Shown here piece after piece: positions 1 to 64,000 of a DNA stretch of 64,000 nucleotides. The stretch is from Eledone cirrhosa (Eukaryota). Every line of letters begins with the position of its first letter. Position 1 is the stretch's first letter. Made by a program: the position numbers and the translations under genes. The stretch covers positions 4,774,001-4,838,000 of the forward strand of contig OZ024760.1 in assembly GCA_964016885.1 (NCBI GenBank), written 5' to 3'. Below the pieces are notes generated by a model. The model was not told where the DNA came from and did no database searches. It saw only the letters and a program-made list of their open reading frames with translations.

Positions 1-762
1 TGGGTACACAAGAGATGTAGCGGGATAGCAGGCAAACTAACAGGTAGGGAGAAATATGTATGCAGTAGATGTACAGGGAAATTAGACAGTAGAAGTCACA
101 TTGATAGACACATTTTTCAAATGCAGGAGGGCGCTATAGAAGTGGTGGATAGCTTCCGGTACCTAGGAGATCAGATTAGCATGGGAGGAGGGTGTTCCGA
201 GGCCATAGTATCTAGAATAAGGACGGGTTGGAAGAAGTTTAGGGAGCTGCTTCCTCTGTTGACGAAGAAGGGTTTCTCCCTGCGTACGAAAGGCTGGTTG
301 TATGATGCCTGTGTGAGGAGCGCGATGCTGCATAGTAGTGAGACATGGGCAGCAACTGCAGAGGATATGCGACGGCTGGAGAGAAATGAGGCAAGCATGC
401 TCCGTTGGATGTGCAGTGTAAATGTGCGTGAACGACCCAGCATAAATGTGTTGAGAGAGAAACATTGTCTGAGAGGGATAGAATGTAGTGTACGGGAGAG
501 GAGACTGAGGTGGTATGGACATGTGATGTGCATGGAGGATGACCGATGGGTGAAGAAGTGCCAGGAAATGCCAGTTGAAGGAAGACGTGGTAGAGGTAGA
601 CCACGAAAAACATGGGCAGAGGTGGTGAGAACAGACCTCAGATCATTGAAGCTCACGGTGGAGATGATGAAGACCGTGACGGGTGGAGAGATGTTGTGCT
701 GAATAAGACCCGTCCCACCCTTGCAAGCAGGGAAAAGCGGACGTAAAATGATGATGATGATG
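1..762 (+). mobile_element. RTE-clade LINE, 3' part of ORF2 with (ATG)n tail
   Basis: ORF 121-702 has FRYLG, SAMLHSSETW, RRLRWYGHV and RGRGRPRKTW, typical of the RTE C-terminus. Ends in ggacgtaaaatgatgatg. Confidence 0.9.
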
Positions 763-764
763 AT

Positions 765-1110
765 ATAGGCACCTCTAACAAAAATACACCCCGGCCCCAC
801 TACCCCCACCCCATCCACACCACCCCTTCCAATGTAAAGTTATGTTGGTACCACAACATCCAGGCCGAAACAAATGAGGGCGTGTAGGTGTCACGACAAA
901 AGAAACAGTCCACGCTGTAATGTGGCCGTGTAGGTAACACGATAAAAACCTCCCAGTCCACACTGTAAATGTGGTTGGTTCCAGCCGTAGAAAACCTGCC
1001 AGATAGTCCTATACGATCAAGACAACCAATCTTGCCTCAAGTGGGAAAATTCCCGTCCAAACCCATGCTAGTGTGGAAGATGGACGTTAAACGATGATGA
1101 TGATGATGAT
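765..1110 (+). mobile_element. RTE-related 3' UTR or non-autonomous element with (ATG)n tail
   Basis: Close copies at about 25982-26338 (+) and 39618-39888 (-). Confidence 0.7.
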
Positions 1111-1130
1111 ATATATATACACACACATAG

Positions 1131-1477
1131 AGGCACATGGCTTAGTGGTTAGAGCATTGGCCTGGCAATCGAAAGGTTGTGAGTTCAATTCTCAGACCGG
1201 GTGATGTGTTGTTTCCTTGAGCAAGACACTTTATTTCACATTGCTCCAGTTTACTCAGCTGTAGAAATGAGATGATAGGGACTGGGGTCCATATCATTCC
1301 ACTGCAAAGTGGTCGTGGAGGTGCCATGGCAAAAAAGCACCCAGCACTCACTGTAAAATGAGGTTGGTGTTAGGAAGGGCATCCAGCTGTAGAAATCAAG
1401 CCAGAATCAGTTCCCGTCCCACCCTTGCAAGCAGGGAAAAAGCGGACTTAAAACGAAATGATGATGATGATGATGAT
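1131..1477 (+). mobile_element. tRNA-derived SINE with RTE-type tail
   Basis: A box TGGCTTAGTGG, B box GAGTTCAATTC, central CCTTGAGCAAGACACTTT domain. Tail matches the LINE end at 714-762. Near-identical copy at 8287-8630. Confidence 0.88.
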
Positions 1478-1659
1478 ACATTATCGTTATCATCATTATC
1501 ATTTAACGTCCATTTTTCCACACTTGCATGGGTTAGACGATGTTATCACGTTATGAGACAAGTCAGGGGGTCTGGAGGCCAACGTTCTCATAAGGATCTG
1601 TATTTTGGCTAGGTTACTATGTCTGGATGCCTTTCCTAACACCAACCATGTTACTATGT

Positions 1660-2710
1660 TCAGTGTGGACTGGGTGATTTTTATTTTCGCACTAAGATGA
1701 CCATCTAACAAGGTGGACTGGGTGCTTTTTGTCATGTCAACAGCATGACCACCTTACAGAGTGGATTGGGTGCTTTTTGTCGTGTCAACAGCATGACCAC
1801 CTTACAGAGTGGACTGGGTGCCTTTTGTCGTGTCAACAGCACGACCACCTTACAGAGTGGACTGGGTGCCTTTTGTCGTGTCAACAGCACGACCACCTTA
1901 CAGAGTGGACTGCATGCTTTTTGTCGTGTCAACAGCACGACCACCTTACAGAGTGGACTGGGTGCTTTTGTCGTGTCAATAGCACGACCACCTTACAGAG
2001 TGGACTGCATGCTTTTTGTCGTGTCAACAGCACGACCACCTTACAGAGTGGACTGGGTGCTTTTGTCGTGTCAATAGCACGACCACCTTACAGAGTGGAC
2101 TGCATGCTTTTTGTCATGTCAACAGCATGACCACCTTACAGAGTGGACTGGGTGCCTTTTGTCGTGTCAATAGCACGACCACCTTACAGAGTGGACTGCA
2201 TGCTTTTTGTCATGTCAACAGCATGACCACCTTACAGAGTGGACTGGGTGCCTTTTGTCGTGTCAACAGCATGACCACCTTACAGAGTGGACTGGGTGCT
2301 TTTTGTTGTGTCATCATCACAACCAACTTACAGAGTGGACTGGGTGCCTTTTGTCGTATCAACAGCACGACCACCTTACAGAGTGGACTGGGTGCTTTTT
2401 GTTGTCATCATCACAACCAACTTACAGAGTGGACTGGGTGCTTTTGTCGTGTCAACAGCACGACCACCTTACAGAGTGGACTGGGTGCTTTTTGTTGTGT
2501 CATCATCACAACCAACTTACAGAGTGGACTGGGTGCCTTTTGTCGTATCAACAGCACGACCACCTTACAGAGTGGACTGGGTGCTTTTTGTTGTGTCATC
2601 ATCACAACCAACTTACAGAGTGGACTGGGTGCTTTTTGTTGTGTCATCATCACAACCAACTTACAAGGTGAACTGGACACTTTTTGTTGTCATCAGTATG
2701 ATCACCTTAC
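1660..2710. repeat. Minisatellite, 41-42 bp unit, expanded inside a reverse-oriented retroelement tail
   Basis: Unit cttacagagtggactgggtgctttttgtcgtgtcaacagcacgaccac repeated more than 20 times. Related arrays at 11520-11910 and 22200-22810. Confidence 0.92.
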
Positions 2711-3016
2711 ATGCATATGTGTACATACATTTAAACATACATACATGTAAACATACATACATGTATCCATGCATTTGTACATGCATGCTTGCATGTTTAC
2801 ATACACATACATAAGAGGCGACTAAAAGTCTTGGTACCAGATTGAGTATCCAGCCATGAAGTATTGCCTCAAATTGGACTAGATGATAAATATTTGTTTA
2901 AAAATCTGCTATTTTACTACTGTTTGTTTATCTGTGACCTCTCTCATTCCACATTACATCAATAATGTCTATGTTGACCTTCAGAACTTGAACTTTATGA
3001 TTCTTTACTCTAACAG

Positions 3017-3107
3017 GATCCCTACATACATCGACCCCTGCCTTTCCTAATTGGTACCACCGATTTCATGCGAGATGACAATGTTGGACTTATAGAGATT
3101 TTCTCAG
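3017..3107 (+). CDS. WASHC2: WASH complex subunit 2 (FAM21) internal exon A: DPYIHRPLPFLIGTTDFMRDDNVGLIEIFS
   Basis: Acceptor ttctttactctaacag, donor gtaatt. The peptide resembles the conserved FAM21 N-terminal motif (DxYxxRPLPxLIG...DVGL). Ends in phase 1. Confidence 0.9.
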
Positions 3108-3227
3108 GTAATTAATTATCAAATATTTTATCATCATTTAACCCTTTATAACATGTCCTCTACTGCATGAAAGCACATTAACAAAACATTCTTGAAAAGT
3201 ACAAAGCAGTACCATGATCGCATCACA

Positions 3228-3643
3228 TTAACCTCTTCAGTGCCGTAGACGAGATAACTTGTCCTAACATGTATGTATTCCAGTGCCACGGACGAGATAA
3301 TTTGTCCTAACATGTGTGAACGTCTTTCCAACAGCTCATAACTTCAAAGTTATGAACTCCTTTCCAACAGTTCATAACTTCAAAGTTATGAACTCCTTTC
3401 CAACAGCTCATAACTTCAAAGTTATGAACTCATTTCCAACAGTTCATAACTTCGAAGTTTTGAACTCATTTCCAAAAGTTCATAACTTCAAAGCTAGATG
3501 GGGTTACTAGTTTATTGATGTGACGTTTGTCAATCATCCAGATATGTGTTGTTAATAAATGTTTGTTTAAAAAAAGTCATTTTATTGGGAAAAATCCTGG
3601 CAACTGTAACTGTGTCAAATGTATGCGGCAGTCAACAGGTTAA
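3228..3643. mobile_element. piggyBac-like MITE family B (TTAA-flanked)
   Basis: TTAA|CCTCTT...AACAGG|TTAA, with internal 30-bp tandem palindromic units (ttcataacttcaaagttatgaa). Reverse copies at 58621-58886 and, partial, 18208-18415. Confidence 0.75.
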
Positions 3644-3679
3644 AACTCTTTAAAATGTTTACTTTGGGAGGAGGAGGAG

Positions 3680-3940
3680 GATAGGAATCCGAATTGACAA
3701 GATTCTAGATCTCATTCACTTAATGAATGAGGTGCAGCTCATCAGATTGGACCAAGGAAACAACGTTTCCATCGGTCTTTCCAATTGTTGATACTATTTA
3801 CTGATTGCAACTCTTGGCAGAAGGAGCAACATGAAATAAAGCATCTTGTTCAAGAATACAGTGCATCACTCAACTTAGGAATTGAACTCACAACCTCAAT
3901 ATTGTAAATCCAACTCTCTAACCACTAACCCATGTGCCCT
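3680..3940 (-). mobile_element. tRNA-derived SINE
   Basis: Reverse A/B boxes. Shares its 3' region with the + copy at about 47003-47240. Confidence 0.7.
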
Positions 3941-4028
3941 TACTTTAATATTGCAAATTTTCACAATGTAAATAGTAAAAATACATTTGAATTGATGAAC
4001 CTATTTTTAAATAGTTTCTGTTGAATCA

Positions 4029-4257
4029 TTAACCCTTTAGCATTTACATTACTCTATACATACTATTGTATTTTTGTGCTAAATGCTTTATCTTACATAA
4101 TTATCTCACATAATATTGAATCTATGAGATTCTGATATTATTTATTTTGAGAACAATACCTTAATATCTGTATGTGTAGCTGGTTATAGCCAGTTTGAAC
4201 AGAAAGAGATGAGAGAATTCTAGCCGGATACGGCCAGTTTAAATGCTAAAGGGTTAA
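4029..4257. mobile_element. piggyBac-like MITE family A (TTAA-flanked)
   Basis: TTAA|CCCTTTAGCATTTA...TAAATGCTAAAGGG|TTAA. Other copies near 12460, 33565-33894, 40622, 46095-46323, 46737, 50135-50534 and 56810-56978. Confidence 0.85.
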
Positions 4258-4907
4258 AGGGTGCTGAGAGTTAACATCCTGTACCACACGAAACCATATT
4301 AGCAAGACATTCCTGAATAGTACAAAATGGCCACTATGATTGTATCACATTAAAAATTAAAGTCTTTAATTTAGTTAACAGTCCACGACTGCATTGATGG
4401 TGCTAATGAAACTTGTTAAAAAAATTTAACACAGCCTCAGATGTTGCATGATACACCTAAAACTGAAGGTGAAAAATTAGTCAGGATATGAACTTTGCAG
4501 CAAGCTCCATCAATATCTGGGTTGTTTAGGGCCTGAGCAATGATTGGTCAGTGGGAAAAATTCAAAAGTACCCTCGATGCTGTCATGGACTGTTAATTTA
4601 CTGCACATGTTCTCAACAATCTATCTATACTAGTGCACAACTAGATAATTGTGAAAATCTACAGTAATCTAAAGACTTTAAAGATACTATAAACATTTGA
4701 ATTAACTATCACTCTCTCTCTCTCTCATTTTCTTGTCTTCTCTCTTTAATTTTCTTGCTCTTTCTTTCTCTCTGTCATTCTAATGTCTCCTCCCGCCCCC
4801 CACATTCCCTCTCTCTTTCATTCTATTACTCTTTCTCCCTCATTGTAATGCCCTTTCTCCCACACTCTCTCATTCACTCTCTCTCTATATATATTTCTCC
4901 CTCCCAG

Positions 4908-4993
4908 AAGAAGACGATGGTGAAACTGACCATGGTAGTCTGAGTGATGACTCTGAACCTGAAAAAGGGAAACTGGACCAGAATGAATCTGAG
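4908..4993 (+). CDS. WASHC2: WASHC2 exon B: EEDDGETDHGSLSDDSEPEKGKLDQNESE
   Basis: Acceptor ctccctcccag, donor gtaagc. Phase 1 to 0, compatible with exon A. Acidic. Confidence 0.85.
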
Positions 4994-5138
4994 GTAAGCT
5001 AGTGGTGAAGTAAATAAACATTCTGTATACACATACACACGCACATACATACGTACATACACACGCACATACATACGTACATACGTACATACATACATAA
5101 TGGTTGCCAACTCGTGTTCGAGCATTATGATAAAATGT

Positions 5139-5447
5139 TCAAAAATGTGTGGCATGAATGTGACTCTTTAAACCAGCCAAAGACTTGCACCCTCTGACAC
5201 ATATATGGCAACTGTAGGCTCCTCCAGGACTTTCCATTGCTTTGTTCTGGCTGTGTGTTCTCATGTGTCTTTTGAGACCTCCCATGCTAGCACGCTCCTT
5301 ACACCTTTTCAGATCATAATCTACATGAGGTCTACTGATATGACTTTGCTCGTGTCTAGTGAAACCAGCTTTACTCAGGCAGACTCGACCACAGTGCTCG
5401 CAAACCAGATGATGTTCAACAGCAGGCAGTTTAGAACAATCTCCTTT
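5139..5447 (-). pseudogene. Multi-C2H2 zinc-finger fragment, probably the C-terminus of an RTE-like LINE ORF2
   Basis: Open frame CEHCGRVCLSKAGFTRHEQSH...GGLKRHMRTH...CHICVRGCKSLAGLKSHIHATHF*. Flanked by (TACA)n. No splice signals seen. Confidence 0.65.
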
Positions 5448-5461
5448 CTATACATACATAC

Positions 5462-5795
5462 ATGAGGATGATGATTGCGGCGTCTTCACAGACTGCCGTC
5501 TCTTATTGATTCTTCATTGTCATCCTATCCACATCCATGACTTCGTAGATGACTTTATAGACCAGCTGTAGATGGTTTATAGACCAGCTGCATGGTTTAC
5601 GATGCAGGTGAGAGAAAAGAGTTGTGCTTTCCACAGGACCGGTGGTGTCACTCTGTGGGACACAATCTTTATGCACCACCATTTGTTCGGAACTAGTTCT
5701 ACACACTTTGTGGCAGAAGAGAGTTATACTTTCCACAGGACCGGTGTGGTCACCCTGTGGGACACAAGCTTTATGCATCACCATGTGTTTTTTTA
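5462..5795 (-). mobile_element. Degenerate zinc-finger-type LINE 3' end with internal duplication of about 100 bp
   Basis: KKHMVMH...CHKVCR...QMVVH. Duplicated ttccacaggaccgg...gggacaca unit. Ends in a (CAT)n tail. Confidence 0.5.
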
Positions 5796-6008
5796 CATAC
5801 ATTCATACATGCCACTACACTAGACCGCTCCACACACACTGCTTCACTCCATATACACACACATAGCTCACTCCATACACACTAACCCACCCCCTCACAC
5901 ACACACACACAAACACTAACCTATCCCCTCTCTCACACACATACACAGCACACCCTGTACACACACATGCAAGGCCCCAACTGTAATCTCTGTTTGTCTA
6001 TTTGTCAG

Positions 6009-6080
6009 TATACTGATGAAGAGGATTATGATGATTCTGCACCCCCTTCTATCAAGAGGAAGAGTACCATAGCAACAGAG
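6009..6080 (+). CDS. WASHC2: WASHC2 exon C: YTDEEDYDDSAPPSIKRKSTIATE
   Basis: Acceptor tctatttgtcag, donor gtatgt. 72 nt, phase 0 to 0. Confidence 0.8.
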
Positions 6081-6126
6081 GTATGTTGTTCTCTTTCATA
6101 GGTAAAGATGCCCCCTTCGGTCATGA

Positions 6127-6430
6127 CCTGTTTATTAATTAGAAGACCAATCTGTGTATAATCACCTGTTTATTAATTGAAAGACCAATCTGTATATAGT
6201 GACTGGTTTATTAATTAATTGAACGACCAATCTGTATATAGTGACTGGTTTATTAATTAATTGGAAGACCAATCTGTATATAATGACTGGTTTATTAATT
6301 AATTGAATGACCAATCTGTATATGAGGACCTGTTTATTAATTAATTGGAAGACCAATCTGTATATAACCACCTGTTAATTAATTAATTGGAAGACAAAAC
6401 TATATGTAATGTTCTGTTTATTAATTAGAA
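6127..6430. repeat. AT-rich minisatellite, about 42-bp unit
   Basis: Repeated ctgtttattaattaattggaagaccaatctgtatata. Confidence 0.85.
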
Positions 6431-6615
6431 GAGCTATCTCTATATAATGATATATCTTTTAATTAGAATTATCTATTAATGCTAGAGTGGAAGATGGATG
6501 TTAAATGATAAAGGGCCATCTCTATATAATGATATATTTATTAATTAATTGGAAAACCAATCAGTATATAATGACTTATCTATTAATTAATTAATTAATT
6601 CCATACTTTGTCCAG

Positions 6616-6795
6616 TCTACATATGATTCTGAAGATAGTGATGGTGATCTGTTTGGAACAAAGGATTCCCAAAGTAGTTCTGATGATAACTCTGGCTTTG
6701 GTAAGAAGGAGAAACCTAAAGTTGATGACCCATTTACTGATGAAGAAGAAGAGAAGGAAGAGGAGGAAAATGAAGACAAAGGCAGTACACCAGAG
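6616..6795 (+). CDS. WASHC2: WASHC2 exon D: STYDSEDSDGDLFGTKDSQ...DPFTDEEEEKEEEENEDKGSTPE
   Basis: Acceptor actttgtccag, donor gtaatt. 180 nt, phase 0. Contains an acidic DLF motif. Confidence 0.88.
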
Positions 6796-6999
6796 GTAAT
6801 TGATTTCTTTCCATTATCAAACAGGGTAGAGATAAGGAGTATGGCTAGGCTTAGCTTCTTTTGTCTTCAGTGCTTTCAGACTGATGGGTGTCCTCCCTCT
6901 CAAGCCTTTTTGACATGGTTTCTACGATTAGAAGCCCTTCCTAACTCCAAAATCTTTACAGTGAGTACTGGGTGTGTTTTATCATAGCAGCAGCACTAG

Positions 7000-7605
7000 G
7001 GAGGAGGTGTGTGGCTTAGTGGTAAGGGTGTTGGACTTAGGATCATAATATATAGTGAAGGCGCATGACTTTCGGGTTAGGGTATTCAGCTCACAATCGT
7101 AAGGTTGTGGGTTGGATTCCCGGCGGTGTGTTGTTTCCTTGAGCGAGACACTTTATTTCACGTTGCTCCAGTTCACTCAGCTGGCAAAACTGAGTTATAC
7201 TTGTAATTCGAAGGGCCAGCCTTGTCACGCTGTGTGTCATACTAAATCTCTCTAAGAACTATGTTAAGGGTACTTGTGTCTGTAGAATGCTCAGCCACTT
7301 GCATGTTAATTTGACAAGCAGGCTGTTCCGTGAATCAGATCAAGTGCCAGTCAGTCATTCGTCATAATGTTGTGGGTTTGATTCCTGGACTGGGTTGTGT
7401 GTTCTTGAGCAAAACACTTCATTTCACATTGCTCCAGTATACTCAGCTAAAAATGAGTACCAGCAAAAACTGGGGGTTTAACCCTGCAATGGACTGGCGT
7501 CCTGCTCAGTGAGGGTCTTGTACTCTCAGTTACTTAACACCACAGAAACCAGGATAAGCACTGGCGTGATGAGCTTCTAGGTTCAAGACAGACTTTAGAC
7601 TTTTT
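7000..7605 (+). mobile_element. Cluster of nested tRNA-derived SINEs
   Basis: Several A/B-box heads. Tails shared with 33990-34150, 32440-32730 and 59974-60243. Confidence 0.7.
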
Positions 7606-7809
7606 AGCACTAGGGAGGTAGTTAGCCATTGACATGACTGTAGTGGCCCCCTTTTAATCTATGGGGGATTGGGGTAGGATTTAAAAAGGTATGAAGGATA
7701 ATAAGTATGATGTATAAAAAATAGATAAAACCTAAGTTTGGATAATAAGTATGATGTATAAAAATAGATAAAACCTAAGTTTGGAGTTTTTTTTTTCTCT
7801 TTATTCTAG

Positions 7810-7876
7810 AAGCCATTTAATAAAAATAGTCTCCAGGCTGAACTAGCTGCCAGACTAGGCATTCCAGAAAGAAAAG
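7810..7876 (+). CDS. WASHC2: WASHC2 exon E: KPFNKNSLQAELAARLGIPERK
   Basis: Long pyrimidine tract plus ctag acceptor, donor gttagc. ELAARL resembles the FAM21 ELAARI motif. Phase 0 to 1. Confidence 0.88.
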
Positions 7877-7952
7877 GTTAGCCATTTTACTATTCTGCTT
7901 TCCATCTTATGTGGTATTTGTTCCAGCACTTAACATTTTGAGTTCAAATCCT

Positions 7953-8006
<54 letters not shown>

Positions 8007-8095
8007 TTATCCCGGGTTTAATACATAGCAGAGTATAAATATTTAATATAGAAATGGCTTCTACAGGAAACAGTTCTAGTCCTGTAGAAGCCATT

Positions 8096-8130
<35 letters not shown>

Positions 8131-8286
8131 ATATAGAGAGGAAAAACACAGGAAAGTGTGTTTTCATTTACAGGATTTATAAGCACCAGCGTGAAGAGAA
8201 TATAAGCTAAGAGCGGTGTAGGAAATAAATTGACTGGTATAGGCTGCCATTTCTAGCGGCTTGTTCTATTCATATCACCAATTATG

Positions 8287-8630
8287 GAGGCACATGGCTT
8301 AGTGGTTAGAGCATTGGCCTTGCAATCGAAAGGTTGTGAGTTCAATTCTCAGACCGGGTGATGTGTTGTTTCCTTGAGCAAGACACTTTATTTCACATTG
8401 CTCCAGTTTACTCAGCTGTAGAAATGAGATGATAGGGACTGGGTTCCCTATCATTCCACTGCAAAGTGGTCGTGGAGGTGCCACGTCAAAAAAGCACCCA
8501 GCACTCACTGTAAATGAGGTTGGTGTTAGGAAGGGCATCCAGCTGTAGAAATCAAGCCAGAATCAGTACTCATCCCACCTTTGCAAGCAGGAAAAAGTGG
8601 ACGTAAAATGAAATGATGATGAATGATGAA
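8287..8630 (+). mobile_element. tRNA-derived SINE (same family as 1131-1477)
   Basis: Near-identical sequence to 1131-1477. Confidence 0.88.
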
Positions 8631-9047
8631 TCACTGCCTCACGCATGTATTTTCCTTCTGTTTACACGTGCTACAGGTCAGTTACTTTAGGTCTCTCTAG
8701 TAGTGCGGACAATATCGGCTTAAGCACACGCTGATGGTCCACTAAGCCAAATTGGAACCCACTAACTTACTTATGGTGTAACAATATCCTAGTGAGTCTG
8801 TACATCTGTGATTTAATTATGAGGTTGGTTTTTCATTTTAATTTATCCTTTTAATTATAATGTATTTCCTACACTTCTCTTAGCTTATATTCTCTTCACG
8901 CTGGTGGTTATAAATCCTTAAATGAAAACACACTCTCCTGTGTTTTTCCTCCCTATATTGTATTTTGATGAGCCCAGGAAAGCTTTTTCCTTTGAGCTCA
9001 TTTAATTACAGTATTATATGTGAGTCCTTTACTCCGTTATTTTACTT

Positions 9048-9087
<40 letters not shown>

Positions 9088-9093
<6 letters not shown>

Positions 9094-9274
9094 AATTTCG
9101 TTGTAACGAAATTCACGGAGTATAAAAAAAGATTTGTTGTAATGAAAATTTCTTTATAACAAACTTGACAGAAACAAATTGTGCATTTGTTTGTTATTAC
9201 CTTGGGGATTGAAAGAATTTTGTTATACTGAAAAATTCGTTATAATGGTATTCATTATAACAGAATTTTACCTG

Positions 9275-9277
<3 letters not shown>
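9088..9277. mobile_element. Tc1/pogo-like MITE
   Basis: Imperfect terminal inverted repeats (agtgaaatttcgttgtaac / ttataacagaattttacctg) inside (TA)n. Confidence 0.55.
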
Positions 9278-9316
<39 letters not shown>

Positions 9317-9374
9317 TGTATGTGTGTGTATATGTATATGTATAAACATACCTTTTGTCTTGTTTATCTTATAG

Positions 9375-9452
9375 ATTCAACTGCAAGTAATGTACAAAAG
9401 AAGCAGAAGAAAACAAAATCTCAGAAGGACACTGCTAAAGAAACTACACCAA
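9375..9452 (+). CDS. WASHC2: WASHC2 exon F: DSTASNVQKKQKKTKSQKDTAKETTP
   Basis: Acceptor tttatcttatag, donor gtatga. Phase 1 to 1, open frame. Confidence 0.75.
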
Positions 9453-9694
9453 GTATGATAGCATTGTTGTTATTATTGTTGTTTCTGTAAAGGCACGTGG
9501 TCAAGTGGTTAGTGTGTTGGGCTCATGTTAGTAGGGTCATGAGTTGGATTCCTAGATCAGATGGCACTTTGTGTCTTTGAGCCAAACACTTTATTTCACA
9601 TTGTTTCAGTCCACCTAGAGGGAAAAAAATAAGTTGCAACGACACTGGTGTCAAGATATATCAGACTTTTAACATTATATATAGTGTATGTAGT

Positions 9695-9733
<39 letters not shown>

Positions 9734-9739
9734 GTAGAC

Positions 9740-9817
9740 GCTGTCTGAAGAGAGCATGGCAGTGGATTCTATGCCGAATTGCGTAGTCAATGTTGTCCTC
9801 GAAATGTGTATCACAGC
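9740..9817 (+). ncRNA. Type I hammerhead ribozyme motif (intronic, sense to WASHC2)
   Basis: Helix I GCTGT/ACAGC; core CTGAAGA 9745-9751; helix II GAGCATGGCA/TGTTGTCCTC with G-C first pair; GAAA 9801-9804; minimal helix III; cleavage triplet ATC 9810-9812; AATAAA at 9824. Confidence 0.8.
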
Positions 9818-10753
9818 CTAATCAATAAAGGACTTTAACATCTAAACTTCTATCTATATCTATAGTAGTGTAGTTAATACAAATCATTGTGAGATATATA
9901 ATAAAAGACCGATAATTTTCAAAAAGCCGGTACAATCTATTCATGCCCTCACCCGGGCTTTTTAATTTTAGGATGGTTAGAATTTTTGAATTTAATATCT
10001 GTATGTATAACTTTTCAATTCCAATTACTTGCACCAAGCTAACTTTGATATGTAAAATTGGGGGGGTTTGCTGTCTATTCTAATTTTTTTGTGTATGGGG
10101 GCCTCCCCAAACCTGAAGTACCCTGGGGCCCTCCCAAGGTCTAAATCCAATTCTGACATCAACCAGCCAGACATTCTTGAAAAGTACAAATTAGTACTAT
10201 GACAACATCACATTAACTATTTCATTACCATATTTCAAATGAAACATAGCTGTTGATGTGTTTCAATTAATTTTTAAAATAACCAAAAGTTTAGATGAAT
10301 TTAATAAAATAAATAAGTTTTTCATTAGTAACATTTTACGGGCAAAACCAACTGGCAAGAGATCCAGGAGTAGACCCCGAGCAAGATGGTTGGATAACAT
10401 CCATGAGCTTGGGGATCCAGCCTGACCAGTTGGAGATGGTTGCTTCTGACAGGACCCACTGGAGGGAGCGTTTGAGTACTCTGCCCCCACGACCCCCTCA
10501 GAAATAAGTGGGCGAAGAAGATTAGTAAGCTGATATTTAAAACAATACTTAACAAAAATTTCTAAAATAAAATGGAAAGTTTTAACATAAGGATAAACAT
10601 TTAAAAATGAACAACTTTAAATCATAAATTGAAGGCAGTTTCTGGCAGTTTGGTACTACAAGGGTTAAATGTTCTTTCTCTCTGTGTGTACTGAGATAGA
10701 TTGGAACGAGGTGAATGTTTTTTATTTGTTTATTTATTCATTTTTTCTTGTAG

Positions 10754-10848
10754 CTGCGGACAGTTTTGGTAGTTTTCCAGAAGAGGAAGATAATCCAGCC
10801 TTTGGTGTATTTCCAACTAAAAAAGGACTCTTTTCTGATGAAGAAGAG
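10754..10848 (+). CDS. WASHC2: WASHC2 exon G: TADSFGSFPEEEDNPAFGVFPTKKGLFSDEEE
   Basis: Acceptor ttttcttgtag, donor gtaaga. LFa-type motif GLFSDEEE. Phase 1 to 0. Confidence 0.88.
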
Positions 10849-11171
10849 GTAAGAAGGAAGAGAGATGGCTATTCTTAGGTGGTGACTAGAACACGGATCC
10901 CTTTCTCTCTCTCCACCCCCTCTCTCTTTCCAACCCCCCTCTCTCATTTCATTGGTAAAGTTATTTGTGTATATGTGATCTATTGTATAATGAAAACAGG
11001 GGTAGTGGGGTAGTGTAGTGTTGGTAGCAGTTAGGATGCTATACACTGTATTTGATTTAATCCCCTAGTCAATATGAATGATACCGTACATTATAAACGG
11101 TAATTAGTTTTCACAAATAGCATACACACACATGTACCCCAGGTCTAGACACAGGAACCAAACTCCCATTG

Positions 11172-11453
11172 TCATCGCCTCCGTCTCTCCCGCCCTCCAC
11201 ATCTCTCCCTATTATGAGCAAATGGGGTCTCATGCGCTGGCCTCCCCATGGCACTGGCGGACAGAATAGAGAAGGCTTTACCCCGGAAGATGGTGAGGGA
11301 GATGCTCAGGAAGAGCCATTCCAGCTCGTGAGGCTCACACCTGAGGCTAGTCAGCTCTGTGCCTATGGTGGTGAGTAGGGAGGTAGCCCTAGGGCCAAGG
11401 ATACCAGAAGTCTCCACTGCTAGAGGCTCGACTGCAAGCCTGTTAGAAAGCAA
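11172..11453 (-). mobile_element. CRE-like non-LTR retrotransposon C-terminal fragment (restriction-like endonuclease region)
   Basis: PLAVETSGILGP...WLFLSISLTIFRGKAFSIL resembles the P(L)AVETxG...IQRGNA motif of CRE-clade elements. Confidence 0.65.
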
Positions 11454-11519
11454 CCAATATTTGATTTAATTCATGAAGATTTTTGTGGATTTACGAAAAG
11501 AATTTTATTATGAAGTCCA

Positions 11520-12075
11520 CACTGTATGCTGATCTGGCACCATAAAAACAAAAGCACACAGTCCACACTGTAATGTCGTCATGCTGGTGACACAGCAAAA
11601 AGTGTCCAGTTCACACTGTAAAGTGGTTGTGTAGGTGTCACGACAAAAAGCACCCATCCCACACTGTAAAGTGGTTGTGTAGGAGTTACAATAAAAAGTA
11701 CCCAGCCCACACAGTAAGGTGATCGTGTTGGTGACATGACAAAAAGCGCCAGTTCACCCTGTAATATGGTTGGTGTTAGGAAGGGCATCCAGCTGTAGAA
11801 ACCAAGCCAAAATACATGTAGGTGACATGACAAAAAGGGTCCAGTACACACTGTCAAGTGGTTGTGTAAGTGTCACAACAAAAAAGTACCCAGCACACAC
11901 TGTAAATGTGGTTGGTATTAGAAAGGGCATCCAGCTGTAGAAACCAATCCAAAATACAGATCAGTATAAGCAAGACGTGGTCTCTGGACCTGACCTGTCT
12001 CATAACATGACAATGTGTCTAACTGATGCAATTGTGGAAAATGGATTTTAAACAACAATGATGATGGTGATGATG
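11520..12075 (+). mobile_element. Retroelement tail with tandem about 42-bp units and (GAT)n end
   Basis: Repeated cacactgtaaagtggttgtgtaggtgtcacgacaaaaagcaccc, and two gttaggaagggcatccagctgtagaaac motifs. Confidence 0.75.
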
Positions 12076-12808
12076 TTATTTCATTGAGATAGTATTTGTA
12101 ACATAACTTATAGTGTAGGTTACTGATATTTATGCTCACATACCCTTTTAACTACTATTTTTCCACAACCAAAAATTTGACAACCAAAAAATTTGAAAAA
12201 AAATAATAAACAACCTTCGGCCTCTACTAAGCATGGTAGATTTTTGAGACTTATTTTAGAAAAAAAGTAGCTTCTTCAACGCTGGAAAATACGGTACATA
12301 AGCAGACCTAAAATCAAACATGTTCCAGCTTTGACTAACCAAAAACGATTGCTAAAAGTATGAAATAAAATTTAAAAAAAAAGCAAAAAAAGCAACATAT
12401 AAATTAACAAACAGTTCTTATATCAAATTATACTGAAAGATTTACATTTAAATAGGAAGCCTTTAAACCGGTCATATCTGGCCAGAATTCTCTCTCTTCT
12501 TTCTGTTCAAACTGGTCATAACTGGCCACTCATACTGACGTTAATGTATTGTTCTGAAAATAAATAACATCAAAATCTCGTAGATTTGATATGTGAGATA
12601 ATTATGTAAGATAAAGCCTTAACTGTGAAAATATAATAGTAAATATAAAGTAATGTAAATGCTAAATGCTTAAGATGGGTTGTTTTGTTTTATAGAACCA
12701 GAACCAGTTTGGAGTGGGTTGCTATCAAAAGGGTTAATCCTTATGACTAACACCTTATATTTTCTATAACTATGTATAATATTACTGTTTCTATTTCGTT
12801 TCATATAG

Positions 12809-12899
12809 GGTGGGCTTTTTGATGATATTCCACGGAAAGCATCGATAGAAAAGTCTAAAAAACCATCAAAAGCACCATTCAGTGATGACGAAATTGTTA
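12809..12899 (+). CDS. WASHC2: WASHC2 exon H: GGLFDDIPRKASIEKSKKPSKAPFSDDEIV
   Basis: Acceptor tttcatatag, donor gtaagt. GGLFDD motif. Phase 0 to 1. Confidence 0.87.
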
Positions 12900-12983
12900 G
12901 TAAGTAGTCTTAATCTAAAGGAATATAACAAAATAGGGGGACATCTGCATTTTTGTTTTTAATCTTATACTATTTGTTTTATA

Positions 12984-13195
12984 CAGGGTGGTCCAAATGT
13001 CACACAGGGGTTGCAACTGTTTATAATTGAAAGATGTAATTTTTCATAAGTAATGTAGAGGTGTGATAAGGATTGACAAGTACAAAATAATTTCCATTAT
13101 GTCCTTTAAGTTGTATCAAAATTTCATACATCAATCTGTGCAATGTGGGAAGTTAATAAAAACTAAAACCCCTGTGTGACTTTTGGGCCACCCTG
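12984..13195. mobile_element. Tc1/mariner-type MITE
   Basis: TA|CAGGGTGGTCCAAATGTCACACAGGGGTT...AACCCCTGTGTGACTTTTGGGCCACCCTG|TA. Confidence 0.85.
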
Positions 13196-13439
13196 TATAT
13201 ATAATGTATGTACATACGTATATTTGCATATATATATATGTATGTAAGTATATACCTTATTTCCTGGTGCCAAAGATGATTCGTCCTTGAGGACGCACCC
13301 TAATTTTGACAACCAAAAATTTGAAAAAAAACAAACAACCTTCGGCCTTCAGGACGCATGGTAGATTTTTGAGATTTATTTTAGGGGAAAAGTAGCGTCT
13401 TCGACGCTGGGAAATGCAGTATGTGTGTATGCATGCATA

Positions 13440-13702
13440 CAGCCATATTGAGCACAGTGAGGGCTGAATCAGTAAAGTGATGAATGTTGATCCAGGAGGC
13501 AGTAGAGGGCCGGGAAGACCAATGAGGATTTGGATGGAGGATATCCATCAGGATTAAGCTAGGTTTGGCTTAGCTCAAATGAGATTGGCAGACAGAAACA
13601 CATGAAGTGGGATGCTAAGGAGTGCTGTCAGACAGGACCCACCCTTACTTAGGGATTAATTGTGTCCTGCATAATCAAAAACTGGATGATGATGATGGTG
13701 AT
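13440..13702 (+). mobile_element. RTE LINE 3' fragment
   Basis: GSRGPGRPMRIW motif and (GAT)n tail. Longer reverse copy at 43838-44219. Confidence 0.75.
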
Positions 13703-13740
13703 ATACACTGGTTGTCTGCTCAATACAAAGCTTGACCACT

Positions 13741-13955
13741 CTAGTGTACATAGTGCTCAGTTCTGGCATGAGAAATTATGTGGATTTTTAGACCAGACAT
13801 ACTTTTAAAAAGCTGTCCACATAAATTGCATACTAGTTTTGGTGTAGTTTGAACTGCCTCTGTATCTTGATGAACTTTGGAATATCTCTTTAGACCTCCT
13901 TGAGATATGCAGCTCTTATGGCACATGTGTCACTGATAAGGGTGAACTTGTTTGT
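13741..13955 (-). pseudogene. Two degenerate C2H2 zinc fingers (likely LINE C-terminus)
   Basis: YQ*HMCHKSCISQGGLKRYSKVH...CNLCGQLFKSMSGLKIHIISH. A stop replaces the first Cys. Confidence 0.6.
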
Positions 13956-14558
13956 ATATTCTCTCTCTCCCTCTGATTCTCTCTCTATATGTGTGTTTGT
14001 GTGTGCATGCATATATATATATATATAAATCTCTCTCTCTATATATATATATAGTAAAACATGTACCACATGGCAACCACTTTGTACTAGATTTGTTTAC
14101 AAAATAGCAATTTGATATCTTGCTCCTTTGCACAATAGTATTGATCAGATGGTTAGCAGTCACACAACTGTCTATAGTTACCTATCTATTTATCTATCAA
14201 TCTTGCTATCTACCTATCTATCTATCTATCAACTGACCTCTCAATCTATCTATCTATCTACCTACTTCTCTCTATCTACCTATCTATCCATATTTATCCA
14301 TCTACCTACATATCTGTATATCTATCTATCTATCTATCTACCTACTTGCCTATCTATATCTATCCATCTACCTACATATCTGTATAGCTATCTATCTATC
14401 TGCCTGTCTGCCTAACTGTCAATCTATAGCTATCTATTTATGATTATTTGCAATTGTACCTATCTTCAGGCAAGAACAACCATAACAACCACAATGTACA
14501 AGTCCCAATAACAGTTTGAAGATAGATAGACAAACCGACAGACAAATAGATAGATGCC

Positions 14559-14777
14559 TACCGTATATACTCAAATATAAACCGATGAATATGTGACCAA
14601 AAAATCAATGGAAAAATGGGAGGTTGGCTTATATATACCATCTAGGCAATGTCTTGATTAGTTGTCTCGGTTTATAAACAGGGTTTGGATTTTCCCTTAT
14701 TTCTCAGACATAAAATAAGAGGGGAAGGCAGAGGTTTGGCTTATATTTGGATTGGCTTATACTCGAGTATATACATA
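14559..14777. mobile_element. pogo/Tigger-like MITE
   Basis: Inverted termini taccgtatatactcaaatataa / ttatactcgagtatatacata. Confidence 0.6.
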
Positions 14778-15577
14778 GGGAGAATGAAGTCATTGTAATT
14801 TTATGGATATGTGTATTTATGATTAAAGAAAATATAAAGGAAATTATTGTAATTGATTTAAATGAATGAAAAACATGGCAATAGCCAGAATGACAAGAGG
14901 GAGAAGGTCAAGGAAAATTGAGAATTCAAGCATTTTTACATTATAAAACGAGAGCTTTTTTGATAAAATGTTGTGGTTTGGTTGAAGCATTGTATGATAT
15001 ATAATGTGGAAAGTGATATATGGCTAAACAATGCAAAATGGACTGTAAGATGAAGGTAATGAAAAAGTAAGTTACCTGGTAATCTTTGTTTTGTTTTTTA
15101 CTATAAACCCTGTCGCTTTTGATGGGTACTATGCTAGCATATATATATAAAATGAATATTAAAACATGATTTATTATTAAAGCATTCGTATATAATGCAT
15201 GTACATGTGCATATATACACACACACACGGAAAATCGGACGTGAAATGATGATGATGATATAGTAATAATAATAGTAATAATAAATGTGAAGACTAAAAT
15301 CCGAAGAGGGCTCGATATATATATGATATATATATAAATCTGTAGAGCAAATATTTATGATAAGAACAGATTAAAGTTTAAGCAAAGAATCACTGCTTTC
15401 ACCCTTATCGGAATCTTCTGAAGATCCCGTTAAGGGTGAAAGCAGCGATTCTTTGCTTAAACTTTAATCTATTATAAATAAATAAATGACGATGATGTGT
15501 GTGTGTGTGTGCATGCATGTATATATGTATTCACAATCTATACATTTCTATATATTACCTTTATTTGTTTATGACAG

Positions 15578-15742
15578 ATCTGTTTTCACCGAGCAATATG
15601 AGTTCCCAGAAACCAAAGGATCATAGATCTAGTATTGTGTCAGCCACCTCTGAAAAGGGCCTATTTGATGATGATGAGGAAGAAGAGGATGATAGAGCAG
15701 ATTTATTCTCCAGTAGTGGTTTCAAATCCCAACCAAAGGATA
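15578..15742 (+). CDS. WASHC2: WASHC2 exon I: NLFSPSNMSSQKPKDH...KGLFDDDEEEEDDRADLFSSSGFKSQPKD
   Basis: Acceptor tttatgacag, donor gtgagt. Canonical LF-acidic-LF (LFa) repeat. Phase 1 to 1. Confidence 0.9.
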
Positions 15743-15802
15743 GTGAGTGATCATTTATATCTACCTATCTCTCTCTCTCTTTCAATCTCTCTCTCTATCA
15801 TT

Positions 15803-17048
15803 TTAATAATAATAATGAAAATTATTGTGTACAGTGCTCAGGTGCACTACAATTCATCAAAGGTGCATGTATAGTATATAGAATAATGTGCAAACATCAA
15901 GAAAGTCAAAAGTGTATGATATACACACAGACACACATACGTATATGTGTATGGAGGGGGGACATCAGGTGTAGTGTTGGCGAATTTTGGGAAATGTGGC
16001 AATTTCGAAGAATGCAGTGTCCCGACATCTAACAACTGATGCAGGTAGTTTGTTCCATGCTTCAGCAACTCTGAGCTTGAAAAAATGTTTCCGAAAATCA
16101 TGGGAGCTGTATTGTTTTCTGATTTTGTAAGCATATCCATGGGTTTTAGACACATGAAATTCAAAAAGGTGCCCAGGGTTGTTGTTGGAAAGATGATTAA
16201 TAATCTTGTGGGTGTCTACCAAGTCAGTCTCCAGATGTCATAGCTCTAATGTATCCATGCTCAGGGAAGCAAAGCGTTCAGATTATCGTAGATACCTGAT
16301 GGAGGGTTTTCGTTTGGTTGCACGTCTCCGAACAATTTCCAAGAGGTCAATATTCTGAGCAAGATTGGGGTTTCAAACTGGTGATGCAAATTCTAAGTGT
16401 AGGTGCACCACAGCTATAAATAGATAGCTGGAGAGCAGCTGACAAAGGTACTGAGTGATGCTAAGACATCCTTAGCCTTCTTGACAATTTTAGAGATGTG
16501 CTTTGTCCAACTCAAATCACTGTTAACAATAATGCCCAGGTCATGTTTACAAGAAGACTTCTTGAGATTGGTTTTGTGGAGGGAGTATGTGAAAGTTGGG
16601 TTTTTCCTCCCAAAAAGCATGGTGGTACACTTGTCTACAGCAAGCTTGAGTTGCCAGTCCATAATCCATTATTGCATTGTGTCCAGGTCTGGTTGAAGGA
16701 AAGATCTATAGTGTACAGGATCTGTCATTTTTATCTCCAGGTACAGCTTGATGTCATCTGCATATTTCAGAACTATGGCATTCTTCAGGTTGACATCTAT
16801 GTCATTAATATATGCAACAAACAAAAAGGGACCAAGAACATATCCTTGTGGTACACCAGATATCATCTCATAGGGTGAAGAATGCTGTCTTAGAACCGAG
16901 ACTACTTCTTTTTGATTGACAATGAAGGACTTCAACCAGTTATAAAGATCATCTCTTACACCCATTGCAGAGAGTTTTGCCATAAATCTTTTATGTGACA
17001 CAGAATTAAAAGCTTTAGCAAAGTCAACATAAATAACATCCACCCATG
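15803..17048 (-). mobile_element. CR1-clade LINE, 5'-truncated and frameshifted
   Basis: RT motifs DFAKAFNSV, GVPQGYVLGP and YADDIKLY; C-terminal FFKLRVAEAWNKLP; (TTA)n tail. Confidence 0.92.
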
Positions 17049-17557
17049 ATGTTCAATACTATTCCCAGTGGTGATGATGATAGTGGTGCTAAGAGTTATT
17101 CTCGTCAGATGTTCCTGAGAGGATTGTGAGGGCAGAGTCCTCAAACACTTCTTCTAGCAGGTCTTGTCAGAAGCAACTGTCTCTAATTGATCTGGCTGGT
17201 TCGCCAAGCGAGCTCATGGATGTTATCCAACCATCTCGCTCAGGGTCTACCCCTGGGGTCTGCAATTGTCAAGGTTTTCTCCCTTCTGAATCCTCTTTGG
17301 GGTCTTGGGATATACAATCTTTGTGAATCCATCTCATGCTTCTCAGGAAGGACAGATTGCAGGCCAACCGCCAGTTTTTACAGCATGAAATGGAGACTCC
17401 AATATTACTGCATCATCTTTCATGTGGGTTAACAAGGGACACATTCAGACTTTAGGTAAAAGCGGCTGTTTGAAAAATATATTGGCAAGAGTTTACTTTT
17501 GAAATTCTTTTTATTCATTTTTTTTAAATGTCTTCCATCGTTGTTCTTTGTAATCAG

Positions 17558-17676
17558 CAGATGTACCAAAATCCAAACCAGTGGCTGATTTATTTGGAGA
17601 CAATGATAGTGAGACCAGTGAAGAGGAAGACCTATTTGCCAATATTTCTGCAAAGAAACCTGTTGAAGCAAAGCAG
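17558..17676 (+). CDS. WASHC2: WASHC2 exon J: TDVPKSKPVADLFGDNDSETSEEEDLFANISAKKPVEAKQ
   Basis: Tandem cagcag acceptor (start 17558 or 17561), donor gtaggt. LFa repeat. Phase 1 to 0. Confidence 0.88.
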
Positions 17677-18490
17677 GTAGGTAATCTTTCATAAATAAGG
17701 TCATGGGTTCAATTCCTCGACTGGGCAGCACATTGTGTCCTTGAGCAAGATACTTCATTTCATGTTGTTGCAATCCACTCAATTGGAAAGTCCCTTAACT
17801 TCTGAGAAGTTATAGGAGTGCCATATTGACATAGGGCATTTCTAAGGCATTTTAAAACCTGGACGAGCCCATCTTGGTCTCCTGGTCTCAGCTGAAAAGA
17901 AAAAATGAAATATACTGTATATATATATATAATGTATATATATATCATATTCCACCTGGTGGTAGCGGTGTGTCCAGTAGTTTTTGTAGTAGGTGGCTAC
18001 CACTTAAGGTGTATGTGTGTGTATATATATATATTGGAAAATGTGAAATCCCTTTCTAAAACACTCCTTAAACACCCCAACACCTCTCCCAACTCCACTC
18101 CCAATCAATTATCTTGCTCTTACCATTCACTATTTTCTGTGTATATATATGCTTTAATTCCTTTAAATCTTCATCAACACTCTTTCACTCCCACTCTCAT
18201 TACCCCCTAGTAACCCCATCTAGCTTTGAACTTATGAACTCTTAGAAATGAGTTCATAACTTTGAAGTTATGAACTGTTGGAAACGATTTCATAACTTTG
18301 AAGTTATGAACTGTTGGAAGAGTTCAAGCATGTTAGGACGAGTTATCTTGTCCATGGCACTGGAATGTATACATGTTAGGATGAGTTATCTCGTCTACAG
18401 CACTGAAGAGGTTAATCAGACAGCTCCTTACCTGCATCTATTCATCTCTGGTGCATTTCTGATGTATTTCATATGTTTTCTTCAAAACAG

Positions 18491-18660
18491 GCTGGAAGCA
18501 TCCTCTCAAAGCCTGTAAAAACAGAAGCATCGTTGACCTCATCATTGCCAAGCAAGCCTGCTGAGACTGTGAAACACAGCACCCTACAGTCCAATGACAG
18601 CCTCTTTGCTGACAATGAAGAGGATGATCTTTTCCTTTCAAAACATGTGTCCACTACGCA
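18491..18660 (+). CDS. WASHC2: WASHC2 exon K: AGSILSKPVKTEAS...SLFADNEEDDLFLSKHVSTT
   Basis: Acceptor ttttcttcaaaacag, donor gtaagt. LFa repeat. Phase 0 to 2, so the gene should continue. Confidence 0.88.
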
Positions 18661-18941
18661 GTAAGTAGACTTATTCTCTTTGCTTTTCATTGATAAGAAA
18701 ACAAACAAAAAAAACATGGAGGTTATCTCTGTCTTTGATATGTTGAAAATTAACCCTGGAAAATCCAACCTGATAGTGAAGAAGTCACAGGAATATTTAT
18801 GTAGGATGTTGAGCTTCTGTGTGTGAGTATATATATATGAATAAAATTAGTCCTTCATCAGTGATCTTCCAATCTTCATTGGTATTTCTTCGCTTTAAAG
18901 ATCATATACCTCTGGTTGGTGCGAGCAATAACTAAAGAAAG

Positions 18942-18981
<40 letters not shown>

Positions 18982-19245
18982 GCATACATATATATATATA
19001 AAGTAAATGACTATCTTTGATTGTCATTTACTTTGTGTTTCGGCTCTGTACTATACTTGTTATTTTACATTGAGATATTTTCATACTTGTAATTGGGTAA
19101 TATTTATTATTCCCCACATTATATATATATTTATATAGCTGCAATTATATATATATATATACATACATACATACACAGTGTGTCCTAAAAATTTATACAC
19201 ACTTCAACAACCTTCTAATAAAATCTTTGGGGACATCATCATCAT

Positions 19246-19295
<50 letters not shown>

Positions 19296-19579
19296 ATATA
19301 TTGGTATTCATCCAAGGTCAGCCTTGATTGAATTGACCTATGGTCAAAATAATGTTTCATCCATGACCATCCTAGCTGCTATTTCTTGCAAATTGAGTAA
19401 CTGACTAGAGGATGGAGTGGTTGTTTTTTTTTTATAGATGAATGCACTTGCTACTGTTAATCACTCAACCATAAAAATAGGAGTGGAAACTGTTGTTCTG
19501 GTTGTTGTTGTTGTTGCAATTGTTTTTGTTGTAGTAGTTGTTCTTGTTATTTTACTATTTTTTATTGTTGTTGTTGTAG

Positions 19580-19840
19580 TAATAATAATAATAATGAAAT
19601 ATTGTGTACAGTGTTCAGGTGCACAAAAAGTGTATGTATAGTACATAGGGTAATGTACAAACGTCAGGAAAATGAACAGTGCATGAGTCATGATATACAC
19701 ATGTGTGCATGTGTATGGAAGGGGTACATCAGGTGTAGTTTTGGCGTATTTTGGGAAGCATGAGTGTTTTAAAGGATGCAGTGTCTCGCAGCTAACAACT
19801 GACACAGGCAGTTTGTTCCATGCTTCAGCAACTCTGAGCG
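19580..19840 (-). mobile_element. CR1 LINE 3' fragment
   Basis: Same 3' end as 15803-17048. Confidence 0.8.
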
Positions 19841-20004
19841 TAGTAGTTGTTCATAATTTTCTTCAATCAGGTTAACTGGAGCAAACAAATCAATAGAGTT
19901 CAATGAAATACCAATATTTAATTTCATATGTCTTCACAACAGAATTCTAACATTTCAGGCAGGTTCTTCATCTCACAATGATATGGTGCAATTGTTTCCC
20001 CATT

Positions 20005-21345
<1,341 letters not shown>

Positions 21346-21549
21346 ATTATTATCTTCATTACCATTTTTCATCCTTACGGGGGTCGATAAAATAAAGTAC
21401 CAGTAATGAACTGGGGTAATTGCTGGCCTTGTGCCAAAAGTAGAAACAATTATCATCATTACCATAACCACTATTACCATCATAGCCACCATTGCCATCA
21501 TCGGTACCATCATCATCATCACCACCAGCATTACCACCACCTTCACCAC

Positions 21550-21882
21550 GATCATGATCCACCATCATTACCATAACAATCATCTAATCATTATCGTTTA
21601 ACATCGCTCATGATCCACCATCATTACCATTACAATCATCTAATCATTATCGTTTAACATCGCTCATGATCCACCATCATTACCATTACAATCATCTAAT
21701 CATTATCGTTTAACATCGCTCATGATCCACCATCATTACCATTACAATCATCTAATCATTATCGTTTAACATCGCTCATGATCCACCATCATTACCATTA
21801 CAATCATCTAATCATTATCGTTTAACATCGATCATGATCCACCATCATTACCATTACAATCATCTCATCATTATCTTTTAAC
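21550..21882. repeat. 58-bp tandem repeat, about 5.5 copies
   Basis: Unit catgatccaccatcattaccattacaatcatctaatcattatcgtttaacatcgct. Confidence 0.9.
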
Positions 21883-21884
21883 AA

Positions 21885-22062
21885 AGGCGGTGGATTGGCA
21901 GGGTCGGACGCCATGCTTTCCAGCATAGTTACGTCCCTTTACGATCTGAGTTCAAATCCTGCCGAGGTTGACTTTGCCTTTCATCCTTACGGGGTCGATA
22001 AAATAAAGTACCACTAATGCACTGGGTAATTGCTGGCCTTGTGCCTAAAGTAGAAACAATTA
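21885..22062 (+). mobile_element. SINE with Nin/Deu-like central domain
   Basis: gagttcaaatcc B box and gcctttcatccttacggggtcgataaaataaagtacc core. Copies near 32210, 41780, 42520, 46360, 47590, 49590-50100, 50740, 54460, 55680 and 61235. Confidence 0.8.
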
Positions 22063-22199
22063 TCGTTCAACATCCATTTTCCACGCTAGCATGGGTAGAT
22101 AGGTTGTCCCATTTGAGGCAAGTTGAGTTGGGTGACCGTGTCTTGCTCATACAGAACTGTTTCTGGCTTGGTTCCTACAGCTGGATGCCCTTCCTAATG

Positions 22200-22810
22200 C
22201 CAACCACATTTACAGTATGTACTGGGTGCTGTTTGACATGACTCCTACATGACCAAAGTTACTGTGAGCGCTAGGTGCTTTTTGTGACATCTACATGACC
22301 ACCTTACAGTGTGGGCTGGATGCTTTTTGTCATGACTCCTACACGACCACCTTACAGTGTGGGCTGGATGCTTTTTGTTGTGATACCTACACGACCAATT
22401 TACAGTGTGGGCTGGGTCTGTGTTGTCATGACACCTACACAACCACTTTATACTGTGGGCTGGTGGTTTTTTGTCGTGACACATACATGACCACTTTACA
22501 GTGTGGGCTGGGAGCTTTTTGTCATAACTCCTACACGACCACCTTACAGTGTGGGCTCTGTGCATTTTGTCACAAGACCTACACGACCACTTTACAATGT
22601 AGACTGGGAGCTTTTTGTCATGACACCTACATAACCACCTTACAATATGGGCTGGGAGCTTTTTGCCATGACGCCTACATGACTACCTTACAGTGTGGGC
22701 TGGTTGCTTTATGTCATGACACCTACACAACCACTTTACAGTGTGGGCTCTGTGCTTTTTGTCACAACACCTATATGACCACTTCACAGTGTGGGTTGGG
22801 TGCTTTTTTC
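22200..22810. repeat. 42-bp minisatellite derived from a retroelement tail
   Basis: Unit gacacctacacgaccaccttacagtgtgggctgggtgctttttgtcat. Confidence 0.88.
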
Positions 22811-22984
22811 CTGAATATATGCCATCAAAATTATAAACAACTAAGCAATTATGCTAATTAGTTTCATACTTAATTATAACAACTAACCTTTCTTGTTATC
22901 AGTTCGGGTTGAGGGTAAAACTGTACTCAATTATCTCAACCCCCACCTCTTCCTATCTCTCCTCTTTCTTCTTGGATGCTGTTG

Positions 22985-24570
22985 CTGCAGATGATGATGG
23001 TGATGATGGTGATAAGATATGGTTGTGTTGTTGATGGTGATGGTGATGGTGTTGATGATGATGTTAATGATGATGGTGATGTTAATGAGGATGGTGATGA
23101 TAGTGATGAAGATGATGGTGGTGATGATGGTGATGGTGGTGATGATGGTGATGGTGATGGTGGTGATGATGATGGTGATGCTGATGGTGATAAGATATAG
23201 TTGTGTTATTATTTATATACCAGCTAATTTTACAACCACTTTCTACACCCACACAACTTCCCTTCTAGCCCCCCCCCCTCATGTATATACACCCCCATCA
23301 CACAGTCTTACACAACCACTTATACATTCATATGTACAGTCTATCAGACACATATATATATACATACATACATGCTTATATACATAGTCACACACACACA
23401 CGCATAGTCACACATAGACACACACGCACATACACATACGTACAGCCACAAACACATACATACAGCCACAAACACATGCACATAGTCACACACACATGCA
23501 CATAGTCACACACACACACATACATATAGTCACAAACACACATGTACATAGTCACACACACACACATACAGTCACAAACACATACATTGGCAAAAACACA
23601 TGTGAGTACATTCTAAGAAGGTGGTGGTGGTGGTGAGGGTGGTGGTGGTGGTGAGGGTGGTGGTGGTGGTGAGGGTGAGGGTGGTGGTGGTGGTGGTGGT
23701 GGTGGTGAGGGTGGTGGTGGTGGTGGTGAGGGTGGTGGTGGGAAGTGGTGAGGGTGAGGATGGTGGTGGAAGTGGTGAGGGTGGTGTTTGTCTTGCATCT
23801 CTATCACTTCCTCATGCTTACTCTCTTCTCTCTGCTGCCCCTCCTCCCCTCCCCCTCTCTCTTTCATTGCTCATATCTCTCTTCTCCCCCCTCTCTCTTT
23901 TGTGATGGTTTGGCAGCATACCAGTACTTTTGCAAGATGTAAGATGCCATCCCCCACCACCCAGCACCACCATCTTTTGCTCTCAACTGTACTTACAGAC
24001 AGACACATACACACATATACACACCACTTCACACCACCTCATGCCACCACTGCCACCAGCAACACCACCACCACCTTCACAGTCAACACCACCACCACCA
24101 TCACAGTCAACACCACCACCACCACCATCACAGTCAACACCACCACCACCACCATCACAGTCAACACCACCACCACCACCATCACAGTCAACACCACCAC
24201 CACCAGCACCACCACCACCACCATCACAGTCAACACCACCACCACCAGCACCACCACCACCACCATCACAGTCAACACCACCACCACCAACACCACCAGT
24301 CAACACCACCACCACCACCAGTCAACACCACCACCACCACCATCACAGTCAACACCACCACCACCAACACCACCAGTCAACACCACCACCACCAACACCA
24401 CCAGTCAACACCACCACCACCACCTTCACAGTCAACACCAACACCACCAGTCAACACCACCACCACCAACACCACCAGTCAACACCACCACCACCATCAC
24501 AGTCAACACCACCATCACCGCTACTACCATCATAGTCAACACCAACAACAACACAACATAACACCACCAC
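22985..24570. repeat. GAT, CA, GGT and CAC-rich micro/minisatellites
   Basis: Direct inspection. Confidence 0.9.
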
Positions 24571-24740
24571 CTGATGATGATGTGATGAAGCTGGTAACTA
24601 ACAACTTGCCTTTTACAGAGCAACATGTTGTTGTTGAGGGCAGAGTAGAGCTAGAGTAGGAGGGATGATAGATAGATAGATAGATAGTTATTTCGTTGGG
24701 TGGGTAGGTAGGTAGATAGATAGATAGTTAGATAGATAGA

Positions 24741-25120
24741 TTTCTTTATTTGCCACAGGGGCGTACAAAAATGGGACATTACAAGACGTGACGGCGGGGT
24801 TTTACATAAAAATAACTTTAACATTAATAAATAACAATAAACTACATATAATAAAATAACAATTGAAATCCCTAATAGGAGGGAACGTTACTGCAGGGTT
24901 GTTTTACACCCTCTGGATAGAACAACCCTTAACACCAGGAACACGTTTTGTAGATGTTCCCGTCTTCCCTCTGTTTATCTTCCTCAACCTACAGGTTTGT
25001 ATACAGCGACGGTCCATTCACTCGGGCCATTTTTGCCACATTCACCCACCTTTCAGCGAATTTACTGGGGTGTAGCACCTCTCTCTCCACTCTCGCCTTC
25101 CTTCTGAAGTGATACTTTAA
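24741..25120 (-). mobile_element. Tx1/L1-like LINE 3' end inserted in (GATA)n
   Basis: Homologous to 37283-37996, with a shared CCCCTGTGGC.AATAAAGAAA terminus and a related coding tail. (GATA)n on both sides. Confidence 0.72.
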
Positions 25121-25432
25121 AGATAGATAGATAGATAAACAGACAAATGGGTATGTAGGTAGATAGATAGAAAGATATGTTGGTTGGTAGGTAAAGAGAT
25201 AGATAGATAGATAGATGGATAGATATATAGACAGACAGACAGACGGATGGATGGTTGGCTGGGCCAGATGTGAATAGGGATAGACAGATGGATGGATAGA
25301 TGGTTACATAAATAGATAGATAAATGTGTACATAAATAGTTGGGTATGTAGGTAAAAGAATAAATAGAATACATATTGGCAGATTGATAGAATAAGAGAT
25401 ATAGATGGTTTTAGTGTGTGTGTGTGTGTGTG

Positions 25433-25471
<39 letters not shown>

Positions 25472-25515
25472 TGTATAATGAATGAAAGAAAGAAGCTGTG
25501 ATATGGTAACTATAC

Positions 25516-25573
<58 letters not shown>

Positions 25574-25648
25574 ATATATTATATATATATATATTATATA
25601 TATTATATATTATATATTATATATATATATATTATATATATTATATAT

Positions 25649-25681
<33 letters not shown>

Positions 25682-25691
25682 ATATATATTA

Positions 25692-25751
<60 letters not shown>

Positions 25752-25779
25752 ATGATGATGAGATATATATATATAGCTG

Positions 25780-26338
25780 TATAACAAAGTGCAGGGCAAT
25801 AAAGATAGACGGTAGCCACGGAATAGGCAGACCTAGAAAAACCTGGGACGAGCTGATAAACTCCGACCTCACACACTTACACCTCTCCAAGACAAAGTCA
25901 CTGGACCGAGACCTTTGGCGGTACTCAGTAATAGAGAAGACCCGCCTTACCTAAATACATAGTAAAACCTACTACAGCCAGTAGGCATCTCTAACAATAT
26001 ACACCCCGTCCCACCACCCCCACCCCATCCACACCACCCCCTTCTATGTAAAGTTATGTTGGTGCCACACCATCCAGGCCGAAACAAATGAGATCGTGTA
26101 GGTGTCACGACAAAAAAACACACAGTCCACGCTGTAATGTGGCCGTGTAGGCAACACGGTAAAAACCTCCCAGACCCACACTGTAAATGTGGTTGGTGTT
26201 AGGAAGGGCATCCAACTGTAGAAAACCTGCCAGACAGTCCTATGCGAGCAAGACAATCACTCTTGCCTCAAGTGGGAATACCCCCGTCCAAACCCATGCA
26301 AGCATGGAACACGGACGTTATACGTTGATGATGATGAT
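25780..26338 (+). mobile_element. RTE LINE C-terminal fragment continuing into a long 3' UTR
   Basis: GRPRKTWDELINSDL frame followed by the element seen at 765-1110 and an (ATG)n tail. Confidence 0.7.
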
Positions 26339-26403
26339 ATATATATATTTTATATATATATATATATATTATATATATATATATATATATTATATATATT
26401 ATA

Positions 26404-26449
<46 letters not shown>

Positions 26450-26751
26450 ATATATATATATATTATATATATATATTATATATGCAAAAGTTTTATTTAA
26501 AATTGTTGGGTTACAACGAGTAAATATTTTATAACTGATATAAAGCACTCAACAAGTTTTGGAGTAGATATATATATATTATATATATATATATATTATA
26601 TATATATATATTTATATATATATTATATATATATATATTTATGTATATATATATTATAATCCTTATCGAGCCCTCTTCAGATTTTAGTCTTCACATTTAT
26701 TATTACTATATATATATATACATACACACACATATATATTTATATTTTTTA

Positions 26752-27055
26752 ATTGATCTAAATACAAATGGAGAGGCCTTATTAGATTTCTGTTTTAGCA
26801 ATGGACTCTCTATTACAAACACCTTCTTCCAGCTCAGATGTCCATAAATATACATGGTACAATCAGGGACAGAGATCAATAATTGATTTTGTTATTGTTT
26901 CTGATCTCTTTTATTCTGTACTGGATGTTCATGTTAAGAGAGGGGCTGAGCTGTCAACTGATCACCTCTAGTTATCTGCAACTTGAGATTACCTAAAGCC
27001 AAAGAAGCCCACAAAACTGGCAGGTCCAGGGCGATGTATAGAATAAAGTGGGAAT
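26752..27055 (+). mobile_element. RTE-type AP endonuclease fragment
   Basis: DLNTNGEALLDFCFSNGLSITNTFFQ, then (frameshifted) HKYTW...SIIDFVIV...STDH. Confidence 0.75.
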
Positions 27056-27260
27056 TTGGATTTTCCCAGCCTCGGAGATTTCTTCAGAGCGAATAACAGA
27101 GGCAGGAAGGGTGGAGACTCTTGAAGTTACAAAATCAAATATATATATATATAGTTAAAGAAAGAAGAGTAACATGGTTGGCTGTACAATAAGGGCTTTA
27201 TTTAAAGTACTGACAATTGTTTATATATATAGTTATGTAATAAACAACATAAGATAATTA

Positions 27261-27332
27261 TTTCATTTACCTAAGGTTTCACGAAGACAAACGAGCCTGA
27301 CACAGACGTCTACTTCAGTCATCAGAATGAAA
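27261..27332 (-). ncRNA. Type I hammerhead ribozyme motif (left arm of palindrome)
   Basis: Reverse complement reads TTTCATT-CTGATGA-CTGAAGTAGACG...CGTTTGTCTTCGT-GAAAC-CTTAG-GTA-AATGAAA. Confidence 0.75.
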
Positions 27333-27360
27333 ATTTATTTAAAATGGATGCGAGATAAAT

Positions 27361-27433
27361 TTTCATTCTGACGACCAAAGTCAGATGTCTGTGTCAGGCT
27401 CATCTGTCTTTGTGAAACCTTTGGTAAATGAAA
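27361..27433 (+). ncRNA. Type I hammerhead ribozyme motif (right arm of palindrome)
   Basis: Helix I TTTCATT/AATGAAA; CTGACGA 27368-27374; long helix II CAAAG-T-CAGATG/CATCTG-T-CTTTG; GAAAC-CTTTG-GTA with the triplet at 27424-27426. Confidence 0.78.
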
Positions 27434-27492
27434 TAATTATCTTATGTTCTTTATTACATAACTAAAAATCTCTGTAGTCTACATAGAGCACC

Positions 27493-27540
<48 letters not shown>

Positions 27541-28334
27541 AGAGAGAAAGAGAGAGAGATACCATGCCAAAAAGGGTTCAGAAGACTTCTGTTCTGTCTA
27601 GGTCAAACAACCTCCCTAGAGCTGGTGCGACAAGAATATACACCTAGTACACTCTGTAAAGTGTTGGTGATACGAACACCTTCCAGCTTTATAAACCATG
27701 CCAAAACTGGAATCTATGTAAGCCAGATGTAGCCCCACCCCTCCTCAGCCTGTAGTCAGCAACTCTGATTAAGTAGTGACTTGATCAGTACAAACCCATT
27801 CAAGCCATGATGACATGGAAAACAGGCATTAAATTATGATGACAATGATGATGTTATATATAATTAAATTAAGTGGATTGTGCTGAATGGATAAATTCTA
27901 AATTCATTGACATCACGCTCTCAAACAGAGAAAGAAAACAAATCCCTGGTGGCCATTGTTAGAATCTCTGGAGGTGAGGGGGAAATAATTTCTCATTATC
28001 ATGTTGGTGCTTCGAGTATAACTTAACAAAGGTTCTTACATAAAAGTATGATAGAAGGGTTTTAGATAAATATAAACATTTTAAAACAAACAGTTTTGTA
28101 TTGTAGAACCAGGGGCTATTTCTGGTGGCTTGGAACATGACTTAACGAAGATTCTTACATGAAATTATGATGGAAGGGTTTTAGAAAAATATATACACTT
28201 TAAAACAAACAGTTTTGTATCATAGAACCAGGGGTTGCTTCTGGTGGTTTGGGACATAACTTTTACAAAAGTTCTTTTATAAAATTATGATGGAAGGGTT
28301 TTAGATAGATATAAGCATTTTAAAACAAGCTATA

Positions 28335-28578
28335 TGAGTTGACCCGGTGACAAATTGACTAAAGATGAGTTGATCTGGTGACAAATTGACTAAAGATGAG
28401 TTGATCTGGTGACAAATTGACTAAAGATGAGTTGATCTGGTGACAAATTGACTAAAGATGAGTTGATCTGGTGACAAATTGACTAAGGATGAGTTGATCT
28501 GGTGACAAATTGACTAAAGATAAGTTGATCTGGTGACAAATTAACTAAAGATGAGTTGATCTGGTGACAAATTGACCA
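28335..28578. repeat. 30-bp tandem repeat, about 8 copies
   Basis: Unit gatgagttgatctggtgacaaattgactaaa. Preceded by a degenerate repeat of about 120 bp at 28005-28330. Confidence 0.88.
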
Positions 28579-29204
28579 GTTTCCAAGAAGAGAAGCTTAT
28601 AGTGGCTACCTTCCACTTCCTTCCCAATCTTTGCTTCATCTGGTGTTGGGTGGTGACATTAGTAGGCAGGGGTGGGGGTGATCCTAATAGGCATTTGAGC
28701 GAGGTGACCTTAGTGGGTGTGTGAAGGCAAGCTCAATGTACCCCCTACTCTCTGAAAGCCATTTTCATCACTGTCGGAGTTGGGTCAGTATTGGAAACCT
28801 GAAAAACTGGCTACTGTGGTGTGTGTGTATATATATAATCCTGTCTTAACACACCAACCATCCCATGCCGCACCTCACCACAGCACCCCATAACACACCA
28901 CACCACACTGCACCATAACACACCACACCACTTCATAACACGCCTCACCACACCACACCTCACATCACCACATCACCCCATAACACACCACCCCACACAA
29001 TACCACACCACACCTCACCATATCTCACCACACCATACCACCCCATAACACACCACTCCACACAATACCACACAACACCTCACCATACCTCACCATAACA
29101 CACACACCACACCACCAGCTGTGGTGGTGTTATAAAAAGCTCAACCCACTAGCATGAACGACAACAACAACAACAACCATTCTACCATTATCTTCCAATA
29201 CTAT

Positions 29205-30430
29205 CACTAACAACAACAAACATCTCCCCACTCTCACCACCAACAAACATCTCCCCACTCTCACCACCACCACCAACAAACATCTCCCCACTCTCACCAC
29301 CACAAACATCTCCCCACTCTCACCACCACCAAACATCTCCCCACTCTCACCACCACCAAACATCTCCCCGTTCTCACCACCACCACCAACAAACATCTCC
29401 CCACTCTCACCACCACCACCAACAAACATCTCCCCACTCTCACCACCACCACTACCAACAAACATCTCCCCACTCTCACCACCACCACCAACAAACATCT
29501 CCCCACTCTCACCACCACCACCAACAAACATCTCCCCACTCTCACCACCACCACCATCAAACATCTCCCCACTCTCACCACCACCACCATCAAACATCTC
29601 CCCACTCTCACCACCACCACCATCAAACATCTCCCCACTCTCACCACCACCACCATCAAACATCTCCCCACTCTCACCACCACCACCAACAAACATCTCC
29701 CCACTCTCACCACTACCACCACCAACAAACATCTCCCCACTCTCACCACCACCACCAACAAACATCTCCCCACTCTCACCACCACCACCACCAACAAACA
29801 TCTCCCCACTCTCACCACCACCACCAACAAACATCTCCCCACTCTCACCACCACCACCAACAAACATCTCCCCACTCTCACCACCACCACCATCAAACAT
29901 CTCCCCACTCTCACCACCACCACCATCAAACATCTCCCCACTCTCACCACCACCACCACCATCAAACATCTCCCCACTCTCACCACCACCACCATCAACA
30001 ACAACAATCACCACCCACCTGTTCGCCATCACCATCAACAACAAATACCACCACACCACCGTCACTATCTCCTCCACCACCACTATACTTACCTACCCTC
30101 ACACCACCATCACCAACAACAACCTCCTCACTATCCTCACTATCCCACCACCACCTCCCTCACTATCTCCCCCCACCACCCTCACTATCTCCACCACCAC
30201 CCTCACTTTCGCCACCACCACCACCACTATCATGAGAAAACGCCACACCACCCCCTCACTATTTCCCCATCACCACCACCACCTTCACTATCATCATCAC
30301 CACTACCACCATCTCTACCACCACCACCACCACTACCATCATCACCACTACCACCATCTCCAACACCACCACCTCCACCACCTCCCCCATCACCACCACT
30401 ATCCCCCCCCCCCACCACCACCACCACCAT
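29205..30430. repeat. About 33-bp minisatellite and CAC low-complexity sequence
   Basis: Unit aaacatctccccactctcaccaccaccaccaac. Confidence 0.9.
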
Positions 30431-30672
30431 GTAGCTTCTATAAAAACTCACTGACAGTAATCTACCAATTCCATTACTGTCAGGAACTTCTCTTGCTGAA
30501 CAGTATGGCTTATGTGTGTGTGTGTGTGTCTGTGTTTATATATATATGTTTATATATGTGTGTGTGACTGTGTGACCCTTATATAGATATATGTGTGTGT
30601 GTGTATTTATGTTTGTGTGAATATTTGATCCTTATATATACGTGTGTGTGTATGTGTGTGTGATTATTTGAT

Positions 30673-30710
<38 letters not shown>

Positions 30711-30738
30711 GTGTGTGTGTAATGATGTGACCCTTATG

Positions 30739-30771
<33 letters not shown>

Positions 30772-31332
30772 GTGTGTGTGTGCCTGTATATGTATGCATT
30801 TCACTGTATGTATGGATGTCTCTGTGTATATGTGTGGGAGGGTTTTTGTCACTTTGAGTATGTACAGCTATGTATATATGTCTGTAATTGCCTGTTTGTG
30901 TGTGTGTGTGTGTGTATATGCTGTATGTGTGTAGAAGGGTGCTGTGGGAGTGGTGGGGGCAGCGGGTATTAATGGAAGGCAGCCGAGAAAGAGAGATAGA
31001 TGCGTTGGGGAGGGAGGTGGTAGGAATTAAACAACCGCAACCTCCCCTCCCCCCACACATACCTACATGCACATTCACCATTACCCCCTCCCCCCCACAC
31101 ACATTTCAAGTACCTTGTCATTCCTGGCAGGACACAGTTCTATTACTTTAGAGACAGCTGATTGTCTCTTTACATCATACCACACTGCACAGGCACACAC
31201 ATACATATATGTACAACATAACTGTAAATAGATAGACAAATAGATAGATAGATATGTGGGTTATTGGACAGATATATGGACACATATGTTTGATTCTGTG
31301 TCATTCATGACACCCTTTACTTTGAAAGTAAT

Positions 31333-31368
<36 letters not shown>

Positions 31369-31774
31369 CGAAGGAAATGTGGTAAGGAACCAGGTGGACC
31401 ATAACGCACCAAAGTACTCAATACTTGAGGTAGTAGAGTGGGTAATAGGAACCAGTAGGACCCCATATATATATATATATATATATATATATTACGTTAT
31501 TCCGGGTTGAATCGGGGGTAACCACAGTAAGTAAGGTACTCAATACATTGCAGAGTATAAAAGTTTTAATATAGATGAGATTCTACAGGACTAGAACTGT
31601 TTCATTCTTTAGAAATCATCAGGAATCCCTGATGATTTCTAAAGAATGAAACAGTGCTAGTCCTGTAGAATCTCATCTATATTATATATATATATATATA
31701 TATCTTTGCTTATATATATATATATATGTGTGTGTGTGTTTGTGTATATATGTTTTTATGTATATATGTATAAA

Positions 31775-31831
<57 letters not shown>

Positions 31832-31903
31832 TATATATATAAATGTGTGTTTGTATATATATGTTTTTATGTATATATATATATGTGTGTGTATATATAT
31901 AAT

Positions 31904-31946
<43 letters not shown>

Positions 31947-34187
31947 TATATATATATACACACACACAATATTTGATGTATGTATGTGAGATGCCATGCT
32001 GAGAAGGACCCATCCAACCCCCATGCAAACGTTTAAAAATGGACCTAAAAATGATGATATATATATATATATATATACATATACAGAGAGTGGGGGTGGG
32101 TGGAGGGAGAAAGTGACATAAACGGCAATATCTTTGTATTTGTGTAGATGTGTGTGTATCTAACCCTTGTAAGCATGTGTATGTGTGTCTAACCCCTGTA
32201 AGCATGTATAATTGTTTCTACGTTAGGCACAAGGCCAGCAATTACCCAGTGCATTACTGGTACTTTATTTTATCGACCCCGTAAGGATGAAAGGCAAAGT
32301 TAACCTTGGCGGGATTTGAACTCAGAAAGGCAAGAGCAATAACTCTATACGTCAAAGCATGGCGTCTGACCCTCTACCAATACTGCCAATCCACCGCCCT
32401 GTATAATAAACTTTAAACAGTGATGATGATGATATATGTGAGTGGCCTGTTGGTTAGGGTGTTGGCTTACAGTTATAATGTAGGTTCGGTTCCTAGACCA
32501 GATGGTATGTTGTATTCTTGAGCAAACCACTTCATTTCATGTTGCCCCAGTACACTCAGCTGAAAATGATTACCATCAGGAGTTGGATGTTGACCCTATG
32601 ATGGACTGGTGTCTTGTCCAGGGGTGAGTCATGTACTCTCAGCTCCGTAATGCCAATGAAAAATGGAACTGCAGATAAATACCAGCCTGTTAAGACTAAT
32701 GGTTTGGGGCTGACTTCAGCTTTTTAACTTTTAGTACAGCGTGAGTCATTAACAAGGCCTATGAGAGTGGGGCCCAGCCGGTACTTTGTTCCAGGACCCA
32801 AGAGCTAAGAAGGCCCCACAACAATCATGTAACATCCATTTTGAGAAAAAGCTTTGCCTGCTTTGGGCCCCAAAAGGGTCTTGGTGGCCCTGGTCATAGG
32901 TAACTGGGTAGTCCACCAGTTATATTCCAAATGATAATATTTATTAAAATTCTGGTCATACAATGTATGTATGGACTCATAATACGTGTGGGAGACGTAG
33001 GAGCACCATATTGTCGTACAGCGTTTCTAGGGCATTTTTTAAAAATCTGGTTTAGTCCATCTCCTCACCTGGTTTCTTCTAGAGATGGATACAGAGTGAG
33101 AAAAAGGAAGTGAGAAAGAGCTATAGAGGAAGAATCGATCCCAGTATTAGACTGGTATTTTTTTTTATCAAACTTAAATAGATGAAAGGCAAAGTTGACC
33201 CCGGTGAGATTTGAGCAGAGAGTCGGAATGCCACAAAACATTCTATTCAACATTCTAATCACTGCTAATTTGCTGCCTGGTTATATAGTACAAAATTATA
33301 AATACATAAAACAAAGGTAGTTAAAAAATATATAACCATTGCTGATCACACACAAATAAGCAGATGTTCAAGAAGTTATCTGTGAACTTTGCAATAAAAC
33401 AAAAAGAAAAAAATCATTGACTGCCTGGTTACTTATGACTCACTAACTACCATGGAAAATGGACGTTAAATGATGCAGGTACTGCTGGTGTTTTTAAGAA
33501 GTTTACTTTTCAGTCATGAGGTCCTGAGTTCAATCCCACCATGTGACATCTTGGTAAAATCACTTTAACCCTTTAGCATTTAAACAGGCCGTATCCGGCC
33601 AGAATTCCTTCACTTCTTTCTGTTCAAACTGGCTGTAACCGGCCACACATAATGATGTTACTAACTTAACTCTTTAGCATTTAATAAGGCTGTATCTGGC
33701 CAGAATTCTCTCACTTCTTTCTGTTCAAACTGGCTGAAACCAGCTGCTCATATTGATGTTAAGGTATTGTCCTCAAAATATATAATATCAAAATCTTATA
33801 GATTCGATATTATGTGAGATAATTATGTAAGGTAAAGCCTTTACTCTGAAAATACAATAGTAAATATAGAGTAATGTAAATGTTAAAGGGTTAAACATGG
33901 CTATGGGTTGACTCAACTTCGTGAATGAAATTGGGTTGATAGAAACAGCATAGAAGTCCATCAGGTGAACTGCAACTGTCATTCGAAGAGCTGCCCTTGT
34001 GACACATTGTGTCATGCTGATTCTGTCTGAGGGAGGATATGTTATGAGTATACGTGTCTGTAGAATACTCAGCCATTTTACCCTATTTTTCAGTGAGCAG
34101 TACAACTGAATGAATGTCTGGGACACTCATCATTGAAACCTAAGGAGATCCATTTAGTTTACTTGTGTGTCTATACATGTATGTGTA

Positions 34188-35132
34188 TAATAATAATAAT
34201 GAAATTATTGTGTAAAGTGCTCAGGTGCACCACAACTCGTCAATATAGTACATAGAATAATACACAAATGTCAGGGAAGTACATGTGTGTATGTGTTAGG
34301 TGTAGTGTTGGCGGATCTCGGGAAGCATGGAGGCCTTAAAGGATGCAGTGTCTCGACAGCTAACAACTGATGCAGGTAGTTTGTTCCATGCTTCAGCAAC
34401 TCTGAGCGTGAAAAAATGTTTCCGAAAGTCATGGGAACTGTGCTGTTTTCTTACTTTGTGGGCATGTCCACGTGTGTTAGACACATGGAAATCAAAAAGG
34501 TACTCAGGGTTGTTGTTGGCAACATGGTTAACAATTTTGTGGGTGTTTACCAAGTCAGTTGTCAGACGTCGGAGCTTCAATGAATCCATGCCCAGGGAAG
34601 CAAGGCGCTCAGAGTATGGTAGATGCCTGATGGAGGGTATTCGCTTGGTTGCACGTCTCTGAACAGTTTCCAGGCGGTCAATGTCCTGAGCAAGATAGGG
34701 GTTCCAGACTGGTGATGCAAATTCTAAGTGTGGTCGCACCATAGCTGTATACAGCCTTAAATAGATATCTGGAGAGCGGCTGACAAAGGTCTTGCTGAGT
34801 GATGCTAAGACACCCTCGGCCTTCTTGACAATTTTAGAGACGTGCATCGTCCAACGCAAATCGCTGCTGACCGTAATGCCCAGGTCACGTTCACAGGAAG
34901 GCTTCTTGATATTAGTGCTGTGGAGGGAGTATGTGGACGCTGGGTTTTTACTCCCAAAATGCATGGTGGTGCACTTGTCCACAGCTAGCTTGAGTTGCCA
35001 GTCTGAGATCCATTGTTGCATTGTGTCCAGGTCAGACTGCAAGCAAGATCTATAGTGTTCAGGATCTGTCCTTTTTATCTCAAGGTACAGCTTGATGTCG
35101 TCTGCGTACTTTAGTACTGTGGCATTCCTTAA
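34188..35132 (-). mobile_element. CR1-clade LINE, 5'-truncated, with a long open C-terminal ORF
   Basis: YADDIKLY; ORF 34296-35042 has HLEFASPVWNP, VQRRATK, TRGH and FFTLRVAEAWNKLP. Confidence 0.93.
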
Positions 35133-35185
35133 GTGTATATATACATGTGCATGTGTTGTATTGTGTGTGCATATATGTATATATT

Positions 35186-35432
35186 CAGGACCGGATTTAG
35201 ATTTGATGAGGCCCTAAGCTATTTGAGATAATGGTGTTATAAAATATGTTATAAAAACTGCAAAACGTTCAATATTAAAGCAGAAAACTGTTTAAAACTA
35301 TTGCATTATTTTAGTTCTTTTTTATCTTATATTTTGGAAATGTACACCGTTTTTTTGTTTTTTTTTCGGGGCCCCAAGAAAGTGGGGGCCCTAAGCTATA
35401 GCTTGTTTAGCTTATACGTAAATCCCATTCTG
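35186..35432. mobile_element. hAT-like MITE
   Basis: caggaccggattta...taaatcccattctg termini and GGGCCC subterminal motifs. A related element lies at about 32752-32893. Confidence 0.5.
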
Positions 35433-35622
35433 TATATATTCATATGTGTGTGAGTGTGTGTATATATATACACACATATGTATATATACATACATATGTA
35501 TGTGAATAATATATATATATATATATATACTGAATTAAAAGTTAAGTGGAAATATCAAAGAGTAAGAGCACTCAGTCCATAGAAGAGTTTAGTATAAATA
35601 AATAATTACAACAGTGACATAA

Positions 35623-35672
35623 ACAGGTACTTAAGTTTCGTTGGGTTCTGGGCCCCAATTCATTCAGCCTGT
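35623..35672 (-). ncRNA. Minimal type I hammerhead-like motif with palindromic helix III
   Basis: Reverse complement reads ACAGG-CTGAATGA-ATTGGG-GCCCAGAA-CCCAAC-GAAACTTAAGTA-CCTGT. The core has one extra A. Confidence 0.65.
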
Positions 35673-35881
35673 CATGAGAAAAAAAAAATGAATTGGGGCC
35701 CAGAACCCAACGAAACTTAAGTACCTGTTTATGTCACTGTTGTAACTATTTATACTAAACTTGTCCTATGGATTAAGTACTCTTACTCTTGGATATGTCT
35801 ACCAAACTTTTACTACAGTATATATAATATATATACATACTTCTTTTCTTGTAATTTTATATATATATATATAATGCGCAC

Positions 35882-35920
<39 letters not shown>

Positions 35921-36126
35921 CACACATACATAAGTATATATATTCATATATATACACGCACATATGTATACGCTTATGCACACACACACACACAGTATCA
36001 ATGATAGAACCTTTCTCCAAATTGTCCCCTTAGATATTGTCATCCCACCCACCCACACATCGTCCCTTCATCTTCCACACACACACACACAGACAGACAC
36101 ACCCACACTCAAACTGTCACACACAA

Positions 36127-36162
<36 letters not shown>

Positions 36163-37243
36163 AACACATGTCCATGCTTGCCCCCCCCCCTCCTCTACAC
36201 AACCTTCTACTTTCCTTGCTCCTCTCCTCCCACCACTACCACCTCTTCCAGCTACTGTCCCATTTCAACAGGCTGGATCTTAGGTTCCAACCACAGCTCC
36301 TCTGCTTGTGGCCCTCCTCCTGCACCACCACCACCACCACTCCTACCACCACTACTATTACTACCATCTCCACCACTACTACTACTACCACCACCATCAC
36401 CACCACCACTGCTGCTGCTACTACTACTGCTACTACTATTACTACTACTACTATATAGATATGGGAACAGCTGCTACTTTGAGCTAACTATCACTATTAC
36501 TACTACCACTATTGCTACTACCACTATTACTACTACCACTATTGCTACTACCACTATTACTACTACCACTATTGCTACTACCACTATTACTACTACCACT
36601 ATTACTACTACCACTATTACTACTACCACTATTGCTACTACCACTATTACTACTACCACTATTACTACTACCACTATTGCTATACCTACTACTACTACTA
36701 CTACTACTACACAGCCAAGCTATATTTGTTGCTGCTGCTACTTTCAGTGTGAAAACTACTACCACAACACCACCATAACTACTACTACTACTACTACTAC
36801 AGCTACTACAGCTAATACCATCATCACTGACACCACCGCCACCCCACACAACAACATCAGCAGCAGCAGTAGTAGTAGTAGTAGTGGTAGTGGTGTAACT
36901 ACCACTACAGCTACTACTACTATTGATACAAGCACAACATGGATATAGCTGCTGCTGCCGCTGCTATTGGGTAAATAATAACAACAATAATAATAATAAT
37001 ACTTCTACAACAACAACAACTATTACAACTGCTATTAGTATGACTATTGCTCCTGTCTATCTATATATCTATCTATCTATCTCTCTATATATCTATCTAT
37101 CTATCTATCTATTTATCTCTCTCTATATATATCTATCTATCTATTTATCTCTCTATCTATCTATCTATCTATCTCTCTATTTATCTATCTGTCTGTCTGT
37201 CAGTTTGTCTGTCTATAAAGATATCTATCTATCCATTGATCTC

Positions 37244-37282
<39 letters not shown>

Positions 37283-37283
<1 letters not shown>

Positions 37284-37996
37284 CCAGTTCGAGACAAGCT
37301 CTACAGACATGGGCGCCCGGGCAGGGACCCTTTGAAAAAGATCTCTCCGAGAAGCGTGCAAGACGAAGAAACCGTTGCGCACGCATTCATACACTGCCCG
37401 GACGTTACCGACCTGTGGGGCTATGTAGAGCGACTATTGTTGCGGGTGGGACCAATCAGGTTGACCACCGAGTCCATTGTCATGATCAAATCACCACCCT
37501 CCTTCAAAAACGAAGGAGAGGCGGTTTTCCTTTGTGTGATAGCTATGGCGAAAGAGGTTGTATGGTGGACAAGGTTGAAAGGGCTGAGGTCAGACACTTT
37601 TCTCTCCGGCCAACAACTGATTCTTTTTTTCAAATACCACTTTGGAAGAAGAATCAGGATGGAGAGAGAGGTGCTGTACCCCAGCAAGTTTTATGAAAGG
37701 TGGGTGAAAGTGGCGATAATGGCCCGAGTGAATGGGCCTTCTCTCTATATCAGCCTGTAGGTTGAGGAAAAAGAGGAAGAGAGGAAAGGGGTACAAACTC
37801 TTCGTACTCCTGGATATGAGGGTTGCACATTTTTTCGGGAGTATGTGTTACCCATATGAACTGTCTCCCCCTATTGGGGAAAATCGATTAACTTTTAAAT
37901 TACATTTGTGATAGCATTTTACACGTTTTTATTGTATGTAAACTTCCCCTTTGTATTTGTCCCCTTCTTTTGTGCCCCTGTGGCTAATAAAGAAAC
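37283..37996 (+). mobile_element. Tx1/L1-clade LINE 3' end inserted in (TCTA)n
   Basis: Frame contains a degenerate CCHC zinc knuckle ([18 protein letters not shown]...LW) and a KEVVWWTR motif. The 3' UTR ends in AATAAAGAAA. Confidence 0.78.
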
Positions 37997-38762
37997 ATAT
38001 CTATCTCACTCTCTCTCTCTCTGTCCGTCTGTCCATCCATCTCTCTCACTCTCTCTCTCTGTCCGTCTGTCCATCCATCTCTCTCACTCTCTCTCTCTGT
38101 CTGTCTGTCCATCCATCTCTCTCACTCTCTCTCTCTGTCTATCTGTCTGTCTATCCATTCATTCATCAATTTAGGCATTTTTTATAACTAATGTCTTTGG
38201 GAAATGCATTAATGCCACAACTCCATAATCATCTAACTGTCCTTCCTTCCTTCCACTCTCTCTCCTTCCCCACCCCTCAAACACTTTTCACACTTTCTAC
38301 CTCTTGAAGTAAACAATGTTGTTGTCATTCTTTACGTTTATTTTTTTTTGTTATTGTTTCTGTTAATTCACTGGTTTCAGCCATTAGTCTGTGACCATTA
38401 ACTGCTCGGACACCGCCGTGAAGGGATTTAACTGTTCATATCAGGCCACAGTACTTATTTTATCGATTTCTGTAGTTTGTTGAACTGCTAAGTTACAGGA
38501 AATAAACAAACAACACAGATAAACAAAGACACATATATTCAAATAACCACACATACACACATATACTCACACACACACACACACATCATCATCATCATCA
38601 TAATCATCATCATTTAATGGCTGTTTTCCCTCTCACAGTCTGACTACAGTACTGGCAACCTCCTAGTGCTGGTGACATGATAGAATGGGTTCAGTACATG
38701 CTGTAACGTGGTTAGGGATTGGAAGGGCATGGCACCCAGCTGCAGAAGCTGTGCCAAAAAGA

Positions 38763-38798
<36 letters not shown>

Positions 38799-38800
<2 letters not shown>

Positions 38801-38862
38801 TTTATCTGATGAAAGCGCACCATAATCTGCCTTGGTGGCCCTTGAAATATGTATAATAAAAT
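38799..38862 (+). ncRNA. Type I hammerhead ribozyme motif (solo)
   Basis: Helix I ATTTTAT/ATAAAAT; CTGATGA 38806-38812; helix II AAGCGCACCA/TGGTGGCCCTT; GAAA-TATGT-ATA. Confidence 0.72.
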
Positions 38863-52069: not shown

Positions 52070-55000
52070 TCAACATCATCATCTACCACCACCACTGTCA
52101 CCACAGCAACAACAACACTACTACCTCCATCATCTCCACTACCACCATCAGCATCATCACGCAACAACCACACTACTGCCACAATCAACACTACCACATA
52201 AACAAAAGCCACACTAACTCCACCAGCACCACCAATATCACCACCATCACCAACAACAACACCGACATCAACACCGGCGCCAACAACACCAACATCAGCA
52301 CCACCACCACCACCACAAACATCACCACCACCACAACCACAAACAACACCACCACCACCACCACAAACATCACCACCACCATCACCACCACCACCACCAC
52401 AAACAACACTACCACCACCATCACCACCACCACCACCACAAACAACACCACCACCACCACCACAAACATCACCACCACCATCACCACCACCACCACCACA
52501 AACAACACCACCACCACAACCACAAACAACACCACCACCACCACCACAAACATCACCACCACCATCACCACCACCACCACCACAAACAACACCACCACCA
52601 CCACCACAAACATCACCACCACCATCACCACCACCACCACCACAAACAACACCACCACCACCACCACAAACATCACCACCACCACAACCACAAACAACAC
52701 CACCACCACCACCACAAACATCACCACCACCATCACCACCACCACCACCACAAACAACACCACCACCACCACCACAAACAACACCACCACCACCACCACA
52801 ACCACCACCATCACCACAAACATCAGTACCACCACCACCACCACCACCACCACAAACATCACCACCACCACCACCACAAACAACACCACCACCACCACAA
52901 ACAACACTACCACCACCACCACCACAACCACCACCATCACCACAAACATCACCACCACCACCACCATCACCACAAACATCAGCACCACCACCACCATCAC
53001 CACAAACATCAGCACCACCACCACCATCACCACAAACATCAGCACCACCACCACCACAAACATCAGCACCACCACCACCACCAACATCAGCACCACCACC
53101 ACCACCACCATCAGCACCACTACCAACAACAACAACAATATCAACATCAAGGGTTTTGGCATTGAGAAGTTATCAAAGGTAGTAGTTTATAGAATCAGTT
53201 ACACAATCCGAGTGTCTCACATACCCAGCCCAAACTACCGAGTTGTGTAACTGGATAGGACTAGGTGCTGGATAGTGTTACTGTTGTTAGTGGTGGTGTT
53301 GTTGTTGTTAGTGGTGGTGGTGTTGTTGGCAGTGGTGGTGGTGTTGTTGTTAGTGGTGGTGGTGGTGTTGTTGGCAGTGTTGTTGTTGTTGGCAGTGTTG
53401 TTGTTGTTGGCAGTGTTGTTGTTGTTAGTGGTGGTGTTGTTGTTGTTAGTGGTGGTGTTGTTGTTGTTGTTGTTAGTGGTGGTGGTGTTGTTGGCAGTGG
53501 TGGTGGTGTTGTTGGAAGTGGTGGTGGTGTTGTTGGCAGTGGTGTTGTTGTTGTTAGTGGTTGTGTTGTTGTTGTTAGTGGTTGTGTTGTTGTTGTTAGT
53601 GGTTGTGTTGTTGTTGTTAGTGGTGTTGTTGTTGTTAGTGGTTGTGTTGTTGTTGTTAGTGGTGTTGTTGTTGTTAGTGGTGTTGTTGTTGTTGTTGTTG
53701 TTAGTGGTGGTGGTGTTGTTGGCAGTGGTGGTGGTGTTGTTAGTGGTTGTGTTGTTGTTGTTAGTGGTTGTGTTGTTGTTGTTAGTGGTTGTGTTGTTGT
53801 TAGTGGTGTTGTTGTTGTTGTTGTTGTTAGTGGTGGTGGTGTTGTTGGCAGTGGTGGTGGTGTTGTTAGTGGTTGTGTTGTTGTTGTTAGTGGTGTTGTT
53901 GTTAGTGGTGGTGTTGTTGTTGGCAGTGGTGGTGGTGTTGTTTGCAGTGGTGGTGGTGTTGTTGGAAGTGGTGGTGGTGTTGTTGGCAGTGGTGTTGTTG
54001 TTGTTAGTGGTTGTGTTGTTGTTAGTGGTTGTGTTGTTGTTAGTGGTGTTGTTGTTAGTGGTGGTGTTGTTGTTAGTGGTGGTGGTGGTGTTGTTAGTGG
54101 TGGTGTTGTTGTTGTTAGTGGTGGTGTTGTTGGCAGTGTTGTTGTTGTTGGCAGTGTTGTTGTTAGTGGTGTTGTTGTTGTTGTTGTTAGTGGTGGTGTT
54201 GTTGGCAGTGTTGTTGTTGTTAGTGGTGGTGTTGTTGGCAGTGTTGTTGTTGGCAGTGGTGGTGTTGCTGGCAGTGTTGTTGTTGTTGGCAGTGGTGTTG
54301 TTAGTGGTGGTGTTGTTGTTAATGTTGTCGACAAGTGCTAGATATTGTTATTGTTGTTGTTGTTGTTGTTGTTGTTGTTATAGACAAGGTGCTGGATATT
54401 GGTGGTGTTGTTGCTGTGGACAAATGCTAGATATTGTGGTTGATGCTGGCGGTCGATAAAATCCTTACGGGGTCAATAAAATAAAGTACCAGTAATGCAC
54501 TGGGGTCAATTTAATTGACTTTCCCTCTCCCAAAAATTGTTGGCTTTGCGATATTTGTCGCCAACAGTGAGTAATAGTGGTAGTGATGATGATGATGGTG
54601 GGAGTATGATAGTGGTGATGATGATGATGATGTTGGGAGTATGATAGTGGTGGTGATGATGATGATGTTGGGAGTATGATAGTGGTGGTGGTGATGATGA
54701 TGTTGGGAGTATGATAGTGGTGGTGATGATGATGTTGGGAGTATGATAGTGGTGGTGGTGATGATGATGTTGGGAGTATGATAGTGGTGGTGATGATGAT
54801 GATGGGAGTGATGGGAGGATGATAGTGGTGGTGATGATGATGTTGGGAGTATGATAGTGGTGGTGGTGATGATGATGTTGGGAGTATGATAGTGGTGGTG
54901 ATGATGATGTTGGGAGTATGATAGTGGTGGTGATGATGATGTTGGGAGTATGATAGTGGTGGTGGTGATGATGATGTTGGGAGTATGATAGTGGTGGTGG

Positions 55001-55460
55001 TGATGATGATGTTGGGAGTATGATAGTGGTGGTGATGATGATGTTGGGAGTATGATAGTGGTGGTGGTGATGATGATGTTGGGAGTATGATAGTGGTGGT
55101 GATGATGATGATGGGAGTGATGGGAGGATGATAGTGGTGGTGATGATGATGATGTTGGGAGTATGATAGTGGTGATGATGATGATGATGATGTTGGGAGT
55201 ATGATAGTGGTGGTGGTGATGATGATGTTGGGAGTATGATAGTGGTGATGATGATGATGATGATGTTGGGAGTATGATAGTGGTGGTGATGATGATGATG
55301 TTGGGAGTATGATAGTGGTGATGATGATGATGATGATGATGTTGGGAGTATGATAGTGGTGGTGATGATGGGAGTGTTGGGAGTATGATAGTGGTGGTGA
55401 TGATGGGAGTGTTGGGAGTATGATAGTGGTGGTGATGATGATGGTGCTGGGAGGATGGTA
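52070..55460. repeat. CAC/AAC, GTT/GGT and gttgggagtatgatagtggtggtgatgatgat arrays
   Basis: Direct inspection. Confidence 0.92.
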
Positions 55461-55987
55461 GAATAGTAAGGTAGATCTACCCTAGAAATACCTTCTATCT
55501 AAAGTATGTGCTTGTGTGTATGCATGCATTTGTACACACACACACATATATTTATTAAAATAACATTAAAATTTAAGCAAAGAATCGCTGCTTTCACCCT
55601 TAACAAGATCTTCTGAAACTATGGTTTTATATATTTTATATATATATATTATCCTTATTGAGCCCTCTTCACATTTATTATCCCGCCGAGGTTGACTTTG
55701 CCTTTCATCCTTACAGGGTCGATAAAATAAAGTACCAGTAATGTACTGGGATAATTGCTGGCCTTGTGCCAAAAGTAGAAACAATTATTACTATATATAT
55801 AAATATATACAAAGAGAGAGATACATACATATATATATATATAACCAAAGATTAATATGGTTCATTGATTACTCAATGAATATAGTTTTACAATAGATTA
55901 AAAGCACTCTACAAAGAAGTTTTCTGGAGTTATTAATATTATTCAGAATATTAATAAATGAAGACATTCACATAATCAAAATATATG

Positions 55988-56049
55988 TTTTTTTATATAT
56001 ATTTCGAAGGTACTGTGCTGTTTTTTCAGTATGTCCTCATCAGATAAAA
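55988..56049 (-). ncRNA. Type I hammerhead ribozyme motif (left arm of 350-bp palindrome)
   Basis: Reverse complement reads TTTTAT-CTGATGA-GGACATACTG...CAGTACCTTC-GAAA-TATAT-ATA-AAAAAA. One helix I mismatch. Confidence 0.68.
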
Positions 56050-56160
56050 TACATGAATTGATGTATGACATACCTCAATGGTCTTGATGGTTCAATTGAC
56101 TGCCAAGACTGGAATTGAACCATCAAGACAGTTGAGGTATGTCATACATCAATTTATGTA

Positions 56161-56222
56161 TTTTATCTGACGAGGGCGTACTGAAAAAACAGCACAGTAC
56201 CTTCGAAATATATATAATAAAA
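56161..56222 (+). ncRNA. Type I hammerhead ribozyme motif (right arm of 350-bp palindrome)
   Basis: Helix I TTTTAT/ATAAAA; CTGACGA 56167-56173; helix II GGGCGTACTG/CAGTACCTTC; GAAA 56205-56208; palindromic ATATATAT helix III; ATA triplet 56214-56216. Confidence 0.78.
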
Positions 56223-58098
56223 CATATATTTTGATTATGTGAATGTCTTCATTTATTAATATTCTGAATAATATTAATAAATGAATATACACACATTGAC
56301 TGCAAAGTTTTGCATGCCTACGTATGTGTGTGTGTGTCTTATGTATGTGTGTGTGTCTTATGTTCATGTGTGTATACATAGATGAGTGAGTGTGTGTGTG
56401 TGTATGTGTTTCTGTGCATGCAACTGTACATGTACACACACATATATACTCACACATACAACAGACACACATGTATACACATCATATACACATAAAAAAC
56501 ACGTGTATATATACATATGCATATACACAACACACATGTATATATACATATGTACACATGCAATACTTTGCAGTAAATGGGTGCATACATGTGTGTCTAT
56601 GTATCTATCTGTATGTATGTGTGCATTTCTAAGTATGTATGTGCATTTGTAAGTGTGTATGTGTGCATTTGTTTATGCATATTTGTTGTGCATCTGTTCT
56701 TGAATTCTTCCTTCAAGGTAAACATCTAAAAGCTCATATAACATAACAACAACAGCAACAACATCTCTATTAGTATCACTAGTGGTACTATATTTACTAA
56801 TTTTTGTTCACAGTAAAGGCTTTATCTCACATAATATCGAATCTATGAGGTTTTGATGTCATTTATTTTGAGAACAATACCTTAACGTCAGTAGGAGCAG
56901 CCGGTTACAGCCGGTTTTAACAGAAAGAGGTGTGATAATTTTGGCCGGATACAGCTGGCTTAAATGCTAAAGGGTTAATGTGATGCAATCATAGTGGCTG
57001 TTTTGTATTTTTCAAGAATGTCTTGCTAATGTAGTTTCATATGGTTTATTAAAATGTTTATGGCATCTTTACTGCAGGTCAAATCCTTATAAAACTTTGT
57101 AATATTAAAGTAACAACTTCAATTTTTAATGTGATACCGTCATAGTGTTGTTTTGTACTTTTCAAGAATGTCTTGCTAATGTGGTTTGTTAATTCAAACG
57201 TTTTTAGTATCTTTACTAGTAGACGAGTCATTGTGAACATTTACTGCATGAAAGTCTTTAAGGATAACATCCAAGACTCCAAGACCCCTCTTTTGGCTTC
57301 AGAGACTGGTGGTGGGGTGGAAGTGCAACATTCATGACCCTTTTTTCACAGCTTCTGAGATTAAAGGTGGTGGAAAGACAACGATCATCACCCCTTTTTT
57401 CAGGGCCTCTGAAACTGAAGGGTGGAGTGGGTTGGAAGGGAAGACGTTATCTGCAGACTGGAGAGCTTGTCTAAATGTTTGCAGTAGTGTGAGTCCTACT
57501 AAAGTTTGTGCGGAGTACTCAACCACGTACATGCTACTTCAACTCTTTCATTACAGTATTTCTAATAAAAATGGTGGTGTTGGTGTTGGTAATAGTGGTG
57601 GTGATGATGGTGGTGTTGGTAATGGTGGTGGTGGTGATGATGGTGGTGTTGGTAATGGTGGTGGTAGTGATGGTGGTGTTGGTAATGGTGGTGGTGGTGT
57701 TGGTAATAGTGGTGGTGATGATGGTGGTGTTGGTGTTGGTAATGGTGGTGGTGGTGATGGTAGTGGTGGTGATGGTGGTGTTGGTAATGGTGTTGGTGGT
57801 GGTGATGATGGTGGTGTTGGTAATGGTGGTGGTGGTGATGGTAGTGGTGGTGGTGGTGGTGGTGGTGATGGTGGCTGTGTTATTAATGGCAGTTATGGCA
57901 ATGTTGTTGCTTTTGTTGGCAAGGACAGTGTTGTTGATGGTGATGGTAACAATGGTGGTAGTGGTAGTAGTGGTGGTGGTGGTAGTGAGAAACTGCTTCA
58001 ACTTTAAAAATTCATTGACCTTCTTGTAATACATACATATACAACCCTACTACTACTATTACTACTGGTAATTCATACATATACAATCCATATTGCTG

Positions 58099-58154
<56 letters not shown>

Positions 58155-59973
58155 GGTAATTCATACATATACAATCCATATTACTACAACTACTACTACT
58201 ACTACTACTATTGGTAATAGATACATATACAGCTCATGTTACTATCTCTTTACCTCACCCGCATTACAGTCCTACCACAGTAGCTACCCACATGACTGCA
58301 ACAATACAGCAGCTACACCTCACTAAATATTCTGGACCACATCCAAAGAAAGGTCATCAAACCTGCTGGTGAACCTACACTCAACTAAAACACATACCAC
58401 CACCACCACTATTGCACCACCATCTCCACCATCAGTACCTTCACCACTACCACACCACCATCTCTACACCACCACATAGAGAGAGAGTAGAAAACAAAAC
58501 AACTATACCCCCTCTACACATACACAAATAGATACACACATACATATAAACACAGTAAACTTAATCTGTCATCAAGTTTAACCCTTACGTTAACATATTT
58601 CTCGTGAAATACTTTGTAATTTAACCTGTTGACTGCTGCGTATATTTTACACAACTACAGTTGCTATGCTGGTTTTTTTCCCCCCAGTAAAATGAATGTT
58701 TTTTTTTTTTATACAAACATTTATTAACAACACATATCTGAATAATTGACAAACGTCACATCAATAAACTAGTAACCCCATCTAGCTTTGAAGTTATGAA
58801 CTGTTGGAAACGAGTTCATAAACTGTTGGAAAAGAGTTCAAACATGTTAGGACGAGTTATCTCGTTTACGGCACTGAAGAGGTTAATTAACCTTCTGGGC
58901 ACTGTAGGTACCTTATGTCGGTGATAGAGTAATCTCCCCTTAATACATAATGCAAGGGAAGCAATTCATAAAAACATTCAGCGTGCTAAAGGTTAATAAA
59001 GAATTTGGAAAGTATTTACTAAAATTCACCATTTTGTTAAGATGGTATTTGTAACATAGCAACATTTTTCTGATATAAAATTATGTTGGAAAGGGCTGAA
59101 ACACTTGCTTGAGGGGCTTTCTTCTCTGAAAAACATTCTGCTGCCCAGCTCTCCTGAGAGTTTCTTACTACTTGTGTTGGAAAGTTTTAATTTAAGCAGG
59201 AACCCTTTAACCCTTTTGCATTTACATTACTCCGAGCAAGATGGTTGGATAACATCCATGAGCTTGGCTGGTCATGCTTGGAGATCCAGTTGGATCAGTT
59301 GAAGACGGTTGCTTCTGACAGGACCTACTGGAATGAGTGTTTGAGGACTCTTGTCCCACGACCCTCCCTGGAATAAGTGGGCGAAGAAGAAGAAGAAGGA
59401 GGAAGGAACCCTTTAAAGCACCTTCATTCACAGAACTGTGAAGGATAGCAAGGGAGATATGGGTTACAGAGCCAGTCCAACACTACCTCTTCATTCATGT
59501 CCATTGTAAAAATCATCAGCTGAATGTCATCACAGTCTCTACAAACATAACTGTGAATGCGTTATCCCAGAGGATGGCAAGAGAAGATATGCTGAAAGAA
59601 CCAGTCTAACTCATGGGAACCATTCTTACAGGTTGCCGGCTGTATGTCAACCCAGTGTCCAGATCAAAGATATATAGTGAAGTCCAGCCAGCTATTGTCC
59701 ATTGTCTCCCAGTCATTTCTAATTGTGTCCTACACAGAACAGTTGGCACCCATTGTCTTAACTCTTTTGAATTGGTCTTTGTTATAGAGTGGTGTTGGTG
59801 GGGGTCTTGCTGGTATTAGTGGTGGGGATCTTGCTGGTGTTAGTGGTGGTGGTGTTGGTGGAGTTGGTGGAGGTCTTGATAGTCATGGTAGCTGTAGTAG
59901 TCATAGTGGTTGCAGTGGTGGTGGTAGTAGTAGCAGTAATTGTTATTATAATGGTTGTAGTAGTAGTAGTGTG

Positions 59974-60243
59974 GAGGCACGTGGCCTAGTGGTAAGAGTA
60001 TTGGACTTACGATCATAACGTCACAGGTTCGATTCCTGGGTTGCCTATTGTGTTCTTGAGCAAAACACTTCATTTCACATTGCTCCAGTATACTCAGCTG
60101 AAAATGAGTACCAGCAATAGCTGAGGGTTTAACCCTGCGATGGACTGGCGTCCTGTCCAGGGGGGAGTCTTGTGCTCTCAGTCGCTTCACGCCATGAAAC
60201 CGGGATAAGCACCGGCCAAATGAGCCTTCTGGCTTAAGACTTA
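59974..60243 (+). mobile_element. Full-length tRNA-derived SINE inserted in a (GTA)n repeat
   Basis: A box TGGCCTAGTGG, B box GGTTCGATTCC, central TTGAGCAAAACACTT and ccctgcgatggactggcgtcctgtccagg domain. Confidence 0.85.
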
Positions 60244-60765
60244 GTAGTAATAGTAGTAGTGGCAGCAGCAACAGTAGTAGCAGTAGTAGTGGCAACAGCA
60301 GTAGTAACAGCAGCAGTAGTAGTAGTAGTAGTAGTAATAGTTGTCATTATAATGGTGGCAGTGGTGGTAGTGGTGTTAGTAGTAGCCATAATGGTTGCAG
60401 TGGTGGTGGTGGTGGTAGTAGTAGTAGTTGTAGTTGTAGTAGTTGAGGTTGTTATATAGGGTGACTGTTTGTGGTAGTGGTAGTAGTAGCAGTAGTAGTT
60501 GTTTTTGCAAAAAGTTGGTGACTGTGGGGGTGGTCAGGGGGTGGGTGTCTAGTGATTGGGTGGTGGTGGTGATAGTTGTCATTGTGGGCCTGGTTGGGGG
60601 GGAGGTGAGGGGGAGAGAGAGGAAGTGAAGATAGATTTTTTTTTTTTGGCTAAGTTGTGAAGAGCACTATTTCCTGTGAGTAGTAAATAAAAATTGGTGC
60701 CACCACTTACCAAAAACAGTGATACATGATAGTCTTTTTCAATACTACTGACTATTGCACTCACA

Positions 60766-60836
<71 letters not shown>

Positions 60837-61861
60837 CCTACACACACATACACATATATATATACACATATATACATATATATACACATATATACATACA
60901 CACATATAAAAATATATATACACACACATATATATATATATATATATACACAATATATATACACACACATATGTATATATATATATATATACAATATATG
61001 TATATATATACACACACACACACATACACATACACACACATAGAAATATACATGCACACACATGCTATTTATTTATTTATATATACACACGCAAGCTGTA
61101 CACAAACAGACCTACTTCTCAGTTATACTGCCATCACCAGGCTGGTTACATAACAAAATGATGTCGACACAAGGTGGTGCTCCAGTCTGGACTTAGCTGT
61201 GATGCCTAAAACAAACTACAGAATGTCTTTTAATATTGTTTCTACTATTGGCACAAGGCCAGCAAATATCTCAGTGCATTACTGGTACTTTATTTTATCG
61301 ACCCCCCCCCCCCCCCCCCTTAAGGATGAAAGGCAAAGTTAACCTCGGCGGATTTGAACTCAGAATGGCAAGGGCAGTAACTCTATGCGTCAAAGCATGG
61401 CGCCCGACCTTCTACTGATACTGCCAATTCACCACCCTTTTATGTCTTTTAATATTACCATCATGTTGGTTCTACACACACACGCATGCAAGCATTATCT
61501 TTTTATTATTACTATATCGCAATTGCACAAACATATACCATGTACATAGAATTCACAAACACATAATACATATGTATATGTATATATATATCATTTCCGT
61601 TAAGTGTCAATTCTTCCACGCTTGCATGGGTTAGACGGTATGTCCATGCTAGGACGCAAGTCTGGCCAGGGTTGGCCATGTGTCACACCTTGCTTCAGCG
61701 AGGACTGTAAATTTGGCCGGGTATTTTACAGCTGGATGCCCTTCCTAACACCAAGCACGTTCACAGTGTGGAACTGGATGGCTTCGTTATGAGGAGGGAC
61801 AGTCCTGATGGTTGTGCTGAACCTGTCTCACAACGGAACCATATTTTCCGAGCCCAACCCA

Positions 61862-61932
<71 letters not shown>

Positions 61933-61935
<3 letters not shown>

Positions 61936-62150
61936 TCCGTTCGCTTTTTACTCGAACTTGAAGTACGCGAATTCGCTTTAACGCCTCTTGAAAAATTATT
62001 ATTAAATATTCACTTTGCGCGAATAACATGCTATAACACGTGTGGTTTTTAATTTTTTTTTATTTATGGGAATATTAGACTTGAATTACATGAATTTGCT
62101 TTACACGCCGTGTTCACGAACCCATCTTTCTTTAAAAAGTGAACAGACTG
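61933..62150. mobile_element. pogo/Tigger-like MITE
   Basis: TA|CAGTCCGTTCGCTTTT...AAAAGTGAACAGACTG inverted termini. Confidence 0.7.
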
Positions 62151-62907
62151 TGTATGTGTATATATATATATCATCACCATCATCATCATCATCACCACCA
62201 CCATCATCATCATCATTTTAACGTCTATCTTCCACACTAAGATATATATGTAGGTTCCTGAGTTGTATCAGGGAATGGGGATAACCACAGCCGAAAAAGG
62301 TACTCAATACTTTGGTAGAGTATAGGCATCTTTATTATATATAGATATGACTTTTACGAATGAAACAGTTTTAGTCTTGGAGAAGTCATTTCTGTGTATA
62401 TAAACATGCATATATATTCAAACACACGTTGTTAATCATGCATACGAGGACACATACACACACACACACACACACACTTTAATATATTTATACAAACATA
62501 CACATATGTCTGTATAATGCAGGAAGCCTGTACATAGTCACTCGACCTGCAAGAAATAGCAGCCAAATCACACCCTACTATCTGTTATCTTATAGGAAGA
62601 ACATATTAGCAGTGTACTCACTGAATCACAAAATGATGGGGTGGTCGTGGCTGGAATGCTTCTAATCATAGGACATACTGGTGGAAGGGGTCTGACTCGG
62701 GGTTAAACAATAACAACATGCATATACAAATTCACACATACACACACATTTAATGTCCATTTAAAATTATTATGAGGATATGTGTGTGTAAACATATAAA
62801 TGTATATATGTATACACACACACATGTACAGATATGCACACATGCACACACATGCACACAAGCATACATGCATGTACACACACACACGAATATTCCCAAT
62901 GCATTTA

Positions 62908-64000
62908 GCAGCAACAAAAACAACAACTACAACCCCGAAAACAACAACCACACCACAATAACATCAACAACAACAATATCAACAACAACAGCACTAACAA
63001 CCACCAAAACAACTACTGCCCCAACAACAACAACTAGTGCCACAACAACAACTGCCACAACAACAACACTGCAAAAACAACTAAGCAGCAACAACCACCA
63101 AAACAACAACTACTGCCCCAACAACAACTACTGCCACAACAACAACAAATACTGCAAAAACAACTAAGCAGCAACAACCACCAAAACAACTACCATGAAA
63201 GCAACTAGAACAACAACTAGTGCCACAACAACAACAAACACTGCAAAAACAACTAAGCAGCAACAACCACCAAAACAACAACAACACTAACAACCACCAA
63301 AACAACTACCATGAAAGCAACTAGAACAACAACTAGTGCCACAACAACAACAAACACTGCAAAAACAACTAAGCAGCAACAACCACCAAAACAACAACAA
63401 CTACTGCCCCAACAACAACAACAAATACTGCAAAAACAACTAAGCAGCAACAACCACCAAAACAACTACCATGAAAGCAACTAGAACAACAACTAGTGCC
63501 ACAACAACAACAAACACTGCAAAAACAACTAAGCAGCAACAACCACCAAAACAACAACAACAACAACACTAACAACCACCAAAACAACTACCATGAAAGC
63601 AACTAGAACAACAACTAGTGCCACAACAACAACAAACACTGCAAAAACAACTAAGCAGCAACAACCACCAAAACAACAACAACTACTGCCCCAACAACAA
63701 CAACAAATACTGCAAAAACAACTAAGCAGCAACAACCACCAAAACAACTACCATGAAAGCAACTAGAACAACAACTAGTGCCACAACAACAACAAACACT
63801 GCAAAAACAACTAAGCAGCAACAACCACCAAAACAACAACAACTACTGCCCCAACAACAACTACTGCCACAACAACAACAAATACTGCAAAAACAACTAA
63901 GCAGCAACAACCACCAAAACAACTACCATGAAAGCAACTAGAACAACAACTAGTGCCACAACAACAACAAACACTGCAAAAACAACTAAGCAGCAACAAC
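62908..64000. repeat. CAA-rich higher-order minisatellite running off the window
   Basis: Repeated ctgcaaaaacaactaagcagcaacaaccaccaaaacaac modules. Confidence 0.92.

Follow-up and report, generated by a model that had tools for sequence, protein, structure and literature searches.

Penelope-like elements of the Hydra clade are C-terminal EN+ elements, for example Hydra-1_Obim (Craig et al. 2021, PMC8557442). The head-to-head layout with a one-sided tail is already published for Penelope-like elements: inverted, 5′-truncated pLTR copies with such a tail were described for Pen2a_Av (PMC3846280) and in the legend to Fig. 2 of PMC8557442. Target-site duplications are often indiscernible where the target is a microsatellite (PMC8557442). 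Cervera and de la Pena (2014, PMC4209133) reported dual minimal hammerheads of metazoan Penelope-like elements, 100–700 bp apart on opposite strands. For Poseidon_Ac, two reverse transcriptase (RT) start sites bound the tail, and both strands were extended in vitro (Frangieh et al. 2024, PMC11167929). Related hammerhead motifs of Penelope-like elements cleave weakly, or need a dimer or a protein (PMC4209133; PMC11167929; PMC7229834).

The locus described here lies in the window, i.e., the whole 64,000-nucleotide stretch of Eledone cirrhosa DNA that was analysed. We regard it, with a probability of about 0.9, as the stump of a Hydra-clade Penelope-like retroelement: a head-to-head insertion of 261 bp, flanked by (TA)n tracts, that RT likely wrote onto both ends of the cut target and that has likely decayed neutrally since then. 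The inverted repeat at 27231–27463 is bounded on both sides by (TA)n tracts. A repeat search of the window returned arms at 27225–27311 and 27383–27469 with 91% complementarity, and local alignment of arm against arm gave nine substitutions and one 1-nt gap across ~109 nt. The left-flank (TA)n target remnant occupies 27222–27230; in the family, 58 of 62 intact no-tail arm ends adjoin (TA)3. Next to it lies an inverted 5′-truncated pLTR copy without a tail (27231–27357, minus strand), which stops at the family's fixed inner end point. It includes the central spacer (27339–27354), which is element sequence and belongs to the left arm, and the left type I hammerhead motif (27261–27332, minus strand; core 27325–27319, predicted cut between 27268 and 27267, one-base deletion in helix II). 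The head-to-head junction is ATA, a 3-nt overlap common to the 5′ ends of both arms (27355–27357). The direct 5′-truncated pLTR copy (27355–27463, plus strand) carries the right type I hammerhead motif (27361–27433, plus strand; core 27368–27374, predicted cut after 27426), in which all four helix II CpGs have decayed to give two compensated pairs. It is followed by the remnant of a one-sided Penelope tail (27464–27491, plus strand), which keeps 28 nt of the ~64-nt family tail and whose loose end at 27491 runs on into the family tail. The right-flank (TA)n target remnant spans 27496–27537. Since the right arm continues into the tail remnant up to 27491, the insertion footprint is wider than 27231–27463, where the initial annotation had stopped short. 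Both flanks are (TA)n, so no target-site duplication is readable at the locus. The head-to-head arms, the tail at one end and the overlapping junction resemble the Pen2a_Av-type insertion unit; unlike in that unit, there is no ORF between the arms and the target-site duplication is unreadable in (TA)n. The family tail of ~64 nt compares with the usual 30–40 nt.

The type I hammerhead descriptor scan located CUGACGA at +27368 and CUGAUGA at −27325, and both motifs read outward. Each has a 7-bp helix I, a long helix II, the GAAA, a helix III of 2 bp plus A-U with a 3-nt loop, and a GUA cleavage triplet. The CUGANGA / GAAA / UH core and helices I–III of a type I hammerhead were found by both the descriptor scan and the folds, in agreement with the initial annotation, which had described an inverted repeat with a complete hammerhead in each arm. 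In RNAfold calculations, the right arm by itself adopted the hammerhead as its minimum free energy (MFE) fold; for the left arm by itself, the hammerhead fold lay 2.0 kcal/mol above the MFE. Rfam yielded no hammerhead match at the locus, either at the gathering cut-off or at E ≤ 10, and its E-value matches there were generic hairpin families, far under their own cut-offs. Therefore, the ribozyme call depends on the descriptor and the fold. The helix II variants cited earlier were confirmed, and pairing is kept with G-U wobbles; the left-arm match requires a 1-nt slip, owing to one deleted base.

The non-canonical C-U opposition reported at the first position of helix II was indeed present after A9 in both arms. 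It is a subfamily trait: among the 151 distinct arms that cover the core in our alignment, the first opposition of helix II was C-U in 59, U-U in 53, A-U in 17 and G-U in 15. The R10.1–Y11.1 closing pair of helix II, usually G-C, is missing from the window arms, and A-U or G-U stood there in 32 of the 151. For this reason, we speak of a hammerhead motif and not of a proven ribozyme; the C-U opposition in place of the closing pair may lower activity. The type I topology, the long helix II and the weak helix III are as in the minimal hammerheads of metazoan Penelope-like elements (PMC4209133). The consensus in that source has one bulged base and a G10.1–C11.1 pair, whereas here helix II begins with C-U (or U-U, A-U, G-U) and loop III lacks a palindrome. 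In the axolotl HHR_Amex2, the base of helix II is reported to carry a U-U mismatch (PMC7229834). Divergent sub-lineages (L198, L204, L213, L220) showed a shortened upper helix II with core and 3′ end unchanged, which implies that the upper stem is dispensable. The arms also resemble the non-LTR retrozymes (PMC7229834; bioRxiv 10.64898/2026.07.22.740005), which are small and non-coding, carry a type I hammerhead and are kin to the pLTRs of Penelope-like elements. Unlike retrozymes, they form no tandem array (there is one inverted pair in the window), and they are the end of a protein-coding element.

The parent element was traced by walking upstream through the low-complexity region and then searching for the RT region. 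At five of 30 ORF-selected loci (L194, L197, L210, L213, L220), pLTR and tail lie ~115–120 nt ahead of the ORF start. ORF remnants, 3′ UTR and pLTR follow in order on one strand at L181 and L186, with other insertions interspersed. The presence of a pLTR both before and after the ORF was established piecewise, and no single fetched copy held both pLTRs and the whole ORF; the ORF occurs in sister copies and is absent from the window. The L194 ORF, which starts at ATG 700 and is interrupted by stops and frameshifts, aligned with residues 1–652 of P0001 at 51–57%. It contains RWK, DKT (in place of DKG), the CxCX5C linker, CxxC, a Y...YVG motif and a Y-x-DD motif with a stop; this catalytic RT motif is broken by a stop codon in the ORFs of both L181 and L194. 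Across 36 homologues, RWK was found in 28, DKT in 31, CxCX5C in 26, CxxC in 33 and a YRDD-type motif in 34. The homologue P0060 scored above the PF01541 (GIY-YIG) cut-off (E = 2.5e-6), and GIY-YIG was recognised at E ≤ 0.01 in two of the 36 aligned homologues. Genomic fragments of the element gave no Pfam match, Pfam RVT_1 and PDB did not recognise its RT, and an alignment-based PDB search returned only two weak, unrelated matches. Therefore, the RT identity is based on the motifs together with its resemblance, judged by eye, to the published Hydra alignment.

RWK, DKT, CxCX5C, CxxC, the hammerhead near the 3′ end and the (TA)n target are all as in the Hydra clade (PMC8557442). Judged by eye, the N-terminus and RT of the ORF are similar to those of Hydra-1_Obim, and the hammerhead differs from the tabulated one, which points to a different family. 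Hydra-clade elements are generally <3 kb; in contrast, a low-complexity 3′ UTR of ~2 kb brings the present element to ~4 kb in total, pieced together from several loci. Two short arm motifs sought in the supplement of PMC8557442 gave no match, in a text where line breaks could hide them. On the basis of these sequence comparisons, we assign the arms to a Hydra-clade Penelope-like retroelement with an RT/GIY-YIG-type ORF, in which they are the end repeat (pLTR); among the published Hydra families compared, no named family was matched to it.

Other candidates for the parent were rejected. The RT ORF at L003 (recognised by Pfam RVT_1), which we tentatively take from its motifs to be an R4/Dong-like LINE, stands head-to-head with the arm on the opposite strand and was not found linked to it in other copies. 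The Hydra-type ORFs just past the tail at L190 and L191 are separated from it by (TA)n, so they probably belong to other families. We also observed another hammerhead family nested head-to-head within the 3′ UTR of the parent family at L181 (~3400–4420). Within the element copy at L187 (3599–8344), a 591-bp unit is repeated about eight times at 100% identity; the array is either very young or an artefact of assembly.

The arm is a dispersed repeat of the 3.0-Gb genome (1452 first-look candidates, 40 of them scored). Its 36-nt 3′ pattern has 185 exact matches, and three helix II patterns have 775 (73 + 54 + 648) genome-wide. A copy with a mutation at a fixed letter escapes the exact helix II patterns, and the counts still include a few junction artefacts (3 of 100 matches in one set, 1 of 61 in another). 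Across loci L001–L120, 63 distinct pairs were arranged head-to-head and 51 hits were unpaired; a search by arm favours pairs, and some of the unpaired hits belong to long insertions with two arms. Exactly one tail was found in 60 of the 63 pairs, no recognisable tail in three, and two tails in none. The outer ends fell at two fixed points ~64 nt apart, and the inner ends varied among loci. The longer arm was the tail arm in 18 pairs and the no-tail arm in 23, and the arms were equal in 19. The Hydra-type insertion preference was evident at the outer ends of paired arms, where (TA)3 lay within 12 nt of 99 of 111 intact ends (58/62 no-tail, 41/49 tail). The window locus conforms to this scheme, as its right arm runs into 28 nt of tail and the spacer lies on the left arm; an inverted 5′-truncated copy with a tail at one end is what we found in 60 of 63 pairs and in the window itself. 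A long near-perfect inverted repeat in TA context would also be expected of a fold-back DNA transposon (MITE) mobilised as a single unit. A fixed-length unit with symmetric terminal inverted repeats was not what we saw: the inner ends vary by locus, only one end has a tail, solo arms exist, and an element with an RT-type ORF has this repeat as its pLTR. We consider the chance of a MITE to be negligible.

The retroelement reading suggests the following course of insertion. The GIY-YIG endonuclease would cut the (TA)n target, after which each DNA end would prime the copying of RNA that stems from a single source element, starting at one or the other of the two fixed sites. The two cDNAs would halt early, near the front of the hammerhead, and their ends would be joined head-to-head. 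The arms would be identical at insertion and would later gather private mutations, mostly through deamination of methylated CpG. We infer both-end priming with early termination from the two fixed ends, the single tail per pair, the variable inner ends, the shared source and the TA target. As in Poseidon_Ac (PMC11167929), two fixed ends bound the tail and the target is AT-rich. Unlike in Poseidon_Ac, which belongs to another clade and has the tail inside its ORF, the tail here lies in the 5′ UTR, ~115–120 nt before the ATG. At pattern-selected loci, 70 of 123 inner ends lay within ~24 nt of the helix I start; a transcript start or a structural stall near this point would explain the abundance of stumps.

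For the joining step, a single cDNA could instead fold back and copy itself, the self-priming proposed in PMC3846280. The source variants shared by paired arms and the 3-nt overlap at the window junction would fit such a course. However, the spacer belongs to the no-tail arm, so the longer cDNA would be the one without a tail, and it could not have made the tail of the other arm. Moreover, either arm may be the longer one across pairs (23 vs. 18). We therefore find fold-back self-priming unlikely and prefer two primings; this alternative affects the joining step only, and the identity of the element is unchanged by it. Family-wide scoring of junction microhomology was uninformative, as the walk halted at subfamily variants and 54 of the 63 joins scored insertions. 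As a separate observation, a hairpin of 6–7 bp starts ~5 nt past the no-tail end point, at 27468–27489 in the window and at 521–541 in L194. Most of 112 tail copies keep this hairpin, with no covariation, and it may indicate where RT starts. In L194, no clear second hairpin was seen beyond the tail end.

Paired arms tended to share their rare variants. A rare variant common to both arms occurred in 13 of 30 full pairs, compared with 52 of 870 between-locus comparisons. By subfamily, the pairs were a/a in 17 cases, b/b in six, c/c in one, o/o in two and a/b in one; three were mixed with 'other' and 33 were unscorable. Because rare variants are shared and subfamilies are nearly always concordant, we conclude that the paired arms stem from one source element. 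One RNA and two sibling RNAs would give the same record, and local conversion would also be compatible with it. In the window, the two arms have no rare variant in common, and nine of the 100 sites compared differ between them, which exceeds the median of 5.9% for pairs. These features, together with pair L030, which scores as different subfamilies, could indicate two different source elements, one for each arm, with ribozymes that had already diverged in a compensatory manner. On the other hand, the arms of L030 share a rare variant, the pairs are otherwise concordant by subfamily, and the best genomic match of the right arm, among the 40 scored of 1452, reaches 95%. Among 73 matches to the helix II pattern, the three 3′-side changes of the right arm co-occur in the window only, and its combination of changes is found in no other match. 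Given this unique haplotype and the lack of a common rare variant between the window arms, we take the right-arm changes to be private. The suggestion that the arms derive from two template copies thus disagrees with both the haplotype and the usual sharing of source variants, and we consider it highly improbable.

The initial annotation had read the pair-preserving differences between the arms as a sign of selection on structure, and had allowed that CpG decay could explain part of them. Relative to the family majority, four CpG transitions in helix II distinguish the right arm, along with a single change located 3′ of the ribozyme. In the left arm, we counted two CpG transitions, of which one is at N7, a non-CpG C>T, a change in loop III and the loss of one base. 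Five of the six helix II substitutions of the window arms are CpG transitions, which bears out the remark on CpG decay. An origin by RNA editing was rejected, as the arms carry no A>G changes relative to the majority. The majority helix II contains two CpG:CpG steps. Because 5′-CG-3′ pairs with 5′-CG-3′, half of the single decays yield a G-U wobble and half of the double decays look compensatory; by the pairing rule, a double decay is expected to be compensated in half of the cases and paired in three-quarters. CpG sites in helix II changed at a rate of 12.7%, compared with 4.2% for non-CpG sites.

We counted the consequences for pairing, by script and by hand, in the 149 arms other than those of the window. 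Single CpG decays kept pairing in 27 cases and broke it in 31 (p = 0.69); without 37 arms that had been chosen for their likeness to the window, 21 kept and 19 broke it. Double CpG decays were compensated in seven cases, wobble in two and broken in four. Non-CpG pair changes kept pairing in 14 cases and broke it in 48, with no double or compensated change. For the genome-wide tallies, which were made by hand with the window arm removed, the double decays at the upper CpG step were compensated in 16 cases, wobble in 13 and broken in seven, compared with the 18:9:9 expected from a 2:1:1 ratio (p = 0.29). At the lower step, the compensating T was present in three of 60 G>A arms vs. five of 100 baseline matches (the first listed among 648); subfamily b, in which this T is fixed, was excluded from the lower-pair count. 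At the 5′ CpG of the upper pair, the state that keeps pairing was slightly favoured (72 vs. 54, p = 0.13). One-sample contigs, in which many copies are pooled, which possibly come from the assembly's own sample and of which none spans the locus, carried the majority CpG letters at 27386, 27402 and 27411. Across copies, the changes were random with respect to pairing (p = 0.69 and p = 0.29), which, as far as substitutions are concerned, is the outcome that the initial annotation had set against its own reading of selection. The pair-preserving differences between the arms most likely reflect ordinary mutation at CG sites and not selection.

The non-CpG sites of the catalytic core differed from the majority in 27 of 1270 cells, compared with 148 of 3697 in the 3′ part (p = 0.0014). 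Rare alleles were equally dense in the two (19 per 10 sites in the core, 55 per 29 sites in the 3′ part), and alleles common to six or more copies numbered zero in the core and 16 in the upper helix II. This weakly suggests that the core was constrained in active elements and free once inserted, in a set of related copies whose alignment favours intact cores. The statement that the structure 'is or was under selection' can thus be retained, tentatively, as 'was', and probably for the core in the source lineage; it does not extend to the differences between the arms.

The right arm is an outlier in this family. When 73 other arms were scored for zero to four decayed CpGs, the counts were 36, 28, 7, 0 and 2, and both arms with four decays came from a divergent sub-lineage (28 arms were unscorable, and subfamilies with a fixed T were excluded). 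At a uniform rate, the chance of four decays with both pairs compensated is 1.2e-4 per arm, or ~0.09 over 775 arms. Decays cluster within arms, as the partner was decayed in 37 of 126 cases vs. 16 of 100 (p = 0.026), and the locus has lost six of its ten CpGs, so the true chance of the pattern is higher than the uniform-rate value. Given the decays at the locus, all three affected steps would remain paired with a probability of 0.28. The right arm was also chosen for study because it looked special.

It could be argued that selection keeps helix II paired at this locus, within a ribozyme that was retained, or put to use by the host, and that the long hairpin gates. The two fully compensated pairs, the intact core, the hammerhead as MFE fold and the genome-wide figure of ~0.09 speak for this. 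Against it, all four changes of the right arm are CpG transitions, the family shows no pairing bias, and, in the left arm, one base of helix II is deleted and the fold is weaker. The divergence of each arm from the majority is typical (five changes in ~108 nt; subfamily mean 4.2%), and an intact core with its triplet, kept by 114 of 151 arms, is unremarkable. Selection at the locus is therefore very unlikely. We give equally little credence to any non-chance origin of the compensated pairs, be it a host-kept hammerhead that the hairpin silences in read-through RNA, or a hairpin-templated repair that copies CpG decays across the DNA stem; the family-wide counts support neither. Neutral decay of CpG sites is the reading we retain for the right arm.

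In read-through RNA, RNAfold preferred the hairpin by 84–88 kcal/mol, and the probability of the hammerhead helices was close to zero. The prediction that the hairpin would outcompete the ribozyme fold in such a transcript was thereby supported in the model. It had been described as a 'built-in off switch', a term we would not keep, as no on-state or trigger is evident. The predicted block of the ribozyme fold is a by-product of insertion, expected from any fresh palindrome. The fate of a read-through transcript is more likely double-stranded RNA silencing or editing. The hammerhead likely works in the RNA of the parent element and not at the present locus.

The window holds further palindromes and repeats. 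A second, unrelated head-to-head palindrome (96.6%) lies 4 kb away at 31567–31684, between (TA)n tracts. It has a type I hammerhead at −31622 with a longer helix III and a one-sided tail at ~31493–31566; the architecture is the same and the family is another one. Further fold-back palindromes were seen at 35431–35922, 55930–56280, 15352–15484 and 52103–54328, and no hammerhead was detected in these. The left flank of the locus (27164–27222) is a fragment of a high-copy repeat that ends at the same (TA)n tract, possibly the terminus of a different element with a TA target. At 26780–27110 lies a decayed repeat that has many relatives in the genome. At 59975–60047, Rfam gave a tRNA-like match whose score, 29.1 bits, only just reaches the gathering cut-off; it is probably a SINE head or a pseudogene.

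The locus itself is minor, being one among hundreds of dead stumps. CpG:CpG pairs in the RNA helices of repeat-derived sequences can yield apparent covariation without selection, an effect that was quantified here on ~775 copies. The record of the family, with its two fixed ends, one tail per pair, either arm being the longer one and variants shared between the arms, fits the priming of both ends of a break from one source RNA. This fit bears on the unsolved integration mechanism of Penelope elements.
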